Virus record (IMG/VR): IMGVR_UViG_3300048837_000071
Span: 1 to 44,437 of that record
DNA length: 44,437 bases
From: a virus
Taxonomy: Duplodnaviria > Caudoviricetes
Direction: 5' to 3' (one strand)
Position 1 is the first letter of the stretch. Every line of letters starts with the position of its first letter. Positions 1-44,437 of the stretch are shown here, piece by piece. The notes under the pieces are model-generated. The model ran no database searches. It saw nothing but the letters and a program-made list of their open reading frames with translations, and was not told the DNA's origin. Position numbers and translations under genes: made by a program.

Positions 1-158
1 ACGAGCGAAGATGCTCTCGTTTGTGACAACTCGGGCATAGCGTCTCCAAGTTGCCAAGTGAATTGTTTTGTACGTTCTCGTCCTTGTGATGCACATGCAT
101 TCTCGGTCGGCTGTTGCCGCATCGAGCGCAGTTGGGTTCCGCCACCTTGTGTGCCTCC
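1..158. repeat. Terminal direct repeat (circular overlap), left copy
   Basis: 1-158 matches 44280-44437 except at position 26 (a vs g) and 32 (c vs t). Reading frames continue across the join. Confidence 0.97.
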
Positions 159-340
159 CGGTGTCGCGCTGTTGAAGAAGTCCCCCAGTTCCCGCGACTG
201 TTGGCACAGGTGAGCGAGCAATACCGTCGCTTCCGGAAGACCGAGGCATCTTCCAAGCGATTGCCAAATCGCTTGCGGGTCATTTCCATCCCACACCGCT
301 CGCATGACTTGCTCGGCAAGTCTTGTCTGTTTACACACAT
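1..340 (-). CDS. Zinc-finger HNH endonuclease nested in an alternative frame of the methyltransferase gene; continues to the stop at 44260 (119 aa)
   Basis: ATG at 340 with GGAGG 9 nt upstream. Translation: MCVNRQDLPSKSCERCGMEMTRKRFGNRLEDASVFRKRRYCSLTCANSRGNWG...CARCGNSRPRMHVHHKDENVQNNSLGNLETLCPSCHKREHLRSSARCAG. Classic CxxC...HH...N..L..LCxxCH..H. Confidence 0.88.
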   Translation of the reverse strand, partial: MCVNRQDLPSKSCERCGMEMTRKRFGNRLEDASVFRKRRYCSLTCANSRGNWGTSSTARHREAHKVAEPNCARCGNSRPRMHVHHKDENVQNNSLGNLETLCPSCHKREHLRS

Positions 341-1283
341 GGTTCACTTCCTCCGCCGCTTCTCGGTTGGTGCGCAGTAGTCCCACTGCACGGGTAATCC
401 CATCAACCATCTGCTGTGCGATGGGTTCAACTGGCCGCCACTTTCCATCCCGGCACAGGAGCCAGTCAGCATCTCGCCAGTGACCGTGAGTCGTGCTGGG
501 CCTTCGATCGGGAGACACTCCCTCGCGTTCGGCGTTCTCCCTTCGGCGAATTCCTCGCTCCTCACCTTCTCGTTCGCTGTCGGCGTCGGCCATCCCGCCA
601 GGACCGCAACCTCGTTCAACGGCCTCGCGTTGTCGCCCCACTTCTCCCGGGTTGCGCCCTTCCAATCCCTCGCCGATGCTGTCGGCCATGCGCTCAATCT
701 CGCCGCGTCGGTCAACGTCGTCCCTGCATGATGCGTCGGTGTCGCCGGGTAATCTCTCACCCCGGAGCCCGATTGATCCTGTTTCGTCGGCCACGAACCA
801 CAATCGTTGACGGATATGCGGTGCGCCGACGCCCGCAGCAGGGATACCGACTGGCGCAAAGGCGTAGCCGATTCCTTCCATGTCAGCTTGAACAAGGTCG
901 AGCCAGCCGTGCCTAATCGCCGCTTCAACTTGCTCACCAAAGACAACCGGAGGTCGGCACTGCGCGATGAGCCAATGCCAGGCGGGCCATAGGTGCCGCT
1001 CGTCGCGCATCCCAGCGTTAGCGCCAGCCACGCTGAAAGGCTGGCAGGGACAAGACCCCGTCCACACTGCTCGGGAGTCAGGCCATTGGGCCATACGAAG
1101 GGCGTAGGACCACACGCCGATTCCGGCGAAGAAATGACATTGGGTATAGCCTCGCAAGTCTGCGGGTGTGACATCCTCGATGCTCCTCTCGTCCACATCA
1201 CCGGGCGCGATGAGCCCGCACAGAATCAGATTGCGCAACCACTCGGCCGCGTAAGGATCGACTTCGTTGTAATAGGCGGGCAC
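1..1283 (-). CDS. C5 cytosine DNA methyltransferase, alpha/catalytic frame; 5' part, continues across the junction to 44138 (474 aa total)
   Basis: Hand translation from GTG at 1283: MPAYYNEVDPYAAEWLRNLI..., HFFAGIG (motif I), GSCPCQPFS (IV), FGEQV (VI), APHIRQRLWFVA (VIII). No stop down to base 1. In frame with 44138..44401, which has RLRAYGNAIV (X). Confidence 0.92.
   Translation of the reverse strand, partial: MPAYYNEVDPYAAEWLRNLILCGLIAPGDVDERSIEDVTPADLRGYTQCHFFAGIGVWSYALRMAQWPDSRAVWTGSCPCQPFSVAGANAGMRDERHLWPAWHWLIAQCRPPVVFGEQVEAAIRHGWLDLVQADMEGIGYAFAPVGIPAAGVGAPHIRQRLWFVADETGSIGLRGERLPGDTDASCRDDVDRRGEIERMADSIGEGLEGRNPGEVGRQREAVERGCGPGGMADADSEREGEERGIRRRENAEREGVSPDRRPSTTHGHWRDADWLLCRDGKWRPVEPIAQQMVDGITRAVGLLRTNREAAEEVNHVCKQTRLAEQVMRAVWDGNDPQAIWQSLGRCLGLPEATVLLAHLCQQSRELGDFFNSATPGGTQGGGTQLRSMRQQPTENACASQGRERTKQFTWQLGDAMPELSQTRASSL
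344..1174 (-). CDS. Putative beta subunit (TRD/motif IX) of the split C5 methyltransferase, nested in an alternative frame
   Basis: Long ORF (344..1201) fully inside the alpha frame. ATG 1174 has AGGAG 8 nt upstream. WPT repeats and C-terminal LNPSHSRWLMGLPVQW resemble motif IX, which the alpha frame lacks. Analogous to M.EcoHK31I. True start uncertain. Confidence 0.7.
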   Translation of the reverse strand: MSHPQTCEAIPNVISSPESACGPTPFVWPNGLTPEQCGRGLVPASLSAWLALTLGCATSGTYGPPGIGSSRSADLRLSLVSKLKRRLGTAGSTLFKLTWKESATPLRQSVSLLRASAHRISVNDCGSWPTKQDQSGSGVRDYPATPTHHAGTTLTDAARLSAWPTASARDWKGATREKWGDNARPLNEVAVLAGWPTPTANEKVRSEEFAEGRTPNARECLPIEGPARLTVTGEMLTGSCAGMESGGQLNPSHSRWLMGLPVQWDYCAPTEKRRRK

Positions 1284-1286
1284 ACC

Positions 1287-1514
1287 CTACCCCCTTGTCA
1301 TATAGCGTTCGGGGTATAGGATCTGCAATTCGGTGATCGCATGCCCGAAGTGTTTTGCCAGGCGCTCGGCGATCTCCGGACTGGATCGATGCTCCGCGTT
1401 CTCGATCCGGGACAAATTCGACGGGCTCGTCCCCACGGACGCGGCGACTTGCCGCACGGATTCGCCCCGCTCCTCGCGCGCTTTCTTCAGCGGCGTGACT
1501 TTTTTCGCTCGCAT
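1287..1514 (-). CDS. Cro-like XRE HTH regulator
   Basis: LKKAREERGESVRQVAASVGTSPSNLSRIEN HTH; divergent from a second HTH gene. Confidence 0.85.
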   Translation of the reverse strand: MRAKKVTPLKKAREERGESVRQVAASVGTSPSNLSRIENAEHRSSPEIAERLAKHFGHAITELQILYPERYMTRG

Positions 1515-1546
1515 TGCTCTTTCCTTTGGTCTAGGTGCCGGCGAGT

Positions 1547-1563
1547 GTTGCGCTAAACGGGAC
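1547..1563. promoter_or_regulatory. Degenerate 17-bp operator GTTGCGCTAAACGGGAC
   Basis: Shares the GTTGCG half-site and length with the perfect palindromes at 1594 and 1933; lies upstream of the cro-like gene. Confidence 0.55.
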
Positions 1564-1593
1564 TTCGAGTCAAGCGGGAACGGGATTTGCCCT

Positions 1594-1623
1594 GTTGCGT
1601 GTCACGCAACTAACTCGTATAAC
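1594..1623 (+). promoter_or_regulatory. Operator GTTGCGT-N3-ACGCAAC (1594-1610) overlapping promoter TTGCGT-17-TATAAC of the repressor gene
   Basis: Perfect 7-3-7 palindrome. -10 at 1618-1623, only 9 nt before ATG 1633. Confidence 0.75.
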
Positions 1624-1632
1624 TCCCTGACC

Positions 1633-1809
1633 ATGAAAAAAGAATTCGGCAAAGTGCTGCGCGCACTGCGATTGCGAAAAGGGTTGACCCAGGAGCAAGT
1701 CGCTGAGCGCCTGGGCATTCGAAAGTCGGCCGTGTCCCGGTACGAGTCCGGGCAGGACGGGCCGACGTTGTACCTCTGCGCGGCAGCCCTCGCCAGCATG
1801 ACGCGCTAA
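1633..1809 (+). CDS. Short cI-like XRE HTH repressor (58 aa, possibly truncated)
   Basis: MKKEFGKVLRALRLRKGLTQEQVAERLGIRKSAVSRYESG; ends soon after the HTH with no S24 peptidase domain. Confidence 0.8.
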   Translation: MKKEFGKVLRALRLRKGLTQEQVAERLGIRKSAVSRYESGQDGPTLYLCAAALASMTR

Positions 1810-1831
1810 CCCGAACACATCCCCAGCTTGC

Positions 1832-1862
1832 AAAGCCCGCCTAGCGCGGGCTTTTTCTTTTT
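1832..1862 (+). terminator. Rho-independent terminator
   Basis: AAAGCCCGC-CTAGC-GCGGGCTTT followed by a T tract. Confidence 0.9.
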
Positions 1863-1888
1863 CACGATACGGGAAAAATAAATTCCGA

Positions 1889-1949
1889 GTTGCGCTTGAC
1901 AGGACTCGGGATCGCCTTTATCTTGACTGCACGTTGCGTTGAACGCAAC
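1889..1949 (+). promoter_or_regulatory. Sigma70 early promoter TTGACA-17-TATCTT flanked by two operators
   Basis: TTGACA 1896-1901, TATCTT 1919-1924. Degenerate operator 1889-1905 overlaps the -35. Perfect operator GTTGCGTTGAACGCAAC at 1933-1949. Confidence 0.85.
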
Positions 1950-1987
1950 AGCAAGAACCCGACCAATCGCAACAGGAGCCTAACGAA

Positions 1988-2200
1988 ATGTTTGCACCGA
2001 CCTACACCCCGCGCTTTGTCACCTCCGAGCAATTGCTCGAACTCTTCGACCTTTGGCACATCGCGCGCACTGCGCTGAGCGGGAAGGGTTGCACGCGATA
2101 CACCCGGCTTCTGTGGGCGAGCGCGGAGTTCCACAAAGCTCACCCCGAGGTGAGCGCGACTGCCGCGTACAAAGACCTCGACAGTGCTTTGGGAGCGTGA
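1988..2200 (+). CDS. Hypothetical early protein
   Basis: First ORF after the early promoter, with AGGAG RBS. Confidence 0.7.
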   Translation: MFAPTYTPRFVTSEQLLELFDLWHIARTALSGKGCTRYTRLLWASAEFHKAHPEVSATAAYKDLDSALGA

Positions 2201-2202
2201 TC

Positions 2203-2373
2203 ATGAAGCGCAAAGCGGCTCCAATGCAGCAAGCGGTCGCGCATCTGTTCGAGATCGGCACGACCGTCGCGACACCCCAACAAATCCTCGAAACCGCGAA
2301 CAAGTTTGACGTCGAAGTGTGGCGACTTGAAGGTTTCTATCTCGACGCAGTCGAAGACTGCTCCGAATCATGA
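2203..2373 (+). CDS. Hypothetical early protein (56 aa)
   Basis: ATG follows GGGAG; tightly packed with neighbours. Confidence 0.55.
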   Translation: MKRKAAPMQQAVAHLFEIGTTVATPQQILETANKFDVEVWRLEGFYLDAVEDCSES

Positions 2374-2463
2374 CTCCCCCAATCCTTCACGAGATCGCCG
2401 CGGGCGCGCTGTTCCTCCTGCTCGCTCACGGCGTCGTGTTCATCGCAATGGCATGGTGACAAA

Positions 2464-3129
2464 TTGAAAATCGAAATCAAATCCCGCTTTGACGACCGCG
2501 TGCTGTTCGCGCATGAGTGCGAGGGCAATACGATCAAGATCACGCTAGAGGCTGCGGTGGAAGCAGGCGCCAACCTCGCAGACGCCGACCTCGCACGCGC
2601 CTACCTCGCACGCGCCAACCTCGCAGACGCCAACCTCGCAGACGCCAACCTCGCAGGCGCCGACCTCGCACGCGCCTACCTCGCAGACGCCAACCTCGCA
2701 CGCGCCGACCTCGCAGGCGCCTACCTCGCAGGCGCCAACCTCGCAGGCGCCGACCTCGCACGCGCCTACCTCGCAGACGCCAACCTCGCAGACGCCAACC
2801 TCGCAGACGCCAACCTCGCAGACGCCGACCTCGCAGGCGCCGACCTCGCAGACGCCAACCTCGCAGACGCCGACCTCGCACGCGCCAACCTCGCAGGCGC
2901 CTACCTCGCAGGCGCCGACGGCGTTATCGACGCCGGAACGCCAAACCGCTGGCGCACTGTCGGCTGGTTGCGTGACGGCTATCTGTCTGTACGTGTGGGC
3001 TGTCGTGACAAGCGACTCGACGAAGGCCGCGCGTATTGGGCTGGAAAGTCTTATCGTGCAGAGGTTTTGGTCGCTCTCGATTACGTCGAACGGGTTGCGT
3101 TGCTTCGCGGATGGAAGACCTCGCCGTGA
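2464..3129 (+). CDS. Pentapeptide-repeat protein
   Basis: 23 tandem A(N/D/Y)LA(D/R/G) units. Confidence 0.92.
   Translation: MKIEIKSRFDDRVLFAHECEGNTIKITLEAAVEAGANLADADLARAYLARANLADANLADANLAGADLARAYLADANLARADLAGAYLAGANLAGADLARAYLADANLADANLADANLADADLAGADLADANLADADLARANLAGAYLAGADGVIDAGTPNRWRTVGWLRDGYLSVRVGCRDKRLDEGRAYWAGKSYRAEVLVALDYVERVALLRGWKTSP
2569..2913 (+). repeat. 23 x 15-bp coding tandem repeat
   Basis: Unit GCC-(A/G/T)AC-CTC-GCA-(GAC/CGC/GGC). Confidence 0.95.
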
Positions 3130-3449
3130 AACCCCGCCGATTCAGCCGACAGCACATCGCGCAGATGGTGCGCGCTCTGATGCACAAGGGACACACCGCT
3201 CGCACCTTGTCGATTGCGATGAGCGTCGACGAGTCCACCGCGCGCCGATGGTTGCGCGCGTTCCACGATGCCGAGGTGATCCACGTCGCAGGTTACGCCC
3301 CGGTGCGCAACCGCGCGCCGCAGGCTCCGATCTACCGCTTCGGCCAGGGCGACGACGCGCCGAAGGCTGAGCCGATGAGCGGCGCTGAGCGAAAGCGCAA
3401 GCACCGCGACCGATCGACACTGGAACGTGCATGGAGGGCGCAGCCGTGA
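3126..3449 (+). CDS. Putative winged-HTH DNA-binding protein
   Basis: GTGA overlap with the upstream stop; TARTLSIAMSVDESTARRWLRAF is HTH-like. Confidence 0.6.
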   Translation: MKPRRFSRQHIAQMVRALMHKGHTARTLSIAMSVDESTARRWLRAFHDAEVIHVAGYAPVRNRAPQAPIYRFGQGDDAPKAEPMSGAERKRKHRDRSTLERAWRAQP

Positions 3450-3643
3450 CCACGACCTACCGCTGGCCCATCGACTTCCGCACCCGCGAGACGTTCGTCC
3501 GTGTGTTCAAGGTGATCGGGCAACCCGCGACAAGCGCGATCCTCGATGAGATCGGCTATCCGACCCTCGCGCAGACCCCTCCGGAGCGCCGCCCGGAACT
3601 CATTGCCAAGATGCAGCAACGTGCTCGGGAGGTGCGATCGTGA
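3446..3643 (+). CDS. Hypothetical protein
   Basis: GTGA coupling at both ends; GGAGG upstream. Confidence 0.6.
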   Translation: MTTTYRWPIDFRTRETFVRVFKVIGQPATSAILDEIGYPTLAQTPPERRPELIAKMQQRAREVRS

Positions 3644-4020
3644 GCGTCAACGCCGGATGTTCGTGTGGATCTTGCCGCGGCCACTACGCCTTGGTCAACA
3701 AGTTGGGAGCCGAAGTGTGGAGTCAGCCGATCGATGCGGTGAAGTTGGCGAGATACGTCCGCGCCAAGCAAACGGGGAAGATCCCCGCCGACCCAGCCTA
3801 TGCGGCACACGTTCGCCATTCCAAGTTTGTCCCGAACTTGGAGTTCACCCGGGCGGAATTGACCGACCGCTCGGTCAAGTTCTACCGCCGCACCGCAAGT
3901 TTGGAAGAGCGTTCGACCGGACCCGATCGCAAGTTTCCCGACGCGAGCGTCACCGACATTCGCGAGTACGTACAGAAGTTCGAGCAATTGAACAACCTCG
4001 TTTCCACCATGAAAGGATGA
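3640..4020 (+). CDS. Hypothetical protein
   Basis: GGAGG RBS; overlapping start/stop. Confidence 0.6.
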   Translation: MSVNAGCSCGSCRGHYALVNKLGAEVWSQPIDAVKLARYVRAKQTGKIPADPAYAAHVRHSKFVPNLEFTRAELTDRSVKFYRRTASLEERSTGPDRKFPDASVTDIREYVQKFEQLNNLVSTMKG

Positions 4021-4027
4021 ACCCAGC

Positions 4028-4438
4028 ATGTTCCCGATCGCAATGACCGTCAACGTAACGACCCCCGCCCAGCTTGCCGCGCTCACCGCGCTGATCAACG
4101 GCGAAGGCCCGGCAATGATCCGCCCGAACCGGGACGAGACGCCGAAGAAGGACGCGCCCGCCCCAAAAGCGCAACCGGATGCGCCCACGCCGACGCCCGA
4201 GTCGTCCGACGCTGGCAAGACGGAAGCAGCACCCGCCACTGCCGCGCCTGCGGCGAGCACTTCGTCGCTGACCTACCCCGAGACGGCGAAGTTCGTCACC
4301 AAGGTGATGCAGGTCAAGGGTAAGGACACCGCCGTCGCGATGCTCAAGGGGCTCGGGCTCAGCAACGCGAAGGAAGCCAAGCCCGAGCAATACCAGTCGA
4401 TCGTCGATGCGGCGAAGACGATTCTCGGGGAGGAGTGA
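4028..4438 (+). CDS. Small protein typical of the position upstream of DUF2800 (Pro/Ala linker plus short helical C-terminal domain)
   Basis: Composition and synteny. Confidence 0.7.
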   Translation: MFPIAMTVNVTTPAQLAALTALINGEGPAMIRPNRDETPKKDAPAPKAQPDAPTPTPESSDAGKTEAAPATAAPAASTSSLTYPETAKFVTKVMQVKGKDTAVAMLKGLGLSNAKEAKPEQYQSIVDAAKTILGEE

Positions 4439-4565
4439 TGGGACGAGGGCTTCGAAGTTGGAAGGCGAAGCAAGAGCGAAAACTCGTGCCGAAGCGCCTT
4501 CGCCAATATGCCAAGCGGTACGCCAACAAGTCGCCCGGTGACGTGTTGGCGATGCAACGGAGGTT

Positions 4566-5855
4566 TTGAAGATGAGCCATTCCAAATACTTCAGCGCATC
4601 GAAGTCGGCGCAATGGATCGCCTGCCCGGGGTCCATCGCGCTCGAGCAAGGACTGAGCGACTCGTCGTCGGTCTACGCGGACGAGGGCACAGCGGCCCAC
4701 TTCCTCGCGTCCGAGTGTCTCGAGAACAATCTCGACGTCGCGGACTACGAGGGGCGCGAGATCGTCATCGTCAACGGCTATGCTCGCTGGGCATACTCGA
4801 GTGACGAACCCGGCGACGATCCGCGCTTCGCCGTGTCCGATCTCACCGAGGTGCAAACCTACCTCGACAACGTGCGCGGCCTAGCCGGCGAAAACCTCAT
4901 TCTCGTCGAACAGCGCGTCGAGTATTCGCACGTCACCGGGCAACCCGAGTCGTTCGGCACGGCCGACTGCATCATCCTTCTCGAACCCGAGTTGCAGGTC
5001 CACGATCTTAAGTTCGGGAAGGGCGTCAAAGTGGACGCCGAGCACAACACGCAGATGATGCTCTATGCGCTTGGTGCGCTCGCGCAGTGCGAAATGCTGG
5101 GTGAGTTCACCGCCGTGCGGATGTTCATCCATCAACCTCGCCTCGGGCATATCTCCGAGTGGGGGATCACCGTCGACATGCTCAAGCAATGGGGCAAGAT
5201 GGAAGCCGGGCGGGCCGCCGATCGAGTGATGGCCGCGATCGACTACCACAAGGCGCAGGGCGAGGTGCATGAGAAGTACCTCAACCCGGGCGAGAAACAA
5301 TGCCGCTGGTGCAAAGCCAAGGCAACATGCCCGGCGTTGCGCAATGAGATCGCCGATACGGTCGGCAATAAACAGCCCGGGACGAACGACGAGTTCGATG
5401 TCGTGAGCGAGGAGGTGATCGCCAAGGCTCCGTCGGAGCACCTCTCGATCGTCATGTCCAAGGTCGACCTCATCGAAGACTGGTGCCGCGCGGTGCGGGC
5501 CGAAGTCGAGCGACGACTTGCCAACGGTGTGCCGGTCCCGGGTTACAAGTTGGTCGAGGGTCGACGCGGGTCGCGTGCGTGGTCGAACAAAGACGAAGCC
5601 GAGACGATGCTCAAGGGGTTCCGGCTGAAGGCTGAGCAAATGTACGAGTTCAAGCTCATCACGCCGACGGCCGCCGAGAAACTCGCCAAGTCCGAAGTCA
5701 TCGGCAAGCGGCAATGGCCGAAGCTCCAAGCGCTCATCACCCAAGCCGACGGCAAGCCCAGCGTCGCCCCGGAGTCGGACCCCCGTCCGGCAATCACCCT
5801 GCAAGCCACGGCCGACGAGTTCGACACGGTCGAGGCTGGATGTGATTTGGTGTAG
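4566..5855 (+). CDS. DUF2800 Cas4-like PD-(D/E)xK exonuclease
   Basis: SAS..QWIACPG, EGTAAH, FGTADCI, VHDLKFGKG, QMMLYALG, CRWC..KATCP. Confidence 0.9.
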   Translation: MKMSHSKYFSASKSAQWIACPGSIALEQGLSDSSSVYADEGTAAHFLASECLENNLDVADYEGREIVIVNGYARWAYSSDEPGDDPRFAVSDLTEVQTYLDNVRGLAGENLILVEQRVEYSHVTGQPESFGTADCIILLEPELQVHDLKFGKGVKVDAEHNTQMMLYALGALAQCEMLGEFTAVRMFIHQPRLGHISEWGITVDMLKQWGKMEAGRAADRVMAAIDYHKAQGEVHEKYLNPGEKQCRWCKAKATCPALRNEIADTVGNKQPGTNDEFDVVSEEVIAKAPSEHLSIVMSKVDLIEDWCRAVRAEVERRLANGVPVPGYKLVEGRRGSRAWSNKDEAETMLKGFRLKAEQMYEFKLITPTAAEKLAKSEVIGKRQWPKLQALITQADGKPSVAPESDPRPAITLQATADEFDTVEAGCDLV

Positions 5856-5857
5856 CG

Positions 5858-6037
5858 ATGGCACAACCGCCCATCCCGATCGCCAACGTCCTACCGGCCG
5901 CCGCTGCGCTCACGCTCAAGCGTGCCGCGCAAGTGCCTATCGAGCCGAACGACCCGCTGAGCCGGGTCAAGGCGATCGACCGGGCGATTCGACAAGTCCG
6001 ATTGCAGTACCCGCGTTTCTTTCAACAGGAGATTTAG
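5858..6037 (+). CDS. Hypothetical protein (59 aa, below the ORF-track cutoff)
   Basis: MAQPPIPIANVLP...RVKAIDRAIRQVRLQYPRFFQQEI; fills the gap between neighbours. Confidence 0.65.
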   Translation: MAQPPIPIANVLPAAAALTLKRAAQVPIEPNDPLSRVKAIDRAIRQVRLQYPRFFQQEI

Positions 6038-6040
6038 ATC

Positions 6041-6496
6041 GTGGGTCGTCCCACCAAAGATCGTGAACACGGAATGCACGGAACCCCGACGTATCGAAGT
6101 TGGGGAGACATGATTCGACGATGTTCATCGCCAAAGGCGTCGTCATATTCAAACTACGGCGCGCGAGGGATAACCGTATGTGCTCGGTGGAAGGATTTTC
6201 GAAACTTCCTAGCCGACATGGGAGTTCGGCCGGTAGGTATGTCTCTCGATCGAATCGATCCGAACGGGAACTACGAGCCGACGAACTGTCGATGGGCCGA
6301 TAGAAACACTCAGGCGCGCAATTGCCGTTTGAGAAAGGCTAATCGTAGCGGGATTCACGGGGTTTGGTGGTACGCAGAGCGTGGGGCATATAAGGCTTGC
6401 ATTCATCGCGGCGGCAAGCTGATTCATCTCGGGCAAACGAGCGATTTCTTCGAAGCGTGTTGCCTTCGTAAGTCCGCGGAACTTCGTTACTTGTAA
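6041..6496 (+). CDS. Free-standing HNH homing endonuclease with AP2-like C-terminus
   Basis: YGARGITVCARW..F..FLADMG.RP..SLDRIDPNGNYEPTNCRWA...QARN, then SGIHGVWW...IHLG; visibly more AT-rich than its flanks. Confidence 0.88.
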   Translation: MGRPTKDREHGMHGTPTYRSWGDMIRRCSSPKASSYSNYGARGITVCARWKDFRNFLADMGVRPVGMSLDRIDPNGNYEPTNCRWADRNTQARNCRLRKANRSGIHGVWWYAERGAYKACIHRGGKLIHLGQTSDFFEACCLRKSAELRYL

Positions 6497-6508
6497 AGGA
6501 AAACGACC

Positions 6509-7048
6509 ATGCAAATCAAATTATCCGGAGTTCGTTTGGCCTTCCCGACCATTTGGGAAGCGAAGACTGTCAACGGCGAAGGGGAGCCCGCGTTCTCCGC
6601 ATCGTTCCTCATGGCGCCGGATCACCCCGACGTCGCCAAGATCCGCGAGGCGGCCGACAAGGTCGGCGCCGAGAAGTGGGGCGCCAAGTGGCCGGCGTTG
6701 AAGAAGGAACTCACGGCGAAGGACCGCATGCCGTTGCACGACGGCGACACCAAGTCGTCATACGCCGGGTTCGAGGGGAACCTCTACGTCTCGGCGCGCA
6801 ACAAGACGCGCCCGCTCGCCATCGACCGGGACAAGTCGCCGCTCACCGTCGCCGACGGTCGGCCCTATGGCGGATGCTACGTGAACGCGTCGATCGAACT
6901 GTGGTGCCAGGACAACAACTTCGGCAAGCGGATCAACGCAAGCCTGCGCGGCATTCAGTTCCTCCGGGACGGCGAGGCGTTCAGCGGCGGCGGGGTTGCC
7001 GATGCCGACGAGTTCGATTCCGAGAGCGAGGAAGACTCGCTCGTCTAA
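6509..7048 (+). CDS. DUF2815 single-stranded DNA-binding protein
   Basis: VRLAFP, PLHDGD, YGGCYVNASI, L.GIQFLRDGEAF and an acidic tail. Confidence 0.9.
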   Translation: MQIKLSGVRLAFPTIWEAKTVNGEGEPAFSASFLMAPDHPDVAKIREAADKVGAEKWGAKWPALKKELTAKDRMPLHDGDTKSSYAGFEGNLYVSARNKTRPLAIDRDKSPLTVADGRPYGGCYVNASIELWCQDNNFGKRINASLRGIQFLRDGEAFSGGGVADADEFDSESEEDSLV

Positions 7049-7135
7049 CGATCAACGGGACGGCGAGCGGCTTTTGACGTGGGCCGCGCCCTTGTGGCGA
7101 GGCGCCGTCCCACCCAACACACAACGGGAGAAGTC

Positions 7136-7486
7136 ATGGAAAAGAAAGACGATCTGACGAGCGACAAGCTCACCGACTACCACGGCCGCTATGTGCAGTT
7201 CGGCCAGGTTCACGAGTTCATGCACGGCCGCGGCTCGGTCACGCTCCTCGCGCAGTTCGCGATGGAGTTGATGAAGTGTCATCTAACCGGGTGCGAGGAT
7301 GCGAGCCATGTACCTACTGCGCTTGCCGAGGATGCGTGTAACGCGGCGCAAGCGTGGTTCGACGAGTGCAAGCGTCGCGGATGGATCTTGCAACTGCCGC
7401 CGCTCGACGAAGGGGACAAGCGCACATTCACGTCCCCGGCGCTCGCTGCGATGGCCCAACAGATGACGGGTCGGCGGTCGTCGTGA
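7136..7486 (+). CDS. Hypothetical protein
   Basis: GGGAG RBS; stop overlaps the polymerase GTG. Confidence 0.65.
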   Translation: MEKKDDLTSDKLTDYHGRYVQFGQVHEFMHGRGSVTLLAQFAMELMKCHLTGCEDASHVPTALAEDACNAAQAWFDECKRRGWILQLPPLDEGDKRTFTSPALAAMAQQMTGRRSS

Positions 7487-9261
7487 AGCCCACACTCGCC
7501 TTCGACATTGAGACGTTTGTCGACTATTTCCTCGTTGCGTTCCGCAACATTGAGACAGGCAACGTGCGCATGTTCGAAATGTTCGAAGGTGAGCCCCTGG
7601 ACGTCAACACGTTGCGCCGGATCGTGCGCTCGTATCGACTGATCTCGTTCAACGGCACCGGGTTCGATGTGCCGTTGCTCACCCTCGCGCTACAGGGTGC
7701 CGACTGTAAGGGTATCAAGCGGGTCGCCGACAAGATCATCCTCAACAATCTGCGACACTGGCAATTGGGTATCGAGCCGATCAAGTGCGATCACGTCGAC
7801 TTGATCGAGATCGCCCCCGGGGTCGCGTCGCTCAAGGTCTATGCCGGCCGCCTGCACTATCGGCACATGCAGGACTTGCCGTTCGCACCGGACGCCGATA
7901 TCCGCCTTGAGGATCGGCCGATCCTGCGGTCCTATTGCGCGAACGACCTGGGCGCGACGGTCGAACTGTTCAACAAACTGAAGCCGCAAATCGAACTCCG
8001 GGAGCGCATGAGCGAGGAGTATGGGCTCGATCTCCGCTCCAAGTCCGACGCGCAGATTGCCGAAGCTGTTCTCCGACATGAAGTCGAGAAGACGCTCGGG
8101 CGCAAGTTGCCGAAGGAAGATCCCTATCGGCTTGCCGGCAAGACGTTTCGCTATGACCCCCCGGCGTTCTTCGCCCAGCGCGTTGCCGCGAGTACTCGGT
8201 TTCACGACATCGTGATGAGCGTCGCTCGGGCCGGGTTCTCGATCGGCGGGAACGGCGTTGTGCAGATGCCGAAGGAACTCAAGGATCTCAAGGTCACGAT
8301 CGGCGAGGGGGTCTACCGAATGGGGATCGGCGGCCTTCATTCGAGCGAGACATCGACCGCGCACATTGCCGACGACGAGCACCTCATCGTCGACCGGGAT
8401 GTGACCTCGTATTACCCCTCGATCGCGCTCGCCTGCGGGCTGGCCCCGGAAGCGATGGGCAAGCACTTCACCGCGGCCTATCGTCGCATCGTCGAGCGTC
8501 GTGTGGCGGCCAAGCGTGCCGGCGACACCGTGACGGCCGACTCGCTCAAGATCACGATCAACGGGACGTTCGGCAAGTTCGGCTCGCCGTACTCTGTGCT
8601 CTACGCCCCCCGGCTCATGATCCAGACGACTGTAACCGGGCAACTTGCGCTCCTCATGCTGATCGACATGCTCGAGGAGGAGGGTATCCCGGTCGTGTCG
8701 GCGAACACCGACGGCGTCGTCATCAAGTGCCCGCGATCCCAGGTCGACGTGATGGAACTCATCGTCATGGCGTGGGAGACGATGACCGGGTTCGAGACTG
8801 AAGCGACCGAGTACCGGGCGATCTACTCCCGAGACGTGAACAACTACGTCGCGCTCAAGGCGTCCGGGGGATACAAGTCGAAGGGGGCCTACGCCCCGTC
8901 GACACTGGCGAAGAACCCTAATAACGAGATCGTCACCGACGCGGTGATCCGATACCTGCTCGACACGATCGAGCCCGTCGACACGGTCAACGCGTGCCGG
9001 GACATCCGCAAGTTCGTCACGATCCGCCAGGTCAAAGGCGGGGCGATCTGGCAAGGCCAGGAACTCGGCCGCGCGGTGCGTTGGTACTACGCCTACGGCG
9101 AACTCGACGCGATCCACTACAAGATCAACGGCTACACCGTGCCCAAGAGCGAAGGTGCGCGGCCGGTGATGGAACTCCCCGAGCAATTCCCCGACGACGT
9201 GAACCTCGAATGGTACGTCGCCGAGGCCGAACAAGTGTTGCACGACATAGGAGCGAGGTGA
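7483..9261 (+). CDS. Family B DNA polymerase with 3'-5' exonuclease
   Basis: Exonuclease motifs FDIET, SFNG..FD, YCANDL. Polymerase motifs DVTSYYPS, KITINGTFG, SANTDG. Confidence 0.92.
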   Translation: MKPTLAFDIETFVDYFLVAFRNIETGNVRMFEMFEGEPLDVNTLRRIVRSYRLISFNGTGFDVPLLTLALQGADCKGIKRVADKIILNNLRHWQLGIEPIKCDHVDLIEIAPGVASLKVYAGRLHYRHMQDLPFAPDADIRLEDRPILRSYCANDLGATVELFNKLKPQIELRERMSEEYGLDLRSKSDAQIAEAVLRHEVEKTLGRKLPKEDPYRLAGKTFRYDPPAFFAQRVAASTRFHDIVMSVARAGFSIGGNGVVQMPKELKDLKVTIGEGVYRMGIGGLHSSETSTAHIADDEHLIVDRDVTSYYPSIALACGLAPEAMGKHFTAAYRRIVERRVAAKRAGDTVTADSLKITINGTFGKFGSPYSVLYAPRLMIQTTVTGQLALLMLIDMLEEEGIPVVSANTDGVVIKCPRSQVDVMELIVMAWETMTGFETEATEYRAIYSRDVNNYVALKASGGYKSKGAYAPSTLAKNPNNEIVTDAVIRYLLDTIEPVDTVNACRDIRKFVTIRQVKGGAIWQGQELGRAVRWYYAYGELDAIHYKINGYTVPKSEGARPVMELPEQFPDDVNLEWYVAEAEQVLHDIGAR

Positions 9262-10082
9262 TGAAACCGTTATGCATTTATCACGGAAACTGCGCAGATG
9301 GATTTGGCGCAGCGTGGGTGTTCAGCAGGTACGGTGATCGGGAGTTCGACTTCCACGCCGGGGTATATCAAGACCCACCGCCCGACGTTACAGGGCGGGA
9401 TGTGTACCTCGTCGACTTTAGCTATAAGCGACCTGTAGTCGAGGCGATGCGCGAACAGTGTAATCGTCTTGTCCTGATCGACCACCACAAAACCGCGATC
9501 GATGATTTAGCCCCGTTGATCGAATCGACGGTGATTGAATCTCTAGTGTCGCTAGACAAATCCGGTGCAATGCTTGCGTGGCGATGGTTCAATGGAAACT
9601 TCTCTGCGCCGCCCGCGCTGCTCGAGCACATCGAAGACCGCGATTTGTGGCGGTTCGCCCTACATCGCACTCGCGAGATTCAAGCATGCGTGTTCAGTCA
9701 CCCCTACGACTTTGCCGTATGGGACGAACTGATGCAAACCGACCCGCAGAAGTTGGCCGACGAAGGTGCGGCGATTGAGCGCAAGCATCACAAGGACATC
9801 GCCGAACTGACGAAAGTCGTTACCCGTGAGTTCACGATAGGCGGATACACGGTTTCGGTGGCGAATCTTCCGTACACGCTGACATCCGATGCGGGGCATC
9901 TGCTCGCGCAAGGCAAACCGTTCGCTGGGTGCTATTGGGACACGCCGGAAGGGCGAGTATTCAGCCTTCGCTCAACCGATGACGGGATCGATGTCTCAGA
10001 GATCGCAAAGCAATACGGCGGAGGCGGCCACACTCACGCGAGCGGCTTTCGAGTTCCATACGGGCACGAGTTGACGCGATGA
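9261..10082 (+). CDS. DHH/DHHA1 phosphoesterase
   Basis: YH.NCADG, LVDF, IDHH, EDRDLW, FSLRS, GGGGH..ASGF. Confidence 0.9.
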   Translation: MKPLCIYHGNCADGFGAAWVFSRYGDREFDFHAGVYQDPPPDVTGRDVYLVDFSYKRPVVEAMREQCNRLVLIDHHKTAIDDLAPLIESTVIESLVSLDKSGAMLAWRWFNGNFSAPPALLEHIEDRDLWRFALHRTREIQACVFSHPYDFAVWDELMQTDPQKLADEGAAIERKHHKDIAELTKVVTREFTIGGYTVSVANLPYTLTSDAGHLLAQGKPFAGCYWDTPEGRVFSLRSTDDGIDVSEIAKQYGGGGHTHASGFRVPYGHELTR

Positions 10083-10267
10083 TCCTTCCAAAATTCTTAC
10101 GACCCCGCACGCCATTGGAACTCGCAAGCCGCGAACTGGACGAGGCGAAGCGCGAGTTGCTCGAGGCGCAGACCGGGCAGGACTACGCAAAGCGCATGGT
10201 CGAGTATCACTCCGACCGGGTGAAGCGACTCACGGCATACGTCGCCAACGAATCGAAGGGGGAATGA
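10079..10267 (+). CDS. Hypothetical coiled-coil protein
   Basis: ATGA coupling; helical composition. Confidence 0.65.
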   Translation: MILPKFLRPRTPLELASRELDEAKRELLEAQTGQDYAKRMVEYHSDRVKRLTAYVANESKGE

Positions 10268-10336
10268 TGTTTACGTTCTTCGCTTGGTTGCTGGTTGTCG
10301 CTCTGGTCCTGTGCCTGTTCGCCCCGGAGGATCGCG

Positions 10337-10642
10337 ATGCGGGAGAGTGAGATCGAAGCGTATCTCGTCGCCCGGGTGAAGGATCTCGGGGGTGAGGTGC
10401 GCAAGGTGAAGTGGATCGGCCGCCGCGGTGCGCCGGATCGCTTGGTGATGTTGCCCGGGATCGTTCGGGAATCGGCAAGGCGCCCGGTTGTCGTCACCGA
10501 CCGCACAATATGGGTCGAGTTGAAAGCCCCCGGCGTGAAGCCCGAACCTCATCAAGTTCGAGAGCACGAGCGAATGCGGGCAATGGGTCAGCGGGTCGAA
10601 GTGGTTGACAGTCTGGAACGGGTCGATGAGGTGTTGCGATGA
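10337..10642 (+). CDS. VRR-NUC nuclease
   Basis: ESEIE...GAPDRLV...WVELKAPG..P.PHQ; GGAGG RBS. Confidence 0.9.
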   Translation: MRESEIEAYLVARVKDLGGEVRKVKWIGRRGAPDRLVMLPGIVRESARRPVVVTDRTIWVELKAPGVKPEPHQVREHERMRAMGQRVEVVDSLERVDEVLR

Positions 10643-10748
10643 GAAGTGCAATAGGGGCAATCCTAGTCCTCGTCGCCATGTACGGGCTGTATGAGGGTAT
10701 CGAGTATTCTGGTTGGGTGCTGTTCGTCGCCTTGCTTCTGGTGCTGTC

Positions 10749-11183
10749 ATGACCAAATGGGACAAGCGCATGCTCGATCTCGCCGAACTTGTCGCGACGT
10801 GGAGCAAAGATCCTTCCACACAAGTCGGCGCAGTGATCGTCGATCCTTCGAATCGCGTTGTGTCGCTGGGGTTCAACGGAATGCCCCGTGGCGTGAGCGA
10901 TGACGAAGAGATCCTCGCCGACCGCGACGAAAAGCTACGCCGGATCATTCACGCCGAGGTGAACGCGTTGCTGTTCGCCCAGCGCACCGTCGTCGGTTAC
11001 TCGATCTACGTCAACCGGCCACCCTGCGGTCAATGCGCGGCGAAGATCATCCAAGCCGGAATCACTCGGGTCGTGTGCTACCCGTTCGACACCCTGGGCG
11101 CGTCGCGCTGGGAGCGTGATCGAGTGAGCGCGCAAGTGATGTTCGGCGAGTCGGGTGTGACGTTTAGTGAGGTGGAGCGTTGA
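10749..11183 (+). CDS. dCMP deaminase
   Basis: WSKDPSTQVGAVIV, GFNGMPRG, HAEVNAL, PCGQCA. Confidence 0.93.
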   Translation: MTKWDKRMLDLAELVATWSKDPSTQVGAVIVDPSNRVVSLGFNGMPRGVSDDEEILADRDEKLRRIIHAEVNALLFAQRTVVGYSIYVNRPPCGQCAAKIIQAGITRVVCYPFDTLGASRWERDRVSAQVMFGESGVTFSEVER

Positions 11184-12556
11184 TCTTCACCCCGCACCCA
11201 TACCAGTCCCAAATCGTCGAGCACATCCTCGACGTGCCGCGCTGCGCGGTGTGGGCCGGGATGGGCATGGGGAAGACAAGCGGCACGCTCGCCGCGCTGT
11301 ATCACATGGACCTCATCGAACCGGGACCGACACTCGTCATCGCGCCGAAGCGCGTTGCCCTAAACACGTGGCCGGACGAGGTTGCGAAGTGGGATCAATT
11401 CCGGGGGATGCGCGTATCGCCGATCATCGGCACCGCAGAGGAGCGACGTCGCGCACTGCGCAAGCCGGCTGATCTCTACACCATCAACTACGACAACCTT
11501 GTTTGGCTAGTGGAAACGCTCGAAGGGGAATGGCCCTTTGCCAAGGTCATCGCCGACGAGTCGACCCGGTTGAAGTCCTTCCGCATCCGGCAAGGCGGCA
11601 AGCGAGCGCAAGCATTGGGTCGCGTCGCGCACAAGTCGCCGAGGTTCGTCGAACTCACGGGCACACCATCGCCGAACGGGCTCCGGGATCTGTGGGGTCA
11701 GGCGTGGATGTTAGATCGTGGCGAACGCCTGGGCCGATCCTTCGATGCGTTCGTGTCTCGTTGGTTTCGCTCTGAGCGCGTCGGCGACAACGCGTTCGCC
11801 GTTCAATTGATCCCGCTCCCTTTCGCCCAGGAGCAGATACAGGATCGGCTCCGGGATCTGACGATCTCGCTTGACGCGAAGGACTGGTTCGACATCGACG
11901 ACCCCATTGTGCGCGAGGTACGGGTCGAACTGCCGAAGGCGGCTCGCCGGATCTACGACGACATGGAGAAGAGGATGTTCGCCGAGATCGAGGGGATCGG
12001 CGTCGAGGCGTTCATGGCCGCCGCCAAGTCGATGAAGTGCCTTCAGATTGCCAGCGGCGCGGCCTACGTCGACGACAAGGGAACGTGGAAAGAGGTTCAC
12101 GATGCCAAGATCGAAGCCCTGGAATCAATCATCGAGGAGGCAAGCGGCGCTCCGGTATTGGTGGCTTATCATTGGAAGCCCGACCTCGCTCGACTCCTCC
12201 GAGCATTCCCCAAGGGTCGACACCTCGACGACAACCCGCAGACCATCCGGGACTGGAACGCCGGCAAGATCCCCGTCCTGTTCGCCCATCCGCAAAGTGC
12301 CGGGCACGGGTTGAACTTGCAGGACGGCGGCAACATCCTCGTCTACTTTTCCCACTGGTGGGATCTTGAGCAGTACATGCAAATCCTCGAACGGATCGGC
12401 CCGGTGCGACAAAAGCAATCCGGTCACGATCGCCCGGTGTGGGTCTATCACATCGTCGCGCACGACACGGTCGACGAGTTGGTCATGGCGCGACGCGACG
12501 GCAAGCGCAGCGTGCAAGACATTCTTTTGGAAGCAATGAAGCGGAGGGGAAATTGA
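11180..12556 (+). CDS. SNF2-family helicase
   Basis: MGMGKT, IADESTRLK, LTGTPSPN, SAGHGLNLQ, Q..ERI. Confidence 0.93.
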   Translation: MIFTPHPYQSQIVEHILDVPRCAVWAGMGMGKTSGTLAALYHMDLIEPGPTLVIAPKRVALNTWPDEVAKWDQFRGMRVSPIIGTAEERRRALRKPADLYTINYDNLVWLVETLEGEWPFAKVIADESTRLKSFRIRQGGKRAQALGRVAHKSPRFVELTGTPSPNGLRDLWGQAWMLDRGERLGRSFDAFVSRWFRSERVGDNAFAVQLIPLPFAQEQIQDRLRDLTISLDAKDWFDIDDPIVREVRVELPKAARRIYDDMEKRMFAEIEGIGVEAFMAAAKSMKCLQIASGAAYVDDKGTWKEVHDAKIEALESIIEEASGAPVLVAYHWKPDLARLLRAFPKGRHLDDNPQTIRDWNAGKIPVLFAHPQSAGHGLNLQDGGNILVYFSHWWDLEQYMQILERIGPVRQKQSGHDRPVWVYHIVAHDTVDELVMARRDGKRSVQDILLEAMKRRGN

Positions 12557-12783
12557 AACTCGTCGAACTCACGAGCAAGGTCGACGCTGACCGATCCCGA
12601 ATCGCCGAAGAGTTGGCGGGGCTGACGGCGCGGATTGGCGAGATCGATGGGCTCATGGTGACGATCCGGACGAAGGAGGGATACGAGTACATCCGGGTTG
12701 GGTTCAACTACCTTGAGGCGATCGGCATGCTCGACCGGCACAGGCATTCGATGCACGTCGCCTGGGATGAGGAACCGCGATGA
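12553..12783 (+). CDS. Hypothetical protein
   Basis: TTG start overlapping the helicase stop; GGAGG RBS. Confidence 0.55.
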   Translation: MKLVELTSKVDADRSRIAEELAGLTARIGEIDGLMVTIRTKEGYEYIRVGFNYLEAIGMLDRHRHSMHVAWDEEPR

Positions 12784-12892
12784 CCCCTCAATACGTCACC
12801 ATCGCAAACGCCGGCGATAGCCCCGTCACTCAGCCGCTTTTCGCACACTTCAGACAAGTAGGGGCATTGCTTATCCGTCGCGGCGCGGAATG

Positions 12893-13336
12893 CTAGATCA
12901 ACGCGATCTCAGCCTCACGCCGTCGAACGAGCCCGGGAAGGACTCGGCCGCCGCCGTAGATCCATCGGCGAAGCTGGGCGGGGACGTCACCCCAATCGTC
13001 AGCAAGGATGCGCCGACGCAAGGTTGAGGCTTGGAAGTTGCCCAAGCCGCAGTTGTACGCGAAGTCGGCAATCGCGCAGAGCCGATCGCCCTCGAGCTTG
13101 CCCGGTGCCAGTCGGATCACGCCCAAGGCGAAGCGCAAGGCGTCGTCGGCCATGCGCTTGTCGGCGTACTCCTGCGTCCACGCCCGCCCGGGAATGACGT
13201 CCGGACCCGTCGATCCCCAGCCGCAAGTCCACACGCCGGCCGGGCAAATGTACGGGACGAGGCGACAACCCTCGAACATTTTGATGAGGCGGTAGAGGTT
13301 GACGAGTTGGTCGACTAGCGACGCCGGGCTTTCCAT
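12893..13336 (-). CDS. Endolysin, GH24 lysozyme
   Basis: IKMFEGCRLVPYICPAGVWTCGWGST...FAYNCG...LPGLVRRREAE. Confidence 0.92.
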   Translation of the reverse strand: MESPASLVDQLVNLYRLIKMFEGCRLVPYICPAGVWTCGWGSTGPDVIPGRAWTQEYADKRMADDALRFALGVIRLAPGKLEGDRLCAIADFAYNCGLGNFQASTLRRRILADDWGDVPAQLRRWIYGGGRVLPGLVRRREAEIALI

Positions 13337-13449
13337 ACGATCCTCACGATGTCGTACAGTGCGACGAGCCAGCAGAGGGCGACGAACAGGGCAACCAGAA
13401 TGCAGAATCCGAGCTTCAACCAGACTTGAAGCTCGAGCAGTGCGCTCAC
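13315..13449 (-). CDS. Small membrane protein (44 aa)
   Basis: One strongly hydrophobic segment and a basic tail; GTGA coupling; lies in the lysis cluster. Confidence 0.5.
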   Translation of the reverse strand: MSALLELQVWLKLGFCILVALFVALCWLVALYDIVRIVWKARRR

Positions 13450-13913
13450 TTGCTGCGCTTCGACAAGGTCCGGTCGGCGACGTAGAGCCCCAGGATCGCC
13501 GCGACGAGTTCTTGATCCCAATCGGTCAGGGTGAACTCGTTTGCCGCAATCCGGGCAACGACGACGAGGATTGCTAGCGTCGCCAGCATCGGCCGGATCG
13601 ACCCGTTCCACGTATCGATAAACGGAATGCCGGTTTTCTTGCCCACGTCCTTGACCGCTTGGAGCCAGGCTTCGACCTCGATCCTATTGGCCGCCGCATC
13701 CGCTTGAACGGTGATCTCTTTGATCCCGAGTTCCGCGGTCATCTTGATCCGCTCCATGTCCCGGGCATGCCGCTTAGCCTCGAGCGTCGACTGAATCGTG
13801 AGCCGGGCAAGTTCCTGCTCGTGCTCCTGCTTTCGGGTGAGCCAGGTCGAAATCTCGCCCCAAATCGCCCGGAACGCAGAGCCGCCTAAGAAGGTGAATA
13901 GCGCGCTGAACAT
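13446..13913 (-). CDS. Holin-like membrane protein
   Basis: N-terminal amphipathic helix, coiled coil, SIRP motif and two C-terminal hydrophobic segments; adjacent to the endolysin. Confidence 0.65.
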   Translation of the reverse strand: MFSALFTFLGGSAFRAIWGEISTWLTRKQEHEQELARLTIQSTLEAKRHARDMERIKMTAELGIKEITVQADAAANRIEVEAWLQAVKDVGKKTGIPFIDTWNGSIRPMLATLAILVVVARIAANEFTLTDWDQELVAAILGLYVADRTLSKRSK

Positions 13914-13915
13914 GG

Positions 13916-14305
13916 TCACGACCCCGTCTTGATCTTGAACACCCATTCCGCCAAGTCGACGCCCCATTGCCACACGGCCACGGCGACGAACCCGACGACC
14001 GCAAGCCCAGCCTTTTGCTTCAGCGCTTTGCGCTCAACCCGGGAGTCCCGCAGTTCGGCCAAGATCGGCCCGTTCTCCGCGATGTGCTTGTCCCAGGTAT
14101 CGACGACGCATTGCAACTTGCGGTCGGTTTCCTTCCGCGAGCGCGTTGATTCCTTCTCCATCCGGTCGATCGAGTCGGCGATCTGCGATACGTGCATCTG
14201 TATCGTGTCCTGCGTCGCGTCGATCTTGTCGACCTTCTGCTCGAGGGTCAGGACACGATGCACGAGCACCGCCTGTACTTGATGGGACTCGCGCCCTTCC
14301 GCCAT
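13916..14305 (-). CDS. Coiled-coil protein with C-terminal TM segment (lysis-associated)
   Basis: AGLAVVGFVAVAVW segment; position between tail fibre and lysis genes. Confidence 0.65.
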   Translation of the reverse strand: MAEGRESHQVQAVLVHRVLTLEQKVDKIDATQDTIQMHVSQIADSIDRMEKESTRSRKETDRKLQCVVDTWDKHIAENGPILAELRDSRVERKALKQKAGLAVVGFVAVAVWQWGVDLAEWVFKIKTGS

Positions 14306-14317
14306 CGACTCACCCCT

Positions 14318-15814
14318 TTACATAACGATGAAGCCTTGAATCCCGGAATGCTGACTCGAGCCGTACCACGTCGTCGTGTCGCCGGTGCCGCCCGCTTGCG
14401 ACCACTCAAGCGGGGCTAGGTAGTTCAGGCCGCGAACCAACGTCCCGACGCACCTCGTTGCGATCGTCCGTTGGTAGACGTTGTCGGTGTATGCCCAGCC
14501 GGTTGATTGACTGTCGTATGAGGCCGCTGCGCTCGTCGGGTCGGCGGATCCGGCATGAACCGCGATCGAACAGAGTTGGTTAGTGGAATCGGAATTGAGC
14601 GCGTATCCGCGCACAGTGACGTCGAACGCGCTGGGGTTGTTGGTGTCGGAGGGCGCACCGCACACCGCTCGCACGTAGTTGGACGCCCCTTCAGCGATCC
14701 GATGTGTTGCGGTCGAGTAAGTCCAAGAGCCTGTCGCGCTGAATTTTTCGATCTTGCGCGGGATTTGGTTGTATAGATTCCACAGGAAGCGGTTTGCTTG
14801 CGAGTCTTCGCACTGCCCCGAAACCCCGGTGGTTCGCCCGGTTCCCAAATACCGACGCGTGGGATCCCCGCTTTTGACGTAGCAACCGCCCCCGAGATTA
14901 AGCACGTTGCCGTAACGCTCGATTGCGGTTGCGCGTGCGGTGTCGCTCGCCCAATTGACCGTCTCGAGCCGAACTTGATTGCTGCCGTCGATGTAGGCGA
15001 ACACGTCGAAATTGGTGTTCGCGGTGCTCGGAACCGCGACGCGCGACCCGGAAACAAGAGGGCTCGGATTGAACCGTTTGCTGATCCAACGAGTACCGTC
15101 GAACAAGCCGATCCGGTCGGAGACGTAAGCGACCAAATAAATCGAAGTCTGCGCCGTGAGATCCCCGGAGTTCCCCGGTGTTGAATCGAGAGAGAGTCGG
15201 CCGCCGCAAGTGTTTTGATAGTCCAGCAAGAGCAAGTCTTGCGCCTCGGCGGCGTCGCCGACGTTCACAAGCGATTCCCCGAAAGTGGACACAACGAGTT
15301 CTCCTGAGGATACGATCCCTGCGTTCTTGAGTCCCGTCTCGTCGTCCTTCCACACAAGCGCTTTGCCGGCGTCCGGAAGCGGAAGCTCCGCGCTCACGTT
15401 CGTCGGCGTCGTGATCGGCAGACTCATCGACCGGGAGAACCGTTCGATGAGTTGCTGCACAAGAACGGTTAGTTTATCGAGCGCGTTGGTGATGACGCTT
15501 GGATAGAAACCGCCCAGGTTCGTTATGTCGGTCGTCTGCAAGGGTTGGACGTCCGACGAGATCACCATCGTTTCCCCGTCAGCGAGCGCGGTTGTAAGAG
15601 TGATCTCACCGCCTGGGTTCGTGTTCTGGTTCGCGTTCAACGTCACCGTGTAGTCGACGTCGAGATCGAGGATAGTCTCGCTTCCTGTCTCAGTGCCTTG
15701 TATTACGACGTACACGTCGCTTGCGGCAAAGACTTTGAAGGCGAACGCGAAGGTATCGGTGGAATCGTCCCCGACGTATGGGGACGTTTTTCGGGTCGTG
15801 CTCGAAATCGTCAT
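14318..15814 (-). CDS. Tail fibre / receptor-binding protein
   Basis: N-terminal podophage fibre anchor (MTISST...F.F.FKVF..SD...ALDKLT.LVQQL) and a Gly/Ser/Thr-rich C-terminus. Confidence 0.85.
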   Translation of the reverse strand: MTISSTTRKTSPYVGDDSTDTFAFAFKVFAASDVYVVIQGTETGSETILDLDVDYTVTLNANQNTNPGGEITLTTALADGETMVISSDVQPLQTTDITNLGGFYPSVITNALDKLTVLVQQLIERFSRSMSLPITTPTNVSAELPLPDAGKALVWKDDETGLKNAGIVSSGELVVSTFGESLVNVGDAAEAQDLLLLDYQNTCGGRLSLDSTPGNSGDLTAQTSIYLVAYVSDRIGLFDGTRWISKRFNPSPLVSGSRVAVPSTANTNFDVFAYIDGSNQVRLETVNWASDTARATAIERYGNVLNLGGGCYVKSGDPTRRYLGTGRTTGVSGQCEDSQANRFLWNLYNQIPRKIEKFSATGSWTYSTATHRIAEGASNYVRAVCGAPSDTNNPSAFDVTVRGYALNSDSTNQLCSIAVHAGSADPTSAAASYDSQSTGWAYTDNVYQRTIATRCVGTLVRGLNYLAPLEWSQAGGTGDTTTWYGSSQHSGIQGFIVM

Positions 15815-15841
15815 GAACGGCGCTCCGGGGAGATTGCCCGA

Positions 15842-15874
15842 AGGCTAACCCCGTCGCGCCGAGTTACGCGTACC
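15842..15874 (-). promoter_or_regulatory. Late promoter copy 1: GGTACGCGTAACTC-N13-TAGCCT
   Basis: Exact 14-mer at 15861-15874, upstream of the tail fibre gene. Confidence 0.85.
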
Positions 15875-18800
15875 TACTGCTTTTGATACCCGGTGAGTAC
15901 CGCGAGCGGGTTGTCCGTCTCGCCTTCGCTGAGCGCGTTGATGCCACCGATCGTCCGGTTGATCTGCGCCGAGGGGAGTCCGGTCAAGTCGCCCAGGACG
16001 TTGACCGAAGCGCGGACGAACGCCTCGTCGAACTCGCCTTGATGCGCCTGCGTCGCGAGTTTGTACGAGTCGGCGATGAGCCGCACGCCGGCCGGCCCGG
16101 TGTAGTCGCGGAAGCCTTCGGCTCCGGTGACGATCTTCGCCGCCGCGGAGAACTCGCGAACGATCACCATCGTGCCCATGAGGTAGGACAATTGCTCGGC
16201 CGCCAGCTTGCGCGCGAGTTCCTCCGGATCATCATCGTCGCCCCCGGGGGTGAGCACATCCTTGAGGAGCGCACCCAGGACAGACGGTACGGTGAACAGC
16301 AGGAGGTAATCGGCCGCGAGCCGCCCCTTGCTCTTTGCCGTCATCGTCTGCGTGCCGGCCAGGTTGAACACCGTGTTCATGAACCCGTAGAACACGGTAA
16401 AGAGTTTCGACGCCTGACCCCCGCGCTCGATCGCGGCGAGATCCTTGACTTGCCCACCACCTTGCGAATCGATGACCGCTTGATCGGCGAGTGCAATTGC
16501 TCGGGCTTCGTCGTTTCCCTCGGCAAGTGCCTTCTCGTGCGCGCCGATCCACGTCGGCACGTCGACCATCGTTTGCGCTTTCATGAGGAGGAAGTATGTC
16601 CCTCGCTTGATCGCGCCGCCAGCGGCCGTCTCGCCCTGTACCTTGTTCCGGAGTTCGTTCAATTCCCGCCAGCGCGTGAGCGCACGATTGCGCATGAACT
16701 CCGACGCCTCGCGCACCTCGCGCGCCGCACGTACCGGGTTCGCGATGTAGTCGGCGATGCCGCGGCCGACCCATCCCGGGCCGACTCGGACGATCGATTG
16801 CGTGAAGCCTAACCCTTGCATCGCAGCTGAGACGATGTTGAACCCCAGCCCTGCCGCCGATATGTTCTGCCGCAATCGGCCGAGCGCAGCGTCGGCGGCA
16901 TCCTGAGAAGGTTTGTCGCCTTGCGCGATGTCTTGAATCCACGTCTTGAATTGGCGAACCGTCTCGGGTCCGTACTTACCCCGGATCGCCGCGTCGAGCC
17001 GTTGCGATCGCATAAGCCGGTTCGTGTCGATGAGCCACTCGTGCCAAGTGAGATCATGGATCACCTCGTTCGTGCCTTGATACAGCCCCGCCAGCGAGTA
17101 GAGGAGGGGTCGCCCGACGACTTCCTCGCTCCGCGCTTTGGTGAAGCTGCGCCGCGTTGTGGCGCTCGTGTAGGCCCCGCGCATCATGTCCCGGGCCGTC
17201 TCCGCGTCGGAGTGCTGTTCGGCGCGCTGGGACGCGGCAGGGTCGTACTTGATGGGGTAATAGCCCCCGCGCACTTCCGGCGCGATTTGCTGGGCGAGCG
17301 CGATGGCGGGCGAGCCGGGTTCGACCCAGTTCGGTTCCTTGCCGTATACGCGCTTCTCTTTCGCGGCGATCTCCGGGCGGTATTGTTCGAAGTGATCCCA
17401 TATCGCCTGCACCGCTTTCCACTCGTCCGCAGTCACGGCGCGCAGGACCGGGGCCAATTGCTCGAGCGTCCAGCCCTCACCGCCGAGCAGTCGTTGCAGG
17501 TTCCCCTCGTTGCCGACGTTGAGCGCGATTGCGATGCGCTCCTCGCGGTTGAGCGATCGACCGATCGAGTCGAAGCGCATCCCCTTACCGTGCATCTTCC
17601 CTTGCTTGAACACCGGGGCCAGGATCGCCGCGAGCGATTGCGTCGCCTGGGCGCGCATCGTCACTTCCCGGTCACCCGCCTCGTTCGCTGAGCGCACGAA
17701 GTATTCCCACATCGGACCGCCGTCGTTGCCGCCGTCGAGCACACGGGCCAGCGCCGCGGCCTTCCAGTGCGCCTTGCGGAACTGGCGAAGTTTCTGAGCC
17801 GCTTGTCCGAGCGCGGTCGTCGGCGTGCGCGTATCGGCCTGTCGATCCCCGGCGTGCAAGGCGATGCTGTCGGTCAGTTCGACGATCGCCGCCTCGAGTT
17901 CGCGTTGATCCTTCGCCGTGAGAAGTTTGTTTTTCAGCCGACCCAGGTGTTCGATCTGCTTCACCGTGTCGACCAGCCCTCGGACCTGCTCGACGGTCAT
18001 TTCCCGGTAGGAGGTGCGGAACGCTTCGTTCAGCAGTTCGGGCGGCACGTCAGGCTCGAACCCTTCCTCGCGTTTGTTCTCGATCCAGTCCCGGAGCGAC
18101 TTCATCCGGTCGACGGATTTGAGCGTCGCCGCCTTGAGCGAGAAGCGCTCGAGGAGGTTGTCGATCTGATCGAGGTATTCTTGATCGACCCCCTTCACGT
18201 CGCGATCGAACTTGCGCAGGTAGCGCAACGCACGCTCGACTTCCGTTTGCGCGTCGTAGGTCGACTTCGTGAGGTACGTGTTCACGAGTTGATTGCGCTT
18301 CTCGGCCGCGGCGATTTCGAGATCGTCGGACTTCATCGCCTTCTCAGCGGCACGCGCGGCCCGGGATGCGGCCGACGCGTATTGCGAGGGGCGAAGGTCG
18401 CGGACCTTTTGCCGGTCGATCGTGAGCCGTGCGAACTCGCGTGCGGCCGTCGTGAGCACCTTGGGCTTTCCGGTCGCTTTGGCGAGCGCGTTGAGTTCGG
18501 TCGCGACGAACTTCGCCCGGGCTTCTGAGTGGATCGCCTTGTCGGCTTCGCGCTCGATCGACTGTTGATCGATGAGTTCGCCGTAGCGTTCGAGCATCGC
18601 GGCGTCGGTGCGTTGCTCGATCTCGTCGCGCGGTTTCTGTGCGGCGGCCAGGGTGCGAACGAGATCGTCTCCGGAGGTGAAGCCGAATTGCTCGGCGACG
18701 ACGTCCGGATGCAATCCCTCGTCGGCCGTCATGCGTAGCCCGCGGACATGCGCGAGGATCTGATCCGGGATGCCCGACTCGTTGAGCGCTGCGCGCGACA

Positions 18801-21800
18801 GTCGCGGCCCGTCCTTTTGGGTGAGGAAATCCCAAGCCCGATAGACCGGCTCGCTCATCACCTCGGTGCGCACTTCCATGCGCACCTCGCGACGACGCTC
18901 AGCCGACAAGCGCTTCAACCGGGCGATCTCCCGGGAGCGCTTGTTGTTGAGCCATTGCATGTCGCGCAAGCCCTTGGCTTGGAGATCCTCGGTCGCGTCG
19001 TTCGTCGCGTCGGTGTGCGCCGACTGGTAGGCGGCCCATTCTTCCGGGTCCATCTTCGTCTGATCGGCGTTTTCGAATAGCGGCATCATCGAGCGGCCTT
19101 GCTCGGCGAGCTTGATCTCTTCGGTCGTCGCGAGCATGCGGTCCATGACCCCGCGCACCGTGTCGTCAAGTTCGACATTCAGGTTGCGCAATTCCCGGTA
19201 GATCGAGAGGAGCCAGGCCCGGAACCGTTGGAATAGCCCGTGCAGTTCGACGGCCGGCGCCTTGCCCTCGAACAGATACGCCTCGAAACCGCGGGCGAAT
19301 TGCTCGTGATAGGCGCGCTTCTCTTCGAAGTCGAGCCCGGTCCACGTCGCGAGATCCGGCACGCCGAACCACTTCATGAGCGCGTTCACATCGGCGAGCA
19401 CCTCGCGCTCGCCCGGGGTGAGATCCGTTCGGCCTTCCATTTCGCCCGCGAGGGTGACGAGCGTCTCGAGGAAGTAATGTCCGGACTCGTGCAGGAACGA
19501 ACTTAGATCCGACTGCGGCGTGAGGCTGATTGTGTTCGTCGACGGGTTGAACGCTGCGCGCGGCGCTCCGGTGTTTTGTAGGAACTCATCGCGCTCGGCC
19601 TGCGTGACCGGCGTCCCGTCCTTGTGCGTGATCTTGATGAGCGAGTCGTCGAACACGACGAGGTTGCGCGTCCCTTCGCCGTCGGATCGGGAGCCTGCGT
19701 CGAGGTATTTGATTCCAGGGATGCCGATGGAATTGAGGTATTCAGACGCGGCTTTGTCGGAGCCGAGTTCGCGACTCAATCCTTTATAGGCTTGCTTGCC
19801 CGTTGTGTCGTCTACGGTGCGACCTATTGCCCGCTCTTCCGAACGAATATCACGCCCAGCGAACGTCTTGATTCGTTCGATCACACGTTCGCCGATAGCG
19901 ATTAACTGGTGCCCTTCCGGTAGCTTTTGACGCCGTTCCTCAAGGCGCATCACTGCTTGAGCTAGAACAACATCGTATCCGCGCGAAGCGATGCTCTTAA
20001 CTGTGCTGAAATCGGGGTCGCTTGGGTCGAACCTATTTCCATCAAGAAACACCGGGTATTCGTAGTTCGGCTCGACGTACTTAACAAGAGCTTGCACTTC
20101 CGGCGCCTGCTCGCTCAGCGGCTTGTCCAAATCCAGCATCCGCGCGACCGCCTCGTCGGGGATGTCGACTTGGTATAGGGCGCCGGCTCGTTTATCAACA
20201 AGTGGGAGTTCGGCGCCGCTTTCCAACAAATCCGCCGCGCTATTCCAGACTTCACGCAAGTCGTTTGAATAGTTAGAACTCGCCGCACTTCGAAGAATGT
20301 CCGCGGTGCGTTTTACATCCCCGTCGTTCCCGACGAGCGTCACCGCCGCGACATGCGACGGGTTCTCGGCGTCGATTGGTTGCCCGTTGATGAAATACTG
20401 CACCTCAGATAAATTCTTCCGATACCACTCCGCAATCCCCTTGTTCTCAGCAAAGTACAATCCCCAGCCGTACGCCTGCACCCCCTCGCCCGTGCCGATC
20501 TTCGATAGATCGAATCGGTCGAAGATATGCGGCGAGCCGTGGAACGCGGGTTGGTTCAGGATGTTGGGGTCGTTGGGGTCGAACGTGCCGCGGTTGCCGA
20601 TGGCGGATTTGATTTGCTCGGGGGAGAAAACTACCGCCCCGACCTCATCAAACCCGTCACCTTTCGACCGTTTGAAGATAACTCCGTCATGCCCTAGCGT
20701 CTTGGCGGCCTTTACAAGCGCCCCTTGGTTATAGTCGAAAGCATCTTCCGCTGCGTTAAAAGGTCCGTCCTTGTCCGTTATTACGAGAGGGTTTTTTAAA
20801 GAGAGATACACCGGGACGACATTTGCCCCAGGTTCGACCTCTTTTGCGAAAGTTGATTTCGGATTCCAGCTAACCGCTGCGTTTGCCAAACTATCCGCAT
20901 AAACCGAGGCACGGTTGGTTCGACTCGTGAAGTAATAACCTTGGGAGACATTGAACCTTCCACCGACGTTACCGAACGACTCAAAATCCCCGCGCGTCCC
21001 GTGATACACCACAAGCGGCTTGCCCTGCGCGTCGACGACCTTGCTGTCGCCGAACCACTGGCGGAACGCTTCCGAGTCTTGATTCAAAACCCCCGCGCCC
21101 TCGTTCATCCGCGATTGCACACGAAGCTTAGACCGTCGATAAAGTTCGCCCGGTGCGACGCCCATGCGCGCACCCATGACCGCGAAGAACCGCGCGGTAA
21201 GTGAAGCATACGCGTCGTTCACCTCCGGGCGGAAGCGTTTCGTCGCGTCGAGTTCTGCGCGCACCGCCGCCTTCACCTCGTCGACTTGCGCGCGGAACCC
21301 GTCGTCCTTGTTCTGCTCGTTTACGATCCGATCGACTTCGGACTTGAGTTCCTCGGCCGCCCCGGATTGCATGTACTCCTGCGCCTCGCGCCGGCTGAAC
21401 CCGTTCGGCGAGTCCTTGAGATCGTCGAGCAATGCCGGACCGATGTCGGTCGGCGCCACGCGCGCCGAGTACTCGGCGAACGGAATGCGCACCGTACCCC
21501 CGCTCGCAACGGCAAGGGGTAGTTGCTGTGCCACCGACGGCGAGACTTGCGAAAGCGCTTCGGCCGCGCCCGACTGCATGAGCACGTTCGCGTCGATGTA
21601 GAGATCCTTCACCGGGCCGGCTTCCTGAATCTGCTCGGCGAAGCGCTCGAAGCTCGTCGGATCACGTTCGAGCACCTTGCTCGCCGCCGCGAGTTCGTTG
21701 AGCTTGCCGATCGCCTCGGCGCGGATCTCGGCTTGCTGCGCTTCCCGGGCGCGCAGTTCCATCCGTCGGGCCAGCGCTCCGGCGCCGTCGAAGATCCCGG

Positions 21801-22986
21801 ATTGAACGATCGTGCCGATGACCGTTTGCCGGATCTCCTCGGGCAATTCCTTCGCGAAGTCGCCCCACGTCTTCCCCGGGTTCGCAATCGCCGTGTCAGT
21901 CGCCGACTGCGCGATGGTCGTCGCGATCTCGCTTGGGATCTCGCGCGCCAGCATGCCGGCGACGAACTCGCTCATCCCCGCGCGCCCGAAGCGCTGCACC
22001 ATGTAATCGAGCGGGATCTTCTCCCCCAGGACTTCGGCCAAGCCCTCGAGCCCGGCGCCGAGTGCGGCTTCGCCCTTGCTGCCGCCTCGATCGCGATACT
22101 TCGAATACGCGGGCGCGGCCGTCTGCGCGAAAAACGAGGCAAGGGCGGCCGGCGAGGAGTAGAACCCCGCGACGATCGCCGGGGTCGACTGCGCCGTCGA
22201 GATCACCCCGCGGTAAATGTCGCCCGGCAATCCGTCCGGGTTCGGCGTGTCGAGGAACTGTCGGTTCAACGACTGTCGATTCATCCGCTGCGCATCGGCC
22301 GCGACCGTGTCGAGCCCCAGCATGTCGCCGGCAAAGCGCCGAACCCCTTGCCGGGTTTGCTCAAACAATCCTTCGCTCAGCGCGGAGCGCACGCCAGCCA
22401 CGAGCGACGAGAGGGTCGTCGGTGGGCTGGACCATCCCCGCACCCCGCCCGGGCTGTTGTCGACCGTGTAGCGTTGCGAGAGCATCGCCCGCGCGGCGTC
22501 AGCATCGAGCGCCGGGTTGCGCGCCATCGTGTCTTGCACGAGCTTGGAGAACTCGCGCGAGGTGATCGCGGCTGTCTGCGGGCCGACAGTCGGTGCCTTG
22601 CGCTCCGGTCCCAGGATTGCGCGAGCAACGCGCTCGAACATCGAGAGCCCTTGCGCATCGTCGTGCGCGAGTTTCGCGAAGTCGGCGTCCGTGTATGCAC
22701 GCCGGGTGATGGGCGCGTCGGCCGTCGCCTCGTCGACTTGGCGTATGCGCGCGGCCCGCATGGCTTCATCCGGCACCGCTTCGACGGCGGCCGGCGTCGT
22801 GCCCAAGTACCCGGCAACCCGGTTGCGCTGACCGATCTGATCGGGCTTTGCGTCGACGCCCGTTGCGAGACTGGATCGGAGCGCTTGCTCGGACCAATCA
22901 CGCTCGGTGCGCATCGCATCGAGATACTCGTTCGAGCCCGTCGGCTTGGGGCCGCCCGCTTGAAGAAGTTCGAGGTATTCGTTCAT
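15874..22986 (-). CDS. Large polyvalent internal virion (ejection) protein with two ART-like modules and a zincin motif
   Basis: 2370 aa after the tail genes. Module 1: FRQWFGDSKVVD..GKPLVVYHGT...GYYFTS...VVFSPEQIKSA. Module 2: FHGSPH.FDRFD...GWGLYFAE...GIPGIKY...NLVVFDD. Then FLHESGH. Confidence 0.88.
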   Translation of the reverse strand: MNEYLELLQAGGPKPTGSNEYLDAMRTERDWSEQALRSSLATGVDAKPDQIGQRNRVAGYLGTTPAAVEAVPDEAMRAARIRQVDEATADAPITRRAYTDADFAKLAHDDAQGLSMFERVARAILGPERKAPTVGPQTAAITSREFSKLVQDTMARNPALDADAARAMLSQRYTVDNSPGGVRGWSSPPTTLSSLVAGVRSALSEGLFEQTRQGVRRFAGDMLGLDTVAADAQRMNRQSLNRQFLDTPNPDGLPGDIYRGVISTAQSTPAIVAGFYSSPAALASFFAQTAAPAYSKYRDRGGSKGEAALGAGLEGLAEVLGEKIPLDYMVQRFGRAGMSEFVAGMLAREIPSEIATTIAQSATDTAIANPGKTWGDFAKELPEEIRQTVIGTIVQSGIFDGAGALARRMELRAREAQQAEIRAEAIGKLNELAAASKVLERDPTSFERFAEQIQEAGPVKDLYIDANVLMQSGAAEALSQVSPSVAQQLPLAVASGGTVRIPFAEYSARVAPTDIGPALLDDLKDSPNGFSRREAQEYMQSGAAEELKSEVDRIVNEQNKDDGFRAQVDEVKAAVRAELDATKRFRPEVNDAYASLTARFFAVMGARMGVAPGELYRRSKLRVQSRMNEGAGVLNQDSEAFRQWFGDSKVVDAQGKPLVVYHGTRGDFESFGNVGGRFNVSQGYYFTSRTNRASVYADSLANAAVSWNPKSTFAKEVEPGANVVPVYLSLKNPLVITDKDGPFNAAEDAFDYNQGALVKAAKTLGHDGVIFKRSKGDGFDEVGAVVFSPEQIKSAIGNRGTFDPNDPNILNQPAFHGSPHIFDRFDLSKIGTGEGVQAYGWGLYFAENKGIAEWYRKNLSEVQYFINGQPIDAENPSHVAAVTLVGNDGDVKRTADILRSAASSNYSNDLREVWNSAADLLESGAELPLVDKRAGALYQVDIPDEAVARMLDLDKPLSEQAPEVQALVKYVEPNYEYPVFLDGNRFDPSDPDFSTVKSIASRGYDVVLAQAVMRLEERRQKLPEGHQLIAIGERVIERIKTFAGRDIRSEERAIGRTVDDTTGKQAYKGLSRELGSDKAASEYLNSIGIPGIKYLDAGSRSDGEGTRNLVVFDDSLIKITHKDGTPVTQAERDEFLQNTGAPRAAFNPSTNTISLTPQSDLSSFLHESGHYFLETLVTLAGEMEGRTDLTPGEREVLADVNALMKWFGVPDLATWTGLDFEEKRAYHEQFARGFEAYLFEGKAPAVELHGLFQRFRAWLLSIYRELRNLNVELDDTVRGVMDRMLATTEEIKLAEQGRSMMPLFENADQTKMDPEEWAAYQSAHTDATNDATEDLQAKGLRDMQWLNNKRSREIARLKRLSAERRREVRMEVRTEVMSEPVYRAWDFLTQKDGPRLSRAALNESGIPDQILAHVRGLRMTADEGLHPDVVAEQFGFTSGDDLVRTLAAAQKPRDEIEQRTDAAMLERYGELIDQQSIEREADKAIHSEARAKFVATELNALAKATGKPKVLTTAAREFARLTIDRQKVRDLRPSQYASAASRAARAAEKAMKSDDLEIAAAEKRNQLVNTYLTKSTYDAQTEVERALRYLRKFDRDVKGVDQEYLDQIDNLLERFSLKAATLKSVDRMKSLRDWIENKREEGFEPDVPPELLNEAFRTSYREMTVEQVRGLVDTVKQIEHLGRLKNKLLTAKDQRELEAAIVELTDSIALHAGDRQADTRTPTTALGQAAQKLRQFRKAHWKAAALARVLDGGNDGGPMWEYFVRSANEAGDREVTMRAQATQSLAAILAPVFKQGKMHGKGMRFDSIGRSLNREERIAIALNVGNEGNLQRLLGGEGWTLEQLAPVLRAVTADEWKAVQAIWDHFEQYRPEIAAKEKRVYGKEPNWVEPGSPAIALAQQIAPEVRGGYYPIKYDPAASQRAEQHSDAETARDMMRGAYTSATTRRSFTKARSEEVVGRPLLYSLAGLYQGTNEVIHDLTWHEWLIDTNRLMRSQRLDAAIRGKYGPETVRQFKTWIQDIAQGDKPSQDAADAALGRLRQNISAAGLGFNIVSAAMQGLGFTQSIVRVGPGWVGRGIADYIANPVRAAREVREASEFMRNRALTRWRELNELRNKVQGETAAGGAIKRGTYFLLMKAQTMVDVPTWIGAHEKALAEGNDEARAIALADQAVIDSQGGGQVKDLAAIERGGQASKLFTVFYGFMNTVFNLAGTQTMTAKSKGRLAADYLLLFTVPSVLGALLKDVLTPGGDDDDPEELARKLAAEQLSYLMGTMVIVREFSAAAKIVTGAEGFRDYTGPAGVRLIADSYKLATQAHQGEFDEAFVRASVNVLGDLTGLPSAQINRTIGGINALSEGETDNPLAVLTGYQKQ

Positions 22987-24794
22987 TTCGGCGCCGGGAT
23001 GAGTGCGCTTGCGCGCGATTGCTTGGCGAGGTAGAGCCGTCGGACGTTCTCTTCCGTCGGTGCGTAGAGCGGGTTGCTCGGATCACGCTTGTTCATTTCG
23101 TTGAGCGCTTCGGAAATCTTCGCGCGCTCAGCCTGCGGCACGACGACCTTCGCCGCCTCGTCCGGAGTGAGTTGGATCACGGGCACGTTCTTGCTCGACA
23201 TGCCGAGCCAGGTCGGCACCGCGACCGTCTTCGCCATTTCGCGCCGCATGAGTTCCATTTTCTCGGGTCGACTCAGTTCCTTGTTCCCGCGGGCGCGTTG
23301 CTCCTCGTCGATCAAGTGTTCGATGCGGAACAGCATTTCGCCCAGGGCGCGCTTTTGCCCTTCCGTCTTCGTCGGGTCGTATGGCTTCAATCCAAGTTCG
23401 TCGGCGACGTGGTTGAAGTCCTGTTGATCCATCGTCGCCTTCGTGCGCCCGGCCGCCGTTTGCAAGCTCTCGTGTTTCTTGAGGAGTTGCTCCGTCGCGT
23501 CGAGCCCGAAGAACGGGCGCAACGCCTGCACCTCGGTGCGCGTCATGCCGGCAAGCACGGACGGCGCCGAATAGGCGAGGTACGCGTCCCCGTTCTGCAT
23601 GAGCGACATGCGCTCGGCGCGCTGCATGTCGGTGAGGGCGCGCGACGACCGGGCCGCGGCCCGTTGCTCACGCACGAGCGCCTCGGATTCAAGCGACTTC
23701 CGGATCTCGTGTCGCTTCACCTCGGGTAGCGCCATCCATGCGTCGGAGCGCTGGATCTGAGCGAGCGGCACCCCTTGATCGACGAGCGCATAGACGCCGT
23801 TGATGTTCGCCGCGTTCGACTCGTTTTGTTGGGCGTTGAACGCGCTCGCCCGCTGGCGCAGTGCCGACACCCCGCGCTGCATCGCGTCTGGGTTGTCTTT
23901 CAACTTCTCCCGGAGCGCTTGCTCCATGTTGAAGATTTTCACCGGGTCGTTCGCCGTCTTCGGCCCGAGTTCGGTCCACACCCGATCGGCTTCCGCCTCG
24001 GCCGTTTGCAGGTCGCTCGCCTCTTTGATGACGCCTTGCATTTGCGCCCGGGCTTGCAAACTCATCGACGCCGAGTTCTCGTCGTAGTACGTCCGGGCCG
24101 CCGACGCGTTCCCCGACTTGAGCAAGCCCTGCATGATTCCGACGTGCATCGGGCTCATCGCCGCCTGCGTTTCCGCCTGGATCGTCTTGTCGTCCCAGCC
24201 CAAGCGTTTCGCCCGGGACTGCACTGCCGACGTGATCACCGCGCTCGATTGCTTGCGGATCGATGCGTCGCCGTAGAGCAACGCGGCTTGATCGGTCGCC
24301 ACTTGAATCGACGACTTGTCGTTGTCGTCGTCGAACTGGCGTTGCTCGCTAACCATGTGCGAGGCGAGCGAGTTGCGGAACTGGTTTAGGAGCGCGGCCG
24401 ATTGCCGGGTGAACTCAGTTTTCTGAACGTCGTTCCCCAGCCCGTCGCGAATCGAGGTGAGTTCTTTCTCGAGGTTCTCGGTGAACTCATCCGGGAGCGC
24501 TTTACCCCCGGGGCGCTCGAGCGCGTTCTTGCCGCGAAGCTGGATCGCCTGGACGTGCAGGTCGGTGCGACGCTTGATCGCCTGATTCACCGCATCGAGG
24601 ACGCGCGACTCGTTCGCCTGCTTCGCCATGTCCTCGCCGATTGCGGCCAGCGCGCCACCTGAGGCGAGCGCAGCGCGCGCCAAGCGGCGCGACTGCTCCC
24701 CTTGCACGTCCGGCATGTCGGGCGCGCTGTACGCGGCCCGCGGCCCGGTCTGGTAGCCGACTTGCGGCGTGTCGTATTGCGGGACCGTCAGCAT
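22983..24794 (-). CDS. Internal virion protein
   Basis: Long helical Ala/Gln-rich protein in the ejection-protein position. Confidence 0.75.
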   Translation of the reverse strand: MLTVPQYDTPQVGYQTGPRAAYSAPDMPDVQGEQSRRLARAALASGGALAAIGEDMAKQANESRVLDAVNQAIKRRTDLHVQAIQLRGKNALERPGGKALPDEFTENLEKELTSIRDGLGNDVQKTEFTRQSAALLNQFRNSLASHMVSEQRQFDDDNDKSSIQVATDQAALLYGDASIRKQSSAVITSAVQSRAKRLGWDDKTIQAETQAAMSPMHVGIMQGLLKSGNASAARTYYDENSASMSLQARAQMQGVIKEASDLQTAEAEADRVWTELGPKTANDPVKIFNMEQALREKLKDNPDAMQRGVSALRQRASAFNAQQNESNAANINGVYALVDQGVPLAQIQRSDAWMALPEVKRHEIRKSLESEALVREQRAAARSSRALTDMQRAERMSLMQNGDAYLAYSAPSVLAGMTRTEVQALRPFFGLDATEQLLKKHESLQTAAGRTKATMDQQDFNHVADELGLKPYDPTKTEGQKRALGEMLFRIEHLIDEEQRARGNKELSRPEKMELMRREMAKTVAVPTWLGMSSKNVPVIQLTPDEAAKVVVPQAERAKISEALNEMNKRDPSNPLYAPTEENVRRLYLAKQSRASALIPAPK

Positions 24795-25438
24795 TATCCA
24801 ATCTCCCAACGTCGCGCCGTCGGCAGCGCGAAGCTCGAATCGTCGTATTCCGGTGCCTTGGGTGCGTTCGACGGGCTATTGAACGCGCCGAGCTTGTTCA
24901 TCTGATACCACTTGCCGGCGACAGCACCCGCCCCTTCGAGCAACGTCGTCGCGGCGGCCGTGACCGGACTGATCGACCGGGCCGCGGCGCGCTTCATGAT
25001 CGCCTCGTTTTCGAAGTTTGTCGCCTGCGTCCGGTAGCCCCATGCCGCGCGCACCGCGTTGGCGTCGAGCGTGTTCTTGTCGATCTCCTTCATGATCTCG
25101 GTCGACGCGGCAACTTCGGCCGCCGACCCGGTCCCGAGATCCACACCGCGCCGCGCGAAGCTCACGCGTTGGGCGGCTTTGAGTTTTCCCGCGCGCATCG
25201 TGAGCGAAGCGACTTCCGACTTGCCGGCGAGAAGTGCAGATTGCGCCGTACCCTCGGCGATGCGCGCGTTGATCTCGGCGAGGTTCGCTTGCGTCTCGAG
25301 GTTGCGCCGTTGCAGTTTCGCCGAGTAGAACGAGCCGACGGTCCCGGTTGCCAGGCCGAACGCCATGAGCGGCATGCTCAGCGCGGCCGGGTTCCATTTC
25401 CCGTCCGTCGTCTTGAAGTCGTCGAAGAATCCCGCCAT
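24794..25438 (-). CDS. Internal virion protein (T7 gp14-like position)
   Basis: Hydrophobic N-terminus, Ala-rich, A.RGVDLG.GSA motif. Confidence 0.75.
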   Translation of the reverse strand: MAGFFDDFKTTDGKWNPAALSMPLMAFGLATGTVGSFYSAKLQRRNLETQANLAEINARIAEGTAQSALLAGKSEVASLTMRAGKLKAAQRVSFARRGVDLGTGSAAEVAASTEIMKEIDKNTLDANAVRAAWGYRTQATNFENEAIMKRAAARSISPVTAAATTLLEGAGAVAGKWYQMNKLGAFNSPSNAPKAPEYDDSSFALPTARRWEIG

Positions 25439-25439
25439 G

Positions 25440-27626
25440 TCAGTCTCCGAGTTCCACTTCGGCCGTGAGCGAGACGATCGTCACGGGAAGCGGGTCCGAT
25501 TGCCGGACGAATACTTGCCCCGAGTCGGTCCACGACGGCATCACGTCGACCTCGATTTCGCGGCTTTGCAGCGCCGGGGGCGAGCCGTAGGGCTCCGTCG
25601 TGCGGATCTTCGCTTCGGTCAGGTTGTCAGCATCGGGTCCGACGAAGATCCCCGACGAACGATAGACCCGCAGGTAGACCCGGTTGACGTTCTTCGTTCG
25701 CCCCTGCCCGTAGGCCGCGTCGATTTGCTGAGCGAGCGGCAAGGTCTGAAAGTCCGCTTCGATGGGCAAACCGATCTGCACGACGCTTGCCTCGACATCG
25801 AGGGTGATCTCGCCCCCGGTCACGGTGCGACGCGGATGCACGGCGCCGTCGGCCAGGATCGACACCTCTTCGCCTTCGAGGTGATCGAGCCCCGAGATTG
25901 TGTCCGTCGCCGCGCTGTCGTAGGTGAGTCCGCAGTCGACGAAGAACGCATCCTCCTGATCGACGAACTGCCTGCTCGCCAAGCGCTCGACATAGCGCAC
26001 GTCGGCGCCGTCAATCTCCCGCTTGACCACGACATAGAGTCGATCCTCATTCCCCTCGGCAACGACCGCGCAGGACTCGAACTCGCCGACCGTCGTGTCG
26101 TGCCAGGACCACGCGCCGATCTGTTGTTCCGGGACGTAGGTCAACGACAGTAGATAGCCGTTTGACGAGACGAACCAGACGATCGGGATCGGCGCTTTGC
26201 CATACGCCATGTCGACGATCTCGAGGTTGTCGAAGAGGTGCGCCGCGCGTAGGCAGAGATCCCCGGTCGAGAACCCGCCCGCTTGCCAGTTGTACGCCAG
26301 TTCGCGCACATGCCCGCCGCGCGCTGCGCCGTAGATCAGCGTGTTATTCACGATGACGGGTTGCACGTTGCTGGCGCCGACGTAGGATTGCGTCTTCGGG
26401 AACACGCTGGACGGGGTGAGCGCTTCGGAGTCGAGTGCTGCGATCCGCCACTCGGCCGAACTCGTGAGGATGAGCGGTTCGGAAAGCGGCACGATATGAC
26501 GGATCGTGTTTGCCTCGCGCGCCGCGATCCGGTACTTGATCCGGTCGTCGTCGCGCACGGGCAACCCGTAACTCATGTCCGACTCGGTGCCCGATCGGGT
26601 GAGCCAGAATGTTTGCAGTGCGTTGTTCGTGCCGCCGAACGCGCGGCGTTGTTCGATGTAGGACACCGCGGCCGGGTAGTTGCCGGACGAGTTGAACACC
26701 GTCTCGTAGATCGGCGGCGTCTTGCTCAAGTCCGGCGATATGTTGTCGTCGATGATCGACGTCCCGGTCGTCTGCCCGATATAGCCGTAGAGCCCGCCTT
26801 GTTGCTTGTAGACGTTGTATCGGCTGGCACCCGACACCGATGACCATGCGATCGTCGCAATGCCGCCCGTCTCGAGCAAGTTGCCCGCGTCCGTGCCCGA
26901 GGAGGATGCGACCGACTCGCTCACGCCGTCGGCGGCAATCGCCGTCACGACGTAGACGTAGTCGTATTTGTCGGCCGTGTGCCCCGAGCACGTCACCGTC
27001 GGCGCCCCGGGCGCGGCGATCGGTGCGGCGAAGCTGATCGTGCTCAGTTGCCAGTTCGTCGCTCCGACACGGCGAAGCTCGCGCGGCGCGTAAGACGGAT
27101 GAACGAGCGTGAGCACATCGGCCGATTGCACGTAGTGAATGTCGAAGAGGTGCGCTTCAACATAGGGGTTCGGAATCTCGTAGACCCCGGAAGCCGGGAG
27201 CGCGTACCAGTACGTCGCGTTCGGCGGCGCGTTGCCGGTCGTTGGGGCGATGCAGTAGTACCGCGTCCCGCTATGCGTGACGAGATCGCCCAGGACGTAC
27301 GCCGTGAGATTGTTGTAGGCAGCCGGTGAGCCGGCGAGGAGGGTTGCGCCTTGGGTGTGAAATCGGAAGTACCCCTCGCCGATCTCGATCACCATCGTTT
27401 GCGTCGTCGAGTAGGTGAACGGGATCAGGCGCGTGCGCTTCGCCGACGTCTTCACCTCGCGCACGAACTCAGTGCCGGCGCGGTTCTCAGCCGGACCCGT
27501 CGGCTTGCAAATGAAGTTGCGCGCTCGCGCGAGTCCGGATCGGTACTTCGAGTCGCCGATCATCCCGAACATTTCCGGCGACAGTTCGCCCCCGGAAAAG
27601 CTCGCGTGAAAGTCCCGTGTCGCCAT
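25440..27626 (-). CDS. Tail tubular protein B / nozzle
   Basis: SFSGGELSP start, QSADVL..VHP.YAP.EL.R, YP.AV...EQR..FGG, W..H; 728 aa. Confidence 0.88.
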   Translation of the reverse strand: MATRDFHASFSGGELSPEMFGMIGDSKYRSGLARARNFICKPTGPAENRAGTEFVREVKTSAKRTRLIPFTYSTTQTMVIEIGEGYFRFHTQGATLLAGSPAAYNNLTAYVLGDLVTHSGTRYYCIAPTTGNAPPNATYWYALPASGVYEIPNPYVEAHLFDIHYVQSADVLTLVHPSYAPRELRRVGATNWQLSTISFAAPIAAPGAPTVTCSGHTADKYDYVYVVTAIAADGVSESVASSSGTDAGNLLETGGIATIAWSSVSGASRYNVYKQQGGLYGYIGQTTGTSIIDDNISPDLSKTPPIYETVFNSSGNYPAAVSYIEQRRAFGGTNNALQTFWLTRSGTESDMSYGLPVRDDDRIKYRIAAREANTIRHIVPLSEPLILTSSAEWRIAALDSEALTPSSVFPKTQSYVGASNVQPVIVNNTLIYGAARGGHVRELAYNWQAGGFSTGDLCLRAAHLFDNLEIVDMAYGKAPIPIVWFVSSNGYLLSLTYVPEQQIGAWSWHDTTVGEFESCAVVAEGNEDRLYVVVKREIDGADVRYVERLASRQFVDQEDAFFVDCGLTYDSAATDTISGLDHLEGEEVSILADGAVHPRRTVTGGEITLDVEASVVQIGLPIEADFQTLPLAQQIDAAYGQGRTKNVNRVYLRVYRSSGIFVGPDADNLTEAKIRTTEPYGSPPALQSREIEVDVMPSWTDSGQVFVRQSDPLPVTIVSLTAEVELGD

Positions 27627-28234
27627 CAGTAGCGCGCCTCGATGAACCCCGGCGTGTGGTCAGGCTCGACGTGGCGTTGATTGGCGTCGAACTCGATCGC
27701 CTTGCCCAAGAGCATCTGATAGATCGCGAACTGGTTCTTCGCTTCCTTCCGGCCGGCGTCGCCCTTGATGACCGGCCCGGCCAGGTACGCGGCGAGGAGC
27801 CGGCTAATTGCCGACGTGACGTGCGGGGGATACTTGGTCGGATCGGTCGCCTTGATCGTGTAGAGCAAGGTCGCGTCCTCAAGGTTCGTGTAGATCACGA
27901 TCGACCCGTCGTCGGCCGCCAGCGTCTCGTAATCCTCAGACTCGCCGGTCGTCGATGCGTCGGACGAGAGGATCGAGAGCACGCGCAGGGTCAGGTTCGG
28001 CTCAGCGTACGCGTAGGACCAATTGAACGTGTCGACGTCGAGGAGCGCGAGCGTCTTGCGCCGTGTGTTGAACTTCCACGCATGCGCCTCGAGCACTTCG
28101 TCGCGTGCGATCGGATAGTAGCGCTGGCACTGCTCAGCTTGCGCGGAGCCCTCGGGCGGATCGAGCGAGGCGACCGTCCCCGGGTTCCCGATGTGGGCGA
28201 GCGCGAGGTTCGCGATTTCGACTTCGGATGCCAT
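27626..28234 (-). CDS. Tail tubular protein A / head-tail adaptor
   Basis: S.VEIANLAL.HIG...H.W.F...W.YAY..P; synteny. Confidence 0.85.
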   Translation of the reverse strand: MASEVEIANLALAHIGNPGTVASLDPPEGSAQAEQCQRYYPIARDEVLEAHAWKFNTRRKTLALLDVDTFNWSYAYAEPNLTLRVLSILSSDASTTGESEDYETLAADDGSIVIYTNLEDATLLYTIKATDPTKYPPHVTSAISRLLAAYLAGPVIKGDAGRKEAKNQFAIYQMLLGKAIEFDANQRHVEPDHTPGFIEARY

Positions 28235-28245
28235 ACAACCCCCTC

Positions 28246-28280
28246 AAAGAAAAACGGGGCCGCGGTTGCCCACGACCCCG
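28246..28280 (-). terminator. Rho-independent terminator after the capsid genes
   Basis: CGGGGTCGTGG-GCAA-CCGCGGCCCCG followed by TTTTTCTTT on the minus strand. Confidence 0.85.
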
Positions 28281-28310
28281 AAGCACACCCACGGGAGGAG
28301 GGTCGCGGGA

Positions 28311-28529
28311 TTAGGTCAAGTCGTCGCCTGCGGGCGGCTCTGCGGGCGGGTTCTCCGGAGTCTGAGGCGCGTCCGACTTCGCCTTCTTCAGCTTTTCCGG
28401 CTTGATCTCTCGCAACGTCTCCCCGAGCTTCATCCCCTCGGGGAAGGTCGTCTCGAACACCTCGCCCGCCTTGACGAGACGACACTCGTGAGAGATCCAG
28501 CGATCGACATCGGTAACGTAGCGCGGCAT
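28311..28529 (-). CDS. Small head-region protein
   Basis: RBS and position after the cement gene. Confidence 0.7.
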   Translation of the reverse strand: MPRYVTDVDRWISHECRLVKAGEVFETTFPEGMKLGETLREIKPEKLKKAKSDAPQTPENPPAEPPAGDDLT

Positions 28530-28539
28530 CGTCTACCCC

Positions 28540-28992
28540 TTAGGCGACCGTGAAGCCGGACGAGTAGAACACGCCGACTTGCGGGTAGTCGCGGGTGACG
28601 TGCGCCGTGAACTTGCCGGCCGTGAGCGGACCCGTCGCGACCGTGTATTGCAGGCCGAGATAACGCTGACCGACCGGCTGAGCGGCCAGGAGCGCCGGGG
28701 CGACCCACAGGACGATCGGCTCGCGGCCCAAGGTGAGATCCGCCTTGCCGATGACACCCGTCTCGACGAGCACCGTCGGGGTGCCAAGGTTCGCGGCAGC
28801 CGACGAGATCAATTGGAAGTTGACCGTCGCGGAGCCGGCTGCGGTCGCAGCCTCGTCCACGCCGATGACGACGTAGAGCGGGTTGCCGATGCCGATGTCC
28901 CGGGCGAGCCCCAGGTCGAGCGTGTTGGTCGACACGGCCGTCGAGGTGACAGCCTGCGCGGACGACAGTTGCAAGAGTGCGTCGGTGAGCAT
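28540..28992 (-). CDS. Capsid cement/decoration protein (Bbp16-like)
   Basis: D.LL.LS.AQAVT.TAVSTN.LDLG...RYL.L.YTVA.GPLTAGKFTA; follows the major capsid gene. Confidence 0.85.
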   Translation of the reverse strand: MLTDALLQLSSAQAVTSTAVSTNTLDLGLARDIGIGNPLYVVIGVDEAATAAGSATVNFQLISSAAANLGTPTVLVETGVIGKADLTLGREPIVLWVAPALLAAQPVGQRYLGLQYTVATGPLTAGKFTAHVTRDYPQVGVFYSSGFTVA

Positions 28993-29019
28993 GCTAGATT
29001 CCCTTTCCTCGACGTTCGA

Positions 29020-30039
29020 TTAGGATACGAGCGATTCGGCGATGCCCAGCCCGTCGCATCGACGCACCGGAATGCCCATGAACGTGAGCACGTTCATGTT
29101 CGTGCCGAACTGCGAAAGCGCTTGCTGGATCGCAAGCACACCGCTGGACTTCTCCATCGCTTGAATCATCAAGCCTTCTTGGATGGAGCGGTTGCAGTAG
29201 AACGCCGCGCGACCCATCGAGAAGTTCGGGATTCGCGCGATGGCGCGCATCATGAGCTTGAGCAGGTTGGTCGCCGCCGTGCTCGCTTGCGTACCCGTGA
29301 CGCCGACCCAATCCGACACGTCGATGTTCGGGATGCGAACGACATAGCGCCAGTCCTTCACGACCATGCCGGCGTCCCATTGGAAGAGGGAGCGTGCAGC
29401 TTGGTAGAAATACCCGTTGCTGTCCGCGACCGACTCTTCGCCCAAGTCGCGCGATTGCAACCCGGCTACGCTCCCCTTCGGGTAGGTCATGAAGCAGGCT
29501 TGCTCGCCCCACACGATGAGGTACATCGAGGCGTTGTCGGACGTCGATCCCCCGCCAAGAATGATGTTGTTCCCGTTGCCGGCCGACGTGCTCGAGTAGC
29601 GCGTCGCCAACCCGGAGAACGTCTTGAGATCGGTCGCGACGTTGCCGTTGAATATCTTGCTCGTCATTTCCTGCCCCATCTTTTCGATGAAGGCGGACTC
29701 TTCCGAGAGACGATACGCTGCGCTGTTGCCGTTGAGCGTGAGCAACTTCGCGTCGATGTGCGAACGCGCCTCGAGCATCGCGATCGGCTCGGTGATCTGA
29801 GCGGTCGTCGACTTGCTGGACGGCACGCCCGCGTTGTATTGGCGCCAGTACACATCGGGCAATCCTGTTCGGATCGTCTCGACGTGACTCGTCGGTTGAT
29901 TTGCCTCCCGGAAGACGACGTCCTCGAGGATCTCGTTCGATTGCGAAAGCAGTTCCGCAATCGGATTGACCTTCCCGTCGGGGGCGGTACGCTTCGAAAT
30001 GTCGGCGAGGGTGAGTTGCCCTGTGCTCAGAGTTGCCAT
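29020..30039 (-). CDS. Major capsid protein (BPP-1 Bbp17-like)
   Basis: TLAD..KR..PDG...IAELLSQ.NEILED...RTGLP...WR...DWRYVVRI.NIDVS...F.GIPVRR.D. Confidence 0.92.
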   Translation of the reverse strand: MATLSTGQLTLADISKRTAPDGKVNPIAELLSQSNEILEDVVFREANQPTSHVETIRTGLPDVYWRQYNAGVPSSKSTTAQITEPIAMLEARSHIDAKLLTLNGNSAAYRLSEESAFIEKMGQEMTSKIFNGNVATDLKTFSGLATRYSSTSAGNGNNIILGGGSTSDNASMYLIVWGEQACFMTYPKGSVAGLQSRDLGEESVADSNGYFYQAARSLFQWDAGMVVKDWRYVVRIPNIDVSDWVGVTGTQASTAATNLLKLMMRAIARIPNFSMGRAAFYCNRSIQEGLMIQAMEKSSGVLAIQQALSQFGTNMNVLTFMGIPVRRCDGLGIAESLVS

Positions 30040-30049
30040 AGTGCCTCCG

Positions 30050-30652
30050 TTACGGGTTCATGTCCGGATACATGCGTTGCGCGAGTGTCTTGGGCGCGTC
30101 CTTGGTCGGACCGCCCGTGACGATCTTGTTGTCCTCGCCGATCGCTTTTCCGATCCGCAAGAACGTGCGGAGCACTTCGGGGTGATCCCCGAGTCCGCTT
30201 GTATTCAGGAATTCGACGAACTCCGGGGTTGCGAAGGATTCGAGCCCTTTCTTCGCAACGGCGAGGTTCTCGTCGAACTTCTCGCCGCCGAACTCCGCGT
30301 CGTTCTTCGAGGCTTCGGCCCATCCGGCTTTCAGCGCGGTGACTGCTTCGGCTTGCTGGGCCGCCATGACGGGGGCGACCGAGTCGAGGATTTTTTGCGC
30401 GGCGTCCTGGGTGAGATCCAGTTCCTTCGCGGCCGTCGTGTAGGCGGCGAGAACTTGTTCGTTGAACGACTGACCCTCGGGCGCCTTGAACTCGTACGCC
30501 TCGGGCGCGTTGCGCTTGACCGCCTCGGTTGTCTGAGTCGTTTGCTCGGTCGTCTGAGTCGTCGCGGTTTGCGATTCGGTGCCGGTTTCAGCGGTTTGCG
30601 TCGTCGCCGTCTGCTCGGTCACCGTTGCGGTCGTTTGCGATCCGTCGGGCAT
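30050..30652 (-). CDS. Scaffolding protein
   Basis: Thr/Gln/Glu-rich N-terminus, PE.YEF, GLGDHPE; directly before the major capsid gene. Confidence 0.8.
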   Translation of the reverse strand: MPDGSQTTATVTEQTATTQTAETGTESQTATTQTTEQTTQTTEAVKRNAPEAYEFKAPEGQSFNEQVLAAYTTAAKELDLTQDAAQKILDSVAPVMAAQQAEAVTALKAGWAEASKNDAEFGGEKFDENLAVAKKGLESFATPEFVEFLNTSGLGDHPEVLRTFLRIGKAIGEDNKIVTGGPTKDAPKTLAQRMYPDMNP

Positions 30653-30950
30653 TTGCCTCACTCACCATCACGAAATACTGGTTCGGACACAGTTCGTTGA
30701 TAAGCTCCAAGTGCCGCAACCCTTCGACCTTTCGCCCTTCCAGTAGCGCCATGACGAGCGCGTCGGAGTTGAACGATGATGCGAAGATCCCGGCTCTTTC
30801 GAGCAATCGCCACACATACGCGCGACCTTGCTCTGACCCCATCAACCACTTGGTTTCGTTCTCGTCGTCTTGCCGGGCGCGCTTTGCAAGTTCCTCGCGC
30901 TGCGCTAACTCAACTTGCTCACGGCTTAGATCAAACGGGTTCGAATCCAT
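30588..30950 (-). CDS. Bbp19-like head-region protein
   Basis: KWLM.SEQGR..VWRLLE.AG.F..SF......A..EG. Confidence 0.8.
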   Translation of the reverse strand: MDSNPFDLSREQVELAQREELAKRARQDDENETKWLMGSEQGRAYVWRLLERAGIFASSFNSDALVMALLEGRKVEGLRHLELINELCPNQYFVMVSEANARRIANDRNGDRADGDDANR

Positions 30951-30959
30951 GACGGTGCG

Positions 30960-30992
30960 ACTCTAACCCCGCGCTTCGGAGTTACGCGTACC
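30960..30992 (-). promoter_or_regulatory. Late promoter copy 2: GGTACGCGTAACTC-N13-TAGAGT
   Basis: 14-mer at 30979-30992; ATG 30950 lies 9 nt past the -10. Confidence 0.85.
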
Positions 30993-30993
30993 C

Positions 30994-31512
30994 CTAGATG
31001 AACGTGATGGGTTGCCAGGACGAGCCGTCCCAATACTTCGCGCGAGCGGTGACGCCCGTTGCTTGAGAGACGGTCGGCGTGTAGCCGGTAAGCGTGAGAT
31101 TGCCGGTCGTCGGCTCGATCGTGATCGGTTGATCGATCGTTGGTACGTACCCGGTGAGCGCAAGGTTGCCACTCGTCGGCGTGAGCGATCCGTCGACAGG
31201 TTGATCGATCGTCGGCGCGTAGCCGGTGAGAACGAGATTGCCAGTCGTCGGCTCGACGGTTGTTGACTTGCTGAGTGTCGGGGTGTAGCCGGTGAGCGCA
31301 AGATTCCCGGTCGACGGCGTGAGCGTGCGGGGTTGATCGACACTCGGCGTATGCCCGGTGAGTTCGAGATTCCCGGTCGACGGGTCGAGCGTTGTGCCAC
31401 CACCGCCTGCCGATACCGTTTCATTGACCTGAGCGCCTCCAGCGCCCATGTACTCGTCGTCACCGACCTCGTTGATCCAGGCGCCATCGGCACCCATGTA
31501 CTGACGGGACAT
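30994..31512 (-). CDS. Repeat protein with five ~22-aa P(S/T)(T/S)GNL.LTG..P(T/S) units
   Basis: Repeats visible in the translation; likely a virion appendage. Confidence 0.75.
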   Translation of the reverse strand: MSRQYMGADGAWINEVGDDEYMGAGGAQVNETVSAGGGGTTLDPSTGNLELTGHTPSVDQPRTLTPSTGNLALTGYTPTLSKSTTVEPTTGNLVLTGYAPTIDQPVDGSLTPTSGNLALTGYVPTIDQPITIEPTTGNLTLTGYTPTVSQATGVTARAKYWDGSSWQPITFI

Positions 31513-32822
31513 TAGCTGATCTGCAACTCAGGATCGACGTACACGGTGTAACTAGCCTTCGCCATGCACACGCGAGCTATGATGAGCCCCTTCTCCTGCG
31601 GCGTGAACGTAACGGACAGCTTTTGCTCGTTTGGATTGGTCATGCCCGTCGTGGTCCACGTCGCTGAACTGGCAGTTTGATCCGCAGCGGTGGCGAGCAC
31701 ATCCGCAACCGCGTCATCAACGAACAAAGCCAATGGAACGCCGGACGTGCCGAGATACTCGACTTCCAACCATATCTCGTTGTCCTTGAGATTGGTCGCA
31801 GAATCATGCAGAAAATCTACCGTGACAGTCACGGCCGACCCGGTAACCTCGTTCCATTTCTGGATTTCAGGCGAAACGAGCAAATGGAGCGGATATTCCG
31901 CATCGCCGCTCGTGGCGAACTTCCATGCCATGCCCGTTGTGCCGTCGGACGCGCCGCCCGTCTTAACTAAGGTCGTTTCGTCCTTGATTGAGCCGGCGTA
32001 GTCCTCGACCCATAGCTTGTAGTTCGTGTCTGCAGAGTCGCAGTTGATGAGTTGTGCTCGCACCTTTCCGGCCGTCTTAGATCCCGTCACGAGCGACCCT
32101 GACCACGACGCAGGGAGCTTGCAGTTGCGGAATGTCACAACCCCGGAGCCGCCCTCCAAGGAGACCAAGTTGAGGGTCGAAGCAAAGTTGCTCAGATCCA
32201 CGCCGTCGAAAAGCATGCCCCCTCGGCTGCTTGCGTCGAGGAATCGGTATAGGTAGCTTGGTGTTGTCGTGCCGGACTCGACCCCGCCGCCGCGCCACTC
32301 AAGATAGGTGCGAGAGATGATGTACTGAGCGGCATTGGCGAACTTGATCGTGCAATCTTTCCATGTCACGCGACCTGTGACACCGCTGTTCACGGCATAG
32401 ATCTGTCCAGCTGTGCCCGTCAGATCGAACGTGCAGTTATCGTACGCCTGCACGTTCGGGGATGTGTTCGCCAATAGAAGCGAGCCCGCCGATCGAAGAA
32501 TCAGCCCGTAGGCGTAGAAGTTGCCTTGCAGGGTGAAGTTACTCCCCCCCGTGTTGGCGATAACCGCCCCACGGGTGAGCGCAGACGCACCCGCGCCGCC
32601 CGTTGGCGTCACCGACAATAATTGACTAGGCGTCGCCAGCGTCCCAGCTACGTTGTAAGTCAACGCCGACGCAGTTGATTCCGAGTGGCGGTAGTCGAAT
32701 AACCAGCGATCCCCCGCCGCGTCCGCAGCATCAACAGCCGCAGCCGTCAGTTCAGCGTTCGCCCATGACAGCCCGTCGCCGCCGCTTCCAGGGGTGAAGT
32801 TGTCGATGAATCTGTCGGTCAT
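31512..32822 (-). CDS. Putative beta-helical spike-like structural protein
   Basis: 436 aa, Gly/Ser/Thr/Asn-rich with DNCTF, KDCTI, RNCKL, INCD repeats. Confidence 0.6.
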   Translation of the reverse strand: MTDRFIDNFTPGSGGDGLSWANAELTAAAVDAADAAGDRWLFDYRHSESTASALTYNVAGTLATPSQLLSVTPTGGAGASALTRGAVIANTGGSNFTLQGNFYAYGLILRSAGSLLLANTSPNVQAYDNCTFDLTGTAGQIYAVNSGVTGRVTWKDCTIKFANAAQYIISRTYLEWRGGGVESGTTTPSYLYRFLDASSRGGMLFDGVDLSNFASTLNLVSLEGGSGVVTFRNCKLPASWSGSLVTGSKTAGKVRAQLINCDSADTNYKLWVEDYAGSIKDETTLVKTGGASDGTTGMAWKFATSGDAEYPLHLLVSPEIQKWNEVTGSAVTVTVDFLHDSATNLKDNEIWLEVEYLGTSGVPLALFVDDAVADVLATAADQTASSATWTTTGMTNPNEQKLSVTFTPQEKGLIIARVCMAKASYTVYVDPELQIS

Positions 32823-33077
32823 CTATTCCCCCTGCGCCGCTTGCACAGCAAGCCACGCCGTGCGCAGGTTAGTCATACGCGTCTTCATCTGATTGTACTG
32901 CGTAAGCGTCAGGCCGAACGCATTGCGAACTTGCGCGTCCGTCAGGTCTGTCGCCTCGATGCGATTGAGCAGCCACGTCGCCAGTCGCGCAGCCTCTTCA
33001 CGAGACGCCGAGCGATAGCGTTCGCGGAATCGTGCCGCAAACTGAGATGCGGTCTGGTGCTTGAGCCTAAGCGCCAC
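32823..33077 (-). CDS. Hypothetical protein
   Basis: Packed in the operon. Confidence 0.65.
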   Translation of the reverse strand: MALRLKHQTASQFAARFRERYRSASREEAARLATWLLNRIEATDLTDAQVRNAFGLTLTQYNQMKTRMTNLRTAWLAVQAAQGE

Positions 33078-33291
33078 CGATCAACTCCTCGAACTCTTGC
33101 GCTGCGGCTCGCTCTTCCAACTGCGCAGCACGAGCGTCGGCGATAGCCTGCAAGTCTTTGCCCTCCGTCATGATCGGGCCGTACTCAATGTCACTCACCG
33201 ACCCGTCATCCCATGTATGCAGTTCACGCACATAGCGCGAGCCGTTCGCCTGGGCGTGGCCTACGGTGTAGGTTGAGGAGACGATCGGCAT
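33067..33291 (-). CDS. Hypothetical protein
   Basis: Packed in the operon. Confidence 0.65.
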   Translation of the reverse strand: MPIVSSTYTVGHAQANGSRYVRELHTWDDGSVSDIEYGPIMTEGKDLQAIADARAAQLEERAAAQEFEELIGGA

Positions 33292-33294
33292 TGT

Positions 33295-33756
33295 CTACGC
33301 CCTCGCAATGTCGAACCAACCGTCCGTCGGACAGTTGATCGTCAACGTGTTTCCGTCGAGCGTGGCAGGCACATCAGCCGGCGAACTGTCACCGAGGAAG
33401 TATCCCAGGAGCGGCGAAGTCTTACCCCATAGCGAGCCGCTCACGTAGAGCACCCCGTATCGCCACGCAGGGATATTCCCACCGGAAGCGGTCCAGGCTG
33501 CGGCCGCGCTTGAGAACTTCCATCCGTTCGTGATCGCGGTCGCCGCCAGCGACGACAAGCTCACGCCACCGGTCGTGTACCCGTTGCCGTTGGCGATCTC
33601 GTTCGTCAGATCGGCGAGCACCGCGTGCCCGGATGTACCGTTGCTCGGCGTATAGGACGAGGAGAGCAAAGCGAGCTTGACCGTCGCACTGGTGATGTCG
33701 TTGATGCGAACGTCGTCGATGTTCGCTGCGTAGAAAGTGAATGCGCCGGCCGCCAT
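33295..33756 (-). CDS. Small beta-rich virion structural protein
   Basis: VKLALL.SSYTP...NEIA.GNGYTTGG..L, a pattern recalled from phage fibre-associated clusters. Confidence 0.65.
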   Translation of the reverse strand: MAAGAFTFYAANIDDVRINDITSATVKLALLSSSYTPSNGTSGHAVLADLTNEIANGNGYTTGGVSLSSLAATAITNGWKFSSAAAAWTASGGNIPAWRYGVLYVSGSLWGKTSPLLGYFLGDSSPADVPATLDGNTLTINCPTDGWFDIARA

Positions 33757-33765
33757 GTCGAACCC

Positions 33766-35734
<1,969 letters not shown>

Positions 35735-35735
<1 letters not shown>

Positions 35736-36538
35736 CAGATGCGCTCCATGTACGGCGGCAGATCCATTGCACCGCTGAACCAGTAATCTGATATGGCGTA
35801 GGCGAGGCGCGGATCGCGACGCTCCATTCGCACCGCCAGGAAGCGAGCAAGGCCAGCCGCAGTCGACCCACCCGCACCCATCAAGCCGGTATTCGTGCTG
35901 GTCCCCGTGGCGTACCCACCGAGCACTAGGCCCGCGTTGCTTGCAACGGCAGGCGGAGTGTTTCGCGCTGTGTCATTTGCGCGAGGAATGCGGCCATTTA
36001 GATGCACCGTGACGGCCACGCGGTCGGGGTCCATCGCAAAATCCCACTCGATGACGTAGCTGTTGCGCTGCCCGGTCGTGGGTGCAATGGCACTTGTTGC
36101 CAAGACTGTCTGCTCTGAAGCGCCGCTCGGCTTGTAAAGCACAGACATGGCGTTCGATGTCGGCAGGGCCACACGAATGCCGCCCGTGGCCCCCGACCCA
36201 GGAAGCCAAACGCCGAACAGCGTTTCTGTGCTCGTGGTCGGGATGGATCCGTAGTACAGATCGAACGCCGTGATGAGCGACCCGCCGAGATTGGCCAGGT
36301 TGAACAGCGCCTCGATGTACGCGTTGCCGTTCGTCGTCCGCAGCGTGTTTCCGGCAGTGTCGAACGTCCAGCGGCCCGCGTTGGCCCATGCGCCGGTCGT
36401 GGTACCCGCCGCCGAGATGGTCGGCCCGTTGCCCAGACCATCGGCGAGCGACGTACCAGCGCCTTCGTGAAACCGATAGAACACCGCTCGGGACGTGAAT
36501 CCGGATTTCTTGACCGGCGCAATCGCAATGGCCGTCAT
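35735..36538 (-). CDS. Putative LamG/ConA-like lectin-domain protein
   Basis: FYRFHEGAGT.LAD..GNG start, beta-rich, VHLNG. Confidence 0.5.
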
Positions 36539-37116
36539 CCGATCACCTGAACCTCAAGGAAACACGGCAAAATCGTGTCGATGTGCGTCGTGCTCAGACC
36601 GTTGGGGATTCCGATGGCGTCAATTCGGGTAATCGCCTCGTCCACAACCAACTCAATCATGGCGTTGCTCTTGCTGACCATGAACGTGTCCGCCGCGCCA
36701 GAGGAACTGGTCGAGGCGCCGGTAATGTCGGTGTACGTGAGGCGGGTGTTCGCGGTCGAATCGTCGGGAGCATTGACCGTGATCCGAGCGCCCAAGGCAA
36801 TCTCGCCAAAGAATGCTTGCGTTGCCTGAGTGTCAGGACCGGCGATGCCTGCGCCGTGCCAGATCAACCGGATGCGTCGGGCGGTTGCTGCGAAGGAGTC
36901 GAACTTGATGCGATCGGCCGCAACGTTCACCGACGAGGTAATGTCGGCCGGCATGTCGGCAACGGCGTCGAATCGGGCAATGCGTTGATCGACTGCGCCC
37001 GCACCCGCAGAGGTCTGGACGATCGACACATGCGCCGCATTTGAAGTGATCCCAACAGCATCGACAGTTCCGTCACTTTGAACCCCTAGCATCGGCGTTC
37101 CACCATGAGTCGTCAT
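36535..37116 (-). CDS. Hypothetical beta-rich protein
   Basis: Directly follows the portal gene; ATGA coupling downstream. Confidence 0.65.
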   Translation of the reverse strand: MTTHGGTPMLGVQSDGTVDAVGITSNAAHVSIVQTSAGAGAVDQRIARFDAVADMPADITSSVNVAADRIKFDSFAATARRIRLIWHGAGIAGPDTQATQAFFGEIALGARITVNAPDDSTANTRLTYTDITGASTSSSGAADTFMVSKSNAMIELVVDEAITRIDAIGIPNGLSTTHIDTILPCFLEVQVIG

Positions 37117-37117
37117 A

Positions 37118-38809
37118 TCAACCCCCGTATCCCGAGAACATATCCACCACGTTGCCGCCCGTCGGATCCTGCGCTTTAGCGGCTGCCATATCCTTGCCGG
37201 CCTTCGCCCCCTCGGCGACGGCCATCATTGCTTGCTGAGCCTGCATCTGATCGGCACGCGCCTTGCGCACGATCGCGACTTCATCACTGCTCACGATGAG
37301 TTCCGGGTCGACGCCCAGCATGTCGGAATAGATTTCCGACCATTTGTCTTCGTCGAACTTGTCCAGCACGCTCGGCTTGTATTGCGCGATGACGCCCAGG
37401 TTGCCGACGAACCGATCGATGCCGTTGGTCGCAATGGCACGCTGGGCCTGAGCCAGCATCGACACGAACTCGACGTTCAAGTCCTGCCCCTGCATGTCGG
37501 GCGGAGGAGGGGGCACAAGTCCGGCCGCCAATGCACGCGCGAACGTGAGATCGATGAGTGGAGACAGCAATTCGTTGTGCAAGCGCTCGAGCACCGGACC
37601 CAGCATCAAGAGCTTTTCCTCATGCCGCTCGGCGACTTCGGTCGCGGTCATGCGCCCGACGATCGGTTGATTCGCGAGCATGAGGAAGAGATCGGCATAG
37701 AACGACGAGCGGATGCGCTCGCGCACGTCCTGAATGTCGCCGAGCAGATGGTCGAGGCGTAGGTTCACCTCCCACGCCGGGCGGATACCCGCTTGCGCAG
37801 TCGCCACGTCGACGTAGTTGATCTTCCCCGGGAGCATGGACGACTCTCGCCCCTTGAAGCTCGACGGCGCCTGCAATGGCGGCTTCGTGTAGTAGTCGAT
37901 GCCCTGCGCCTTGCGAAGCTGTTCGTGCTGCAATTGCTTGATGTCGCCCAACGCTTCCATGCCCGGGCTGTTGCCGTAGATATCGCCCCCGGCGAGATCC
38001 CAGCGCGGCACCAGTGCCCGGAACATTTGGAAGCCGGATTCACGCAACAGTCGGTCGCGCCCCTCACCGAGTTCGAAGTAGCACGACGCCCACGGCATGT
38101 TCTGCGGATCGCGGCGCGACTTGTCGCGCACGTAGCGCGGCTCGATCGCGTGAATCACCGTCACCCACGAGTCTTTCCCGGTGCGTTGCTCGTAGAGCCT
38201 GCGCACGCTTTCGCTCACGTTGTCGAGCCCGAACTCGTCGACCAGTTGCGACACAGTCATGTCGAACCGACGGAAGATCGTATCGACGTACCCCTTGCTG
38301 TTCGTCGCGATCCGGTACTCGCCGATCGTCAGCGGATGGTGATGAATCACCGAGTCGAAGTCGTCGAGCATGATCGTCGCCCCGGTGCCGAACGCGCCGA
38401 GTTCGATATATTGCATGTGCAACGATCGGTACGTGTTCGAGCGCGCGAACACCTCGAGGAGCAAGCGCGTGATCTGAGACAACCACGTCTTCACGTCGTC
38501 GCGCAGTGCGAGATTCGGGTCGCTCGTCGTGAGCCGGAACCACGGCCGCGCCGGGCTCGTCATGCCCGCCATCATGCCGGCCCCGAGCACCTTGAGCGAG
38601 CGCGTGCCGGTCGAGTCGTAGATATCGTTGTGCCGCTTGTCGCCTTTGTTCCGGTCGGTCGGCCAGAATCGACCGTTCCGGGGCAACAGCACGTTGCTGA
38701 TCTCGCGCCAATGCGGGAGCCAGGTCGACGCTTCCTGATCGAGCGTCCCCCAGCGCTGCACGAGCAAGTCGACCTTGCTCTTTCCCGTCGCGGCGTCGAT
38801 TGCTGGCAT
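37118..38809 (-). CDS. Portal (head-to-tail connector)
   Basis: IYDSTG, GMTSPARPWF.L, YG.SPGMEALGD, MTATEVAERHEEKL.MLGPVLERL. Confidence 0.95.
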   Translation of the reverse strand: MPAIDAATGKSKVDLLVQRWGTLDQEASTWLPHWREISNVLLPRNGRFWPTDRNKGDKRHNDIYDSTGTRSLKVLGAGMMAGMTSPARPWFRLTTSDPNLALRDDVKTWLSQITRLLLEVFARSNTYRSLHMQYIELGAFGTGATIMLDDFDSVIHHHPLTIGEYRIATNSKGYVDTIFRRFDMTVSQLVDEFGLDNVSESVRRLYEQRTGKDSWVTVIHAIEPRYVRDKSRRDPQNMPWASCYFELGEGRDRLLRESGFQMFRALVPRWDLAGGDIYGNSPGMEALGDIKQLQHEQLRKAQGIDYYTKPPLQAPSSFKGRESSMLPGKINYVDVATAQAGIRPAWEVNLRLDHLLGDIQDVRERIRSSFYADLFLMLANQPIVGRMTATEVAERHEEKLLMLGPVLERLHNELLSPLIDLTFARALAAGLVPPPPPDMQGQDLNVEFVSMLAQAQRAIATNGIDRFVGNLGVIAQYKPSVLDKFDEDKWSEIYSDMLGVDPELIVSSDEVAIVRKARADQMQAQQAMMAVAEGAKAGKDMAAAKAQDPTGGNVVDMFSGYGG

Positions 38810-39126
38810 CACGAACCCAATAGAGTTGAACGTCCAAGCGACAATTGCGTCGGGTCGATGCCGCCCGCACCCGTAAGCATCGTGCCCGCGGTGCCGGTGC
38901 GCCCCGCCATGAGCATCTGATCGAGGATCGCCGCCGTGTTCGGCTTTTTCTGGTTCGCGCGGTTCGACGCCTCGTCGGCCGCCTTCGCCGTGGCCGCGGC
39001 TTTCGCTTCAGCTTGAGCGCTGGCGTTTTTCTGCGTCTTCGCTTGTTGCTGCCCGGAGTAGATCGAGTACCCGGTGCCGACGGCGCCGGCAATCGCGGAA
39101 ATGATTTGCAAGGTCGCGGCTTCCAT
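38809..39126 (-). CDS. Small virion protein upstream of portal
   Basis: Hydrophobic N-terminus; C-terminal TMLTG..G...LG.STLLG. Confidence 0.75.
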   Translation of the reverse strand: MEAATLQIISAIAGAVGTGYSIYSGQQQAKTQKNASAQAEAKAAATAKAADEASNRANQKKPNTAAILDQMLMAGRTGTAGTMLTGAGGIDPTQLSLGRSTLLGS

Positions 39127-39587
39127 CACGCCCCCATCGGTTTGAAGAACATCGACTCGCCCAGGCCGTAGCCCGAGCGCGGCAGGACGTCAGCGACGCG
39201 CGAGTCGGGCCGGGCGGCCACCAGCATGCCAACGGCCCCGCGACTGCGCGCCATGCGCTCTGCGGCCTTGAGAAGTCCCATGCCGGCGCCCGATCCCCGG
39301 TACGCACTGGCGACGAACCACGACTCGACCGCGCCGATCACCCGGCCGTAGTGGGGGTTCTCGCTGCATACGAGGGCCAGGAAGCCCACGAGCGACTCCC
39401 CGATGTAGGCCGCGAAGCACTGAAGCGCACCGGCGCGTTCTAGCGCGTTGTATGTCGACCACTGAGGATTCGGCTCCGGGAGCCCGTCGATGCGCGCCTC
39501 GAGCGCGTACTCGGCCAGGAGCGCACCGATAGCCGGGTCGCCCTGGATCGTGAAGGCATCAACGGGAATGATCGCGACCGGGTCCAT
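39126..39587 (-). CDS. GNAT-family acetyltransferase
   Basis: WFVASAYRGSGAGMGLL.AAE..A..RGA (acetyl-CoA motif A). Start refined using the promoter position. Confidence 0.85.
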   Translation of the reverse strand: MDPVAIIPVDAFTIQGDPAIGALLAEYALEARIDGLPEPNPQWSTYNALERAGALQCFAAYIGESLVGFLALVCSENPHYGRVIGAVESWFVASAYRGSGAGMGLLKAAERMARSRGAVGMLVAARPDSRVADVLPRSGYGLGESMFFKPMGA

Positions 39588-39596
39588 GATGGGCGC

Positions 39597-39629
39597 ACGG
39601 TAGCGCAAGGTGCGGGAGTTACGCGTACC
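39597..39629 (-). promoter_or_regulatory. Late promoter copy 3: GGTACGCGTAACTC-N13-TACCGT
   Basis: 14-mer at 39616-39629, abutting the terL stop. Confidence 0.85.
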
Positions 39630-41150
39630 TCAAGCGTATGGGTCGTAATCCTCGGACTCGACTTGCCGGGCGGCACGCTCGATCGCGGGCACTTGCCGGA
39701 TCTTCGGCGTGTCGATGAGCGCCAGGCAATACGCCGTGCCGAAGTCCGGAGATCGACCAATCAACTTCACGAGTTCCTCGCGCTCGAATGCGCGAATCGC
39801 GATGCCTTGCGGGCGCCAGCGCATCGCGCACAAATCCGCCTTCAACCTGCGGTCAGGCGGCAACGCGATCCCTGTGTTGTTGACCGGGTCGAGCGCTTCA
39901 CGCATCGCCCACCACATCCATGTGCGGAAGTTGGCGAAGTGCAACCGGCCGGATCGATCCGTGTTGCCGACACTGGTTGAGACGTCGACGCCGATGACGT
40001 GCTGCCCAGCGGTATTCAGGAAGTCGTATGGGCTCGCTCCGACGCCGTTGATCTCGATGTGCATCGGCGCCCCATCGCGCGCCGCAGCGATCGTAAGCGC
40101 GGCCACATGCGGCCCGTCGGGCGTTGCCCTGCCCGGGTGCGCGAGCGGCTTGTCGAACCACATCCCTTCATGCCGTCGCGCGATGATCGTGTTGTCCTTT
40201 CCGCCGCGCGCCACGTCGATGCCGAGCGAGTCCATCGGCGGCTTGGGCGACTTGTCCTCCCATCGATCCATCGCAGCGTCAACCCAGGCCGTCGGGATCA
40301 TCTGCCATTCGCTGTCTTCCATGCCCGCTTGGAAGTCGCCGTAGAGCATTTGCGATCGGAGCGGTTCAGGTAGCGCTTGCAACGTGCTCATGTAGTTCGT
40401 TCCCATGAGGTAAGGGTTATCGGCAATGCGCGACGGGATGAAGATTCGCGATTGCGGGAGGATCGTCTCACCGTTGTGCACGAAAGGCGTCTCGTCGACG
40501 ACTTCAATCTCTTTGCCGTCGATCATCGCGAAGTACCGCAGTTCTCCGGGCTCAGCCGGCGCCGGATGCTTCGGGTCGAGCCACGGTGCGAAGAAATCGA
40601 CGATCCACCGCCCTTCAGCACTGGTCGGCGGGTTGAACGTGAGGAGCGTTTGACATCGCTGATTCGGGTCGACCGTTCGCACCCAGCCCATGAGGAATCG
40701 CACTTGCGCCTCGAGGAAGTTCGCCGCCTCGTCGATGACGAGTAGATCCTTCGCGCGGCCTTGATGCTTCTTCTCGTCGCCGAGATTCGGTACGGATGTG
40801 AACTCGATCAACCGGCACTTAGGCGACGGTGAACGCCAGATAGCAGGCCGGCCGCCCAAGCCGCGACGATGCCCGAGGATCTGTTCGACGCGATCGATGA
40901 TAGCCGTGAGTTCTGTGCCCTCACGACGGAACACTTGCACGACTTGATGCCGGGTGAGCGCCTTACCACATGCAAGATCCGTCTTACCCCCACCCGCAGC
41001 ACCCCCGAACCCGACGACATCCGCCGTCGACTCGTAGGCCATCGTTTGCGGCCCTGGGAGCGGGCGCCACAGGTTGCGACGCTTGAGTTCACGGGCGAGG
41101 AGGAGAGCGCGTTCAAGGCGGGCACGCTCGCTAGACGAGGTCGCTACCAT
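39630..41150 (-). CDS. terL: Terminase large subunit
   Basis: GGAAGGGKT, LLVIDEAA, TFNPP, GIDVARGGKD, GRSPD.G.A. Confidence 0.95.
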   Translation of the reverse strand: MVATSSSERARLERALLLARELKRRNLWRPLPGPQTMAYESTADVVGFGGAAGGGKTDLACGKALTRHQVVQVFRREGTELTAIIDRVEQILGHRRGLGGRPAIWRSPSPKCRLIEFTSVPNLGDEKKHQGRAKDLLVIDEAANFLEAQVRFLMGWVRTVDPNQRCQTLLTFNPPTSAEGRWIVDFFAPWLDPKHPAPAEPGELRYFAMIDGKEIEVVDETPFVHNGETILPQSRIFIPSRIADNPYLMGTNYMSTLQALPEPLRSQMLYGDFQAGMEDSEWQMIPTAWVDAAMDRWEDKSPKPPMDSLGIDVARGGKDNTIIARRHEGMWFDKPLAHPGRATPDGPHVAALTIAAARDGAPMHIEINGVGASPYDFLNTAGQHVIGVDVSTSVGNTDRSGRLHFANFRTWMWWAMREALDPVNNTGIALPPDRRLKADLCAMRWRPQGIAIRAFEREELVKLIGRSPDFGTAYCLALIDTPKIRQVPAIERAARQVESEDYDPYA

Positions 41151-41691
41151 CGGATGACGTTACGCTCTGCGCGAGGGCCGCCAGTTCGGCGCGAATCTCC
41201 TCGTCGCTCATCTGACCCAGCGCGAGGTGCCCGGACAGTTCGACCTTGGAGTTCTCGCGGTACTTCTCCGGAGCGTGCGACTTGAGGAGGAACATCGCGA
41301 GCACATCGCTGTACTTGCGCACGGCGGCGATTTGCTGGTTGCCGTGCTCGTCGAGTAGCGGCTCGCGCTCCGGGAGCCCCGTCGCCTCGTTGATGACGAC
41401 GTTACCGTCCTCGTCGAGTTTGTCTTTCCAAAGGTACGTGAACTGCCCTTGATGCGTGAGCGGATCGTCGATTCCCTCGAACGCACGACGATGAGCTTCG
41501 TCCTCAAGCGCGGTTACTCCGACCTTCATCGCGCGATCCCAAGCCGCTGCGAAGTCGGGCATTTGGTTGCGCCATTCGTACGCGGTCACTCGCGATATGC
41601 CGACGGCTTTGCACGCCTTCCCGACTTGGCAAGTCTCCGACAGCGCCGCGCAGAATGCGACGAGCTTTTCCGGTGTTAGCTTGGTTCCCAT
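41131..41691 (-). CDS. terS: Terminase small subunit
   Basis: N-terminal HTH (ACKAVGISR.TAYEWR), LEDEA.RRA..G, KYSD.L.MFLLK...PEKY. Confidence 0.88.
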   Translation of the reverse strand: MGTKLTPEKLVAFCAALSETCQVGKACKAVGISRVTAYEWRNQMPDFAAAWDRAMKVGVTALEDEAHRRAFEGIDDPLTHQGQFTYLWKDKLDEDGNVVINEATGLPEREPLLDEHGNQQIAAVRKYSDVLAMFLLKSHAPEKYRENSKVELSGHLALGQMSDEEIRAELAALAQSVTSSDGSDLV

Positions 41692-41698
41692 GCTGCGA

Positions 41699-41731
41699 AC
41701 CGTACACGCTCATTCCCGAGTTACGCGTACC
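41699..41731 (-). promoter_or_regulatory. Late promoter copy 4: GGTACGCGTAACTC-N13-TACGGT
   Basis: 14-mer at 41718-41731; terS ATG lies 7 nt past the -10. Confidence 0.85.
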
Positions 41732-41940
41732 CCCCGTTGAGCCTGGGCCCGTCTCCGACCCGTGATGTAGTCCTGCACGGTCGACTTCGCCAAGCCCATG
41801 ATGTCGGCAATCCGCCGATAGCCGTACCCCTCCGCGTGCAGCCGATGGCACTGCTCAACGTCCGAGTCGGTCGCCCTCGCGTTGTGATGATCCTCGCCAA
41901 TCCGATAACCCCGTTCGTTCACCGCAATCAATTTCGTCAT
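41710..41940 (-). CDS. HTH protein, candidate late-gene activator
   Basis: EGYGYRRIADIMGLAKSTVQDY HTH; last gene before the late region. Confidence 0.75.
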   Translation of the reverse strand: MTKLIAVNERGYRIGEDHHNARATDSDVEQCHRLHAEGYGYRRIADIMGLAKSTVQDYITGRRRAQAQRGVRVTRE

Positions 41941-42028
41941 CGCATCACCTCATCGAACGTGCAGAAATTTGCAACTTCGCAACGCGCCGGGACTTTCGAG
42001 CGAACGAGCGATTTTTTGCAAATTCAGT

Positions 42029-42154
42029 TGCACCACGGCCGCATCGTGTGCACCACTGCACCACCCCTAAAGGGGTGTGGTGCGGTGTGGTGCACTTCGA
42101 CGCCTTTGCACCATCACCAGGTGCACCATGGTGCATTAAATGGTGCATGGTGCA
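42029..42154. repeat. Iteron-like TGCACCA array around palindrome CACCCCT-AA-AGGGGTG (candidate replication origin)
   Basis: Nine exact TGCACCA/TGGTGCA copies in 126 bp, in the intergenic gap just downstream of the primase-helicase. Confidence 0.75.
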
Positions 42155-42191
42155 CTTGCAGACTTTTACGAATTCGCAATTCATTGCGCGT

Positions 42192-44141
42192 TCACACCAG
42201 CATCGACAGACAACCGTTCTCGACAAAAAACGGTGCCTCGTCGAGTTCGGTGAGTCGGTCGATCGCCCGTTTGACGTGCTGTCGGCGCGTATCCCGACCC
42301 TCGGGCTTCTCCAATCGGACCACAGTTTCAGCGATCACCGCATCGATCTCGATCCCCTCCGACTGCGCTCGTGCCATCTCCTCAACCACGGCGAGCAGGG
42401 CGCGTTCCACCTTACCCACTGCTCGTCGGCGGCCCGCCACCTCGACGACCGGGATCTCGGCCGGCACGGCGACGCACGAGTCGATCACGTCCCCATCGTC
42501 GTCGACCCCGACGTTGACCACCTCGAGATCGAAGCCCCATTGCATGTCGTCCCCGCCGTCCTTCTGCTTCGAGATCCTCGCGACGCGTCCGGTGCCCAAA
42601 CGGAGAACCTCGATCTCCGTGTCGGCCGCGGCGCGAAGCCCCGACCATCCTCGCGCGCCTTTGGTCGCATCCTTGCCCGAGTGGTGCACCAGCATCACGA
42701 CCGCGCCCGTCGCTCGGCGAATCACTTGGCAGTGCCGCAACGCCTTGCCCATGTCCTCGGCCGAGTTCTCATTGCCCCCAGGCATCGTCTGCGCGAAGGT
42801 ATCGACGATCACGAGATCGGCCTTGCCGACCGAGAGAATTGCCCGACCTACGTCGACGGCGTCGGCTTTCTCGAGAAAGTTCGGTTGTGCGGCGATGACG
42901 TCGAACTGCACCTCGGCAAAGTCAAACGAATGGAACCGTTGATAGGCCGCCAAGCGCTTGCGGAAGCCCCCAGCGCCCTCGGCGACGATGTAAACCACTC
43001 GACCCTTCCTCGTCGCGTGATCGCGCCAGGGGACGCCACGCGCGACCGCAGCGCCGATATCCAAGCACAAAAACGACTTGCCCGACCCGGACTCACCGTA
43101 AAGCACGACGAGATCGGCGATCGGGATCACCCCTTTGACGAGCCAGCCGGCCGACTGTGCGCTGGCGTAGAGGTGCGCAGGGACGATCGCAAAGCGGTTC
43201 GGCTTGTCGTCCTTCGCCTGGGTGATGTCCGCCTCGCTGGCGACGTCCTGTCGGATGTGGGCGCCGTTCTCGTTCGCCATCTTGACGAGGGTCCGCGCCG
43301 TGACGAGCTTGCCGTCGCCGCGCTTGAGCGACTTCCATTGCTGGCGAAGCTGCGACTCGCCGGGGTACTTCGATCCTCGAGCGCTCCACTCGTGCCACAG
43401 GTCGAACCCTTCGCCGCCCGTCTCGTGATGGATTGCCATGCCGATCGCAAGCCAGTGCGAGCGAGGTATGTCGGGGTCCAGCACATCGAGCGCGTCCTTC
43501 ATCTGCGAGTGGGTGAGCCCGATCGGCGGCGCGTAATCCATGAGCGGGTCGGACTCGTCCTCGCGCCTGGAAAAACGCGTTCGCGTGTGTTCGATAAGCC
43601 CCGACGACGGCTCGCTGACTAAATTCTCAGCGCCCAGGAGTTCGACGATCTCGATCGCCTGGCCCGTGAACGTAACGAACCCCTTCGTGCTGAAGAGTTC
43701 GAACGCAAACGGGGCGCCGAAGTCCTTTTGATTGCCGAGATCGCCGCGAACGAATGCGTGAATCCCCTCGCCCGACGGGGACCATTCGGCATACGTGCCG
43801 CTGATCATCTGCTCGATCTGCGGCAGGATGCGCCCCTCGGCCACGCAATTGTCGAAGTCGATCGCAGTGACGCCGAAGTCGGGAAGCGGGGCAAACCCGA
43901 TACCGTCGAACCCACCGCGCGCCGCCGCATCGCGTGCTGCCTCGAACCGCGCGAGGTGAGTGCGATCCTCCGGGCGGCCTTGCACGCCTGTGCGCCTCGA
44001 GCCGTTGATGTAGTAAGGCACCTTGCGCGGCTTCTCCCCGTCGCCCTGCTCATAGCGCCACATGAGCCAGCCGGGGAGGGATCGCAAGAACTCAGGCGCG
44101 GCGATCGATCGTAGATGGGGTTTGATCTTGGCGACGGTCAT
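42192..44141 (-). CDS. Primase-polymerase/helicase (AEP prim-pol, PriCT-2, RecA-like AAA_25)
   Basis: KPRKVPY, IDFDNC, YAE.SPSG.G.H; W..IGMAIHHE...W..WS; GESGSGKS, IVDT, VHHSGKD. Start 44141 overlaps the methyltransferase stop (ATGA). Confidence 0.9.
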   Translation of the reverse strand: MTVAKIKPHLRSIAAPEFLRSLPGWLMWRYEQGDGEKPRKVPYYINGSRRTGVQGRPEDRTHLARFEAARDAAARGGFDGIGFAPLPDFGVTAIDFDNCVAEGRILPQIEQMISGTYAEWSPSGEGIHAFVRGDLGNQKDFGAPFAFELFSTKGFVTFTGQAIEIVELLGAENLVSEPSSGLIEHTRTRFSRREDESDPLMDYAPPIGLTHSQMKDALDVLDPDIPRSHWLAIGMAIHHETGGEGFDLWHEWSARGSKYPGESQLRQQWKSLKRGDGKLVTARTLVKMANENGAHIRQDVASEADITQAKDDKPNRFAIVPAHLYASAQSAGWLVKGVIPIADLVVLYGESGSGKSFLCLDIGAAVARGVPWRDHATRKGRVVYIVAEGAGGFRKRLAAYQRFHSFDFAEVQFDVIAAQPNFLEKADAVDVGRAILSVGKADLVIVDTFAQTMPGGNENSAEDMGKALRHCQVIRRATGAVVMLVHHSGKDATKGARGWSGLRAAADTEIEVLRLGTGRVARISKQKDGGDDMQWGFDLEVVNVGVDDDGDVIDSCVAVPAEIPVVEVAGRRRAVGKVERALLAVVEEMARAQSEGIEIDAVIAETVVRLEKPEGRDTRRQHVKRAIDRLTELDEAPFFVENGCLSMLV

Positions 44142-44437
44142 GGTCGGCACTCCATGTAGGCGCCGATCACTTCGGCCGCGACTTGCGCGACGATCGCGTT
44201 GCCGTAGGCGCGCAAGCGTCCCACTCGGGCGGGGGCTCCGTGGCACAGAGGATGCCCGCTCAACCCGCGCATCGCGCTGACGAGCGAAGATGCTCTCGTT
44301 TGTGGCAACTTGGGCATAGCGTCTCCAAGTTGCCAAGTGAATTGTTTTGTACGTTCTCGTCCTTGTGATGCACATGCATTCTCGGTCGGCTGTTGCCGCA
44401 TCGAGCGCAGTTGGGTTCCGCCACCTTGTGTGCCTCC
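44138..44437 (-). CDS. 3' end of the C5 methyltransferase alpha frame (motif X)
   Basis: HPLCHGAPARVGRLRAYGNAIVAQVAAEVIGAYM; in frame with 1..1283 across the junction. Confidence 0.88.
   Translation of the reverse strand, partial: GGTQGGGTQLRSMRQQPTENACASQGRERTKQFTWQLGDAMPKLPQTRASSLVSAMRGLSGHPLCHGAPARVGRLRAYGNAIVAQVAAEVIGAYMECRP
44280..44437. repeat. Terminal direct repeat, right copy
   Basis: Matches 1-158 with 2 mismatches. Confidence 0.97.

Follow-up and report, generated by a model that had tools for sequence, protein, structure and literature searches.

How can a complete nuclease gene sit inside the reading frame of another enzyme and leave that frame open? The locus that raises this question spans the two ends of a 44,437-base virus record that is classed as linear and has a G+C content of 62%; the record was analysed as a whole and is called the window here. 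The window also carries genes for a head-to-tail connector, terminase, tail, endolysin and primase-helicase. Closing its terminal overlap brings three minus-strand frames together within 1,425 nt, namely the alpha frame of a phage methylase, a beta frame and an HNH frame, of which beta and HNH both lie in the +1 frame relative to alpha.

1..158 = 44280-44437, terminal overlap, 2 mismatches in 158
1..1283, minus strand, 5' part of the alpha frame, from GTG 1283: motifs I, IV, VI and VIII followed by a linker and the insert
44138..44279, minus strand, alpha frame, last part: motif X at 44212-44180, stop at 44140-44138
344..1174, minus strand, beta chain (+1 relative to alpha), with WxTP repeats, motif IX and the stop TGA at 346-344
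350..354, minus strand, Shine-Dalgarno sequence GGAGG, 9 nt 5' of the HNH ATG
1..340, minus strand, HNH gene, codons 1-113 from ATG 340, coding for a zinc finger at the N terminus and a zinc-binding HNH core
44260..44279, minus strand, last HNH codons and TGA stop (44262-44260), after circularisation
42192..44141, minus strand, primase-helicase gene downstream of alpha, with a likely ATG that shares ATGA with the alpha stop

A preliminary description of this DNA had placed, after circularisation, a 119-aa HNH gene from ATG 340 to TGA 44260, with GGAGG 9 nt upstream and an alpha frame without a stop across it. All of this was found on the closed 158-nt overlap, with GGAGG at 354-350 and alpha open from 1286 to 44138. 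Both mismatches in the overlap are synonymous for HNH and non-synonymous for alpha. The record is classed as linear, the contig break falls inside the HNH gene and the two end copies disagree at 2 of 158 bases, so that the layout could in principle have been created purely by joining contig ends. Against this, the whole layout lies on single contigs in L003, L004, L104, L105, L107 and other nested loci, and also on the unbroken contig of the cultured Komagataeibacter phage phiKX1 (HNH identity 54%). In Staphylococcus phage CUB-EPI_14 (HNH identity 36%), the HNH gene is nested in a single-chain methylase, again on an unbroken contig. In addition, an independent contig from run X1, which is possibly related to the source, matches window 1-1076 with 11 differences and reaches 87 nt beyond position 1. 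The idea of an assembly artefact is thus largely refuted, and we give it next to no probability. One low-depth contig of an RNA-library run (X9) joins window 156-239 to 1200-1286, skipping 960 nt; there is no microhomology at the joint, and the contig is probably a library chimera.

The HNH frame matches Pfam HNH (E 2e-7) and PHROG 1271 HNH (E 1.5e-13). The cysteines expected to bind zinc (13, 16, 41, 45, 71, 74, 102 and 105) are invariant in 15 of 15 aligned relatives, as are H84, H85, N97 and H106, so the zinc ligands and intact HNH core of the preliminary description are borne out. An AlphaFold model of the protein (pLDDT 76.8) is closest in fold to the Gme HNH nicking endonuclease 4h9d, a modest match (Z 6.0, rmsd 3.0, 61 aligned), followed by McrA, TagI and Hpy99I at weak Z of 4-5. 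Searches of solved structures by sequence and with Foldseek gave only HNH matches too weak to reach E 0.001. Judged from the family profiles and the predicted model, the catalytic motif and fold of an HNH nuclease are intact.

The HNH gene also has a plausible route to translation, through its Shine-Dalgarno sequence and coupling to beta. The junction reads TGA ACC ATG, with one codon between the beta stop and the HNH start, as had been described. The Shine-Dalgarno sequence pairs at -9.5 kcal/mol with the anti-Shine-Dalgarno sequence, and only 3% of internal positions are as good. A pairing energy of -4 kcal/mol or lower was found at 22 of 28 HNH starts, compared with 27% of internal positions, and the HNH start lies 0-2 codons past an in-frame stop in all 26 alpha/beta loci scored. 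A 7-pair hairpin at window 306-322, just inside the HNH start and terminator-like on the plus strand, could affect HNH translation. A sigma-70 scan of the minus strand of window 1-2000 found no promoter-like site. Two RNA-library runs contain short pieces of the HNH region, which, as assembled contigs, indicate presence and not transcription; the comparison covered window 1-1600, a stretch that does not reach a possible splice joint to 44260. Such genes escape annotation: that of phiKX1 holds neither the HNH gene nor the full-length alpha, and in CUB-EPI_14 the HNH gene is concealed within gp45. In the cultured phages L094 and L095, another annotated HNH gene lies at most about 0.7 kb downstream of the methylase.

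The host of the insert is a methylase in two chains. Alpha has 474 codons counted from GTG 1283 and matches Pfam DNA_methylase (C5 methyltransferase) and PHROG 363; its relatives include 353 named phage records, mostly phages of Proteobacteria. Beta is open from 1225 to 344, matches PHROG 31772 and PHROG 1008, and likely starts at ATG 1174, as suggested by a predicted Shine-Dalgarno pairing of -8.3 kcal/mol. The earlier statement that one locus encodes three proteins in two frames stands for the reading frames, and the protein products are putative. With motifs that we take to be I, IV, VI and VIII upstream of the insert and X downstream of it in alpha, and IX at the end of beta, the division is EcoHK31I-like: IV, VI, VIII and X lie in alpha, and IX in a second, out-of-frame nested chain.

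In an AlphaFold model of the insert-bearing alpha of the relative L104, built from 38 sequences and without beta, the core is mostly at pLDDT 80-96, motif X at about 80, and the insert is helical at 32-63. The model aligns with M.HhaI at Z 13.7 (rmsd 3.0, 187 aligned). This prediction fits an insert that is carried as a loop, and activity is not thereby proven. The alignment begins at residue 35 of M.HhaI, and in the window motifs II and III apparently precede motif I (1283-1030, minus strand), so that the alpha family appears to have a permuted motif order.

Where exactly does the insert sit, and what does it do to each chain? Between conserved anchors, the window has 165 codons and most empty alleles have 18; therefore, the insert is 441 nt long. 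Empty alleles, also in contigs of four runs, diverge from the window at 423, and the HNH ATG lies about 83 nt into the insert. The insertion point falls within a strongly conserved stretch that codes for both beta motif IX and the approach of alpha to motif X. In carriers this dual-coding stretch occurs twice: the first part of the insert is a diverged repeat of what lies 3' of the insertion point. This flanking duplication was missed by the preliminary description.

1..422, minus strand, first 422 of the 441 nt of the insert (remainder 44279-44261); boundaries uncertain by a few codons
375..422, minus strand, upstream, element-borne target copy: beta motif IX as the empty-allele consensus at 12/16, alpha at 5/16 (drifted)
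44213..44260, minus strand, downstream, native target copy: alpha lead-in to motif X at 11/16, beta at 7/16 (decayed)

The two copies have divided the two coding tasks between them. Across 23 loci, the upstream copy agrees with the empty consensus at 10.1 of 16 positions for beta and 4.3 of 16 for alpha, and the downstream copy at 8.3 of 16 for alpha and 5.3 of 16 for beta. Motif X is found downstream (8.4 of 11) and not upstream (1.1 of 11). We take the downstream copy as the native one, because a near-intact beta motif persists there in L120, L131 and L143. The upstream copy completes beta motif IX and ends in a stop, with the Shine-Dalgarno sequence and HNH start within two codons and in the same frame, and the alpha frame passes through the insert to motif X in the downstream copy. 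Since the flanks are a duplicated dual-coding target, beta receives a replacement of its 3' end, not a read-through. Three empty alleles (L054, L049, L085) have about 19 extra codons at the insertion site, possibly remnants after HNH loss; in L054 and L085, beta ends before motif X.

An open alpha frame across the HNH gene might be an accident of base composition, for which the preliminary description had estimated a chance of 1-2%. A T in the third position of an HNH codon creates an alpha stop if the following codon starts with AA, AG or GA. Of 25 such risk positions in the window, none carries T, compared with 19 of 67 elsewhere, and alpha stayed open in 11 of 5000 synonymous permutations of the HNH gene (P 0.0022), a value below the earlier estimate. 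We collected HNH matches with a methylase nearby and dropped repeats on the same contig or nearly identical (L005-L010, L099-L103, L106, L109, L112, L127), which left 31 loci. The host frame is stop-free in 30 of the 31. The exception, L124, has a whole methylase upstream of the HNH gene and was moved into the control set. The 30 non-redundant nested loci (median HNH identity 40%) have no alpha stop, compared with 155.5 expected, and T occurs at 0 of 769 risk positions compared with 728 of 2328 other positions. Among the 30, the count for L094 and L114 took in a part of the ORF, contig ends truncate L118 and L128, and a deletion breaks the methylase of L114.

Control genes do not behave in this way. 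Forty-two control HNH genes had 813 stops, compared with 873 expected, and none was stop-free. Because most of these controls are lower in G+C, a context-blind sample was taken as well, consisting of 80 viral HNH loci out of more than 120 matches. Seven of the 80 lie near a methylase, and five of those seven are nested and stop-free. Among the non-methylase loci of this sample with G+C of at least 0.5, none of 24 was stop-free in the corresponding frame. Five lower-G+C non-methylase loci were stop-free, four of them within terminase-like ORFs with intein-like ends. Out-of-frame HNH genes in such ORFs are common among the viral loci L198-L273; 41 of the 80 sampled loci have, in one other frame, an ORF of 150 aa or more that overlaps the HNH gene, 33 of them with an [HS]N[CST] motif after the HNH gene, and L214, L218, L223 and L273 have this pattern in the other frame.

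Two loci serve as natural controls in which the pressure on the host frame is absent. In L124 (1-1000) and L203, a complete methylase including motif X lies upstream, and a relic of a methylase tail lies downstream of a free-standing HNH gene. The two other frames of the HNH gene contain 3 and 9 stops in L124 and 3 and 2 stops in L203 (over 90 codons). These loci are 3'-end replacement without read-through. Together with the 30 nested loci, they provide evidence at population scale that selection maintains the open host frame.

What is selected within the overlap appears to be the HNH protein. Compared with the five closest relatives, the HNH frame is 59-72% identical in amino acids and the alpha insert 35-40%, with fourfold sites close to saturation. 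By this comparison of aligned sequences, constraint lies on the HNH frame. Among the most distant pairs, identity of the alpha insert is 0.188 compared with 0.178 for the null, and the BLOSUM z values over three bins are 1.9, 0.6 and 2.7 for pairs that are non-independent. Constraint on the alpha insert beyond stop avoidance thus seems at most weak, and is inseparable from shared descent.

If the insert were removed as a self-splicing intron or intein-like segment, with HNH as its endonuclease, stop avoidance would be needless, yet it is absolute. Inteins typically begin with Cys or Ser and end in His-Asn. The ends of the alpha insert have neither, and in-frame intein splicing motifs were absent when both ends of the alpha frame were inspected and aligned. 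An Rfam search of 14 loci returned nothing at E up to 1, and the predicted folding of window 1-440 is not better than that of shuffled sequences (z -1.23), so that a group I or II intron ribozyme core was not found around the HNH ORF by these searches. Nearly all of the 441 nt is occupied by the beta end, the Shine-Dalgarno sequence and the HNH gene, which leaves no room for such a core. In favour of splicing, phage HNH homing endonucleases are often intron-borne (PMC2988022), and for a similar insert, ShiLan, the likeness of its 5' end to the 3' flank has been put forward as a hint of an intron (PMC11855218). On balance, we regard removal by splicing as highly improbable. As the alpha frame is stop-free here and in relatives of the same layout, the enzyme probably includes an additional loop and is produced without splicing.

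Alternatively, the insert may have inactivated the methylase, and alpha would then stay open only for the passage of ribosomes into the primase-helicase gene, by coupling or avoidance of polarity. The overlap of the alpha stop with the likely primase start would suit this, and the methylase is broken in L112 and L114. In both of these loci it is broken upstream by a deletion with the HNH gene retained (L112 is otherwise like L111), and the deletions could be assembly errors. Yet past the insert the protein sequence of motif X is conserved (8.4 of 11), full-length carriers have motif IV, and beta motif IX is rebuilt upstream, which is sensible only if the enzyme works. L003 and L004, moreover, have other genes downstream. 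We therefore consider an inactivated methylase very unlikely.

The distribution of the insert among methylase alleles is disjunct, both in the scoring of beta matches and in a tree of methylase cores. A beta search found 80 loci, of which 69 were scorable; the insert is absent from 67 and present in L029 and L043. On a tree of 60 cores including 15 carriers, from which rows identical or without a full core were left out, the insert needs nine changes, and the starred branches force five. A single carrier clade is rejected (AU p 1.6e-10), and no bootstrap tree had one change. The nearest methylase core to that of the window is an empty allele (81%), and L043 is surrounded by four empty alleles that are almost identical. 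The HNH genes of carriers fall into more than one subfamily, and the point of insertion varies slightly between these (L029, L043). Carriers are also more clustered than shuffled labels (9 versus 13.6 changes), and repeated loss or ordinary recombination could contribute to the patchy tree. In L262, where an HNH gene of this family is nested in such a way that the carrying frame is beta, there is an apparent one-base indel near the HNH core. A plasmid search gave no match. A genome collection yielded two loci, of which one (L097) is relevant; this search was of low sensitivity, because the query was a single sequence.

The family to which the nuclease belongs takes several forms. A profile of 15 close HNH proteins found 516 clusters at E 1e-10 or better, and among the best 150 of these, 15 are in-frame beta-HNH fusions, 14 of them with HNH after motif IX (P0028, P0030, P0057, P0066, P0073, P0077, P0079, P0083, P0097, P0099, P0100, P0102, P0103, P0140, P0141). 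In P0027, a member of the HNH family is fused to an alpha-type fragment. Members also occur at other sites, in the single-chain Staphylococcus phage methylase of L095 and inside beta in P0141. With the fusions, the family therefore has four forms: free-standing behind a methylase, nested behind the beta stop, inside beta and fused to beta.

These fusions are as compatible with a function alongside the methylase as with a selfish origin. The preliminary description had offered a compact methylase-nuclease module as one of two readings. As a domesticated module, the nuclease would attack unmethylated host or competitor DNA in the manner of restriction, or would nick like Vsr; beta would lend specificity, and read-through of the beta stop could yield the fusion seen in relatives. 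Its support comprises those 15 fusions among the best 150 of 516 clusters, the constant position of HNH in the frame of beta in alpha/beta loci, the invariance of catalytic and zinc residues in 15 of 15 close relatives, and the weak fold likeness to McrA, TagI and Hpy99I. Nevertheless, a nuclease-methylase pairing is inconsistent, as 67 of 69 alleles lack the HNH gene, the carriers are polyphyletic on the methylase tree, the gene is flanked by a duplicated target, and the family sits at other sites, whether in L095, inside beta in P0141 or free-standing with a relic tail in L124 and L203. We judge a domesticated module unlikely, and weaker than homing.

The other of the two readings, intragenic homing without splicing, tolerated as a loop, is the one best supported by sequence, with homing itself and the splicing-free state putative. 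We propose, as the probable explanation of the locus, that the insert is intragenic and carries a likely homing HNH gene, which supplies a new end for beta and leaves the alpha frame open, probably with no need of splicing. In this model, a 441-nt HNH-bearing insert would have been placed in the conserved dual-coding stretch of a two-chain phage cytosine methylase gene. Ribosomes finishing beta would re-initiate on HNH. Alpha would carry about 147 additional residues, placed in a linker already long and variable, and alpha and beta would assemble as in M.EcoHK31I. During co-infection, the HNH protein would nick or cut methylase alleles that lack the insert, at the conserved target or close to it, and repair templated by the carrier would copy the insert. 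The carrier would itself escape cleavage through the splitting and recoding of its target. Codons able to produce alpha stops are, as seen, avoided. Taken on its sequence features, the HNH gene is likely a selfish mobile element. A selfish life cycle predicts some decayed HNH genes in open alpha frames; no clear case was found, and a search with the alpha-insert alignment returned nine known loci only.

Hidden HNH genes of this kind are already published, so the novelty implied by the preliminary description was overstated. Arsenault, Gosselin and Gogarten (2025; PMC11855218) described, without experiments, out-of-frame HNH genes in stop-free phage methylase frames, and related earlier work is that of Gosselin et al. 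(2023; PMC9957025). Common to the ShiLan domain, the hidden HNH of Pacc40 gp60 and the present insert are an out-of-frame zinc-finger HNH gene inside a phage methylase gene, a stop-free host frame, the absence of an intron or intein signature, a patchy distribution, a 5' end like the 3' flank and an HNH stop at the right boundary (PMC11855218, PMC9957025). ShiLan encodes a 195-aa HNH protein in the third frame, from a GTG 18 nt into the insert with an undetectable RBS, in a mycobacteriophage methylase for which a second chain is not described. By comparison with that description, the present HNH has 119 aa, lies in the second frame and has a strong Shine-Dalgarno sequence behind the stop of a nested beta. 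Here, stop avoidance is measured, and the dual-coding target is duplicated and divided between the frames. What differs, then, is that this target is now present twice, with beta motif IX upstream and alpha motif X downstream, and that the Shine-Dalgarno sequence comes right behind the beta stop. The five records listed by our HNH search included no mycobacteriophage.

Other known systems share single features with the locus. M.EcoHK31I likewise has beta coded in another frame within alpha, with motifs I-VIII and X in alpha and motif IX in beta; as described in PMC2836561, it has no nested nuclease and the TRD is in alpha, whereas here an HNH gene is nested and variable WxTP repeats, which look like a recognition region, are in beta. 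The present enzyme also belongs to a phage orphan family, PHROG 363/1008. In free-standing homing endonucleases of the T4 mobE type, as described in PMC2988022, the HNH start abuts an upstream stop as it does here, suggesting translational coupling; these genes lie between genes, whereas the present one is intergenic only for beta and intragenic for alpha. Inteins with out-of-frame endonucleases share the overprinting of an endonuclease in a stop-free host frame (bioRxiv 10.1101/2025.01.02.630785), but there the insert is removed by protein splicing, and here splicing motifs are absent. The literature found outside subscription journals described neither an HNH gene in an alpha/beta methylase nor a divided duplicate target or a beta-coupled start, and the BLAST hit lists of PMC11855218 could include members of the present family. 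The present alpha remains one frame. In phage Aeh1, by contrast, nrdA is reportedly split by mobE, an HNH gene within its host gene with no intron or intein, so that the host gene is in two pieces.

The splicing of hidden HNH inserts, their translation and the survival of the methylase were left open by PMC11855218, and they are addressable in cultured carriers, the Komagataeibacter phages phiKX1 and phiKX2, whose host is harmless. The HNH family forms a series from free-standing through nested to beta-fused. We raise, as a tentative extension of the homing model, that the gene spares its host twice, by replacing the 3' end of beta and by a read-through loop in alpha, and that the series may be a route from selfish nuclease to fusion, with the beta stop as its switch. 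If this is true, the family would be a living route from a selfish nuclease to a methylase-nuclease fusion enzyme.
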